Shown here: piece after piece, positions 1-64,000 of the stretch
How the letters are laid out: each line of letters begins with the position of its first letter
Numbering within the stretch: position 1 is the stretch's first letter
Origin: Squalus acanthias
Lineage: Eukaryota
DNA length: 64,000 bases
Assembly (NCBI GenBank): GCA_030390025.1
Contig: CM059431.1
Span: forward strand, 134,728,001-134,792,000
Direction: 5' to 3'
Position numbers and translations under genes: made by a program
Notes under the pieces: generated by a model
Databases searched by the model: none
What the model saw: only the letters and a program-made list of their open reading frames with translations
What the model was told of the DNA's origin: nothing

Positions 1-66
1 TAATTCCCTATATTCAGCTTTTAGGACCTTATCCCGTTTTTTACCTATATCGTTGGTACCTATATG
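1..66 (-). mobile_element. CR1 LINE ORF1 (SGNH esterase) fragment
   Basis: Reverse complement reads HIGTNDIGKKRDKVLKAEYREL, homologous to ORF1 at 37967-38464. Confidence 0.8.
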
Positions 67-496
67 TGTGCTCAAACTCCCTGCAGCAGGGCTTCCAGGG
101 AGGAGTCGAAGAATCTGGGCGCTGTCTTCAAAAATCTTTCGGCAAAAAAATTTGGTATCAACCATTTTGTAGCGCTAACATCGCCTGGGCGCTAATTTTA
201 GCACCCGGTGCTAATTAGCGTCGCGACCGCAAAATTGAGTTTTTGCACCCCAAGAGGGAAGTGGAGCGCAAAATCAAGCGCTTCACACTTCTCTTAGGGC
301 ACTAACATCGCAGAGTGGGGCGCTACCTTCACAGCGCTAATCAAGTTCCGGCGTTGTCAATTAGAAAGTCGTTAGACAGGCTGGCACCTTCCAGTTCTTA
401 AAGGGGAGGTTCAATCATGCTGCACAGCCTCCTTCTGATCATTGCTGCTTGTGAACTGGGCCTGCAAGGAACTGCAAGCCTTTACTCAAAGAAGTC

Positions 497-2354
497 ATGG
501 CTGATCAGAGGTTCAGCGACCACGCCTTGGAGGCTCTGGTTGCGGCCATGGATCGCCGATGCCCAAACACTGGCTGGAGGCCATTGCCACAGGAGTTCAG
601 AAGGATGTGGCGGAAGGTTGCCCAGTACATCTCGGCCAGAAGCGTGGTCCAAAGGCATGCAGTCAGTGCCGCAAGAAGTTCAACGACCTCACTCGGGTGG
701 TCAGGGTAAGTACATGCTTCAAAAACCTCTACATCCAACCCTCTCAACTTCACTCTGTGCACACACAGTATAAACCGCCACATCCCCAACACTCACCCAC
801 CAACTATGCCCATCTACTAAAAGTGACATGCACATCTCACGCCTTGCATACATGAACAGCTATTCAACTATGGTAGGCACATCTGCCAAACACATGGCTG
901 CACACTCACTCACACGCTGTCCTTTTTCTAGCAGGCCAAGATTGCTCGTAACAGGAGGGAGCAGCTATGAACGGGAGGAGGTGAGGCGGACCTGCACCCC
1001 CTCAAACAGCTGGAGGAGTGAGTGCGCAGCATCATCGCGGCCCAGGTCGTGGGCGCTGTGGCAGTCAGAGAGTTCGACCCCCTTGGAGACAACAACAGTT
1101 CTTCACCGCTCCCTCTTCTCTCATACCACTTACCCCTCACAACACAAGCCTTTCCCACTTTCTATCTAAATATACTGTTTCCATTCCTTGCTCCCTGCCC
1201 CCCTCCCCTGATGTTAAACCCACTCTTGTGCCTTAATGCTTTCAGATAATCAGCCTGCATCTGACCAGCCTGTTCCTCAGCCTCCCAGTGGCAGCGGCGC
1301 GGGAGAGGAGGAGGAACACCAACTGGAGCCTCACTGCCTGTGTCTCCCGAGGGTGAGACATCCGATAATGGGGCCACGCGGTCGCTGGAGGGGAGCAGAG
1401 GAAATGGCTCTGATGTGGGTGAAGCTCCGGGACTCAGCGGGCTGCAGCAATGCCATGGGGAAAGGGAAGCTCGGGGGCCATCTCCCCGGAGGGTGAGTTC
1501 ACGCACGAGTTCTGCTGCACAGGACTCAGCTGAGGACCTCGATGTGGAGGCGATGACCACACAGGTGATGAGCATGCATACTGAGCTCATGGGTGCAATG
1601 GCAAGGGTGAGAGCATGGATGCACTGGCTAGGAGCGTGGAGGAGTCCGCCTCCAGCATTGCACTCAGCTCTGCGCAAACCATCGACCCCATCCTTGGCAC
1701 TTTGCAGAGGATGGTTGACTCACAGAAGACTGTGGGGACCCAGACCTCATGCCGCATGTCATGGGTGAGGTGGCAGCAGCTGTTGCAGCACAGGCCGAGG
1801 CAACGCAACGGCTTAGTACTGCAATGGAGTCAGTGGTTGGTGGTATCCAGTCTCAGACTGCTCTCATGCAGTCTCAGATTGATGCCACGCAAGCGCTGAA
1901 TGCTGCCATCGTCGCTGGGTCGCACACTGTCCACCTGGGATCTCATGGTGCCGCAGCAGGCCAGCAATCTGTGCTCGAACAGATTGCTCTGGATGCTGAG
2001 GTTCTGCCCTGGGGGAACGGCAGTGTGTCGGTCGAGCAGGAAGGTACTGTCCTCTCTCAGGATGACAGCATTCCTGCTCCCACCACTGCCACTCCGCCAT
2101 TGCACTTTCTGCAGCCTGTAACCCAGCCATCCCAGACTGCTGCCATCCATGCTGAGTTGGTGCAGTCTGCAGGCGGGCCTTCCAGGCCCAGAGTTGGTCG
2201 AGGACATCCTGCAAGGCCATCTGCAGCCTCTGGCTCCCAGACTCAGCAGCCTTCCGCCAGCCTTGCTGCAGCCACTGGGGCCACATTACGGGGGAACTGT
2301 AGGATTGGGAGGGGGGAATTGCAATGGGGAGGGAAATCATTGAAGAAGGCCTAG
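497..2354 (+). pseudogene. Harbinger Myb/SANT-like gene, 3 exons (about 497-705, 935-1095, 1246-2354), disrupted
   Basis: RFSDHALEALV...W...QCRKKFNDLTRVVR followed by gtaagt. Exon 2 reads AKIARNRREQL*TGGG. Contains stops and frameshifts. Confidence 0.8.
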
Positions 2355-2649
2355 TAAATAAAATGTTAATAGCAAATGGGGGGAGTATGTGTACAAAGTT
2401 GATGTGTTTGTAAATATATTGTTCAGTTTGGTAAGAAATAGTTCCGTTTGCTAAGAACCAGTTGTGTTTGTTCATAAATTGTTTATTATTAGTTGTGTTT
2501 GATAAGAGAGAGTTGTGTATAATAATAAATGTTTATTTTGACGTAGCAAATTTTGTGATGTTTCTCATTTGAGCTTTGCCTGGTGATAGGGGCTGCGAGT
2601 TGGCTGTAATGATATGGTTGTTCTGCGCAAATGCCGTGTGCTTTCTCAT

Positions 2650-3787
2650 TTATTGGAAGCGCTGTGTAATGAGGTGGTCACGAACGGCCCTTGCAGAACC
2701 AACATTGAGCGGCTCCCTCCTACATTGGTGCTGCTCCTCCTCCACTTCCTCCTCCTCCTCCGCATCCTCCTCCTCCTCTCCCTCTTCTTCCTCCTGAGGT
2801 GGACCTCCAATCCCTGGTGCCAATGGCTGGGCCCTCAGAATGGCCAGGTTGTGCAGCACACAACGATGAAAAGGGAGACTCGATCATGGGCGTACTGCAG
2901 GGCTCCTCCAGTGCGGTCAAGGCAGTGGAACCGTTGCTTTAGCACACCGATAGTCTGTTCGATCCGGTTCCTGGTGGCGCTATGGCTGTCATTGTATGCG
3001 TGCTGAGCTGGAGTGTTGTGGTTGCGGAGGGGTGTCATCAGCCAGGTGGCGAGTGATAACCCTTGTCTCTGAGCAGCCAGCCGTGAGCTTCATGTGATGG
3101 TTGGAACAGTGCTGGGACACCAGTCTGTCACAGGATGAAAACATTGTGGCTGCTGCCAGGATATCGGGCATTGACAGTCTGTGGTCGCACACCAACTGAA
3201 CGTTCAGAGAGTGGTAGCCTTTGCGGTTGCGGAACACCTCTGCATTGTGATGAGGTGCCCTCAATGCCACGTGGGTGCAGTCAATGGCGTCCTGAACTAA
3301 GGGGAAGTCCGCTATCCTTGCAAAGCCACATGAGCATTCATCCTGTTTCTCTCTGGTCATGGGGGAATGAGATGTACTCCCTTCTCCTTCTGTACAGAGC
3401 ATCTGTGACCTCCCGGATGCAGCAATGGACGGTGAACTATGAAATATTTGCAATATCCCCTGTTGAAGCTTGGAAGGAGCCGCTGGCGTAGAAATTGAGA
3501 GCGACTGTGACCTCAACTGCCACTGAGAGAGACGTCCTGGTCCTGAGCTGAGGCTGGAGTTCTGGCTGCAGGAGGTGGTAGAGCTCTGTGACCACCTTCT
3601 CGCTAAAGCGGAGCCTCTAAGGCACTGCTCCTCTGACAGATGAATGTAGGAGAAATGCTCCCGGGAGGGTAAGGCCTCTGTTGAGAGTCCTGTTGTCAGT
3701 CCTCCCTCTGGCCACGTTTTCCAATCTTTCTCTCTGCCTCCGACGGTGAAGCTGGAGGGCGAGGTCCCGTGCCAGTACAGCCCCCAT
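2650..3787 (-). pseudogene. Harbinger DDE transposase (HARBI1-like) pseudogene
   Basis: Fragments [27 protein letters not shown] and TRNRIEQTIGVLKQRF lie in different frames. Confidence 0.9.
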
Positions 3788-5084
3788 TAAGTGTTGGAAA
3801 TGTTGCAGTCAGACAAATGAACCTGATCATTTTTCTCAGGAGCAAAACTCCTTCAAGCAGGAAAACCTGAAATGGGTCAAAACGCCTGTCTGCTTCTGTC
3901 AAAGTGACAAGGCTGCATTGTTTGCCGACAAAAAAACCCAGGAAGTGCACGCCTTTAAATAACGTTCCTGCAGCTCCCAGCTGACTGCCAGCCGCCTCCT
4001 CTACCTGTCGTTGCTAACAGCAGGCGCTGAAAATGAATTTCTGGTCCGGGGCGCTACTGGGGCGATGCGCAGCTGGATGACGTAACGATCTCCGGGCGCA
4101 GGAGATCATGGCGGTCGTGTTTAGCGCCACTGCAAACCGCCAGGTGAATTTTGCCGGCAGCGCTAACATTGCCGTGCCCGGGAGGCGCTAACCAACCGAA
4201 TTTCTCCCTCAAAATTTAATGTGGCCAGGGTCCCTTTAAGGATCCCGGCTTAAAACGCGTCATGAATGATGTCACCAGACTCGCTCCATCTCATTGGGCC
4301 GGGTAACGCGCTGGGTGGGCTTAATAGGCTCTATTAAGGTAAGTTCATTTTCTACAGCGGGATGGAGCCAGTAGCGGGGTCGTGACCTGCCACGGACACC
4401 AAGGTAAGGAAAATTCCAAGTGTAGTTTTCAAGTGAAACAGGGTTAGAGGACAGAAGACAATTGGACTAGTACATGTAGATGTAATTTTGTTGCCATTTT
4501 AAAGTCATACATTTTGATCTTATTTTTATCTTTCCTTTATACGTTATGTCCATATTTATAATGGAAAATGCCTATGTAAACTTGTCACACTGTAATTACA
4601 CCCTCCTGCAAGTGGAAGAGTATGTAATTACAATGTGTCAAGTTTACATAGCCAGTTTCCATTTCAATGGACATAGGAAATTAGAATGGAAACAAATGAC
4701 AGAAAATGTAATATTTGTAGTATTACACTAGTTAATCCCATTACAACGGGGAGTCAAAACCAAAGATAGTCTTCAAGTTAAGTGGGATTACAGGGTGGCA
4801 GATAACTGGACCAGGGCATGCAGCTATAATTCAATCCCCATTTTAAAGTTCTGCATTCTCACATCTGTATTTCCAATATAAATTCCTATGCCTGCATTTA
4901 TAAAGGAAACTACCCATCTAAAATTGACATTCTCTGTCAGTGGTGGTACGTCTTCATGCCCCCTGCTAACCTCTCTTCAGTATGTACTGCTTTAGCTGCA
5001 GGTAGGCAACTCACTATCTTATAGGTGTTGTCTTTACGATACGCATGGCTATCCACTTTCCGAAGCAAAGACTTCCCTACGACT

Positions 5085-5778
5085 GGAACCTGGGGGTGCA
5101 TATTCACAAATCCTTGAAGGTGGCAGGGCAAGTTGTTAAGACAGTTAAGAAAGCGAATGGGATACTTGGCTTTGTAAATAGGGGCGCTGAATACAAAAAC
5201 AAGGAAGTCTTGTTAAACCTTTAGAAATCACTGGTTAGGCATCAGACTAACAATCCTGGGCACCGCACTTTAGGAAGGATGTCAAGGCCCTGGAGAAAGT
5301 GCAGAGGAGGTTTACCAGGATGATACCAGTGATGAGGGGGTTCAGTTCTGTGGAGAGATTGGGGAAGCTGGGATTGTTCTCCTTAGAGCAGAGAAGATTA
5401 AGGGAGACCTAATAGAGATATTCCAAATTATGAGGGCTTTTGAAAGAGCAAACAGGGAGAAACTGTCTCCTCTGACAAGTGGGTTGGTAACCAGAGGTGA
5501 CAGATTTAACATAATTGGCAAAAGAACTCGAGGGGAAATGAGGAGAAATTATTTCACAGAGGATTATGATGATCTGGAACGCACTACCTGAAAGGGTGGT
5601 AGAATCAGATTCCATTGGTACTTTCAAAAGGCAATTGGACATGTACTTGAAGATAACTAATTTGCAGGGTTACAGGGAAAAAGCTGGGGTGTGGGATTAA
5701 ATTGTACTGCTCTTTCAAAGAGCCGGCACAGGCACGACGGGCCAAATGGCCCCCTCTGTGCTGTAAGATTCAATGACT
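5085..5778 (+). mobile_element. CR1 LINE 3' fragment
   Basis: Decayed ORF2 C-terminus (VQRRFTRMIP, LFSLEQRRLRGDLI) plus CR1 3' UTR. Confidence 0.85.
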
Positions 5779-6234
5779 GCAATCTCTCTGCTGGCCATAA
5801 CAAACGGAACCAAAATACGTGCAATGGAGATGGCCAATACCAATCTTTCCAAAGCCAAGGTGGAATAAAGGATTATGCAGCTGTATCAGAACTGTAATGT
5901 CAGATGCCAAGTCTTATAATTGCTGACATGAGACAAATCTTTCCATAAAGCATGCTGTCCTCATCCAAGGGCGTCCTAGAACTAATTCGAGATTTATGTA
6001 ATTTGAAAGCATTAACTGAAATAGGTACTTCAAGAGAATTGAGAGAGCCAAAACAACAATGTCTAATGTTCCATCTGGAGCCCAAGCATAGACTGATTAT
6101 GTAAAGACATGTTTGGAATAATGAATATCAATTATGAGAACAGTATGTCAACAAACACTTAAAGGTGTCAATTGAACAGCAGAAGCTTTTTCAAATAAAA
6201 TTTTAAAGAGAGTAATAGAAGAGCATTCGGGCAA

Positions 6235-7382
6235 TTTATTTTATTAATTTGTTCATGGGATGTGGGCATCGCTGGCAAGGGCAGCATTTATTGCCCATCC
6301 CAAATTGGTCTTGAGAAGGTGCTGATGAGCCGCCTTCTTGAACTGCTGCAGTCCGTGTGGTGAAGGTACTTCCACAGTGCTGTTAGGTAGGGAGTTCCAG
6401 GATTTTGACCCAGCGACGATGAAAGATCAGCGATATACTTCCAAGTCAGGATGGTGTGTGACTTGGAGGGTACTTGGAGGTGGTGGTGTTCCCATGCGCC
6501 TGCTGCCCTTGTCCTTCTAGGTGGAAGAGGTCGCGGGTTTGGGAGGTATTGCTGAAGAAGTCTTGGCGAGTTGCTGCAGTGCATCTTGTAGATGGTACAC
6601 ACTGCAGCAACGGTGTGCCGGTGGTGGAGGGAGTGAATGTTTAAGGTGGTAGATGTGGTGCCAATCAAGCGGGCTGCTTTGTCCTGGATGGTGTCGAGCT
6701 TCTTGAGTGTTGTTGGAGCTGCACTCATCCAGGCAAGTGGAGAGTATTCCATTACACTCCTGACTTGTGCCTTGTAATGGTGGAAAGGCTTTGGGGAGTC
6801 AGGATGTGAGAAGAATACCCAGCCTCTGACCTGCTCTTGTAGCCACAGTATTTATGTGGCTGGTCCAGTTAAGTTTCTGGTCAATGGTGACCCCCCAGGA
6901 TGTTGATGGTAGGGGATTTGGCGATGGTAAAGCCATTGCTTGTCAAGGGGAGGTGGTTAGATGGTCATTGCCTGGCACTTCTGTGGCGCGAATGTTACTT
7001 GCTATTTATCAGCCCAAGCCTGAATGTCGTCCACGTCTTGCTACATGCAGGCATGGACTGCTTCATTATCTGAGGAGCTCCGATTGGAACTGAACATTGT
7101 GCAATCATCAGCGAACATCCCCACTTCTAACCTTGTGATGGAGGGAACGTCATTGATGAAGCAGCTGAAGATGGTTGGGCCTAGGACACTGCCTAATTGG
7201 CTGGATTGGATTTGTCCTGCTTTTTGTGGACAGGACATACCTGGGCAATTTTCCACATTGTCGGGTAGATGCCAGTGTTGTAGCTGTACTGGAACAGCTT
7301 ACCTAGAGGCGCGGCTAGTTCTGGAGCACAAGTCTTCAGCACGACAGCTGGGATGTTGTCGGGGCCCACAGCCTTTGCTTTG
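6235..7382 (-). mobile_element. LINE 3' portion (RT C-terminus, second CR1/jockey-group family)
   Basis: GSVLGPTIFSCFIND...MFADD and MEYSPLAWMSAAPTTLKKLDTIQDKAARLI, with an A-rich tail. The same 3' end recurs at about 16750-16815 and 53935-54118. Confidence 0.85.
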
Positions 7383-7583
7383 AGATATATAGGATGAAGT
7401 GCTAAGTTTTTTTAGAACATTATTTTTTATTTTTAATAACAGGAATGCTCTCGTTCAAAAAAAACTTGTTTCTTAAATATGTACATAAAATAAGTAATTA
7501 ATTTGTTAAAACCAGATGTATCCCTTGCCTTAAAAAAGATTGTAACAGCATACGGAATGAACTCCACTATACTGCAAATCATT

Positions 7584-8224
7584 GGGGGAAAAATTGAGTT
7601 GCGCCGCCTTAGCGCCCCGAAAAAATTAGCACCCCCGTGGCCGAAATTCATCGGTAGTGCCCCAAGAGGGAAGCAGGGCGCTACTGGAAGCGCCATGCCA
7701 CCCTCTTGGGGGGCTGCGAGGGAATATCGCGGCGCTCTGTGCTGCAGCGTGGTACTGCAGGCCTTCGGGGAGGGGCCTTGCGCAGCGCAACCCGGGGCCT
7801 AGCTGGGCCACCAGGGATCGGAGTGCCGGCAAAAGAGCCCGGCACTCGAGAGAAGTGCCGGGCTCACGGAGCGCAGCCAACACTCTGCAGGGGGGCTGTT
7901 CAGGAGGCCGGGGACGGCAACGGGGGCAGGTGCTGGCAGGCGGCCAGCAACAAAAATGGCCGCCCAGCACTTCGCCTTTAATTAGCGCTGCCCCGGCCGC
8001 AGGTAGGCCCCCCTGACCCCGTCGGACATAGCGTCCGGCGGTAAGTCAGGGGGCGCTACCGAAGATCGTGGCCGGGTGCGAGCGGGGCGCTGCGCAGGGC
8101 AATGACATCATTGCCGGCAGCGCAGCGCCGCAGGGCATTAACGGTTACCGCCGCCGCTAACCTCCCGCTGAATTTCGCTTTTAGGGCGCTAACAGGAGGC
8201 GTAAACCAACCGAATTTTTAGGCC
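7584..8224. mobile_element. Harbinger MITE (family A)
   Basis: TIR gggggaaaaatt / aatttttaggcc, TSD ATT/ATT. Homologous to 21071-21831. Confidence 0.88.
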
Positions 8225-8496
8225 ATTATCTCTCTTCTTCCTCCCACCCCAAATCAAAATGATTCGGAATTCACCATCATAGGTTCTACTACTCCAACAG
8301 CCAGTAATGCCTGCAGGTTTACTGCACTGCTAGATCATGTAAGACACTGTTCAGGGATGATTAATTTTACAGAAGATAAGGAATGGGGTTTCACTTCCAT
8401 CATATCTAAGTCTCTGTACCCATTATCAGATTAACAGTGATCTGATAACAAAAAATCCATATAATTAACTTAATATCTTTATTTTGCAATACATAC

Positions 8497-8616
8497 CAAA
8501 TTGAAAAAGTTGCGCCGAATTTGTCGTATAACACCAGGGAAGGTTGGTCGCAATAATTCTTGATAACTTGATGGCCAAGAACGGTACTTTTGGTCCCTTT
8601 CCAGGTCATTGATCCA
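8497..8616 (-). CDS. UGGT2: UGGT coding exon, 120 nt: WINDLERDQKYRSWPSSYQELLRPTFPGVIRQIRRNFFNL
   Basis: Acceptor ttgttttag and donor gtatgt, phase 0/0. WINDLE and IRRNFxNL are as in UGGT2. Flanking exons were not found and presumably lie outside the window. Confidence 0.93.
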
Positions 8617-9299
8617 CTAAAACAAAAAGAAACAGGACAGTAAATATGCTCAAGATCCACTAATACAGTTGTTTCAATGAAACTCTCAATATTGGACGGT
8701 TAATAATTTTAGGGGAGGGAAATTAGTGGGAACAGGCGTTCCAGATTGTTCCATGCATTTCTTGGTAACCCAGCCCAGCATCACATTGGCAGAAGCCTTG
8801 TTTAGATGACCTGCCTGCTCCACTGGTCAGAGAAGGGTGCAAGGTGTGAAAGGGGCTCCTAAAGTTACATATATGCCAAACAGGGTATGGGTAGCAGGTT
8901 TTCTTCTCTGTAGGATGTTAGTTAACCAGTTGGGTTTTCATAACAATCCTAGAACTTTTGTGGTTATTTTTCTGGTGCTAGCTCACAATTTATCAGATTT
9001 ATTGAATTCAATGTCATAATTTACCATGGTTCGATTTACACACATGGGGATCATTTTCAACTTCAGTGCCTGGGTGGTAACTTGGCAAAGCAGAACACCA
9101 GTCATTGTGGAAACTGCCTGATTTTCATCCAATTGAAATTAATCTACTCCAGCTAAATGCTGAGCTGACAGCATCTCATGATCCAGGTGCCTAATACTAA
9201 CAATTACATTTTGAGAAATGTAACAGGAAAGAGTGCTCTCCACCTCCCACCAGCACCAAAGAACAGTCAATTAGTACTATTTGGTAAAAAGAGGCTTTC

Positions 9300-10229
9300 G
9301 AATCATAGAAATTTACAGCACAGAAGGAGGCAATTTGGCCCATCGTGTCTGTGCCGGCTGTAAAAGAGCTATCCCGCCTAATCCCACTTTCCAGCTCTTG
9401 GTCCATATTCTTGTAGGTTATGGCATTTCAAGTGCATATCCAAGTACTTTTTAAATGTGTTGAGGGTTTCTGCCTCTACCACCCTTTCAGGCAGTGAGTT
9501 CCAGACCCCACCACCCTCTGGGTGAAAAAGGTTCTCCTCAACTTCCCTCTAATCCTGCTTTCAATTACTTTAAATCTATGGCCCCTGGTTATTGACCTCT
9601 CTGCTAAGGGAAGTAAGTCCTTCCTATCTAGGCCCCTCATAATTTTATACACTGCAATTAAGTCTCCCCTCAGCCTCCTCTGCTCTAAAGTAAACAACCC
9701 CAGCCTATGCAATCTTACCTCGTAGCTAAAATTCTCCAGTCATGGCAACATCCTTGTAAATCTCCTCTGTACCTTCGCTAGTGCAATCACATCTTTCCTG
9801 TAGTGTGGTGACCAGAACTGCACGCAATATTCCAGCTGTGGCATAACCACTGTTTTATACAGTTCAAGCATAACCTCTCTGTTCTTATATTCTATGCCTC
9901 GGTTAATAAAGGAAAGTATCCCGCATGCCTTCTTAACCACCTTATCTACCTGTCCTGTTACCTTCAGGATCAGTGGACATGCACTCCAAGGTCCCTCTGT
10001 TCCTCTACGCTTCTTAGTATCCTACCATTTATTGTGTATTCCCTTGCCTTGTTAGTCCTCCCCAAATGCATTATCTCACACTTCTCCAGATTGAATTCCA
10101 TTTGCCACTTTTCTGCCCACCTGACCAGTCCATTGATATCTTCCTGCAGTCTACAGCTTTCTTCCTCACTATCAACCACATGGCCAATTTTTGTATCATC
10201 TGCAAACTTCTTAATCATGCCCCCTACAT
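9300..10229 (-). mobile_element. CR1 LINE 3' fragment
   Basis: KFADDTKIG and LEYCVQFWSPHY motifs, 3' UTR with ttctatga tail. Confidence 0.9.
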
Positions 10230-10655
10230 TGCTAATCATAGCCCTTGCCACCCAGTAGCCACGCTCTAGTTTGCCGGTGTCTCAAATGCAAATGGGACAG
10301 CGGACTGCCGCAGAATGAAGGCATCATGACTGCTGCCAGGATATTGGGCATTGAGCTGCATGATTCACTTCGTATGGTCACACACCAGCACATGTTGAGG
10401 GAGTAGAATTCCTTTCGGTTGTGGAGTTGACGCGCGGCGCTCGCAAAGCGACTTGCGTGCAGTTAATGGCACCCTGCACCATGGGGAAGCCTGCAATCCT
10501 CGCGAAGCTGTGTGCTCGCTCCGCCTGCTGGTCTCCGGCAAGAGAAAATGAAATGTATTCAGCTCTCTTGGAATACAGAGACCTCCCTTATGCAACAGTG
10601 GACGGCAAACTGGGAGATGTTGCAAATATCACCTGCTCCAGCCTGGAAGGAACCC
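10230..10655 (-). pseudogene. Harbinger transposase internal fragment
   Basis: Minus strand reads FARIAGFPMVQGAINCTQVALRAP, homologous to 59012-60163. Confidence 0.8.
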
Positions 10656-11243
10656 GACACCTAAATGTTTATGGACACAGTGGGAACAGTGATCACAGTA
10701 TCATAAGGTTTAGATTAGCTATGGAAAAGGACAAGGAGCAACCTAGAGAGATTGGGGAGAGATAGAAAGAGGGACTGGGGAGAGAGAGAGAGAACAATCT
10801 AGAGTAAAAATACTTAATTGAAGGAGGACCAATTTCAGTGTGTTGAGAGCAGATCCGGCCCGGGTAAATCGGCCTCTTACACTGTTCCAACGAGGCTCAA
10901 CGTAAGCTCGTGGAACAGCACCTCATCTTTTGATTAGACATTTACAGCCTTCTGGACCCAACATCGAGTTCAACAATTTCAGATCATAACCTCTGGCCCC
11001 ATTTTTTCAGATGGCAGCTGTTGATGATACTGCCATTCCCATTTACACCTCTTCTAGACTCATCTTTTGTTTTTTAACTTGTCCCATTACTATCTCCTTT
11101 TGCCTTGCACCATCATCCTTTTTGTGTTTTAATCTCTCCTGTCTTCCACCTGATCACAGACCATCACTTTTGTTCTTTCCTCCCCTCCCCCCTTCCCCTG
11201 CCCCTGCACTTGCTTAAAATCTGTTACATCTCGAACTTTTTCC

Positions 11244-11273
11244 AGTTCTGACGAAAGGTCATCGACCTGAAAC
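11244..11273 (+). ncRNA. Minimal type I hammerhead ribozyme motif, interrupted at the cleavage triplet
   Basis: AGTT CTGACGA A AGGTC atc GACCT GAAAC, followed by the MITE insertion. Confidence 0.7.
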
Positions 11274-11276
11274 CTA

Positions 11277-12078
11277 GGGGCTGATTTTATCAATGGGGAC
11301 GTGATGGAGGCGGGACTGCTGTTTGTTGGGTTTTAGTCCCGCCTCCATTGACGTCTGGCCAACCCACACTATTTTCCCCTGATTGACCTTGTAAAGCCTG
11401 CCAATTAAGGGAAAGCCAGTGACAGAGAACGTCAGTGTATGACATTTCATCTGTCAAGATTTTTTGACAGATGAATTGTCATCGTTTGACAGCTCTGTGA
11501 AGCTGTCAAACACTGACAATCTGGCTTCTAAGTTGAGTCCTTTACTGAAGACTAATTAAAAAGCTTTCCAGAGCAAAAAGCAGAAGGCTGCTGCATTTAA
11601 GAATGCAGCGGCCATTCTGCTTTCTCTACCAATGAGATGAGGCAGCTCCGCAGCCTAAAGGGATGAAGCCTGGAGGAAGAAGCAAAGGTAAGTAATCTTA
11701 TTACAACATTCTACACTCACCTCACACACTTACCTCTCCACACTTGCACTCATCACTCACCTGCACACTGGACATTTCGGCCCCTCCGACCCCCGCAGAC
11801 CCATGGCTCGCCTCGCTGACCCTGGCGAGGTTCAGAGCTGTCGGAAAGCCCACACTTTAGGGGGCAAAATAGGGATTAGCCAAAAAACTGCCTGTTAACT
11901 ACCTGTTAACAGGCAGTTAATTGGCACTAATCCTCTTCCCGCCTCGAGGTACCCGCCTCCTGGGAAGATGGCACGGAGGTGGGTTGGGGGCAGGATGGGT
12001 ACCCACTCACAGATTCTGCCATTTTCCCGGCAGTCCCGCCTCCATACCCGCCTCCCCAGGGCTGGCAAAATCGCCCCC
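11277..12078. mobile_element. Harbinger-type MITE (family C)
   Basis: TIR ggggctgatttt / aaaatcgccccc. Homologous to 12747-13563 and 46010-46827. TSD degenerate (CTA/GCT). Confidence 0.82.
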
Positions 12079-12187
12079 GCTAACTCTGTTTCTCTCTCCA
12101 CAGATGCTGCCTGACCTGCTGAGTATTTCCAGCCTTTTCTGCTTTTGTTTCAAATTTCCAGCATCCGCAGTGCTTTGCTTTTGTATT

Positions 12188-12610
12188 AGAGAAGCTGGGG
12201 TTCTTCTCCTTGGAGCAGAGAAGGTTGAGAGGAGATCAGATAGAGGTGTTCAAAATCATGATGGGTCTACACAGAGTAGATAGAGAGAAACTGTTCCCAC
12301 TAGCAGAAGGGTCGAGAACCAGAGGACACAGATTTAAGGTGATTGGCAAAAGAACCAAAGACGACACAAGGAAAAACTTTTTTATGCAGCGAGTTGTTAG
12401 GATCTGGAATGCAATGCCTGAAAGGGTGCTGGAGGCAGACTCAATTGTGGCTTTCACAAGGGAGTTGGATAAGTACCTGAAGGAAAAAAATTTGCAGGGC
12501 TACGGGGCAAGGGCAGTGGAGTGGGACTAGCTGAAGTGCTCTTGCAGAGAGCCGGCATGTGCTCGACGGGCCGAATGGCCTCCTTCTGTGCTGTAACCAT
12601 TCTATGATTA
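12188..12610 (+). mobile_element. CR1 LINE 3' fragment
   Basis: EQRRLRGD..EVFKIM...NFFMQRVVRIWN plus 3' UTR. Confidence 0.9.
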
Positions 12611-12746
12611 CTACATCTACCTTTATCAGTGCAGATTTCTTACAATATACGTGTTAGAGGCTAAAAAAAATTTCTTTAATGGTTTTCATCTGCTTGTTTT
12701 TGTGAGTAAATATTAAAACAGATTCTGATACATTAGTTGACTCTAA

Positions 12747-13563
12747 GGGGGTGATTTTGCCAATGGGGATGTTTTGGAGGCGGGACTGCTGCTTGTCGGG
12801 TTTTAGTCCTGCCTCCATCGACGTCCGGCCAACCCACGCTATTTTCCCTTGATTAGCAGGCCAATTAAGGGAAAGCTGGTTACAGGTGACGTCAGCGAGT
12901 GATGTTTCATCTGTCAAGAGCTTTTGACAAATGAATTATCATCGTTTTGAGAGCTCTGTGAAGCTGTCAAACACTGACAATCTGTCTTCTAAGTTGAGAC
13001 CTGGGACACAGGCTCAGTTAGAGATCTTCCTGAGCAGAAAGCAGAAGGCTGATTTATTTGAGAATGCAGCGGCCATTCTGCTTTCTCTGCCGATGAGATG
13101 AGGGACTCCCGAGATCTGAAGGGTTGAAGTCTGGAGGAAGAAGCAAAGGTAAGTAAAGCTTTTAAAACACTTAAGACTCACCTCACACACTTACCTCTTC
13201 ACACATGCACCCATCACTCACCTGCACAACGGACATCTTGGCCTCTCCGACCCCCGCAGACCCACGGCTCGCCTCGCTGATCCTGGCGAGGTTTGGAGCC
13301 GTTGGGAAGCCCACACTTTAGGGCTCAAAATAAGGATTATCCAAAAAACTGCCTGTTAACTACCTTTTAACAGGCAGTTAATTGGCACTAATCACCTTCC
13401 CGCCTCGAGGAGGCGGCTCCGAGCGCGGGTCGGGTACCCACCTCCTGGGAAGATGGCACAGAGGTGGGTTGGAGGCGGGATGGGTACCCGCCCCCAGAAT
13501 CTGCCATTTTCCCGGCAGTCCCGCCTCCTTACCCGCCTCCCCAGGGCTGGCAAAATCGCCCCC
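12747..13563. mobile_element. Harbinger-type MITE (family C)
   Basis: TIR gggggtgattttgcca / tggcaaaatcgccccc. TSD imperfect. Confidence 0.85.
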
Positions 13564-14109
13564 ATAATCTCAGAGAATTTAAAAATAGATCTGTGCTTTT
13601 CATTTCTGAGCTACTGATGTAATCAAGTATTAAAATGTCAAGCAGGTGCCTTTAAAGTTCTCATAAATCAAAGACGAAAGTACATTTACAGAGCCTACGT
13701 TAAAAACAGACTCATGGGTTTCACAGCTTATGTGAATCTAAGGAATACATTTTGAATTTTACTAATGAATTTTATGAAGGTTATAAATGTTGGTGATAGT
13801 ATTCGGTTTTCACTTTAAGATTCTCATGCTGTATCCTTTACAAATCATAAGGAATATCCTGAATGTGTTAAAAAATTCTATGCTGCAATTTAAAGACTGT
13901 CGCATATGCACTCTTTGACCCTGGGAGGGTTCTTTCAGCAGAAATCAGAACATTTGCATTCTTGATCTGCACATCCTGTTCAAGATTTTGATGAAATTGT
14001 AAGCCCATGAAGTGACTTTGTGTACAACAATATGAAGGATGTCACTGCTGCAGGATTCAAAACACACATTCCCACCCCATGTTAGCGTCAAATAGCGCCA
14101 TGTAAAAGG

Positions 14110-14330
14110 CTCCCCTAATGGTTCAGCAAGTTTATCCAGTGAATGGCTGAACCATACAGGCGAGGGAGGGCACAGATTCGATCCCCGCTTTGTGCTAAAT
14201 TGGCTGATCTCAGGAAACTACTAAAAGTGGCTCAGTGCCCTTGGACTGGATAAGGCTCAGTTGTGATGTTCGCCCGTGATAAAATTACAGTCATAGCTCC
14301 CATGTAAATATAGCCACTTCGGATGAGAGC
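14110..14330 (+). mobile_element. Old tRNA-derived SINE-like remnant
   Basis: A-box-like tggttcagcaag and B-box-like gattcgatcccc. Heavily decayed. Confidence 0.45.
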
Positions 14331-15159
14331 AGAAAATTGGTTTTAAAAAAAGTTAATGAGTGGACTACTAGTACAGATGGTTAATAAATGAAATATTCTG
14401 AAAAGGAATTTGCCAAAAGGAGATGCTATACCATACTGATAAATTTAACAGTTGGTTATGATCTGTTTGTGTACAAATTTGGCTAGTAATTTTTTTTGTG
14501 CATGTGCGAACATTGTTGTAGCAGGGTCTTTATTCAGAGGTTGATGCTAGTTTGCAAAATTAGATGCAGAGGTTTTGATCCAATGCTGTGGAGGTCTTTG
14601 GATCATGATAGGAATTAATCTGTGACACGTCCTATGTGGAAGGAGTGTGTTTTATTCCTGTGTCATGAGCTAATGACTTGGATGCTTGAGTTTTAAACAA
14701 TTATAAGAGGAAATTGAGATGATAAAATGGTGTCTTGTTGATTAAAGGAAAATAAATTAGGTAACATACCAGAATGCCTTTTAATACCATTTTTGGGAAA
14801 ACTGATTTAATTACCACTTACTCTACTTCCAAATAATAAATATGCTCCACATTAAGAATAATAGAATATGAGTACTAGTAGTCCACTCATGAACTTTTGC
14901 TTTTACGTTTTTCTAATGTGTAGTTTCACTAAGAAAAAGCTTAACAAATAACTTAATCAATTTAATCAGGAAATGGGATTTTTCTTCACCGCAAAACACA
15001 ATTCATGGCAAATCTGGGAAACTAGCCAGATTCTCAACCTCCACTCGTGCCAGGGGGGCTCTATACCACCAGCAGAACCTGCAAAAATAGGGCTTCTAAC
15101 ATGTTATATGTGGATACCAATACATACTTGCCTATTGTTGGATGTATTGTTGTCACTAA

Positions 15160-16265
15160 GCTTATTCAACCTAGGATTAAAGGGGCAGTGGCAGTTTGGA
15201 TACAAAATTGGGTAAGAGACAGAAAGCAGAGAGTAGTGGAGGGAAGTTTACAGTGGTGTTCCCCAGGGGTTAGTATTAGGAGCACTGCTCTTTTTGATAT
15301 ATATTAAGGACCTGGACTTGGGTATACAGGGCATAATTTCAAAGCTTGCAGATGACACAAAGCTTGTAAACGTAGTAAACAGTGAGGAGGATAGTAACAG
15401 ACATCAGGAGGACATAGACAGGCTGGGTAAATGGGCAGACACACGGCAGATGAAATTTAATGCAGAGAAGTGTGAAGTGATACATTTTGGAAGGAAATGC
15501 ATCAGCTAGAGTATTGTTTCCAATTCTGGGCACCACACTTTAGGAAGGATGTCAAGGCCTTGCAGAGGGTACAGAGGAGATTTACCAGAATGGTACCAGG
15601 GATGAGGGACTTCAGTTATGTGGAGAGATAAGAGAAGCTGGGATTGTTCTCCTTAGAGGAGAGAAGGAACATAGGAGAGTCTGCCATTCAACCCCTTGAG
15701 CTTGTTCCGCTATTCGATTAGATTACGGCCGACCTGTATCTTAACTCCATCTACTCGCCATGGTTCCATAAATCTCAAAGTGCAGTTGCCTAACAAAAAT
15801 CTATCAATCACAGTTTTGACATTTTCAATTGACCGAGCCTCAACAGCTTTTTGGGGGAAGAGAATTCTAGATTTCCGCTAGTAAAGGGGAGTTTTAATAG
15901 ACGTTTTCAAAATCATTAAGAGTTTTGATAGAATAGATAAGAAAAAACTTTTTCATTGGCAAGAGCAGAGTTACCAGAGCACACAGATTTAAGATAAATG
16001 GCAAAAAATCCAGCGGGGGAATTAGAATTTTTCTTTTTTATGCAACAAGTTGTTACGATCTGGAATGCACTACCTGAAAGGGTGGTGGAAGCAGATTCAA
16101 TAGCAACTTTCAAAAGGTAATTGCATATACACTTGAAAAGGTGAAATTTGCAGGGCTCTGGGGTAAGAGCAGTGCCGCAGGACTAATTGGATAGCTCTTT
16201 CAAAGAGCCAGCACAGAGACGATGGGTTGAATGGCCTTCTTCTGAGCTGTATGATCCTGTGATAT
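15160..16265 (+). mobile_element. CR1 3' fragment with a nested opposite-strand CR1 3' end (about 15668-15878)
   Basis: YIKDLDLG..SKLADDTKL motif. The plus-strand reading stops at EERR and resumes near 15880. Confidence 0.82.
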
Positions 16266-16438
16266 ACCGTTTCTCCAGGGCTTCTAATTGTGTTGTGCTG
16301 AAATTACGACAAAGCTATAGACAACCCCTACAGAAATACTGAGCCAATATATTTTTGTTAATAAGACATACACCAGAAAGTGCTCTAGAGGTCAAAAGAT
16401 GAGCACACACACCACACAACAATGCATAATATACTAAC

Positions 16439-16589
16439 AATTATGGCTGAGTGTTGGATGTCAAGTGCAGAGTTTTCCTCCATAGGGTGAACATTCAGTC
16501 GTAGAAGTTTGCTTAGATCTTTATCTTTGATCCCAAGGTTATAAAGGCCATCCATAACTTTTCCTTCCTCTTTAAGGATATCTAGGATA
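16439..16589 (-). CDS. UGGT2: UGGT coding exon, 151 nt: (S)ILDILKEEGKVMDGLYNLGIKDKDLSKLLRLNVHPMEENSALDIQHSAII
   Basis: Acceptor tttttctag and donor gttagt. 1 nt plus 50 codons. Matches UGGT2 SILDMLKLEGKMMNGLRNLGI...LDIRHSSIM. Confidence 0.92.
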
Positions 16590-17034
16590 CTAGAAAAAGC
16601 CCAAGAAATAATGAGATTTGGTGACAAACAATGCAACAATGTGACTAAAGCACAGGAACTTTATCAGTTTCAATTGAAAAATGCAGGTTAAACCTCGCAA
16701 TAGCATGGTTAAGTCAATGGGAGAACTCCACAAAAGTTTGTAATAGCCTATTAAAGGGCAACTAGGGATGGGCAATAAATGCTGGCCTTGCCATCCCATG
16801 AACAAATAAAAAAAAACAGGATTATGTATTAATTAAGATATCAGAATATCAGGTTTTAAATAAATGTGAAATAATCTTTAAAATTTGCATTCAATCATTT
16901 GGTTGATAAAGTTCCTGAATTGCAGCTTTCATGTGAATATGACTGGCTGATTACCATAAAGATGCAAAGTCCTACTGATTACATAAATAAGTGAAAAAGA
17001 ATACCTAGATACAAATTAAAAATCGCTGACAGCT

Positions 17035-17472
17035 TTTGCTCACTGGTACCACTCTCACCTCTCAGTATGGAGGTTGTGGGTTCAAACCCCACTCCTGAAA
17101 CTTGAGTACACAATCTAAGCTGACACTTCAATGCAATATTGAGGGAGTGCTGCCTTTGTGGAAGAGATGTTAAACCAAGGCTGCCCTCTCAGGTGGATGT
17201 AAAAGATCCCACGGTACCATTTGAAGAATGGGGCCTTTATCCTTGTATCCTGGCCAACAGTTATCCCTCAACCGACAGCATTTTAAAAAAACAGAATATC
17301 GACTCATTTATCTTACTGTTATTTGTAGGGCTTTGCTGTGCACAAATTGTCTGCTGCATTTGCCTACATTACAACAGTGACTACACTTCAAAAGTACTTC
17401 ATTGGTTTGAAGCACTTGAACATGTCTGGAAGATGTTAGGATGCTATATAGATGCAAGTCTTTTTCTTTCTT
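17035..17472 (+). mobile_element. DeuSINE-type SINE (tRNA head, Deu domain, L2-like tail)
   Basis: B box gggttcaaaccc, central ctctcaggtggatgtaaaagatccca block, tail gctatatagatgcaagtc like the L2 3' end at 22200-22230. Confidence 0.75.
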
Positions 17473-18187
17473 AATGCCATTTTGGATGCACTTACAATGA
17501 AATGCATTTTAACAATCTCCAAGATGGTATTCAGGTTCTGACTGTGGACAGATAGTTTCTCAATACAAATGCAAGTGACAGTCATTGCAATCAGAGTTTG
17601 GGGGAAATGGGTAACAGGATAACTTAAGATAATAATGAGATGTGCATAGTCTCAGGATGCTACAGAACTTTTAATTTTATACTTCTGTAGGATTGAGGCA
17701 CTGTAGATAAGATGCCCCAAATTAAGTAATATGCAATAGTCCCAAATTTGGTGGCTGTGCTGGTTGTGTCTGTCCTGTTAGAGTTACCTTCTTAAAGTTT
17801 TCAGCTCTACTGTTGATTGCAAAATTAGAATTTTTGGCTAAATTGTTTTCTATGCAATTTCATTAGTGCATTAATCTTTGATGCTGTTTGGGCCTGATAA
17901 TTTGTATTACAGTACCAAGCTTTCCAACTCTATTTCTTGCAACAGCTTTGCTTTTAGCTGCTATTTCACTTGCAGCAACTCAAGAGGAGGACATGGGGAT
18001 TCCTTTGGTATTTCTAGATCTGAAGAAGGAAGAACAATTCTTGATGGGTCAAGACAAGCAGGTACAACTATGTGTGCGCAATGCCATAGAAGATCACTAC
18101 TTTATTTTTAAAGTGCTTTTTGAAATTGTTTTGTAGTATTGCTATTCAATTATTCATTCCCATGGATCAGTGGCACCATTTTATTTA

Positions 18188-19097
18188 CATAAGAACATAC
18201 AAATTAGGAGCAGGAGTAGGCCACTCGGCCCTTTGAGCCTGCTCCGCCATTCAATAAGATCATGGCTGATCCGATTATTCCACATTCCCACCTACCCCCG
18301 ATAACCTTTCACCCCCTTGCTTATCAAGAATCTATCTACCTCTGCCTTAAAAATATTCAAAGACTCTGCTTCCACCGCCCTCTGAGGAAGAGAGTTCCAA
18401 AGACTCACGACCCTCTGTGAGAAAAATTTCTCCTCATCTCTGTCTTAAATGGGTGACCCCTTATTTTTAAACAGTGACCCCTAGTTCTAGATTCTCCCAC
18501 AAGAGGAAACATCCTCTCCACATCCACCCTGTCAAGACCCCTCAGGATCTTATATGTTTCAATTAAGTCACCTCTTACTCTTCTAAACTCCAGCGGATAC
18601 AAGCCTAGCCTGTCCAACCTTTCCTCATAAGACAACCCGCCCATTCTAGGTATTAGTCTAGTAAACCTTCTCTGAACTGCTTCCAACGCATTTACATCCT
18701 TCCTTAAATAAGGAGACCAATATTGTACACAGTACTCCAGATGTGGCCTCACCAATGCCCTGTATAACTGAAGCATAACCTCCCTACTTTTGTATTCAAT
18801 TCCCCTCGCAATAAACGATAACATTCTATTAGCTTTCCTAATCACTTGCTGTACCTGCATAGTAACCTTTTGTGATTCATGTACTAGGACACCCAGATCC
18901 CTCTGCATCTCAGAGCTCTGCAATCTCTCACCATTTAGATAATATGCTTCTTTTTTATTCTTCCTGCCAAAATGGACAATTTCACATTTTCCCACATTAT
19001 ACTCCATTTGCCAGATCCTTGCCCACTCACTTAACCTATCTATATCCCTTTGTAGCCTTGTAGCCTCCTTATGTCCTCTTCACAATTTACTTTCCTG
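18188..19097 (-). mobile_element. CR1 LINE 3' fragment
   Basis: 200-aa ORF2 C-terminal frame (18405-19007) plus 3' UTR. Confidence 0.92.
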
Positions 19098-19771
19098 TCA
19101 GTTCAGATGCCTGTTTCACAGCCCGTCAATGCAAAGTAAAATCTAGTGGGGTGTCAAACAGACAGTTGATCCAATCCCATCAGTTCCTGTTGGGTAGGTT
19201 AGCTTAAAATTACTCCCTATACTTTTATAATATCAAAATTTTGATACAAGAATATTAACAGTATTAATTAAATAAACAAACCAATACACCATTAATCACA
19301 ATATCTGTCTAACTCAATAAAAAATTACAATATACATTCTACCAGGAATCTATGAACGGTGACTCAGGAAAAACAGTAACTACTTGTCAGATTAGACAAA
19401 GGATTAAGATAAGTTCATAAAGATGTTTGAACCATGTCCAATCTAACTATCTGGACAGAGAGAAATTTGAAAGGAAAGAAAAAATTTAAACCCAAAGTTT
19501 TAGATTAAGTCACTCTGATATTCCTCAGAATTGTTTGCTCTCAATGGAGCCACCGAGCCTGATGGGTCGCAGTTGCAGATGCTGAGCCAGGACATCATGA
19601 GTTCCTTGACTGCTACACAGGCTTACAGTTCAGAAACTCTGCAACCAAGAGAACTGCTGCTTTAGAATGAGCTTGCTGCAGATTCTACTCTATTAGAATG
19701 CCTCAGTGCAAAAAGGTTTTTCAGGACCTGCTAAATAACCTGGATCACCTTAATACCCTCAGTACCTGACT

Positions 19772-19931
19772 CAATGTTACCCCTAATTTTTTTTGGGTGC
19801 GCGATCCCTTTATCGAGCTGTGCGGTCCATTCAAAGTTTCGCGCATGCGCAAAATTTCACATTTGTAAGACTGCACGAGACCGGCAGACAGCTGCACGGC
19901 CACACGGTGGCACAGCTTAGTGGGAACATTG
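19772..19931. mobile_element. hAT-like MITE
   Basis: TIR caatgttacc / gggaacattg. 8-bp flanks acctgact and accctact match at 6 of 8. Confidence 0.72.
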
Positions 19932-20019
19932 ACCCTACTGCATGCCAAAAATGAGCAACAAGCCCAGTTATATAGGCTGGCAATTATACCAATGAGCAAA
20001 AAGTTAACTTTATTATTAC

Positions 20020-21070
20020 AAAATTGGCGAAGGGACAGAAAGCAGAGTGTGGTGAAAGTTGTTTTTCACACAGGAGGGAACTATACAGTGGTGTTCCCCA
20101 GGGGTTGGGGTTAGGACCACTGCTCTTTTTGATATATATTAATGACCTGGACTTGGGTATAAAGGGCACAACTTCAATGTTTGCAGATGACACTAAACTT
20201 GGAAATATAGTAAACAGTGAGGAGGATAGTAACATACTTCAGGGGGCCATAGACAGGCTGATGAAATAGGCAGACATATGGCTGATGAAATTTAATTAAG
20301 AGAAGTGTGACGTGAAGCATTTTGGGAGGAAAATGAGGAGAGGCAATATAAGCTAAATTTTAAAGGGGTGCAGGAACTGTACGTACACAAATCTTTGAAG
20401 GCAGCACGACAAGTTGATAAGGTTGTTAAAAAAGCCTGGGATCCTCGGCTTTATAAGTGGAGGCATAGAGTACAAAAGCAAGGAAGTTATGCTAAACCTT
20501 TATAAAACACTGGTTAGGCCTCAGCTAGAGTATTGTGTCCAATTCTGAGCACCACACTTTAGGAAGGATGTCAAAGACTTGGAGAGCATGCAGAGACGAT
20601 TTACTCGAATGGCACCAGGAATGCAGAACTTTAGTTGCAGGAAAGACTAGAGAAACTGGGGTTGTTCTCCTTTGAGCAGAAAAGGTTAAGAAGAGATTTA
20701 GTAGAGGTGTTCAAAATTTTGAGGGGTTTTGACATAGTACATAGGGAGAAATTGTTTCCACTTGCAGGAGGGTTGGTAACCAGAGGACACAGATTTAAGG
20801 TAATTGGCAAAAGAACCGGGGGGTGGGGAGAATGAGGAGAAAACAATTTACACAGCGAGTTATGATGATCTGGAATGCATTGCTTGAAAAGGTGATGGAG
20901 GCAGATTCAACAGTAACTTTCAAAAGGGAATGGGATAAATAGTTGAAAAGGAAAAATTTGCAGGGCTATGGGGTAAGAGCAGGAGAGTGGAACTAATTGG
21001 ATAGCTCTTTCAAAGAGCCAGCACAGGCATGATGGGCCGAATGGCCTCCGACTGTGTTGTAAGATTCTAT
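20020..21070 (+). mobile_element. CR1 LINE 3' fragment
   Basis: SGVPQG..LGPLLFLIYINDLD...FADDTKLG, 3' UTR ending gattctat. Confidence 0.9.
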
Positions 21071-21831
21071 GGGGTAAAAATTGAGTCGCGCCCCATTTGG
21101 GGCGCTAACCTCGCCGGGGCGCGACTTTTAGCGCCCCGAAAAAATTAGCGGCCCCGCGCCGGAACTTCAGTGGTTGCGCCCCAAGAGGGAAGCGGGGCGC
21201 CACTGGAAGCACCCCGCATCCCTCTTGGGGCGCTGCGAGGGAATATCCTGGCGCTACGTGGCGCTGCGGCACGTCGCGCCGCGGTATTGCAGGCCTTCCT
21301 CCCCTTCTTAAAGGGGAGGGACCCTGCGCAGTGCGAACCGGGGCCCAGCTGGGCCCCCAGGGATCGGGAGTGCCGGCAAAAGAGCCCGGCACTCAAGAGA
21401 AGTGCCGGGCTCTTGGAGCGCAGCCGGCACTTCACGGCGGGGGGGCTTCACGGGGGCCGGGGACAGCAACGGGGGCAGGTGCTGGCAGGCGGCCAGCAAC
21501 AAAAATGGCCGCCTGCCACCTCCCCTTTAAATATCGCCGCCCCGGCCGCACGTATGCCTCCCTGAACCCGTCGGACATAGCGTCTGGCGGTAAATCAGGG
21601 GGCGCGACTGAAGATCGCGGCTGGAGCGCGAGCGGGGTGCTGCGCACGGCGATGACGTCATCGCCGGCGGCGCAGCGCCACAGTGCGCTACCGGCTGGCG
21701 CCGCCGCTAACCTCCCGCTGAATTTTTCGGGAGGCGTGGGCGGCGCTGCGCCCGGGCGTTAGCTGCTTTACGCCCCATTAGCGCCCTCTTAAGGCGCTAA
21801 CGGGAGGCGCAAGCAGCTGAATTTTTCCCCC
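21071..21831. mobile_element. Harbinger MITE (family A), CpG-rich
   Basis: TIR ggggtaaaaatt / aatttttccccc, TSD TAT/AAT. Sits in the CR1 tail repeat. Confidence 0.9.
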
Positions 21832-22197
21832 AATGAGTCTTTAAAGTTTGTAAGCACACACTGTTTCCAGGAGGATGTGTCAAATAGTCCGCAGTGATCT
21901 TTACAGCATTCTGAAGATCTTTAATCTCAGCAGCAAAAGCAGCTTCAACAACATCAAATTCTACCCTGATAGTTCTGAACTTGTCCAGGATTATTGAAGA
22001 CTGTCCAGAATTACTGAAGAGATAAGTAGCTGACGATATGCAGTGGCGTGAGGGGGACAAGTAGTATCTCAGAATTCAAAGCTGGGAGGGAATCGATTAA
22101 TGGTGGGAAATCCACCATGAAAGCATAAGCCAAACTCAAACCAGCAAAATATTTCAACAATGATTGGTGCCAAAATAAGATAAAATTAAACTAGATG

Positions 22198-22250
22198 ACA
22201 ACAACAACTTGCATTTATATAGCGTCTTTAATGTAGTAAAACGTCCAAAG
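22198..22250 (-). mobile_element. Detached 3' terminus of the L2 LINE at 31240-34830
   Basis: acaacaacttgcatttatatagcg is the reverse complement of an L2-type tail, in the same orientation as the L2 body. Confidence 0.65.
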
Positions 22251-22610
22251 CACTGTTCCCGTAAGCTGCGTGGGTGCGCGGCCGCGCAGCTACCTTGAGG
22301 CTGCCGCACAGCAGGCGTTGCAGACCGCGCAGTCCCGCTGTAGTGGGCTCCAGCGTGCAGTCGTTCTTTTCAATCATGTCAACAGGCTCGTTTTTTAGAC
22401 CAGTAGGAGCGGGCTCGGCACCCGCGCGCTGGACCCAATTTCGCCGCCTGCGCACTGGAAGCCGCTACAGGCCTGAGCCCTGAGCCCTGAGCCAATGAGA
22501 ATGTTAACAGCTGCCGAATGTCGATACTGTGCTGGGAGTCGTGGCGAATAGAGAGGCGCTTATAAAGAGCGCTAGTGGAATGGAACCCACCACGGGCCTG
22601 AGCCTCAGGG
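22251..22610. mobile_element. One end of a hAT-like non-autonomous element
   Basis: Starts cactgttcccgtaagctgcg, matching the reverse complement of the right end of 19772-19931. The partner TIR was not found. Confidence 0.6.
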
Positions 22611-25600
22611 AGGGGAGGGGAGGGGAGGGGAGAGAGAGAGAGAGACTGGGGGGGGAGAGAGAGAGACTGGGGAGAGAGAGAGAGACTGGGGAGAGAGAGA
22701 CTGGGGAGAGAGAGAGAGAGACTGGGGGGGGGGAGAGAGAGAGAGACTGGGGAGAGAGAGACTGGGGAGAGAGAGAGAGAGACTGGGGGGGAGAGAGAGA
22801 GAGAGACTGGGGGGGGAGAGAGAGAGACTGGGGAGAGAGAGACTGGGGAGAGAGAGAGAGAGACTGGGGGGGGAGAGAGAGAGACTGGGGAGAGAGAGTG
22901 AGACGGGGAGAGAGAGAGAGACTGGGTAGAGAGAGACTGGGGAGAGAGAGAGAGTGACGGGGGGAGAGAGAGAGCGAGACGGGGTGAGAGAGAGAGACTG
23001 GGGGGAGAGAGAGAGAGTGAGACGGGGGGAGAGAGAGAGACGGGAAGTGAGAGAGAGACTGGGGGGGTGAGAGAGAGAGAGAGAGAGAGACTGGGAGAGA
23101 GGAGAGACTGGGGAGAGGAGAGATACTGGGGAGGGTGAGAGACAGAGAGCGAGAATGGGGACAGAGAGAGACTGTGGGAGAGAGACTGGGGGGAAGAGAG
23201 AGAGAGAGGGACTGGGGAGAAAGAGAGAGACGGAGAGAGAGAGAGAGAGACTGGGGGTGAGAGAGAGGGAGACGGGGGGAGAGAGAGAGACTGGGGGTGA
23301 GAGAGAGGGAGATGGGGGGAGAGAGAGAGACTGGGGGGGAGAGAGAGAGAGAGACGGGGGGGGAGAGAGAGACTGGGGAGAGAGAGAGAGACTGGGGGAG
23401 AGAGAGAGAGCGACTAGGGGGTGAGAGAGAGAGAGACTGGGGTGAGAGAGAGATACAGAGAGAGAGACTGGGGAGAGAGAAAGAGAGACTGGGGGTAGAG
23501 AGAGAGAGAGAGAGACTGTCAAGAGAGAGAGACTGGGGAGAGAGACAGACTGGGGAGAGAGTGAGAAACTGGGGAGAGAGAAACTGGGGGGAGAGAGAGA
23601 CACTGGGGGAGAGAGAGACTGGGAGAGAGGGACTGGGAAGAGAGAGAAACTGGGGGAGAGAGCGAGAGACTGGGGAGAGAGAGAGAGAGAGACTGGGGAG
23701 AGAGCGAGAGACTGGGGAGAGAGCGAGAGACTGGGGAGAGAGAGAGAGAGAGACTGGGATGAGAGAGAAACTGGGATGAGAGAAAAATTGGGAGAGGGAG
23801 AGAGACTAGGGAGAGAGATGAAAGGTAATCGACCTGAAACGTTAACTCTCTTTCTCTCTCCACGGATGCTGCCTGGCCTGCTGAGTTTTTCCAGCGTTTT
23901 CTGTTGTTATACTAGGGAGAGAGAGCTGGGGAGAGAGAGACTGGAGGAGAGAGAGAGAGAGAGACTGGGGAGAGAGAGATACCGGGAAGAGAGAGAGACT
24001 GGGGGTGAGAGAGATACCAGGAAGAGAGAGAGACTGGGGGGGAGAGAGAGAAAGAGTGAAACGGGAGAGAGAGAGAGAGAGACTGGGGAGAGAGAGAGAC
24101 TGGAGAGAGAGACTGGGGGATTAGAGAGAGACTTGGGGAGAGAGAGAGACTGGAGGAGGAGAGAGAGAGAGAGAGACTGGGGAGAGAGAGAGACTGGGGA
24201 GAGACTGGGGAGAGAGAGAGAGACGGGGAGAAAGAGAGAGATGGGGAGAGAGAAAGAGAGAGAGAGAGACTGGGGGGTCAGAGAGAGAGACTGGGAGAGA
24301 GAGAGAGAGAGAGAGAGAGACGGGGAGAGAGAGAGAGTGACTGAGGAGAAAGAGAGAGACAGGGGAGAGAGAGACTGGGGAGAAAGACAGAGAGAGGCTG
24401 GGGAGCGAGAGAGACTGGGGGAAGAGAGAGAGACTGGGGAGGGAGAGAGACTGTGGAGAGAGACGGGGAGAGAGAGAGATACTGGGGAGAGACAGAGAGA
24501 CTGGGGGGGAGAGAGAGACTGGGGGAGAGAGAGAGAGAGAGCCAGAGAGACTAGGGGGAGAGACAGACTGGGGCGAGAGAGAGAGAGACTGGGCGAGAGA
24601 GAGAGACTGGGAGGAGAGAGAGAGACTGGGGAGAGAGAGAGACAGGGGAGAGAGAGAGACAGGGGAGAGAGAGAGAGACTGGGGGAGAGAGAGAGAGACA
24701 GGGGAGAGAGAGAGAGACTGGGGGAGAGAGAGAGAGAGACTGGGGAGAGAGAGAGAGACTGGGAGGAGAGAGAAACTGGGAGAGAGAGAGACGGGGAGAG
24801 AGAGACTGGGGGAGACAGAGAGAGAGAGAGACTGGGGGAGAGAGAGAGAGAGACTGGGGAGAGAGAGAGAGAGAGAGAGAGATTTAGAATAGAGATAGAG
24901 ACTGGAGAGAGAGAGACTGGGGGAGAGCGATACTGGGAAGAGATAGAGAGACTGGGGGTGAGAGAGGGAGAGAGAGAGAGAGAGAGAGACGGGGAGAGAG
25001 AGAGACGGGGAAAGAGAGAGACTGGGGAGAGAGAAACTGGGGGGAAGGGATGGAGAGACTGGGGAGAGAGCAAGTGACACTGGGAGGAGAGAGACACTGG
25101 GGAGCGAGAGTGGGGAGGAGAGAGACAGAGACTGGGGAGAGAGAGAGAGATTGGAGAGCGAGAGATAGACTGGGGAGAGAGAGAGACACACAGGGGAGTG
25201 AGAGAGAGACACGGGAGAGAGAGAGAGAGACTGGGGAGAGAGAGAGACTGGGGAGAGAGAAACTGGGGGTGAGAGTGGAAGAGACTTGGGAGAAAGAGTG
25301 ACACTGGGGAGAGAGAGACACACTAGGGAGAGAGAGTGAGGCTGAGAGAGAGAGAGAAAGGGGAGAGAGACAGACTGGGGAGAGAGACAGACTGGGGAGA
25401 GAGTGAGAAACTGGGGAGAGAGAGACATTGGGGGAGAGAGAGACTGGGGGAGAGAGAGACTGGGAAGAGAGAGAGAGAAACTGGGGGAGAGAGCGAGAGA
25501 CTGGGGAGAGAGCGAGAGACTGGGGAGAGAGCGAGAGACTGGGGAGAGAGCGAGAGAGAGACTGGGAATAGAGAAACTGGGATGAGAGAGAAACTGGGAG

Positions 25601-25680
25601 AGGGAGAGAGACTGGGGATAGAGAGACTGGAGGAGAGAGAGAGAGAGAGTGAGATGGGGAGAGAGAGAGAGAGACTGGGG
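22611..25680. repeat. GA-rich satellite, unit about (GA)nCTGGG(G)n, left block
   Basis: Directly visible degenerate tandem array. Confidence 0.97.
23818..23912 (+). mobile_element. Short Penelope-like remnant with a 5'-truncated hammerhead motif, inside the satellite
   Basis: atgaaaggtaatcgacctgaaacgttaactc...gatgctgcctggcctgctgag. Confidence 0.75.
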
Positions 25681-28600
25681 GAAGATTTGCTAGTACTGTT
25701 GGGGGTGGTTTAAACTAACTTGGCAGAGGGATGGGATACAGAGTGGAGCTATAGTAGGGGGTGATGCACAGCCAAATATAGAGGAAAAAACAAGTCAGCA
25801 TGGAAGGCAGAGCAAATATGTAACGGCACAAAGGAGTATGGCAAGGTTGTATGGCATTTATTTTAATGCAAGGAGTCTTGCGAGTAAGGCAGATGAATTG
25901 AAGGTGTTGATGAACACATGGGAGTATGATATTGTTGCTATCACAGAGACATGCTTGAGGGAGGGGCAGGACTGGCAGCTCAATATTCCGGGGTATAGAA
26001 TCTTCAGGCGAGACAGAGGGGGGTGTAAAAGAGAACGGGGTGTCGCAATATTAATCAAGGAGTCAATTACTGCTGTAAGGAGGGATGATATCTTAGCAGG
26101 TTGCTCTAATGAGGCCATATGGGTAGAACTTAAAAACAAAAAGCGGGCAAGAACTTTGCTGGGAGTGTACTATAGGCCCCCAAACAGTCAGGGGGAGATA
26201 GAGGAACAGATATGTAGGCAAATCTCAGAGAAGTGTAGAAATAATAGGGTAATAATAGTAAGGGATTTCAACTTCCCCAATATTAACTGGGATAGTCAGA
26301 GTGTGAAAGGCTTAGAGGGTGCGGAATTCTTAAAGTGCATCCAGGAGAGCTTTTTGAGCCAGCATGTAGAAAGTCCTACAAGAGAGGGGGCGGTACTGGA
26401 CCTAATTCTAGGGAATGTAGCTGGGCAAGTGGTAGAAGTGTTAGTAGGAGAGCATTTTGGTGACAGTGACCGTAATTCGGTGAGATTTAAGGTAGTCATG
26501 GAAAAGGACAAAGATGGACCGGAGATAAAGGTTCTAAATTGGGGCAAGGCCGATTTTAATATGATAAGGCAGGATCTGGCCAAAGTGGATTGGGATAAGC
26601 TACTTGTAGGAAAATCCACATAAGAGCAGTGGGAGTCTTTCAGAAAGGAAATAGAGAGAGTACAACGGCAACATGTTCCCGTAAAGGTCAAGGGTGGGAC
26701 CAACAAGCCCAGGGAACCCTGGATGTCAAGGGATATACGAGAATGGATTAGGAAAAAAAGGGAGGCTTTTGGCAGATACAAAGGACTAAAAACAGTGGAA
26801 GCCCTAGAGGAGTATAGAAAGTGCAGCGGGGTACTTAAAAAAGAAATTAGGAGAGCGAAGAGGGGGCATGAAATAACACTGGCGGGCAAAATAAAGGAAA
26901 ATCCCAAGGTGTTTTATAAGTATATTAAGGGCAAGAGGATAACCAGGGAAAGAGTAGGGCCCATTAGGGACCAAAGTGGCAATCTGTGTGTAGAGCCAGA
27001 AGATGTAGGTGGGGTTTTAAATGAATATTTTGCATCTCTGTTCACTATGGAAAAGGACGATGTAGGCATAGAAATCAGGCAGGGGGATTGTGATATACTT
27101 GAACAAATTAGTATTGAGAGGGAGGAGGTACTAGCGGTTTTAGCAGGCTTAAAAGTGGATAAATCCCCAGGCCCAGATGAGATGTATCCCAGGCTGCTGT
27201 GTGAGGCAAGGGAGGAGATTGCAGGGGCTCTGACACAAATTTTCAGAACCTCTCTGGCCACAGGGGAGGTGCCAGAGGACTGGAGAACAGCTAACGTAGT
27301 ACCATTATTCAAGAAGGGTAGTAGGGATAAACCAGGGAATTACAGGCCAGTGAGCCCAACTTCAGTGGTAGGGAAATTATTGGAAAAAATTCTGAGGGAC
27401 AGAAATAGTCTCCACTTGGAGAGGCAGGGATTAATCAAGGATAGTCAGCATGGCTTTGTCAGGGGGAGATCATGTCTGACCAATTTGATTGAATTTTGCG
27501 AGGGGGTGACTAGGTGTGTGGATGAGGGTAGTGCAGTTGATGTGGTCTACATGGACTTCAGTAAGGCTTTTGACAAAGTCCCGCATGGGAGACTGGTCAA
27601 GAAGGAAAAAGCCAATGGGATCCAGGGCAACTTGGCACATTGGATCCAAAATTGGCTTAGTGGCAGGAGGCAGAGGGTGATGGTCGAAGGTTGTTTTTGT
27701 GACTGGAAGCCTGTGTCCAGTGGTGGACCACAGGGATCGGTGCTGGGTCCCTTGCTGTTTGTAGTGTACATTAATGATTTAGATATGAATGTAGGAGGTA
27801 TGATCAGTAAGTTCGCAGATGACACGAAAATTGGTGGGGTGGTAAATAGCGAGGAGGGAAGCGTCAGGCTACAGGATGATATAGACGGGTTGGTCAGATG
27901 GGCAGAACAGTGGCAAATGGAATTTAACCCTGAAAAGTGTGAGGTGATGCATTTTGGGAGGACTAACAAGGCAAGGGAATACACAATGAATGGTACGACC
28001 CTAGGAAGGACAGAGGATCAGAGGGACCTTGGTGTGCATGTACATAGATCCGATGAATGCAGCAGGACAGGTAGATAAGGTGGTTAAAAAGGCATATGGT
28101 ATACTTGCCTTCATTAGCCGAGGCATAGAATATAAGAGCAGGGAGGTTATGATGGAGCTGTACAAAACGCTAGTTAGAACACAGCTGGAATACTGTGTGC
28201 AGTTCTGGTCACCACACTATAGGAGGGATGTGATTGCATTGGAGAGGGTGCAGAGGCGATTCACCAGGATGTTACCGGGCCTGCAGCGCTTCAGCTATGA
28301 AGAGAGACTGGACAGGCTGGGGTTGTTTTCCTTAGAGCAGAGAAGGCTGAGGGGGGACCTAATTGAGGTGTACAAAATTATGAGGGGCATAGATAGGGTA
28401 GATAGAAAGGAACTTTTCCCCTTAGTAGAGGGGTCAATACCAGGGGGCATAGTTTCAAGGTAAGGGGCAGGAGGTTTAGAGGGGATTTGAGGAAAAACTT
28501 TTTCACCCAGAGGGTGGTTGGAATCTGGAACTCACTGCCTGAAAGGGTGGTAGAGGCAGGAACCCTCACAACATTCAAGAAGCATTTAGATGAGCACTTG

Positions 28601-28733
28601 AAACGCCATAGCATACAAGGCAACGGACCAAGTGCTGGAAAATGGGATTCAAATTGACAGGGCTTGATGGCCGGCGTGTACACAATGGGCCGAAGGGCCT
28701 CTTTCTGTGCTGTACAACTCTATGACTCTATGA
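25678..28733 (+). mobile_element. 5'-truncated CR1 LINE with complete but disrupted ORF2 (APE endonuclease plus RT)
   Basis: ORFs 25838-26623, 26723-28078 and 28029-28463. Motifs NARSL, YYRPP, YMDFSKAFDKV, FADD. Tail ctatgactctatga. Confidence 0.95.
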
Positions 28734-31238
28734 GAGACTGGAGAGAGAGAGAGACTGGAGAGAGAGAGAGACTGGGAGAGGGAGAGAGAGACTGGGGGAG
28801 GAGAGAGAGACTGGGGGAGGAGAGAGAGACTGGGGGAGGAGAGAGAGAGAGAGAGACTGGGGAGAGAGAGACTGGGGAGTGACTGGGGAGAGAGAGAGAG
28901 AGAGACTGGGGAGAGAGAGAGACGGGGAAAAAGAGAGAGATGGGGAGAGAGAAAGAGAGAGAGAGAGAGAGAGACTGCGGGTCAGAGAGAGAGATGGGGA
29001 GAGAGACAGAAGAGACGGGGGTGAGAGAGAGACTGGGAGAGAGAGAGAGAGAGACAGGGAGAGAGAGAGAGAGTGACTGGGGAGAAAGAGAGAGACAGGG
29101 GAGAGACAGACTGGGGAGAGAGAGGGAGACTGGGGGGAGAGAGAGAGACTGGGGAGAGAGAGAGAGACTGGGGAGGGAGAGAGACTGGGCGAGAGAGAGA
29201 GACTGGGAGGAGAGAGAGACAGGGGGGTGAGAGAGAGACGGTGGGTGAGAGAGAGACGGGGGGAGAGAGAGAGACTGGGAGGAGAGAGAGAGAGAGACTG
29301 GGGGAGAGAGAGAGACTGGGGGTTGAGAGAGAGACAGGGGAGAGAGAGAGAGACTGGGGGGAGAGAGAGAGACTGGGGAGAGAGAGAGAGACTGGGCGAG
29401 AGAGAGACGGGGAGAGAGAGACTGGGGAGAGAGACAGAGAGAGGCTGGGGAGAGAGAGAGAGACTGGGGAGAGAGAGGCTGGGGAGAGAGAGAGAGACTG
29501 GGGAGAGAGAGAGAGACTGGGGGAGAGAGAGAGAGGCTGGGGAGAGAGAGAGAGACTGGGGAGAGAGAGAAAGACTGGGCGAGAGAGAGACTGGGGAGAG
29601 AGAGAGACTGGGGAGAGAGAGACTGGGGAGAGAGAGAGAGACTGGGGGAGAGAGAGAGAGTGGGGAGAGAGAGACAGAGACAGGGGAGAGAGAGAGAGAC
29701 TGGGTAGCGAGAGATAGACTGGGGAGAGAGAGAGAGGCTGGGCGAGAGAGAGAGAGACTGGGCGAGAGAGAGAGACTGGGGGAGAGAGAGAGAGAGAGAC
29801 TGGGCGAGAGAAAGAGACTGGGGGAGAGAGAGAGAGAGATTGGGCGAGAGAGGGAAAGACTGGGGAGAGAGAGAGACAGAGAGAGAGAGACTGGGGGTGG
29901 GAGAGAGAGAGACTGGGGGAAAGAGAGAGAGACTGGGGAGCGAGAGAGAGATTGGGGAGCGAGAGAGAGATTGGGGAGCGAGAGATAGACTGGGGAGAGA
30001 GAGAGACACACAGGGGAGTGAGAGAGAGACACAGGGGAGAGAGAGAGATAGACTGGGGAAAGAGAAACTGGGGGGAGAGAGAGAGACGGGGGTCGAAGAG
30101 AGAGAGAGACTGGGGAGAAAGAGAGACTAGGAAGAGAGAGAGAGAGAAACTTTGGAGAGAGAGTGATGGGGAAAGATGGAGAGACTAGGGAGAGAGACTG
30201 GGGTTGAGAGCGGAAGAGACTGGGGAGAAAGTGACACTCGGGAGAGAGACACACACTGGGGAGAGAGAGTGAGGGTGAGAGAGAGAAACTGGGGAGAGAG
30301 ACAGACTGGGGAGAGAGTGAGAAACTGGGGAGAGAGAAACTGGGGGGAGAGAGAGACACTGGGGGAGAGAGAGACTCGGGGAGAGAGAGACTGGGAAGAG
30401 AGAGAGAGAGAAACTGGGGGAGAGAGCGAGAGACTGTGGAGAGAGCGAGAGACTGGGGAGAGAGAGAGAGAGACTGGGGAAAGAGTGAGAGACTGGGGAA
30501 AGAGCGAGAGACTGGGGAGAGAGAGAGACACTGGGGAGAGAGATAGACACTGGGGAGAGAGATAGAGACTGGGGAGAGAGAGAGAGACTGGGGAGAGAGA
30601 TAGACACTGGGGAGAGAGAGAGAGACTGGGGAGAGAGAGAGAGACTGGGCGAGAGAGAGAGACATGGTGAGAGAGAGAGACTGGGAGGAGAGAGAGAGAC
30701 TGGGGGTGAGAGAGAGAGACTGGGGGAGAGAGAGAGACAGGGGAGAGAGAGAGAGACTGGGGGGTGAGAGAGAGACTGGGGAGAGAGAGAGAGACTGGGC
30801 GAGAGAGAAAGACTGGGGGTAGAGAGAGAGAGACGGGGGTGAGAGAGAGACAGGGGAGAGAGAGACTGGGGAGAGAGACAGAGAGAGGCTGGGGAGAGAG
30901 AGAGACTGGGAGGAGAGAGACTGGGGAGAGAGAGAGACGGGGAGAGAGAGAGAGACTGGGGAGAGAGAGAGAGACTGGGGAGAGAGAGAGAGACTGGGGA
31001 GAGAGAGAGACTGGGGAGAGAGAGAGACTGGGGAGAGAGAGAGACGGGGGAGAGAGAGAGACTGGAGGGAGAGAGACTGGAGGGAGAGAGAGAGACTGGG
31101 GGAAGAGAGAGAGACTGGGGGAGTGAGAGAGACTGGGGAGAGAGACTGGGGAGAGAGAGACTGGGGAGAGAGAGAGAGAGAGAGAGACTGGGGAGAGAGA
31201 GAGACTGGGGAGAGAGAGAGAGAGTTTGGGGAAGAGAG
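28734..31238. repeat. GA-rich satellite, right block
   Basis: Same array continues after the CR1 insertion. Confidence 0.97.
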
Positions 31239-31239
31239 A

Positions 31240-34200
31240 TATCAGGACAGATAAGGAGATATCAGGACAGATGACCAAAAGCTTGGTGAAAGATGTAGGT
31301 TTTAAGGAGCGTCTTAAAAGGAGGAGGGAGAGGTAGAGGTGGAGAGATATAGAGAGGGAATTCCTGAGCTTAGGGCCTAGGCAGCTGAAGGCACGGCTGC
31401 CAATGGTAGAGCGGTTAAAACCGGGGATGCTCAAGAGGCCAGAATTGGAGGAGTGCAGAGATCTCGAAGGCTTGTGGGGCTGGAGTAGGTTACAGAGATA
31501 GGGAGGGGCGAGGCCATGGAGGGATTTGAAAACAAGGATGAGAATTTTAAAATTGAGGTGTTGTCGAACCAGGAGCCAATGTAGGTCAGCGAGCACAAGG
31601 GCGACGGGTGAACGAGACTTGGTGCGAGTTAGGATATGGGCAGGAGGCCAGCCAGGAGAGCATTGGAATAGTCAAGTCGAGAGGTAACAAAGTCATGGTT
31701 GAGGGTTTCAGCAGCTGATGAGCTGAGGCAGGGGCGGAGTCAGGCGATGTTACAGAGGTGGAAGTAGGCAGTCTCGGCGGATATGTGGTCGGAAGCTCAA
31801 CTTGACAAATCAGAGACAGTGGAGGGGTCAAGAGAGGTGGTGGTTAGGTAGAGCTTAGCGTCCTCAACATATATGTCTTTTCGGAAATATCGCCGAGGGG
31901 TAGCATGCAGATGAGAAATAGAAGGGGGCCAAGGATAGAACCTTGGGGGACTCCTGACGCATGTAGGAGCAGAAAAAGAAGCCATTGCAGATGATTCTTT
32001 GGATAGATAAGAATGGAACCAGGCGATTGCAGTCCCACCAAGCTGGACGATGGTGGAGAAATGTTGGAGGAGGATAGGGTGGTCAACCGTGTCGAAGGCT
32101 GCAGACAGATCGAGAAGGACGAGGAGGGATACTTTACCACGGTCAGTCACACAGAATGTCATTTATGAATTTGATAAGTGCCTCTTCAGTACTGCGGGGT
32201 GGAAACCTGATTGGGGGGATTCAAACATGGAATTGCAGGAAAGATAGGCAAGGATTTAGGAGATGACAACATGTTCAAGCACTTTGGAGAGGAAAGGGAG
32301 CTTGGAGATCGGGCAGTAGTTTGCAAGGACAGAGGGGTCAAGTGTGGGTTTTTTTTGAGTAGGAGACGGGTGATGACAGCAGCTTTGAAGGGGAGGGGGA
32401 CAGCACCTGAGGCGAGGGAACCATTAACATCAGTTAATATGGGGGCCAGGAAGGGAAGCTAGGTTCATCAGCAATCTGGAGGGAATAGGATCTAGGGAGC
32501 AGGAGGTGGTTCTCATGGACAAGATGAGTTCATAGTGGGAATGATGGAAGATAGGAGAGAAACGAGAGAAAGATGCGAGTTCAGGGCTAGGGCAGGGGGA
32601 GCCTTACGGGAAATTTTGCCCAGTGTGCTGGGGGAAGGGAGGGAAGTGGCAGGGACATCTAAACGGATGGTCTCAATCTTGGTGAAACAGAAGTCTATGA
32701 GCTCTTCGCACTTGTTGGAGGTGAGGGTGGAGGAGGCAGGGGAGAGGGGTTTAAGAAGACAGTTTGTAGTGGAGAGGGGAAGCCAGGGGTTATCTTTGCA
32801 TTCCAGGATGATCCTGAAATAGTGAGCAGTTTTGGCCGAGGAGAGCAGGACCCGGCAGCGCTTTTTGTGGTCCAGCCAGATCTGGCGATGAATAGTTAAG
32901 CCAGTTGTCTGCCATATACGTTCAAGTCTGCGTCCCTTGGAGTTAAGGGAGCCGAGGTGAAGGCCATACCTGGGGGAATGACCAGGGTGAGAGGGAGTAA
33001 TGGTTTTAATGGGGACAAGTGCATCACAGGTGGAAATGAGAGTATGACTGAGCAGATCAGCAGCTGCAGGTGTGTCATGGTGAATGGAGGAGCAAAGTTT
33101 AGAGAGTTGGGAATTTGAAGTGCAGTTGTAAGTGACTTGGGGGAGAATTTTTTCCAGAGGCGGACACAGAAGTATGTGGGGTTGGGAGGGAGAAGGGGGT
33201 GTGGGTGGAGAGGGATACAAGGAAATAGTCAGAGATGATCTTATCTGTGATTAACACGATGGAGAGCAGCAAGGCCACGCGAGATGGCGAGGTCGAGGGG
33301 GTGGCCGTGAATATGGGTTGGGGAGTTTATACGGAGGGAGATATTTAGGGAGGATAGGAGGGCAGTGAACTCAGAGGAGAGAGGGCATGATGAGTTGAGA
33401 TGGAGGTGCCAAGGCATAGAGACAAAAGCAGTGAAGATATCGCGGTGAGAAACTTAGTATAGGTTGAGCGTCCTGAATCCGGCAACCTTGGGACCGAGGC
33501 GGAGCCGGTTTTCGTGTTTTTCCAGACTTCGGAACGTGTTTCTGATGTCCGAAGTCCAGAAATATCGCAACCTGGGCTCAGGCATTTCCGGACTTCGGAC
33601 ATCAGAAACACGTTCCGAGTCCGGAAATGCCTGGGCCACTCCGCGTAGCGCTGACGTGTTTCTCCGCCCCTCCCCTTCTGTTAAAGGGAAGGGACGCTGC
33701 GAGCTCTGCAGAGCATCTGATGGCCCACACTAGGCCACCAGGGCGGCGTGGTGCTGTGGCCGCAGCCTGGCGGAAACACTTAGTGGAGCTGTGCAGATTA
33801 AGGAGGATAAAACACAACACTAAAGTTTTATTGCATCACTCGCATTTTTCATAGGATTTTTCAAAAAAAGACAACAAAAGTTAATGGCTTTTTGAAGTAC
33901 AGGTTGAGCGTCCAAAATCCGGAGTTCCGGATTCCGGAACATTTTACAGATTCCGGACGACCCTTCCACCAATCGTCCCGGAGTCCGGATTCCGGAACTC
34001 CGGATTTTGGACGCTCAACCTGTATGGTACTTGGGTGGGCGGTAGAGAATGAGGATTTTAAATGAGAAGTGAGGGGGGTGGAGCAAGATTAGATGCTCAA
34101 AGGAGGAGAAGTTGCCAGAGGAGTAGGGGGACAGACCTTGGTGTGATTTGGCGATAAGGGCTACACCACCACCGCAGCAGTTTGGGCAAGGCACATGGGG

Positions 34201-34830
34201 AAAAATATAGCTTTGCGGGGAAGCTTCTTTAAGGAGGAAGATGTCATCATCCCTCAGCCAGGTTTCCATCAAGGCCACGATGTTGATGCAATCATCCACA
34301 ATAAGCTCAGAGATGGCAAGGGCCTTGTTCAGAAGTAAACATACATTCTGGAGGGAGATACAGAGAGGGACGGTGATAGCTGATCCGTTGGCAGAGTCCA
34401 CAGGGTCAGGGAGCAGTGAGTGGGACGGGAAGGAGGCTGGCAAGATTAGCAACCAGTGGGTGTGCTGGGCGGGAAGGTCAACGAGCGAGTAGGATGGGGT
34501 AGTTGGGGTTACTGCTCGGAGGTAGGCAGCGAGGAGTGCCTCGATGGGCCCTTCGGAGGATGCCAAGAGAGCCACAGAGGGAAGCTGTAGACTTATCTAA
34601 GAGGGAGTCAAGTCTGGGGCTGCAACAGTAGAGTAGGAACGTCGAGGAGTGCTGAGGGTGGGGATTTGGGAGGGCAGAGTACCCGAGAGGGGAGAAGTGA
34701 AAGGAGGCATGATAACAGGATAGAGGGGCTTAGAAGGGGTAAAGAGAAAGATGAGAAAAAGGGGAGAGAACAGGGGAAATAGAACTGATGGACTCGGGTC
34801 TAGAGCAGCAGCCAAAACGCGCACACTCTT
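31240..34830 (-). mobile_element. Decayed L2-clade LINE (endonuclease plus RT)
   Basis: LMETWL...GGGVALI...LYRPPK, LLVLLDLSAAFDTVDH, SGVPQGSILGP, LADLHWL...FKILILVFKSLHGLAPPYL. Confidence 0.9.
33460..34022. mobile_element. Tc1/mariner (Tigger/pogo-like) MITE with TA TSD, containing a 123-bp mini-element at 33900-34022
   Basis: TA-taggttgagcgtcc at 33460, TA-caggttgagcgtcc at 33900, ggacgctcaacctg-TA ending 34022. Confidence 0.8.
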
Positions 34831-35429
34831 CCCCTTCTATAACAAATGCATGCACTCAGCAAAAAATTACACAAGAGGCTAATGTAGGGACAGCTTCAGT
34901 TGGGCAACCTTTCCCATTTCTAACATCACTGGTGATCATGTAGTTCTCTTAAACTTATTTTTTCCTTCCCCTCTTCCATTTGATTGTTCTCATCCTTTAG
35001 GTTTTTTGTCCTTTTTCCTTACTTTGACTCTTCAACTGTATGGCTAAATGAGTCATGGGAGCAGGCTGCATGAGGAGAGGGCAGCAATTTTCATTGACTG
35101 CTACCGAGGAAACTAAGTGGGAGGCCTCAAAGGCACTATTCTAGAATAGGACAGTTCCTTTTTTTTTTAAATATACATTATGCCAAACTTTCAGCAGAGT
35201 TCAATCAGGGAAAGTTGGGAAACACATAGAGGGATGGTTGTTTTGATGGTTGCTGATTATGGTAGCAAAGGTAGCTACACTTTGCCTTTAAATTGAGATG
35301 GCCATTTTAAATCTACACATTAATGGATATAGTGACTCAACAAAATGTGTAACAATGCTCAAGTGAAAGGATTCTAATGATGTGGTAAATATGGATAATA
35401 GAAATATAACAGTATTCATTCATACCCAC

Positions 35430-35521
35430 CTGAATGGATCATGAGTGTCCAGATCCAGATGTAGTCCATTTATAAACAAAGCTGAATCTCCAGGTTGAAG
35501 TCCCAAAGTTTCTGCAAAGTG
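35430..35521 (-). CDS. UGGT2: UGGT coding exon, 92 nt: HFAETLGLQPGDSALFINGLHLDLDTHDPF(S)
   Basis: Acceptor ttattcag and donor gtgggt. QPGDxxLFINGL is a UGGT motif. 30 codons plus 2 nt, in phase with the next exon. Confidence 0.92.
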
Positions 35522-36186
35522 CTGAATAAACCAAATGGACTTTTAGAGAAATAAGCACAGCATTTTTGTTAATGCAGTAAATGTAACTTATCACACTCAG
35601 TGATTTTCACTATGGCTTTCCCAGTTCTCAGAATGTATAGTGAAGCTCAGTGCAGCCTAATATCATTGACTCTGTGAAGTAAACAGACATCCCCATATTT
35701 CTAATTTTAGCTTGCACAAACATGCAATTTCCAATGATATAAAAACCAAACATTACTAGCTCAAAAATAAATTGAAAGTATACAGTTTACAACTTTTGGA
35801 ATATATACACCATTTTTTCACGGTCATTATGACTAGAAGTTTTAGGAAAAGCAATACATCTTTCTTATTGTGTGCAGATTGGAACAGAGTGTTAAACTGC
35901 GAGTTTGGTGAGTGAGAGAGCAAATCTTAAAGGTTAATCTCTTATTTTTATAAATTCTGGTCTTGTGTGCTTGCAATTAGCATTTAAATTTACTGTTTCA
36001 AGTTTTAAGTTTCCTTTAGGCTTGGGCAAGCTCTGTGCTGGAGAGCAGGTGAGAGTAATTAATTAATTAAGTGGTCTAATCTGGTTCTGTAACTGCCAGA
36101 CAGCTCACTTATTTAAATCTCAGCAGTATAAATAAGGGAGGCTAGAATGCAGTTTGTCACGGAGTGCAGATCGGAACAGAGTGTTA

Positions 36187-36970
<784 letters not shown>

Positions 36971-37516
36971 TATAACTGCGAGTTTGGTGAGTGAGGGAGT
37001 AAATCTTAAAGGTTAATCTCTTATTTTTATAAATTTTGGTCTTGTGTGCTTGCAATTAGCATTTAAATTTACTGTTTCAAGTTTTAAGTTTCTTTTAGGC
37101 TTGGGCAAGCTCTGTGCTGGAGAGCAGGTGAGAGTAATTAATTAATTAAGTGGTCTAATCTGGTTCTGTAACTGCCAGAGAGCTCACTTATTTAAATCTC
37201 AGCAATATAAATAAGGAAGGCTAGAGTGCAGTTTGTCACGGAGTGTTAAACTGTGAGTTTGCTGAGCGAGGGAGTTCGGGGAGGGAGGTGTTCCTTTCTT
37301 TTTCCATCTTTGTCAGCTTCCAGGAGAGCAGGAGCTAAAACGCTGCAGAAGAGGGGACAGAGAACCAGCGATGAGTATTTCTACAGTATTTCTACATTCC
37401 AGTCATTAAAGTAAAAGTAAGGTCTCTAGTTTAGAGTAAGTAGTGTTTAAAGGGAAGTAAGGTCCCTAGTGTATTTAATATTCTTTAATTTAAAGGGAGT
37501 AAATTCAGGGTAGGAC

Positions 37517-38464
37517 ATGGCAAGGCAGCTCGGCAGCGTGGAGTGCTCCTCCTGTGCTATGTTGGAAGTCAGGGACACTTTAGGTGTCCAGGGCGAACAC
37601 ATTTGTAGGAATTGTCTCCAGCTGCAGCTACTCGAAATCCGCATTTCGGAGCTGGAGCTGCGGCTGGAGTCACTGTGAAGCATCCGCAAAGCTGAGATCT
37701 TCGTGGATAGCACGTTTAACGAGGTGGTCACACCGCAGGTAAAGAGTGCACAGGCAGACAGGGAATGGGTGACCGCCAGACAGAGTAAAAGAACTAGGAA
37801 GGTAGTGCAGGAGTCCCCTGGGTACATCTCCCTCTCCGACAGATTTTCCGTTTCGGATATTGATGGGGGAGATGGTTTCTCAGGGGAATGCAGCAAGAGC
37901 CAAGTCTGTGGCACTACGAGTGGCTCAGCTGCATAGGAGGGGAGGAAAAAGAGTGGGAGAGCAATAGTGATAGGGGATTCTATCGTAAGGGGAACAGACA
38001 GATGTTTCTGTGGCCGCAGACATGACTCCAGGATGGTATGTTGCCTCCCTGGTGCCAGGGTCAAGGATGTCACTGAACGGCTGCAGGGCATTCTGAAGGG
38101 GGACGGCGAACAGTCAGAGGTCGTGGTTCACATTGGTACCAACGACATGGGTAGAAAGAGGGATGAGGTCCTGCAACAAGAATTTAGGGAGCTAGGTAGC
38201 AGATTAAAAAGCAGGACCTCAAAGGTTGTAATCTCTGGATTACTCCCAGTGCCACGTGCTAGTGAGTATAGGAATAGGAGGATAGAGCAGATGAATGCGT
38301 GGCTAAAGAGTTGGTGCAGGAGGGAGGGCTTTAGTTTCCTGGATCACTGGATCTGCTTCTGGGGAAGGTGGGACCTGTACAAGTCGGACGGGTTGCACCT
38401 GAACCGGAACGGGATCAACATCCTTGCGGGGAGATTTGCTAGTACTGTTGGGGGGGGGGTTTAA
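37517..38464 (+). pseudogene. CR1 ORF1 (CxxC-CxxC zinc finger, coiled coil, SGNH esterase) with in-frame stops
   Basis: MARQLGSVECSSC...ICRNCLQL, GDSIV, HIGTND and DGLH motifs all in one frame. Confidence 0.88.
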
Positions 38465-38588
38465 ACTAACTTGGCAAGGGGATGGGATACGGAGTGGAGC
38501 TATAGTAGGGGGTGATGCACAGCCAACTATAGAGGAAAAAACAAGTCAGCCTGAAAGGCAGAGCAAATATGTAATGGCACAAGGGAGT

Positions 38589-41389
38589 ATGGCAAGGCTG
38601 GATGGCATTAATTTTAATGCAAGGAGTCTTGCGAGTAAGGCAGATGAATAGAAGGTGTTGATGAACACATGGGAGTATGATATTGTTGCTATCACAGAGA
38701 CATGGTTGAGGGAGGGGCGGGACTGGCAGCTCAATATTCGAGGGTATAGAATCTTCAGGCGAGACAGAGGGGGGTGTAAAAGAGGAGGGGGTGTTGCAGT
38801 ATTGATCAAGGAGTCAATTACTGCTGTAAGGAGGGATGATATCGTAGCAGGTTCCTCTAATGAGGCCATATGGGTAGAACTTAAAAACAAAAAGGGGGCA
38901 AGCACTTTGCTGGGAGTGTACTATAGGCCACCAAACAGTCAGGGGGAGATAGAGGAACAGATATGTAGGCAAATCTCAGAGAAGTGTAGAAATAATAGGG
39001 TAATAATAGTAGGGGATTTCAACTTCCCCAATATTAACTGGGATAGTCAAAGTGTGAAAGGCTTAGAGGGTGCGAAATTCTTAAAGTGCATCCAGGAGTA
39101 CTTTTTGAGCCAGCATGTAGAAAGTCCTACAAGAGAGAGGGCGGTACTGGACCGAATTCTAGGGAATGTAGCCGGGCAAGTGGTAGAAGTGTTAGTAGGA
39201 GAGCATTTTGGTGACAGTGACCATAATTCGGTGAGATTCAAGGTCGTCATGGAAAAGGACAAAGATGGACCGGAAATAAAGGTTCTAATTTGGGGGAAGA
39301 CCGATTTTAATATGATAAGGCAGGATATGGCCAAAGTGGACTGGGATCAGGTACTTGTAGGAAAATCCACTTAAGAGCAGTGGGAGTCTTTCAGAAAGGA
39401 AATAGAGAGAGTACAACGGCAACATGTTCCCGTAAAGGTCAAGGGTGGGACCAACAAGCCCAGGGAACCCTGGATGTCAAGGGATATACGAGAATGGAGT
39501 AGGAAAAAAAGGGAGGCTTTTGGCAGATACAAAGGACTAAAAACAGTGGAAGCCCTAGAGGAGTATAGAAAGTGCAGGGGGGCAGTTAAAAAAGAAATTA
39601 GGAGAGCGAAGAGGAGGCATGAAATAACACTGGCGGGCAAAATAAAGGAAAATCCCAAGGTGTTTTATAAGTATATTAAGGGCAAGAGGATAACCAGGGA
39701 AAGAGTAGGGCCCATTAGGGACCAAAGTGGCAATCTGTGTGTAGAGCCAGAAGATGTAGGTGGGGTTTTAAATGAATATTTTGCATCTGTGTTCACATTG
39801 TAGGCATAGAAATCAGACAGGGGGATTGTGATATACTTCAACAAATTAGTATTGAGAGGGAGGAGGTACTAGCGGTTTTAGCAGGCTTAAAAGTGGATAA
39901 ATCCCCAGGCCCAGACGAGATGTATCCCAGGCTGCTGTGTGAGGCAAGGGAGGAGATTGCAGGGGCTCTGACACAAATTTTCAGAACCTCTCTGGCCACA
40001 GGGGAGGTGCCAGAGGACTGGTGAACAGCTAGCGTAGTACCATTATTCAAGAAGGGTAGTAGGAATAAATCAAGGAATTATAGGCCAGTGAGCCTAACAT
40101 CAGTGGTAGGGGAATTATTGGAAAAAATTCTGAGGGACAGAATTAGTCTCCACTTGGAGAGGCAAGGATTAATCAAGGATAGTCAGCATGGTTTTGTCAG
40201 GGGGAGATCATGTCTAACTAATTTGATTGAATTTTTCGAGGGGGTGACTAGGTGTGTGGATGAGGGTAGTGCAGTTGATGTGGTCTACATGGACTTCAGT
40301 AAGGCTTTTGACAAAGTCCCGCATGGGAGACTAGTCAAGAAGGTAAGAGCCCATGGGAGCCAGGGCAACTTGTCACATTGGATCCAAAATTGGCTTAGTG
40401 GCAGGAGGCAGAGGGTGATGGTCGAAGGTTGTTTTTGTGACTGGAAGCCTGTGTCCAGTAGTGTACCGCGGGGATCGGTGCTGGATCCTTTACTGTTTGT
40501 AGTGTACATTAATGATTTAGATATGAATGTAGGAGGTATGATCAGTAAGTTCGCAGATGATACGAAAATTGGTGGGGTGGTAAATAGCGAGGAGGGAAGC
40601 CTCAGGCTACAGGACGATATAGACGGGTTGGTCAGATGGGCAGAACAGTGGCAAATTGAATTTAACCCTGAAAAGTGTGAGGTGATGCATTTTGGGAGGA
40701 CTAACAAGGCAAGGGAATACACAATGAATGGTAGGACCCTAGGAAGGACAGAGGATCAGAGGGACCTTGGTGTGCATGTACATAGAACCCTGAAGGCAGC
40801 AGGATAGGTAGATAAGGTGGTTAAAAAGGCATATGGGATACTTGCCTTCATTAGCCGAGGCATAGAATATAAGAGCAGGGAGGTTATGATGGAGCTGTAC
40901 AAAACGCTAGTTAGGCCACAGCTGGAATACTGTGTGCAGTTCTGGTCACCACACTATAGGAAGGATGTGATTGCATTGGAGAGGGTGCAGAGGAGATTCA
41001 CCAGGATGTTACCTGGGCTGCAGCGCTTCAGCTATGAAGAGCGACTGGACAGGCTGGGGTTGTTTTCCTTAGAGCAGAGAAGGCTGAGGGGGGACCTGAT
41101 TGACGTGTACAAAATTATGAGGGGCATAGATAGGGTAGATAGAAATGAACTTTTCCTCTTAGTAGAGGGGTCAATAACAAGGGGGCATAGTTTCAAGGTA
41201 AGGGGCAGGAGGTTTAGAGGGGATTTGAGGAAAAACTTTTTCACCCAGAGGGTGGTTGGAGTCTGGAACTCACTGCCTGAAAGGGTGGTAGAGGCAGGAA
41301 CCCTCACAACATTCAAGAAGCATTTAGATGAGCACTTGAAACGCCATAGCATACAAGGCTACGGACCAAGTGCTGGAAAATGGGATTAG
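38589..41389 (+). pseudogene. CR1 ORF2 (APE plus RT), disrupted
   Basis: Track ORFs 38655-39374, 39474-39803, 40088-40807 and 40817-41389. Confidence 0.92.
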
Positions 41390-41469
41390 AATAGACAGGA
41401 CTTGATGGCCGATGCGGACACTATGGGCCGAAGGGCCTCTTTCTGTGCTGTATAACTGTATGACTGTAT

Positions 41470-42327
41470 GGGGGAAAAATTCACTATCGCCCCGTTTGGG
41501 GCGCAATTATCGGCCGTGTGCAAACTTGGCTTTTATCGCCCCTGGAGGTGATTGGAGCGCTAAATCAGGCACTTCACACCTGTCTTAAGGCGCAAAGGCC
41601 GAGGAGCGAGGCGCTACCTCAGAGCGCTGGCGAAGCTCATGTGATGTCAGTCAGCAATGGAACACAGACACAATGGCGCCAGCCAGTTCTTAAAGGGGAG
41701 GGTTGATCTTGCTTTCCATCCACATCCTGCTCATTGCAGCCTTGAATCTCGGCCTGGAGAGACCTGTACATCAAATCTGCTGGAAAGAACAATGGAGAGA
41801 CCCAGGGAAAGAGCTCAGAGTGCAGCCCCCACAGTCTCTTCTAAATCGATACAAGGAAGGGCAAATCAAAATGAACCTGCAAAGTGCTGCCCAGTACCCA
41901 AAACTCCTTCACACAGCGTTGAATCTCTCCAGAAGTCTCTCTCTCTCTCTCTCTCTCAGAATGCATGTTTCAAAAATGTCGCCAACAAAAAAAGGCAGGA
42001 AGCGGTCGCCTTTCAATAGCGCTCCCCCAGTCCCTTCCTGACTGCAAAACGCTCCCCTCAACCTGTCGTTGCTAGTGGCAGGCGGTAAGGCAGGGGGCGC
42101 CACTCAATATCCGCTCCGGGGTGCTACCAGGGTGTTGCGCACTCGACTGACGTCACGACCTGCCGGCGCAGGATATCGTGGCGGTAGTGTTTAGCGCCGC
42201 CGCAAAATGTCTGGTTAATTTCGCGAGCGGCGCAAACATCGCCGCGCCCGGGCGCTAGTTGCTTTGCGCCCCATTAGCGCCCTCTTAAGGCGCTAACGGG
42301 AGGCGCAACCAACTAAATTTTTCCCCC
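41470..42327. mobile_element. Harbinger non-autonomous element (family A deletion derivative)
   Basis: Perfect 12-bp TIR GGGGGAAAAATT, TSD TAT/TAT. Left and right parts match the ends of 56536-60678. Confidence 0.92.
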
Positions 42328-43282
42328 TATGACTATTGTCATTATTTGCATATAATTGTTCTTTAAATATTATCAGGACATTTGTTAACTAACTGGGATC
42401 CTACTTTGGTACAGAATGCATCTTAGTACGAATACTTAGACATAGCACTGCTTTAGGGGAAGGCTTTAAGCTTATCCTTAAAATGCAATTAATAACTTTC
42501 TCCTTGTTGGTATCCTAGTTATTGGATCCACATTTGTGTTACATCGGTGATGAAATTAATATACCATTATACCATCTTTGTGGACTAATAGCTATCATTG
42601 TCACAATTCTCAAATTAAATTCAAGATTTTTGTTTCTGTTAATCCAACTCAAATTTCATCCACTCTGTTGAAATATTCAGCTGTGCTATTAGGCTGAAAT
42701 ACAGACACAGTGACAAACTGGAACATAGAGCAGCGAATTCCTTTATCTCACTAAAAAAACACCGGTACATCAACTTTTGATAAATAATTGCTTAACTGTA
42801 TTAAAAAAAGTTCAAAAGATACTTTTAAAATTGTGAAGTACAGTAGATAATGACTTCAATAACTGGAATCAGCTCAGAGTTCAAATGTAACCCACTGTTA
42901 ACAGTGATGTACCAAAATGCTTCAATAAATGACTGACCAATAGTGTTTTTTTTAAGTTTACATTTTTTGTCTCTTAAAATCATTGGTTTCAATAAATGTC
43001 TAAGGGGATTCACATTATAGCCATTCATTCCTCCTCCTTCAGCAATGAAGACAGGATAATTGGTTCAAGGAATTCCCCCATAGATCGATCTGCAGTTTTG
43101 GTGCAAATGATACTATTGTGGAAACAAAGGGGTTGAGCATAAATAGGATTTAAAATATGGAGTGATTATTTGCAACGAATTTTTGACTCTCTGCACATGT
43201 GCGCCCGTTTGGTACCGCGGATGCGCACTCAATCGCTCATGCACGGTACAGTTCTGACAAAAGGTCATCGACCTGACACGTT

Positions 43283-43748
43283 GGGCTGGATTTTCATTGA
43301 CCCGTGGAGGTGGGTTTGGAGGCGTGTGGGGGGTTAAAGTTGCAAAAACTGGCGGGCGGGCACAAGTCCGCCTCCATCCCGCCTCCACGCAATTTTCATT
43401 AAATTGTGTCTGCTGGTCCCGACTCCGTCCCGCCTTTAAGAGACGGGATAGGCTGTTAAGGTCCTTAACAAGCACTAAATTGCCTCTATAATGCCATTTT
43501 GAAAGGCCTTTGTGATTTTAACCCTTGATCTACGTGACGCACGCCTGTTTTGAACCACGATTGTGAAACCTGGCGGGAGCACATTTGGATAGCTGACTAT
43601 CAGCTACAGGTCCACTATTACAACGGAGATGTGATGAAGGTAGTAGTCGTATTAGGTCTGAAAGTCGCCTCTGATGCTGCTGCTGCATTGAAGGTCTTCG
43701 GAGACTGCCTGGCCTTTGCTGTGAGAGGACCTGGATGCAAAATTAATT

Positions 43749-43780
<32 letters not shown>

Positions 43781-44061
43781 GCCAGCAGACTTAGGGCTGC
43801 TGCTGCTCATTTCCCATCCAGGTCCTCTCACAGCAAAGGCCAGGCAGTCTCTGACCTTCAATGCAGCAGCAATGATGACATCATCAGAGGCGACTTTCAG
43901 ACTGAAAACACTAATTGGTTCATGGATTCCCACATGCTGGAACTCAATTGCCCAATTAGGTGAAAATTGCATCAATCTCCCACATCCAATTGCAGTTGGG
44001 TGCATAACACGAAATGCGGATGACACGATCCCCAATCCGCCCCAGTATCAAAATCCAACCC
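43283..44061. mobile_element. Harbinger MITE (family B), inverted relative to 36187-36970, inside a Penelope remnant (about 43248-44170)
   Basis: TIR gggctggatttt / aaaatccaaccc, TSD GTT/GTT. Confidence 0.9.
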
Positions 44062-45829
44062 GTTAACTCTGTTTCTCTCTCCACAAATACTGCCTGACCT
44101 GCTGAGTATTTCCAGCACTTTCTGTTTTTATTTCAGATTTCCAGCATCTGTAGTATTTTGCTTTTGTATTAGGGGGAACATTGTCCACCAACACCTTGAT
44201 TTTAAAATTCTCATCCTCAAGTTAAAATCTCGCCGTGGCCTCACCCCTTCCTATCTGAATTCGGCACTGTGAGTGCTCCCAACCCAGGAGGGTGAGCCCT
44301 GCCTATTCTCTGAAAGCAGTAGTGTTAGCACTGTTGAGCTCTAGAGCTGGCTGTCACAATGAATGGATCATATTACACATTGCAATGTACTTGATTACTC
44401 AGGCAGGCAGGATCTAAATACACATTCCAAACAAACTGCTGGGTGTGTCTTGTCCTCCAGGGGGACCAATCCGAAATCTTGTCTTGCCCACCAAGGGGAC
44501 CAATCAGAACTTTGGTGTTACAAATAGTTACAGCCTTTAAAATATCTTACCAAAACTTTTTAAATTTTTGTTACAATGTTCAAGGTATTCTGGGTCAGTC
44601 AAAGACAGTAGTGCTGGAGCAGCCTTGTTATCTTTTTCCTCACAGTTCTCTATGAATGATTTTACTTTACTCGCCTCTTGTTTTTAAAAGAAGCACCACC
44701 CTATTTTCTAAAATAGAATTTTCTAAAATGTTTCCTCTCAAAATTGTTGCCTGAGACAGCAGGACACTTGCATCAAAAAAAAACAATAAATGCAAGGAAT
44801 TAAAGTTTGCAGAATTAAAGTGGCAATATTCAATTTCATTGTAAATTTCTTTCTGATAATTAAATATGCCACCTTAATTTAAAAGATAGTTAATATATTA
44901 AATTAGCAAACAAAGAATGAATTGCACATGGCATTAGATTTAAACAACTGCTGAAATGCTTGCTGTAAGTGTCATATAGATTTTCCCTTTGGTTGCCACC
45001 ATATGATGCAACTTTAACAATTGTTTTTCTGACACTCACCAGCTGTATCCTGCTTTTACCTGATAGCCAACAGCTGGATATAATTTTTAATTGGATCTAA
45101 TTATCATATCCTTAACAGCATCTGTTCTTTCCTGGTTTGATTCGTTCTTTGCTCCTGTTTTGTCTGCCAGACATCAACTAATGGGCATATTATGTGGCCA
45201 GAACGCCTGCTGAGGGCTAGGAGGTGTTATTACTGAAATCCTTATTTAACTGGTCTACATCTTCAAAACTGAATATTAGAAAGTTAGTAATTTCCTTAAT
45301 TTCAAAGCAATTTGCACATAAGCATCTTTGCTTCTGGCTTCATTGACACTCTTTATGCAGCTGAGCTATGGGTCTGTCAACATATCAAAGTATCACAGGG
45401 AAATATTTTCAGTATGTGAATGATTACAGCTCACAAGCAAGGTCTGTTAGCAATAATGAGATAAAAGTTTTATGCAGCGTGAAGGTAAAGATGGGCATGG
45501 TAGTGTTTTTATTCTAATGGTGAATAACTGTATTGCGAAATTACATTGAATGTTTGTAAATACAGATTATGTCCAATTGAATGGATTGATTTAATAAATC
45601 AATTATTAAGTCTTTCAACTATTTGTAATGTTTACAATGGATTTTATTGATATTGAAGCAGTGATAAAATATACTACAAAGCATTAGACTTTGTGATTAT
45701 CAGTCTCAATGAAAAAGGTACAGGAGTAATAAGTGACCTTCTTCCTGTAGATTTTAAACAGTTCAGTTAAGATTTTGTTATTTTCTATGACCTGAACATT
45801 ATTCTGCTGCTACAAGCTTTGATTTGCAT

Positions 45830-45834
<5 letters not shown>

Positions 45835-45861
<27 letters not shown>
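45835..45861. repeat. (TA)n microsatellite
   Basis: Directly visible. Confidence 0.9.
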
Positions 45862-46009
45862 GAAGACTGACCTTGTATTCCTAACTGCTTGTACTGTGAG
45901 AGCCTACATACAGTTTTATACACAATGATATCGCTGTACCCTGCTGACCTGTCCTAGCTACATTGTGGAAAGAAAAGGGGTTGCAAAAGCACTTATTGTG
46001 TGTGATTAT

Positions 46010-46827
46010 GGGCTGGATTTTGCCAATAGGGAGCTTTTGGAGGTGGGACTCCCACTTGTCGGGTTTCAATCCCGCCTCCATCAACTTCTGGCCAACCCAC
46101 GCTATTTTTCCTTGATTGACCTTGTTAAGCCCGCCCAGTGGGCTTAGCAGGCCAATTACGGGAAAGCCGGTTGCAGAGAACGTCAACGTATGACGTTTCA
46201 TCTGTCAAAAATTTTTGACAGATCAATTGTCATCATTTAACAGCTCTGTGAAGCTGTCAAACACTGACATTCTCTGTAGTTTGATGAGTTCTTGAATTCA
46301 AGACCTCATCAAACCTCTTTCCTTTGCAGAAATTAGATGGTTGTTGCATTGGAGAATGCAACAGCCATCTGTCATCTCTGCCGTGGAGGTGCGAGACTCT
46401 CCGCATACCCACCGATTGAAGCCTGCAGGAAGAAAGAAAGGTAAGTACACTTTTTCTAAGACTTTCAACTTACCTCAGATACTCACCTCTCCACACTTGC
46501 ACCCATCACTTACCTTCACAGCGCACTTTTGGACCCCTCCGACCCCCGCAGACCCACTACTCGCCTCGGTGACCCTGGTGGGTTTTGGAGCCTTTGGGAA
46601 GCCCGCACTTGTGTGGGCAAAATGGGGATAATCCTCTTATCTGCCTGTTAACTACCTGTTAACTAGCTGTGGCTGTAATCCCTTCCCGCCTCCAAGGAGA
46701 CGGGACCCTGCGCGGGACGGCTACCCGCCCCCTGGCAAGATGGCATGGGGGCGGGTTGGGCACCCATCCCTAGATTCTGCCATTTTCCCGGCAGTCCCGC
46801 CTCCCCAAGGCTGGCAAAATCCAGCCC
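46010..46827. mobile_element. Harbinger-type MITE (family C)
   Basis: Perfect 16-bp TIR GGGCTGGATTTTGCCA, TSD TAT/TAT. Confidence 0.92.
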
Positions 46828-47200
46828 TATGTATTTGAACAATGTTGAGTGCCTTGGTTAGGTGTCAACTTATTGCAGTGTTATTTTAATTTATCCTGGG
46901 CTTACATTCTTAAATGTGCTCTGAAATAAAATGCATTTCCTACAAGAAAGTTATCCCAAAATTCTAACAACTCAGAAAAAGCAACCATGATATTCTTCAA
47001 CTTTGACTTTTTAATTTAGGTGGAAACTATAATGGTAACAAGATCAACAGATTTATCCAAAGTGCTCATTTCTGTGCAGAGTCAACATCTGGTTCCCAAG
47101 ATGATGACTAAGGATTGGATGGCAGATCTAATTTTTTTAGCATTTTACAGAGAACAGTCATGTCTGCACGTAGAGAGTAATTCAGAGTAATCAAAACAAA

Positions 47201-50200
47201 AGGCTGGATTTTGATTCAGGGGCGGGCTGGGGTCGTGTAATCCGCATTTCGTGTTAGCCACCCGAATCTAAATCGATGTGGGAGATTGATGTGATTTTAA
47301 CATAATTGGCCAATTGAGTTCCAACGTGTGGGAACCCATGGCCAGTGAGTTTTTCCAGTCTGAAAGTCGCTTCCGATGACGTCATCATTACTGCAGCATT
47401 TAAGGTCTGCAACAAGCCTTGCTTCCTCTGCAGACTGCCAAGCTTCTGCCTTTGCATGTTAGAGGCACCTGCAGGAAGAATGGCCAGCCAGAGACCTAGG
47501 TCTGCACCTCGATTTGATGACGTCGCCCTGCAAGCTTTAATTGAGGGAGCCAGAGCTAATAAGGAGGTGCTCTTCCCTTCTTCAGGGAGGAAGAAGCCTT
47601 CCCATCAAACCAAGGCTGTGTGGATCCAGGTGGCAGAGGAGGTCAACTCGTTGTCCATAACCCGCAGAACCTGGCTTCAGTGCAGGAAGAGGTTTCATGA
47701 CCTGCTGCGCACTGGAAAAGTGAGTATGAATTTCCCATCACCCTCATTCTGATCCCCATTGCCTCTCCTCACCAGCACTCAGCTTTGACAACCTCTTCCT
47801 CCACATCCCACTTGACACTGACATCCCTGCACCCTTACCCATTCCCTCTCTCTGTATGGTCACATTCACCTAACTATTTGACTATGCAGCCCTCACACTC
47901 CCTATCGCTGTGATGCTATGAAAACAACTTACAACACACAGGGAGGGCCCATGGTCTTGCCACCTCACTTCGAATTTGTCTCCTTCTAACCATCAATGAT
48001 ATAGATTCTCTACACTCACTCCTTCATTCTCACTCAAACTCCACTTGTCTCCCTCATTGCAGGAAAAGAGAGCTTACAATAAGAGGGAAAGAGCGAGGAC
48101 AGGAGGAGGGCCACCCTCAGTAGCCCAGCTCACCCCCTGGGAGGAGGCGGTCCTGGAGATCATGGGAGAGGAGGAGGATGCGCAAGTGGGGGACGGACAG
48201 ACGGGTGCATCAGAGCAAGCTGGTGACAGAATAGTTTATCACCTCTCTCTTTGACATTGCATGAGTCACTGATAATGATTCTGATGCTCCAGCAGACTGA
48301 CTTATGATCATCTGCAATATGCAATGTGCATGTAACCTTGGACTCACATCTCTGACTCTTTCCTTTACTCCCCCCCAGGACCATCGCGAGCAGCCGTCCC
48401 CACCGTCCAGGAGGAAGAGCATGAGCCTCACCACTCCTCAGAGGAAGCTGCAACCTCTGAGGGCACCGCGTCAGCAGAATTCAGCACACCCAGCACCAGC
48501 GCAGACACTCACACCTCGGAGGGAACATTGCGAGATGGAGTAGTGTTGTCACCTGGTGTATCACAGCTCACAAATGAGCATCAGCAGATAGTGGAGACAG
48601 GGACAGCAGTGGAGAGTCCTAGTCGGAGGGCGCAGGACTCTCCTAGCTTGGCTCAGCTGCATGTCGACCCTCTGCCTCTGGGTCCATCCATAAGATCAGC
48701 GGTGCTGGAACTCCAGGAACAGATGCAGGAGTCTCTGGCAGGTTTTGTCTCCAGGGTCGCTGCGAGTGTGGAGTGAATGGAGGAGTCCATAGCGAACATG
48801 AGCAGAGCCTTTGTGGAGTCATTGGCGCATGAACGCATCACCACGGAAAGGATGGCAACCTCTGTAGAAAGGATGGCTACAGTAGAGGAGAGGATGGCTA
48901 CGGCTATGGAGGAGATAAGTCGCCAGAGTGTAGAAAACATGGTCATTGTTCAGAATAGACTGGCATCTCTTGAGGAGCGATGGTCATCTATTGAACACAG
49001 AAACCAGACCTTCATGGAAGTCCTTCTGAGTAGGACTGCCAGTGCAGATACGGATCCCCATGGCCCCCCTGATGTGCAGCAAGGTGCTCTCAATCCACTT
49101 GCAAGCGCTGAGGTGGGGCTGACCCATGAGAGGGATGTTGGTGGCAGACAACAAGGAAGTGGGGGCTCCTCTCCAAGCGCTCACACGACCAAGCCACTGT
49201 AAAGCCCTCGGTCAGAGCCCCACCAGAGTCCTCACCCAACTGAGATCGGCGTCTCAACCACTGCACAGCTGCAGGAACAGCAGACTGTTGCCAAGCCCTC
49301 ACAGGCTCGCAACCACAGAGGACGCCCGCCAAAGGTGTCGAGGCAGGAGCAGCAAGAAAGTGAGCAAGGGGCCTCCACATCTGCTGAAGCCACAGGGGAA
49401 GCACCACGTAGGAGCATGCGTAAAAGAAAAATAATGCACAAGTAGTCACAAGGGTAGTCACTTGGGTGTAATGTTGTGTTTAATCTTGAAATGCCAGCAC
49501 TTGCTTGGTGTGATTAAAAATTCTGTTGGCAAACTGCTGAAGTTGTGGAGTCTGTCATTTCGCAAATGGGACTTCCACATTGAGGGCTAATGATGACTTG
49601 CAATTGTCAGTATGGTGGTCAGAGTGATAGGAATCCACAGGTTCCTGGCCATTGTCGATGGTCTGATAAGAAGGTGCGAGGCAAAAGTGTTTGATTGTGC
49701 AGGCTAAGCAAATCTGGTCAAGTGCGTCCCTTGCATCTCGGGCTGCAATGTGGTCGCGCGCTGGCGCCTTCTGGCCTGTGCAGCTTCAGGTGGGTGAGGA
49801 GCAGCTTGGCACTCCTGTTGATGCTGCTGCTGCTGGTGGTGCTGTTGTTCATGGTTCTGCTGCTGCCACGGCTGGTCTTCATCCGAATCTGATGTCCAGG
49901 AGGAAAGGAAATAAATGGTTTCCATGCTTCTGGTATATGCCTCAGTTGAGGAAGCGCTCAGTCAAGGTGGCGAGAGGGGTTTCCCATGAGGTCACACTGG
50001 AGATGGGTGTCAGGCTCCAAACTTCCACAGCTGTGGTTATGCCCTATAAAAGTTCCCCCAGACCTCAGACAACAAAGTCCTGCCAACTGCAAATGATGGC
50101 TGATCACATCTCCTATTTCATGGTTGAGCTGCAGCTGATAGTCAACAATCCAAATGTGCTACCGCCAGGTTTCACATTCGTGGTTCAGGTGTGCTTCACG

Positions 50201-50450
50201 TGGAAAAAGGGTTAAAATCACAAAGGCCTTTCAAAATGGCATTATAGAGGCAATTTAGTGCTTGTTAATGGCCGTAACGGCCTATCCCACCTCTTGGAGG
50301 CGGGACGGAGTCGGGACCAGCAGACACGATTTAATGAAAATTACATGGAGGCGGGATGGAGGAGGGCTTGTGCCCGCCCGCCAGTTTTCGCAATTTTAAC
50401 CCCCCACACGCCTCCAAACCCACCTCCATGGGTCAATGAAAATTCTGCCC
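47201..50450 (+). mobile_element. Myb-only Harbinger element (family B), transposase core deleted
   Basis: TIR aggctggatttt / aaaattctgccc. Carries a 3-exon Myb gene. Only N- and C-terminal transposase-like stubs remain at about 49704-49925. Confidence 0.85.
47480..49445 (+). pseudogene. Harbinger Myb/SANT-like gene, exons 47480-47719, 48063-48222 and 48379-49445 (488 aa), with two nonsense codons
   Basis: APRFDDVALQALI...W...QCRKRFHDL. GT-AG introns of phase 0 and 1. TGA at 48774 and TAA at 49200, no frameshift. Has ERMAT heptads, RGRPPK and a basic C-terminus. Confidence 0.85.
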
Positions 50451-50633
50451 AAGGGCATAACACAGATTTTATTGCTGGAGCTGTTCAAATAATTAACTGC
50501 TATGCAAGAATTTATTTTTGATTAAATTCATAGTTTACAACTAGTTAATGCACCTTACTTTCTAGTTAGTACTAAATTAAATTTTAAAAATATTTGTCGC
50601 AGTTGCCTAGATTCATGGCAAAGACAGACCTAC

Positions 50634-50694
50634 CTTTTGATTTGCCTCAATTTCATTTCTCATTTCCTGGTTTACAACTATTCTTGTCAGCGAT
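50634..50694 (-). CDS. UGGT2: UGGT coding exon, 61 nt: (R)SLTRIVVNQEMRNEIEANQK
   Basis: Minus-strand acceptor ttcccacag and donor gtaggt. Peptide matches recalled human UGGT2 SLTRIAVNQHMREEIKENQK. Ends in phase 0 and joins the next exon in frame. Confidence 0.9.
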
Positions 50695-51579
50695 CTGTGG
50701 GAAAAATTCAAATAAACATTTTTGAAACAGACATTATATGACGTTCATTTTTTCCACTCTGAAATTTTCCCTTTTTTGTAGCCATGTCTTACACTAACTT
50801 TAATGCTGCAGCTCTATTCTCTGCCCAGAGAAGGTGATTTCTCTCTATTGGCAGTCATTTAAATCTTGTGTAGCAAGCAAATGGATATGACTGGATTGTA
50901 ATAACACAAATCCAAATACAAATGAGAGAACCTGTAAACATGGCTTTACGCAGAGTCAGCATCTGGTTCCCAAGACAGTGTAAGGATCGGATGGCAGAGT
51001 GCGTTCTGGGCATGTTGTTATAGCAAATGCATCATTCCCATCAGCTCTTCAATTCTGCCCTGATACTGCATGAGCTGCTGTTGTGAATCATATGACTGAA
51101 TTTAATGAAAAAAGTTTGTCATCAGCGATAACCTACTCTACTCACATAGCAGTTTTTAAGACTTTTGTTTCCATGGGTGCGAATACATGGAGCGACTATT
51201 ATTTCCATCGTATCATGAAAGGTAACCTTTATTTTTGTTATCAAGTTGTTTTAAAATTTACTTGTAGTTTTAAGCTTGATTTTGTGTGCCATGGTATTTG
51301 TTTCATCTGTGTGCTTGTTTTTGTAGGAGGTGGTTGGATATCATTCTTTCGGGAGTAAAGGAGTATTGGCAATTTAATATAAAATAAACAATAAGGGGAA
51401 ATGTCAAATCATAGAAGGATGACATTTTATGTTACGTGTAAGTGTTGATGTCATATTTTCTCAACAAACATCAACTGTGATATGTGTTAATAAAATAGCA
51501 CAAATATATTGCTTAACATTTTGTAACCACCGATGGTACTCTCTTAATGAATTTACATTTTTACTAAGAATATATTATT

Positions 51580-52120
51580 GGTAATAAAAACAGAAAATGC
51601 TGAAAATACTCAGCGGGTCAGGCAGCATCTGTGGAGAGAGAAACAGAGTTAACGTTTCGGGTCGATGACCCTTCGTCAGAATTGGAAAAAGTAAGAGATG
51701 TAACAGATTTTTAAGCAAGTGTAGGGGCAGGGAAAGCGAAGAGGGGTGGAAAGAACAACAGGGAAGGTCTGTGATAGGATGGAAGGCAGGAGAGATTAAG
51801 AGACAAAAGGGATGATGGTGCAAGGCAAAAGGAGATGGTAATGGGACAAGTTAAGAAACAAAAGATGACTCCAGATGAGATGTAAATGGCAATAGCAGAA
51901 TCATCAACAGCTGCCATGTGAGAGAAAAAAAATAGGGGCCGAGGTTATGGTTTGAAATTGTTGAACTTGATGTTGAGTCCAGAAGGCTGTAAAGTGCCTA
52001 ATCGAAAGATGAGGTGCTGTTCCTCGAGCTTAAGTTGAGCTTTGTTGGAACAGTGTAAGAGTCACTTTAATTCTCCGCTCCACTCCCACTCTGATCTCTC
52101 TATCCTCAGTCTCTTACACT
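51580..52120 (-). mobile_element. Penelope-like element 3' remnant with an inverted 5' piece (about 52061-52120)
   Basis: Minus strand reads LLHCSNKAQLKLEEQHLIFRLGTLQPSGLNIKFNNF, a GIY-YIG C-terminus. Homologous to 10870-12187. Confidence 0.82.
51647..51683 (-). ncRNA. Minimal type I hammerhead ribozyme motif (uninterrupted)
   Basis: AATT CTGACGA A GGGTC atc GACCC GAAAC GTT AACT: core, 5-bp stem II, palindromic AACGTT stem III, stem I with one mismatch. Confidence 0.75.
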
Positions 52121-52828
52121 GGAGGGAGTCAGAGCATGCAGGGAGGTTCTCTTTCCTTCCCTTGGGTGAAAGAGACCTCCCCAGGAGACCAACACAGCCT
52201 GGTTGCAGATTGCAGAGGAGGTCACAAGCAGGGATGTGGTCAGGAGGACCCAGGTGCAGTGCCGCAAACGTTTCAATTATCTCATTAGATCAGGAAACGT
52301 TAGTACAAAGCCATACTCAACTGCATCCTGCTGTGCCTCTCATCACATCCCCATCACTCTTCCTTCCCTACCCTACCCCTGCACATCCTTACTCACACCA
52401 ACATACTTTGCATGTCCACCCATCCCTCTCTATCTACATTATCACATCCCCATCTCACTAGCCACCCCTCACACTCACCCTCATCCTAGTGCAATCAGAC
52501 CAACTAACAACACACAAGGGTAGCCACTTGGGTGCTTTATCCAATGTTTATGTAAAGTTTCTGTTAATGTGGTGTCAAACATTAAAATCTTTATTTTCAA
52601 CACTTTCCGGTCTTGGACAGATTTGTGTGCACCTTTGGAAGTGGCTTAGTGAGTTGCAGTGAATGGTGAGACATAACGGTACCCCCCGCAATGGGGATGA
52701 GTGTGAAAGGAATGGCTTGGTCATTGTAGGAATGCTTTATGGTGTTGGTGTGGGATGATGCCAATCTGGCGCATCATGTGGCAGCCATATGGGTGTACAG
52801 CGTAAAGTTAACTAAATCTGGCCACGAT
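52121..52828 (+). mobile_element. Left part of a decayed Myb-only Harbinger
   Basis: QIAEEVTSRDVVRRTQVQCRKRFNYLIRSG on plus. Transposase stop region IVARFS* on minus at about 52808-52828. Confidence 0.72.
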
Positions 52829-55800
52829 GGGAACTTGGGAAAATAAAATGGACAGAAAATATTGGCAAACAATGACGTAGAACAGCAATGGGAAACATTT
52901 AAAACTGTGTTTAACAGAGTCCAGGAAAAATATATTCCGCTAAAAAACATGAACAAGCTAAACACTAATAAGAACATAAGAAATAGGAGCAAGAGTAGGC
53001 CATATGGCCCCTCGAGCTTCAATAAGATCATGGCAGATCATCAACCTCAACTCCACTTTTCTGCCTGATCTCCATATCCCTTGATTCCCCTAGAGTCCAA
53101 AAATCTATCTATCTCAGCCTTGAATATACTCAACGACTCAGCATTCACAGCCCTCTGGGGCAGAGAATTCCAAAGATTCACAACCCTCTGAGTGAAGAAA
53201 TTCCTCCTCATCTCAGTCTTAAATGGCCTACCACTTATCCTGAGACTGTGCCCCCGAGTTCTAGACACTTCAGCCAGGGGTACAAAATCTCAGCATCTAC
53301 CCTGTCAATCCCCTTCAGAATCTTGTATGAGACACCATGGATGAATAAAGCCATAAGGGAAAAATTGACGGTAAGTAAAGAGGCATACATTAAGTACATG
53401 GACAATAGGGGACAGCATGTTGAGGGAAAATATGAAGAGATTAGGAAAGAAGTCAAAAAAACAATTAGGAAGGCAAAGAGGAACTATGAAATTAAATTAT
53501 CAAGGAACATAAAACAAAATAGTAAAATATTTTACAGGCACATCAATAAAAAAAGGAAGGTCGGGATGAGAATAGGGCCACTAAGGGATGGAAAGGATAA
53601 TACCACAGGCAGTGATAGAGAGACAGCAGAAATATTAAATAATTACTTTGCCTCAGTATTTACCAGAGATAGAACATTGGATCATGAGATTAGTAATGAA
53701 ATAACTGCATTTAAAATAAAAATAGGAGATATATTAAATAAACTAATCAAACTCAAGGAGGAGAAAACCCCTGGTCATAAGAACATAAGAAATATGAGCA
53801 GGAGTAGGCCATTTGGCCCTTCGAGCCTGCTCCGCCATTCAATAAGATCATGGCTGATCTTCTACCTCATCTCCACTTTCCTGCACTATCTCCATATCCC
53901 TTGATTCCCTTAACATTCAAAAATCTATCGGTCTCTGTCGCTGGGCCAAAATCCTGGAACTCCCTACCTAACAGCACTGTGGGAGTACCTTCACCACACG
54001 GACTGCAGCGGTTCAAGAAGGAGGCTCACCACCACCTTCTCAAGGGCAATTAGGGATGGGCAATAAATGCTGGCCTTGCCAACGATGCACACATCCCATA
54101 AGAACGAATTAAAAAAATGATCACTGGAATACCCTTGTAATTGCGCCTCTAATTTCTTGCTTTATACTCTGCCCTACATTACAACTACTGTTTGGGGGTC
54201 TATAAACAACTCCTACCAATGTTTTCTGCCCCTTGCTGTTTCTTAGCTCCACCCAAACTGATTCTACTTCTTGATTTTCGGAGCTAAGATCCTTTCTCTC
54301 TACTGTCTTTATCCCATCCTTTATTATCAGGGCTGCCCCATCTCCATTTCATTTTGCCTACCTGTTTTAAAAGTTAAGTAGCCTGGAATATTTAGTTCCC
54401 AACCTTGGCCACTTTGCAACCACGTCTCCGTAATGTCTATTAGATCAAACCTGTTCATTTCTATCTGCGCTATTAATTCATCTATTTTGTTGCGAATGCT
54501 TCGCGCATTCAGATATAATGCCTTTAACTTTGACTTATTTCTATTTTTCACTGATGTCACCTTCGTCACGAATGTTACTCTCTTTGTCCCTTCCTGACCC
54601 ACTCTGCTTATTCTTACCCAAAACTCTACTCTGCTCTAGAGCCTTAACATTTCTCTCGCTGCTTTTAAATTTACTCTTTCCTGAATCCTCCTACCACCCC
54701 CCCTTCATTAGTTTAAAGCCCTGTCTACTGTCCTAGTTATTCGGTTCGCTAGGACACTGGTCCCAGCCCGGTTTAAGAGGAGCCCGTCCCAACAGAACAG
54801 CTCCCTCTTTCCTCAGTACTGGTGCCAGTGCCCCATGAATTGAAACCCCTTCCTCCCACACCACTCTTTGAACCACGCATTTAAACCTCTAATCTGTTTG
54901 TCCCTATGCCAATTTGCACGTGGCTCAGGTAACAATCCAGAGATTATTACCTTTGAGGTTCTGCTTTTCAATTTGGATCCTAGCTCCTCAAACTCCCTCA
55001 GCAGAACCTCATTCCTAGTACTACCTATGTCGTTGGTTCCCACGTGGACCACGACAACTGGATCCTCCCCCTCCCACTCCAAGTTCTTCTCCAGCCGCGA
55101 GGAGATGTCTTTATCCCTGGCAGGCAACACAACCTTCGGAACTCTCGGTCGCGGATGCAGAGAACAGACTATACTGTCCCCGACCACAACTACATTCCCT
55201 TTCACTCCCCCCACTTGAATGGCCTCTTGCAGCATGATGGCATGGTCAGCTTGCTCATCCATCCTGCAGGCTTTTCCCTCATCCACACAGGCAGCAAGAA
55301 CCTCATACCTGTTGGACAAGGGCAAAGGCTGAGGCTCCTCCAGCACTGCACCTGGGGTCCCCTTACCTGCCTGAGTTGCAGTCACACCATCCTGTCCCTG
55401 ACCACTAACCAGATCTGTACCATTACCTAACCTAAGGGGTGTGACTGCCTCCTGGATCAAAATGTCCAGGTAACTCTCCCCCTCCCTGATGCCCCGCAAT
55501 TTCTGCACCTCAGACTCCAGCTCAAAAACTCTGAGCTGAAGTTCCTCAAGATGCAGGCACTTACTGCAAACGTGGTTGTAGTCCAGATGGATTACATCCA
55601 CGCATTTTAAAAGACTCTAGGGAAGAGATAGCAGAGGCATTACTACGCATATTTAATAATTCATTATAAAAATGAATAGAAAGTACTAGAGGACTGGTGG
55701 ATAGCTAACATAATACCTATATTTAAGAAGGGAGATAGAACATATCTAGGCAACTATAGACCAGTCAGCTTAACATCGGTGGTAGGAAAAATAATGGAAT

Positions 55801-56535
55801 CCCTACTAAAGGGGAAAATGGAAGAACATCTAGAAGCCAAAAATATAACAATGAATAATCAGCATGGATTTCAAAAGGGAAAGTCTTGCTTGACCAACCT
55901 CATTGAATTTTTTGAAGAGCTAACAGTAATTTATCTAGATTTTCAAAAGGCCTTCGATAAAGTACCGCATAATAGACTAATGAATAAGGAGTCAGGGGAC
56001 AAGTAGCAGAATGGATAGCTAGTTGGCTTCAAGACAGAAAGCAGATAGTAAAGGGTAGCTATTCAGAGTGGCAGAAGGTAGGTAGTGGTGTTCCACAAGG
56101 ATCAGTGACCACTGTTGTTCACAATTTATATTAACGATTTAGACTTTGGAATCAAAAACACAATTTCTAAATTTGCGGATGACACCAAATTGGGAGGGAT
56201 AGTTAATACTGAGGAGGACTGCAACAAATTACAGGAAGACATTAATAAACTTGCAGAATGAGATATAATTGGCAAATGAAATTCAACAGATAAGTGTGAG
56301 GTATTACATTTTGGTAGGAAGAATAGTGAGGTCACTTATTACATGGAGGGTGCGAGTCTGGGTGGGGTAGACGAGCAAAGGGAGTACAAATATACAAATC
56401 ACTAAAAGTAGCGACACAAGTTAACAAGGCCATAAAACAGCAAACTAGGCACTAGGGTTTATTTCTAGACGGATAGAATTGAAAAGTAGTGAAGTTATGC
56501 TAAACTTGTATCGAACCTTGGTTAGACCACACTTG
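52829..56535 (+). mobile_element. CR1 ORF2 remnant with nested LINE fragments (minus 3' ends at about 52969-53328 and 53777-53935, plus tail at about 53935-54118, minus ORF1/endonuclease at about 54118-55590)
   Basis: Plus-strand ORF2 pieces (EQQWETFK, PWMNK..., NYFASVFT, YLDFQKAFDKV) in correct order around the inserts. Minus ORF 54813-55601 is a CR1 ORF1. Confidence 0.82.
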
Positions 56536-56893
56536 GGGGGAAAAATTAGGTCGCGCCCCGTTTGGGGCGCAAATATCGTCTGGACGCAAAAATTAGCACC
56601 TGGCGCTAATTATCGCCACTGACTGGAAACTTCACTTTTACCGCCCCGGGAGGTGAGTGGAGCGCTAAATCAGGCGCTGCACACCTGTCTTAAGGCGCAA
56701 AGGCCGAGCAGTGAGGCGCTAACTCAGCGCACGAGCGCAGCGCAGGTGCTGCCAGTTAGCGAGGGAACACAGACACACTGGCGCCGGCCAGTTCTTAAAG
56801 CGGGGGGGCCAACTTGCTCCCCAGCCACACCCTGCTCATTGCAGCCTTGAATCTCGGCCTGGAGAGACCTGTGAATCCATTTTGCTGCCAAGG

Positions 56894-58699
56894 ATGGAGA
56901 GGGTGAGAGAAGGAGCTCAGCGCTTCACCGAGCGGGCCTTGGATGCTCTGGTTGGCGCGGTGGAGCGCAGAAGATCTATACTCTTCCCTGAGAGTGGCAG
57001 GAGGCCTTTGCCACGCGAGTACAGAAGAGTGTGGAGGGAGGTGGCTCAGAGCGTCTCCTCCAGGAGCATGGTGCCCAGGACCCATGTTCAATGCCGCAAA
57101 AAGTTCAACGACCTCACTCGGGTCGTCAGGGTGAGTGGCTTTTTCTCAATACCTCTCCATCCCTCCATCTCAACCTCACTCTATGGCCAGAGGGTCTTAA
57201 AACCCCAATGCACAACACTCATCCAACACCTATGGCCCTTTCATGAAACACACACACACATTCCACACTTTGCATACAGTAAGGGCTATTCACCTATGGG
57301 AGGTACATCAGGCAAGACCATGGCTGCATACAGTAAGGGCTATTCACCTATGGGAGGCACATCAGGCAAGACCATGGCTGTATATTTACTCAGATGCTGT
57401 CCTTTTTCTTGCAGGCCAAGCTGGCGCATAATAGGAGACAGCAGCAACGGACAGGTGGAGGGCGGCCTCAGCGATCTTGAGGAGCGCGTCCACAGGATTG
57501 TGGCAAGCCGGGTGATCGGTCCCGTCGCCACTGGAGACGCCGACCCCGTTCTGGACAGCAATGGTAAGGTCATCACCTTTTTGTCCTCTGTCCTTTTACT
57601 TGTCCCTCACAACACCAGCCTTTGACACTTTCAATCCAACTTGCTAACTCGCTGCACTTATTCCTCCCTTACTGCCACCCTGTCCTCACGCTAAAGCCAC
57701 TCTTGTACCTCCCTGCTTTCAGATGGTGATTCACCAGCTGAGGAGACGGGCCCTGAAGCTGCCACTGGGAGTGAAGCTGCAGCCGAGGAGGAAGAGGAAG
57801 CCGGAGCATCAGTGCCACCCTCTCCCGAGGAAGCCCATGCCCACACTGGGAACACGCCTTCCCTGGAGGGGAGCAGGGGGGAAGGGTCTGATGAGGGTGA
57901 AGCTCCAGGACCCAGCGGGCTGCAGCAACGCCATGGGGGTAGGGAAGAACGGGGGCCTTCTCCCCAGAGGGAGAGTATGCCAGCGACTCCTACTGCAATG
58001 GACGCAGAGGAGGAGCGGCTGATCGCAGAAATGAACACCCAGGCGGTGGGCATGCACACTGAGCTCATGGGTGCAGTGGGAAGGGTGCCCGAATGCATTG
58101 AGTCACTGGCAAGGAGTGTGGAGCACTTCGCTGTAGCACAGGCGGATGCCACACTAAAGCTTAGTGCTGCAATTCAGTCACTGACTGCCGTGATCCCATC
58201 TCTGACTGCTCTCATGCAGACTCAGATTGAGGCCACGCGAGCACTGACTGCTGCCAACCTCGATGGTTCGTTCACATGTCCCCGGGGCTCTCACCGCGCC
58301 GCAGCAGGCCAGCAATCTGTGCTCCAGCAGATTGCTCCGGATGCTGAAGTGCTGCCCCGTGGGAGTGCCAGTGTGTCGGTCGAGCAGGAAGTTGCTGTCC
58401 TCTCTCACGATGACAGCATTCCTGCTGCCAACACTGTCACTTCTCCACTGCACTTGCCACCGCCTGTAGGACAGACTGCTGCCGCCCATGCAGAGTTGGT
58501 GCAGTCTGCAGCCGGGCCCTCCAGGCCCAGAACTGGTCGAGGCCGTCCTTCAGGGGCATCTGCAGTGTCAGGGTCTGACAATCTGCAGCCTTCCACCAGC
58601 CTTGCTGCAGCCACTGAGGTCCCATTACGGAGGAGCAGTAGGGTTAGAAGGGGGGAAGTGCGCAAGGGAAGGAAATCACCCTCAAAGGGCAAAAAGTAG
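56894..58699 (+). pseudogene. Harbinger Myb/SANT-like gene, exons 56894-57130, 57415-57563 and 57723-58699, frameshifted in exon 2
   Basis: Canonical splice sites. Exon 2 lacks about 14 nt relative to the copy at 935, giving TGA at 57478. Confidence 0.85.
57271..57380. repeat. 54-bp tandem duplication in Myb intron 1
   Basis: tgcatacagtaagggc... starts at both 57271 and 57325. Confidence 0.92.
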
Positions 58700-59011
58700 G
58701 AGGTGTGACAAAATGCTGGTAATTTTTTTATTAAAGGCCGAGGTTCGTGGTCCAACTTTTGTCTAGTGTTTTGGACATTATCTCCAGGTTGTGAGAACCA
58801 GTTATGTTAATGACTGTTTTTTTGTGTTTATTTCTATGAGTTTGTCATGAGGAAATGACACACACAGAGTTTGTAAAATAAATAAGTTTTTGTATTCAAA
58901 ATATATATGTTTGGTGTTTGGAATCATTGGTGCCTTGGCCGGCTTAGGGGTTGCGTGCTGCGTTCATTGATGTTGTTAGCAATGGCAGAAGCCATTTCCA
59001 CAGCAGGGGCC

Positions 59012-60163
59012 CTAGAAGCGGCTTGCTATCAGCCGTTGACGGACGGCCCTTGCAGTTTCACCATTGTGGGCCGCCCTCCCGCCTTGTTGCTGCTGATGAT
59101 CATCCTCCTCGTCCTCTTCCTCCTCCTCCTCTGGTGGTGCTCCAAGGCCTGGTGGCATTGGCTGGGTCCTGACGATTGCCATGTTATGCAACATGCAGCA
59201 CACAACTACGAAGTTGGATACTCGCTCAGGCGAGTACTGCAGGGCTCCTCCAGAATGGTCGAGACAGCGGAACCGTTGCTTCAGCACGCCGATTGTGCGC
59301 TCAATGATGTTCCTGGTAGCTTGATGGCTCTCGTTGTACCGCAGCTCAGCAGGGGTGTTGGGCATATTGAGCGGTGTCATCAGCCAGGTGCTCAATGGAT
59401 ACCCCTTGTCCCCGAGAAGCCAACCAACTGGCTGATGCGGTGCCTCGAAAAGTTCTGCCACAGTAGTCTGGCGCAGGATGAAAGCATCGTGGCAGCTGCC
59501 AGGATAGTGGGCATTGACAGCGAGTATCAGCTGTCTGTGGTCACAGACCAACTGAACATTCAAGGAATGGAACCCCTTTCTGTTCCGGAATTCCTCGGCA
59601 TTCTCATGTGGAGCACGCAAAGCCACATGCGTGCAGTCAATGGCGCCCTGCACCATGGGGAAGCCCGCTATCCTCGCAAAGCCCAGAGCGCGGTCACGCT
59701 GCTTGTCTGGGGTCATGGGGAAAGAGATGAACTCTCGTCTCCTTTTAAAGAGGGCATTTGTGACCTGCCGGATGCAGCAATGCACCGCGAACTGGGAGAT
59801 ATTGGCGAGGTCCCCAGCAGCAGCTTGAAATGAGCCAGTAGCATAGAAGTTGAGAGCCACTGTGACCTTCACTGCCACCGACAGAGACGTCCTGGACCTC
59901 AGTTGAGGCTGCAGATCTGGCTGCAGCAGGTGGCAGAGCTCAGTGACCACCTCCTTGCTGAATCGCAGCCTTCGCAAACACAGCTCCTCAGACAAATGAA
60001 TGTAGGAGAGCTGTTCACGATATACCCTGGGAGGGTAAGCTCTCCTGCACAGACGCCTGTTGGCCCTCCTCCGTCTGGCCATCATTGCCACTCTCTCTCT
60101 GCGTCTCTGTGTCCTCCGATTCAGCTGGAGCAGGACGACACCCCCATTCAGTGCAGCCCCCAT
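59012..60163 (-). CDS. Intact Harbinger DDE transposase, 383 aa (HARBI1-like)
   Basis: ATG at 60163 and an uninterrupted frame. Contains an HTH region ([16 protein letters not shown]), GAIDCTH, HDA, LLGDKGY and RNIIERTIG. Confidence 0.93.
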   Translation of the reverse strand: MGAALNGGVVLLQLNRRTQRRRERVAMMARRRRANRRLCRRAYPPRVYREQLSYIHLSEELCLRRLRFSKEVVTELCHLLQPDLQPQLRSRTSLSVAVKVTVALNFYATGSFQAAAGDLANISQFAVHCCIRQVTNALFKRRREFISFPMTPDKQRDRALGFARIAGFPMVQGAIDCTHVALRAPHENAEEFRNRKGFHSLNVQLVCDHRQLILAVNAHYPGSCHDAFILRQTTVAELFEAPHQPVGWLLGDKGYPLSTWLMTPLNMPNTPAELRYNESHQATRNIIERTIGVLKQRFRCLDHSGGALQYSPERVSNFVVVCCMLHNMAIVRTQPMPPGLGAPPEEEEEEDEEDDHQQQQGGRAAHNGETARAVRQRLIASRF

Positions 60164-60678
60164 AGTCTCTTTGCAAGCAAAGTTATGAAGGACAGCAACC
60201 AAAGTACCAGCGAAGTTAGGATCAGAAGGCAAAACTACCTCACAAAGCGTTGACTCAATGCAGAAGTCTCTCTTTCTCTCTCTCCGAATCTCTCTCTCTC
60301 TCTCAGAACGAGTGGTGCAAAAATGTCAACCACAGAAAAAGACAGGAAGAGGCCCCCTTTAAATAGCGCCCCCCCCCCCCAGCCCCACAGCGATTGATAG
60401 CGTTCCAGTCTTCTGGTCGTTGGATGCGCCAGGCGGTAAGGCAGGGGGCGCCACTCAATTTCCGCTCCGGGGCGCCACAAGGGCGTTGCACCATGGAATG
60501 ACGTCACAATCTGCGTGCGCAGGTGGTCGCAGCGGTAAAGTTTAGCGCCGCCGCTAAATGTCCAGTTAAGTTCCCGAGCGGCGCAAACATCACTGCGCCC
60601 AGGCGCTAGCTGCTTTGCGCCCCATTAGCGCCCTCTTAAGGCGCTAACGGGAGGCGCAACCAACTGAATTTTTCCCCC

Positions 60679-61242
60679 TTGGAGTACTGCGTACAATTCT
60701 GGTCGCCATATTATAAAAAGGATATAGAGGCGCGGGAGAGGGTGCAGAGAAGATTTACAAGGATGATACCAGAAATGCAAAGGTATACCTGTCAGGAAAA
60801 GATGAACAGGCTGGGTCTCTTTTTGATTGAAAAAAGAAGGCTGAGGGGTGACCTAATTGAAGTCTTTAAAATTATGAAAGGTTTTGACAGAGTAGATACA
60901 GAGAAAGTGTTTCCACTTGTGGGGAAGAGCATAACTAGAGGTCATCAATATAAGATAGTCACCAAGAAATCAAATATGGAATTCAGAAGAAACTTCTTTA
61001 CCCAAAGAGTGGTGAGAATTTGGAACTCGCTACCACAGGGAATAGTTGAGGCAAATAGTATAGGTGCATTTAAGGGGAGGCTAGATAAGCATATGAGGGA
61101 GGGAGAAGGAAATAGAGGGTTATGTTGATAGAATTAGATGAGGAAAGACGGGAGGAGGCTCGAGTGGAGCATAATCGCCGGCATGGACTGGTTGCGCCGA
61201 ATGGCCTGTTTCTGTGCTGTATATCCTATATAGACCTATGTA
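60679..61242 (+). mobile_element. 3' end of the CR1 interrupted by the Harbinger
   Basis: LEYCVQFWSPYY... plus 3' UTR and tail. Confidence 0.9.
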
Positions 61243-61941
61243 ATCCCTGGCCTTTCGGGCAGCAATGAGCTCAGGTACTGATGCCCTCTGTCCTGTGCAG
61301 CATCAGGTGATTGTGGAGAAGGTTGGTGTTGTTGTTGGTGCTGTTGGTGTGCCTGGTGCTGCTGGTGTTGGGGCTGATCGTGGTCCAATTCTGAGGACGA
61401 AGATGCGACAGTATAAACGGCACCACTGTTGATGGAATAGATGGCAGGTGAAGTACAGATGACAGAAACATTCTGTCAATGGTGATCGAGTTCTTCCAAT
61501 GAGGTGAGACTGGATGGAGACTTTGCTGGAAAGACTTGCAGCCTGCAGAATCTGTGCTGGGAATGGACTGAGCAACAACTTCTGCCTGAGGAAAGTGATG
61601 ATCTGTCAGGTGGGAGCTTTTACTGTACATTTGATGCTGTCAAGCAATGGCCACGGAACTCCCGCCTCAGGTTGACAGACGTGGATCCCGAGCTGCGTGA
61701 ATCCCATGGGCATTCAGGGAATTTAAAAAGTAAGTGAAAAAAGATCTAAAATGCCTGTAAACTACCTGATAATGATTTCAATTGGGTCTGGTCGGGTCGG
61801 ATCCGCGATGACAGACGCGCCTGGGGGAAAGGCGCGTGGGGGCGGGATGATGGTGGGTTCCCGAACCGTTGTCAAAAATAACAACTTCCCCACCCGACCT
61901 GCCACCGATCGCGCCTGCTACCACCCCGGAAAATTCCAGCC
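61243..61941 (+). mobile_element. Right part of the Myb-only Harbinger begun at 52121
   Basis: Aligns with 49727-49925 (Q/H-rich stub). Ends in TIR-like gaaaattccagcc. Confidence 0.7.
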
Positions 61942-62767
61942 TTAGAGTTTATCCCATTGATCTGATGTGCTGCTGCCAGGCTTTGATATCAACTCTTCAT
62001 CCGATGTGTTCTGAAAAAGGCACCTAAAGGCAGCTTATTCTAATTTGCTATTAAAAGTGCTGCAAGCATTGAGTGATGTTTTAGCAGACTCTTTTCAAGT
62101 TTCTGAAACAATAAACACATAAACTGTAATATAGTATTTACCAAACACTGAAAAGGCTAAGTACTGAAGTTTGTGTTGGTGACTTTGGAACACAAGTAAT
62201 AACAAAAGAACCCAGCATACTTCATTTTTAATAGTCTCAATAGTTTGGGGGAGCTTGAGTATTACCTTCTGATGGTGCAAAAATCAAGTCAATTACAACG
62301 CTTAACTACTTTATTCTAATATTTCAATATTTAATATATAATTCCAGAATAAATTATTGGTTTCAAACGGTAGGCTTCACGATGTGGGAAAATGCACCAA
62401 AACATTTTATAAATCGAAGTCTCATGAGGAGGCATGCTCCCAGACCACCAAACAAGTTTTGTATTATTTCTCTCTTCAAAAATTCTAAATTCGCCACTGG
62501 ACAAATTGTATTTTTGTATACTTTTGGTTTTTTCCCTCCCTTTCATATGACTGATGGAATATTGAACATAGTTGTATCTTAGGCCATGATAAATTTATGT
62601 CCCACGACACGCCCATTATAACAATGACTAATACTGCGTTTGATTACAGGCTTACCACAGGCCAATGAGAAGTCATGGAAATTAACATACACAATTTTTT
62701 TTCAACTGTAGGGTTCTTGATAAATTGATAAATTGCAATACCATGAACCCAGATGAATGGAAGCAAT

Positions 62768-63517
62768 GGCCCAGTATTGCTGGAAAAATAATGGCGAGTT
62801 CAGTGTGCACAAGCAACGAAAAAAGTGCGTTATAAGTGCATAAAAAGCCCAGCAATTTGTGGTGAGGAAGAGATACACCGTGAGTTGTAACTCGCCACAA
62901 ATTGCGCTGGTCCACTGTTAGCCTTGCGAAAACAAGAGCTCGCCGTCTACCTCCCCACAATTGTCAAGAAATTGCTGGATTTGCGCCGTAAATACGAATT
63001 AAACGTGCCACAGAAATTTAGGGCTGCTATTTCACAACATAAGGACCCTGTTAATGGGGTGATTTATGGCCCTGACATGCCACTCACCTTTGGTCGCCTA
63101 GAAAGGGAACAATTAAAACTATGTCGTCTCACTCCTGCAGCTAGTAAATGATCGTAGTAGTTTTTTAAATTTAAAATTTAAAATATTTCAATTTTTTCTT
63201 ACTTTTCCTTTCTGTCTCATTTTTCTCCCTCTCTTAATCCAATCTTTTTTCCTTTTCTTTATTTCTCTTGGTGTATCTGATTTGACTCTAATTCACGCCA
63301 TTTCCTTCTCCGTCGTTTGCTCTGTTTCTTTCAATATCTTTAAATTTAATTAGTTAAGCAGATAGACTATTGGTCCCACCGTTCACCAAGGTCCCAAATA
63401 CCCCACTGACCTCACAATTCAAACATCCACCAATTTACAGCGCTAAAATAATTGGAGCTGAAGCGTGAGGAAAAAAATCCAACTCGCGGCACTCACGGTT
63501 CTGACAAATTTGACTAA
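62768..63517. mobile_element. Possible old MITE
   Basis: CpG-containing block in AT-rich intron with weak inverted ends. Confidence 0.35.
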
Positions 63518-64000
63518 CAATACTTTCCCTATAATTTTTGTTATTATTAAATAACCTCATTGACTTGTTACTCTATGAGTTAACACGGTAAGTGCTGTGA
63601 CTTTACTCCTTCCAATGTGAATTTTACATCAATAAAAATTTAATTTGGTGCAGCAGTGTAATTTGTACAAACAAAAACAAAACACCCCCCCACCCCAAAA
63701 TATTTAAAACGGAACTTTAAAACAACAACACTGAATAAAGAATTTTTTATATATAAAGTCAGCAATAATATAATTAAACATAACGTATCCATTTCCTGAG
63801 TTGCTACCAGATTATATTAAAATGCATTGCAAGTCGTTCAGTCACAGAATGGATCAAAGGTTCACATCCCAACAGTGGCTGACACTTGTGTGATTCAGTT
63901 CATTTGTACTCACACTGCTGTTCTGAATGGCTTGCAGATTTGGGCAAGATGACATGTTGCCCATTTTAATCCACCCCATATTAGATAGCAAATATCTAAC

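Follow-up and report, generated by a model that had tools for sequence, protein, structure and literature searches.

A mosaic Harbinger family in Squalus acanthias whose transposase-deletion scar appears to have been exchanged between subfamilies

Judged from its sequence, transposon family DW, represented by element A in the window (the whole 64,000-nt stretch of Squalus acanthias DNA analysed here), is a mosaic in which the ends and the Myb gene match subfamily F2 and a scar cassette of about 0.5 kb is that of older, transposase-deleted subfamilies. Because of these two matches, the scar would seem to have recombined into an F2-like element, and the lasting unit appears to be the scar, with the Myb gene renewed from autonomous relatives. 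More widely, two abundant Harbinger families, A and B, each lost the middle of the transposase at one homologous spot. Myb-only Harbingers have already been published (sea kraits, Caenorhabditis inopinata); the mosaic make-up of family DW is new, and a literature search that had most subscription journals and Repbase outside its reach found no account of scar transfer between Harbinger subfamilies.

Elements in the window

47201..50450: element A, transposase-deleted, Myb-retaining Harbinger of family DW, 3.25 kb; TIRs GGGCTGGATTTT / GGGCAGAATTTT, target here AAA/AAG
47480..47719, + strand: Myb exon 1, Myb/SANT DNA-binding domain (PF13873, E=2e-9), F2-type
48063..48222, + strand: Myb exon 2, predicted splice sites (GT-AG boundaries, open consensus frame)
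48379..49445, + strand: Myb exon 3; the DW consensus has an open frame of 488 aa
49430..49904: scar cassette made up of the Myb stop, the shared 3' UTR, the transposase tail, the junction and the stub, of older-deleted-subfamily type, not F2
49704..49757, - strand: transposase C-terminal tail with a family-specific 5-nt loss
49758..49763, - strand: junction of element A, microhomology CAGCGC, 1,018 nt of transposase core missing
49764..49925, - strand: Q/H-rich stub of the transposase N-terminus, about 55 codons counted from the ATG and matched in tblastn by F2 transposase aa 1-52
between 49905 and 50032: right crossover of the element A cassette
52120..52829: left part of element B (Myb exon 1 remnant, intron 1 piece, 3' UTR, last tail codons)
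about 52512-52534: second deletion junction of element B, at a repeat of about 20 nt
52830..61242: nested insertions dividing element B, presumably LINE-like repeats
56536..60678: element C, a different, young autonomous Harbinger; TIR GGGGGAAAAATT, TSD TTG
59012-60163, - strand: open transposase of element C (PF13359, E=1e-39)
61243..61941: right part of element B (tail, junction, stub, right TIR GGCTGGAATTTT)
61275-61280: junction of element B, CAGTAC

The Myb gene of element A comprises three exons and 488 codons without a frameshift, as the initial annotation had described, and carries two private stops, both in exon 3 (codon 266 at 48774-48776 and codon 408 at 49200-49202). Exon 1 matches the Pfam profile Myb_DNA-bind_5 (E=2e-9). 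The DW consensus is open over the 488-aa ORF, so that the family retains the whole gene, and the earlier view of these elements as non-autonomous, multi-copy Harbingers, with an open consensus Myb ORF in A, is supported; the ORF is free of stops and indels in only 2 of 23 DW copies, one more having an in-frame loss of 21 nt. No joint at the predicted Myb introns was found in four contig sets from runs guessed to be RNA, a result that is uninformative on expression. Words of element A were found in sequencing runs of nine organisms; no RNA run was among those listed.

The Q/H-rich stub had been read as a transposase N-terminus, correctly so because full copies run on from it into RRRYPxxRVYR and then the DDE core. 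It had also been described as joined to a transposase-like tail. The two are indeed adjacent but do not form one frame, since the 1,018-nt deletion changes the frame and, in element A, an extra 5-nt loss sets 'RFA*' and 'IAARDARDAL' in separate frames.

PIF/Harbinger features present in A include short TIRs, a 3-bp TSD and a Myb/SANT gene (PF13873 on exon 1). Perfect 3-bp TSDs, mostly W-N-W, flank 33 of 38 scorable A-type copies, whose target preference is GAxxC-WNW-GxxTC-like. The transposase of F2 is assigned to the DDE_Tnp_4 type through its 62% amino acid identity to that of element C (PF13359), and not by a Pfam scan of its own. Family C was rejected as a donor or a third deleted family: each of the 30 loci fetched was colinear over the core and a frame of at least 430 aa was open in 20 of the 30, in a sample whose query favoured window-like copies and may have missed deleted C derivatives.

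Element B belongs to a family of about 1.8 kb that retains only Myb exon 1 and part of intron 1, so that the description of Myb as nearly intact in both elements holds for A and fails for B. The second junction was present in 38 of 45 B-deleted loci, the other 7 being unscorable, and the Myb stop in none; exons 2-3, and with them a whole Myb gene, are absent from all 38 scorable loci. The left end and the opening ~20 codons of Myb are also missing from the window copy, which lost 5 nt at the insertion break (it matches consensus B 1-726 and 732-1445). There is also a separate B family that retains Myb, with 223 B-junction copies that carry the Myb stop; among 20 of these that were fetched, 6 were long, 12 lacked 244 nt of exon 3 and 2 were unscored. 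The B lineage has evidently lost Myb stepwise, and its most abundant form is the one that follows the loss of exons 2-3.

Mosaic structure of family DW

Once CpG sites are masked, the difference between DW and F2 is 0-7% outside the cassette and 14% in the interval 2250-2500, where DW differs by 2% from the deleted subfamily D4 and by 6% from the deleted subfamily D2; the ends of DW differ by 14-24% from those of the older deleted groups. Informative-site painting of DW places one switch near 2230 and another in the interval 2705-2832, and at almost every informative site the cassette has the base of the older subfamilies. In segment trees (rows with less than 60% cover dropped), a clade of all deleted copies was rejected for the left end (delta lnL 221, p-AU 2e-64), for Myb (delta lnL 223, p-AU 8e-5) and for the right end (delta lnL 166, p-AU 0.03), and a DW+F2+F3 clade was accepted for all three. 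The cassette tree rejected DW+F2+F3 (p-AU 0.003) and did not reject the all-deleted clade (p 0.10). In the whole-element tree (rows with fewer than 1,500 aligned bases dropped) deleted and full subfamilies interleave. The same painting marks D3 and D4 as further mosaics; D3, D4 and D5 are represented by one copy each and the other old subfamilies by 2-6 copies.

Amplification after transposase loss is seen in copies that have distinct flanks and TSDs and one junction, 231 exact-pattern copies being found for the element A family. There were 7,761 matches to the junction pattern versus 2,225 to the stub-to-core pattern; relatives with a transposase core are plentiful for both families, and the tail lies 1,012-1,068 nt downstream in 19 of 30 core-bearing matches examined. 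The F2 consensus, 4.31 kb long, has an open transposase ORF, and median divergence from the consensus is 1.66% in the 21 DW copies and 1.89% in the 20 F2 copies, estimates that are biased downwards because the top copies were chosen by query similarity. The initial annotation had suggested a transposase possibly borrowed from another family, for which there is no support because same-family transposase copies are abundant and F2 is open and of similar copy age. Near-identical autonomous copies, a check proposed at that stage, were not found for DW: a search for an autonomous parent by the DW right-end marker returned 7 core-bearing matches, none DW-like along the element (they are F2-like, F3-like or more distant), and the nearest autonomous relative shows about 4-5% divergence outside the cassette.

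One junction site in two families

The gap-free alignment of A and B across the junction noted earlier was reproduced, with 42 of 55 nt identical. The B junction lies at the site homologous to that of A, both breaks fall within the common microhomology CAGC(A/G)C, and breakpoints, for which variation had been proposed as a check, are the same among copies, the two-anchor spacing being identical in 99 of the 100 junction matches listed. These comparisons support a junction that copies share down to the base and that predates the window's family DW. Family-diagnostic bases distinguishing A from B directly adjoin the 6-nt microhomology on both sides, and the F2 bases at its own junction site differ from those of DW. 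In the junction-flank tree, A-deleted copies group with full A and B-deleted copies with full B, and one all-deleted clade was rejected (delta lnL 191, AU p=0.0003); row L042 of this tree, whose flank took in a B-type copy, carries a wrong label that leaves the constraint unaffected, and L143 was dropped. Because the flanks group by family and the deleted clade is rejected, A and B do not form the one old lineage that had been proposed.

Microhomology pairs of at least 4 nt available for deletion number 333-390, and chance alone does not explain how independent deletions in A and B would come to use the same one. Splicing was rejected as an explanation for the deletion, since the junctions inspected have neither a GT-AG nor a GC-AG boundary on either strand, and a hairpin joining both breakpoints was unremarkable (duplex energy rank 159 of 306 in F2 and 78 of 306 in B). 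The GAC beside the junction is derived, common to A-deleted copies and absent from full copies; it also occurs in many B-deleted copies.

Origin of the scar and alternative explanations

We consider it probable that the DW scar moved by recombination into an F2-like element and was then copied in trans by an F2-type transposase. The A scar would have arisen once within family A at the CAGC(A/G)C microhomology; gene conversion or gap repair would have re-housed it several times, the crossovers falling where conserved blocks lie close to the Myb stop and to the start of the transposase. Elements that were shorter and had up-to-date ends would then amplify. Family B would have undergone its own deletion at the homologous microhomology and passed through a 3.2-kb Myb-retaining stage, after which one branch may have lost 244 nt of exon 3 and the dominant 1.8-kb form exons 2-3.

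That family A is instead a true helper lineage, its Myb under purifying selection, binding its own ends and recruiting an F2-type transposase, we regard as unlikely. The DW stem branch shows 9 silent and 8 replacement Myb changes (omega 0.28; tested against site counts p=0.009, and against the spectrum of copy-private changes p=0.04), DW versus F2 gives omega 0.10 over the first 110 codons, and ends and exon 1 diverge in step between subfamily groups; precedents, from the accessible sections of both papers, are the Myb-like protein of Harbinger3_DR, which binds the ends and recruits the transposase (PMC2836001), and a MADF-only family (PMC13668399). The stem branch may, however, equal an unsampled autonomous lineage, D2-unique changes number 9 silent and 20 replacement (omega 0.70, p=0.24), the deleted branches taken together (20/28, p=0.06) show no difference from autonomous ones (16/14; Fisher p=0.36), and the B lineage peaked in abundance after losing Myb exons 2-3. 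The dN/dS comparison suggested at the outset was divided, with omega of about 0.7 for copy-private changes, equal to that of autonomous copies, and the lower value on the DW stem. Consensus Myb ORFs of D1, D1b and D2 contain no stops. The stem-branch counts, and the failure to find an autonomous parent closer than about 4-5%, hint that Myb may have been selected once the transposase was gone; on the preferred reading, the DW Myb would be mostly a passenger renewed from autonomous relatives, with a helper role possible. A Myb gene kept through long independence, as first envisaged, is unsupported because the A Myb derives from F2-like autonomous elements and B lost its own stepwise.

Separate deletion of each A subfamily at a hotspot, without scar transfer, would suit the interleaving of deleted and full subfamilies, and A and B show that the site can be hit twice, but the 14% divergence of the DW cassette from F2 in the interval 2250-2500 and its older-subfamily bases at nearly all informative sites make this very unlikely. 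It is improbable, too, that heteroduplex loop repair used the A scar as template for the B junction (or vice versa) and transferred no flanking bases: one site was used in two families despite hundreds of alternative microhomologies, GAC is fixed in A-deleted and frequent in B-deleted copies, and recombination is frequent within A, yet the A/B flanks are only about 76% identical and no foreign base stands beside either junction, and GAC looks like a later parallel change because B copies that keep Myb are mostly GAG. A single ancient transposase-less ancestor of A and B, served by a foreign transposase, would account for the identical junction position but is scarcely credible given the AU-rejected deleted clade, the family-diagnostic bases adjoining the junction, the existence of same-family transposase partners, and the other TIRs and 62% transposase identity of family C. 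It is doubtful, finally, that the scar is a long-lived family parasite (cf. a defective interfering genome) that recombines into successive ends and Myb genes, with Myb a selected end-binding adaptor, and that was copied across ~25% family divergence by loop-templated repair.

Comparison with known systems

The usual expectation is that a non-autonomous DNA transposon disappears along with the autonomous subfamily from which it has its ends. Recombination of the scar into an F2-like element, the reading preferred here, suggests that a deletion scar can outlast subfamily turnover, which would be a route to long persistence. It also counsels caution, since selection need not be the reason why a deleted element has an intact helper gene. 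The ladder in family B (full, Myb-only, partly deleted, exon-1-only) and the twice-used breakpoint provide a large natural data set on the shrinkage of a two-gene transposon.

The comparisons that follow draw on the accessible sections of each cited paper. In Caenorhabditis inopinata, the host of Harbinger-1M_cIno and Harbinger-2M_cIno, 19 of 258 elements are MADF-only, with a single intact DDE locus and current activity (PMC13668399); there as here, PIF/Harbinger derivatives that kept MADF/Myb and lost the transposase were amplified, with the transposase presumed to act in trans. The shark, known from sequence only, differs in having hundreds to thousands of copies and many same-family autonomous copies and, relative to those sections of PMC13668399, in the probable swapping of a scar cassette between subfamilies. 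Harbinger-Snek of sea kraits, likewise a vertebrate Harbinger with multi-copy variants that hold only the DNA-binding protein, has 452 intact solo-ORF variants in L. colubrina, ascribed to large deletions (PMC8437027); unlike in family A, transposase-only variants dominate, and the accessible Harbinger-Snek passages contain no breakpoint, recombination or selection analysis. For the elephant shark, the sections of PMC9179366 report that no Harbingers were found.

Microhomology-associated internal deletions also founded non-autonomous families of Ozma in Aedes aegypti, where three MITE families have different breakpoints of 6-8 bp, whereas A and B share one homologous 4-6-nt site (PMC3814204). 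Harbinger3_DR resembles the present elements in its transposase and Myb-like gene, 3-bp TSD and extended target preference and, unlike them, was tested biochemically (PMC2836001). As in maize Mutator, whose recombinants transpose (PMC10401008), diverged subfamilies here seem to recombine and exchange ends and internal genes. Mutator belongs to another superfamily and its exchanged unit is TIRs plus mudra/mudrb, whereas in DW it is a deletion scar that appears to have gained new ends and a new Myb gene on both sides.

The Myb gene of element A and the transposase deletion

The Harbinger-related features of the window are as follows.
47201-50450: element A, a Harbinger with a Myb gene and a deleted transposase core
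52120-52829 + 61243-61941: element B, split by nested insertions
56536-60678: element C, a young autonomous Harbinger of family C, with different TIRs
36187-36970 and 43283-44061: two ~780-bp MITE-like elements, their ends 84-90% to those of A and of its transposase-bearing subfamily F2, both with 3-bp, TSD-like flanks
46010-46827: ~820-bp element with GGGCTGGATTTT TIRs, a TAT target duplication and a different interior
2850-3640 and 10238-10711: decayed transposase fragments from Harbingers of other families
4212-4400: lone piece from the left end of family B, 93% to the consensus

As the initial annotation had described, element A retains a near-intact Myb gene, with three exons giving 488 codons; two of these, 266 and 408, are stop codons, and the frame is unshifted throughout. 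Exon 1 matches PF13873. Twenty close copies have the same layout over 3.25 kb, with the same TIRs and with target duplications of 3 bp, and in this family (DW) the consensus Myb ORF is open and the median distance to the consensus is 1.66% (21 copies).

A search of the 3.7-Gb genome with a pattern from the Q/H-rich stub to the RVYR motif found 2,225 matches, some A-type and some B-type. Their translations run on into a full DDE transposase, which identifies the stub as the transposase N-terminus and shows that families A and B each include members with a transposase. The stub-to-tail pattern, which spans the deletion junction to the transposase C-terminus, gave 7,761 matches, and the spacing was identical in 99 of the 100 listed (79 B-type, 21 A-type), in agreement with the junction position shared by A and B. 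The deleted stretch, measured in F2, is 1,018 nt and therefore shifts the reading frame, with CAGC(A/G)C at both ends in the parent families of A and of B alike. In DW (49704-49925, reverse strand) a 5-nt loss from the tail brings the total to 1,023 nt and returns the stub frame to its natural stop, probably by chance.

Separate deletions in families A and B

A and B had been assigned to a single old deleted lineage, but the junction flanks sort by family: on either side, as far as the very edge of the microhomology, deleted copies have the base types of their own family (A-type in A, B-type in B). The flank tree divides along the same family lines, and a constraint that unites every deleted copy lowers the log-likelihood by 191 units (p-AU 0.0003). 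On this sequence evidence the two deletions are separate events, a common deleted ancestor requiring crossovers within 6 nt on both sides. The shared breakpoint could reflect either templated loop repair or a conserved hotspot between a CAG-rich tract and a GAG-rich one; the stub and tail regions hold 333 to 390 microhomology pairs of at least 4 nt, and a search for a hairpin linking the two breakpoints found none that joins them.

The Myb gene of family B was lost in steps, and the commonest B form retains the least of it. Element B is a member of a 1.8-kb family in which exon 1 is the only Myb exon, so that the near-intact Myb does not extend to the lineage as first supposed. A second junction is present in 38 of 45 B-deleted loci (7 unscorable), and a further 223 matches hold the B junction together with the Myb stop. 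Twenty of these gave a ~3-kb three-exon plan, 12 lacking 244 nt of exon 3, 6 being long and 2 not scored. The site of the exon 2-3 loss, as read from the consensus, is a ~20-nt repeat common to intron 1 and the 3' UTR.

Mosaic structure of family A

In a whole-element tree, 14 full A loci and 20 A-type junction loci (of 21 listed) interleave. DW resembles autonomous F2 at the left end, across Myb and at the right end. Between roughly the Myb stop and the start of the transposase (window 49430-49904) it resembles the older deleted subfamilies instead. Segment trees for the left end, for Myb and for the right end reject an all-deleted clade, and the tree for the cassette, the ~0.5-kb stretch from Myb stop through tail and junction to stub, rejects a clade of DW, F2 and F3 (also transposase-bearing). 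Two older deleted subfamilies, D3 and D4, are other mosaics, with one copy each. Taken together, the trees indicate that family A is a mosaic; the probable re-housing of the deletion scar in newer subfamilies and the use of one breakpoint by two families are the less ordinary features.

Harbingers lie inside or beside other Harbingers at fetched loci L184/L134 (G000:C1:22.12 Mb) and L042, and such copies would supply recombination substrates. In the A alignment, subfamily groups differ by 14-24% in element ends and Myb exon 1 and by about 1-13% in exon 3; ends and DNA-binding domain appear to change together, as if one specificity module. A-type insertion sites (L031-L050, L201-L220) show an extended palindromic target preference, ~GAxxC-WNW-GxxTC, symmetrised by script, and several A-type copies share one insertion site within one repeat.

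Transposase source and selection on Myb

The F2 consensus (4.31 kb) has an open transposase and F2 copies are similar in age to DW copies, so that F2, rather than another family, a possibility raised initially, is the likely transposase source. A search with a DW marker for near-identical autonomous copies found none closer to DW than about 4-5% outside the cassette; carriers comprised 231 deleted versus 7 core-bearing matches, and the 7 were not DW-like. In family C the transposase frame is open for at least 430 aa in 20 of 30 fetched copies, and attempted splicing of the element C Myb left the frame broken after exon 1, through mutation or wrong boundaries.

The suggested test of Myb constraint gave a divided result. 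Copy-private changes have an omega of 0.73 in DW and 0.67 in F2, indicative of decay after insertion. Changes unique to DW (8 replacement, 9 silent) have an omega of 0.28 (p 0.009 to 0.04). Those unique to the older deleted subfamily D2 number 20 replacement and 9 silent, and the deleted branches pooled 28 and 20 (p 0.06). Because the DW stem branch may have been autonomous over part of its length, the DW counts are compatible both with a helper role for its Myb and with none.

Comparison with known systems

Harbinger mobilisation needs both proteins, the Myb-like one binding the ends (PMC2836001). No account of scar transfer among Harbinger subfamilies was found in the literature searched, which was of limited coverage. 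Recombination between subfamilies is on record for maize Mutator (PMC10401008), microhomology deletions for mosquito mariner (PMC3814204), and Myb-only Harbinger variants, the form seen in the element A family, for sea kraits (PMC8437027) and C. inopinata (PMC13668399). The elements are real features of a known kind, made less ordinary by the probably re-housed scar and the twice-used breakpoint.
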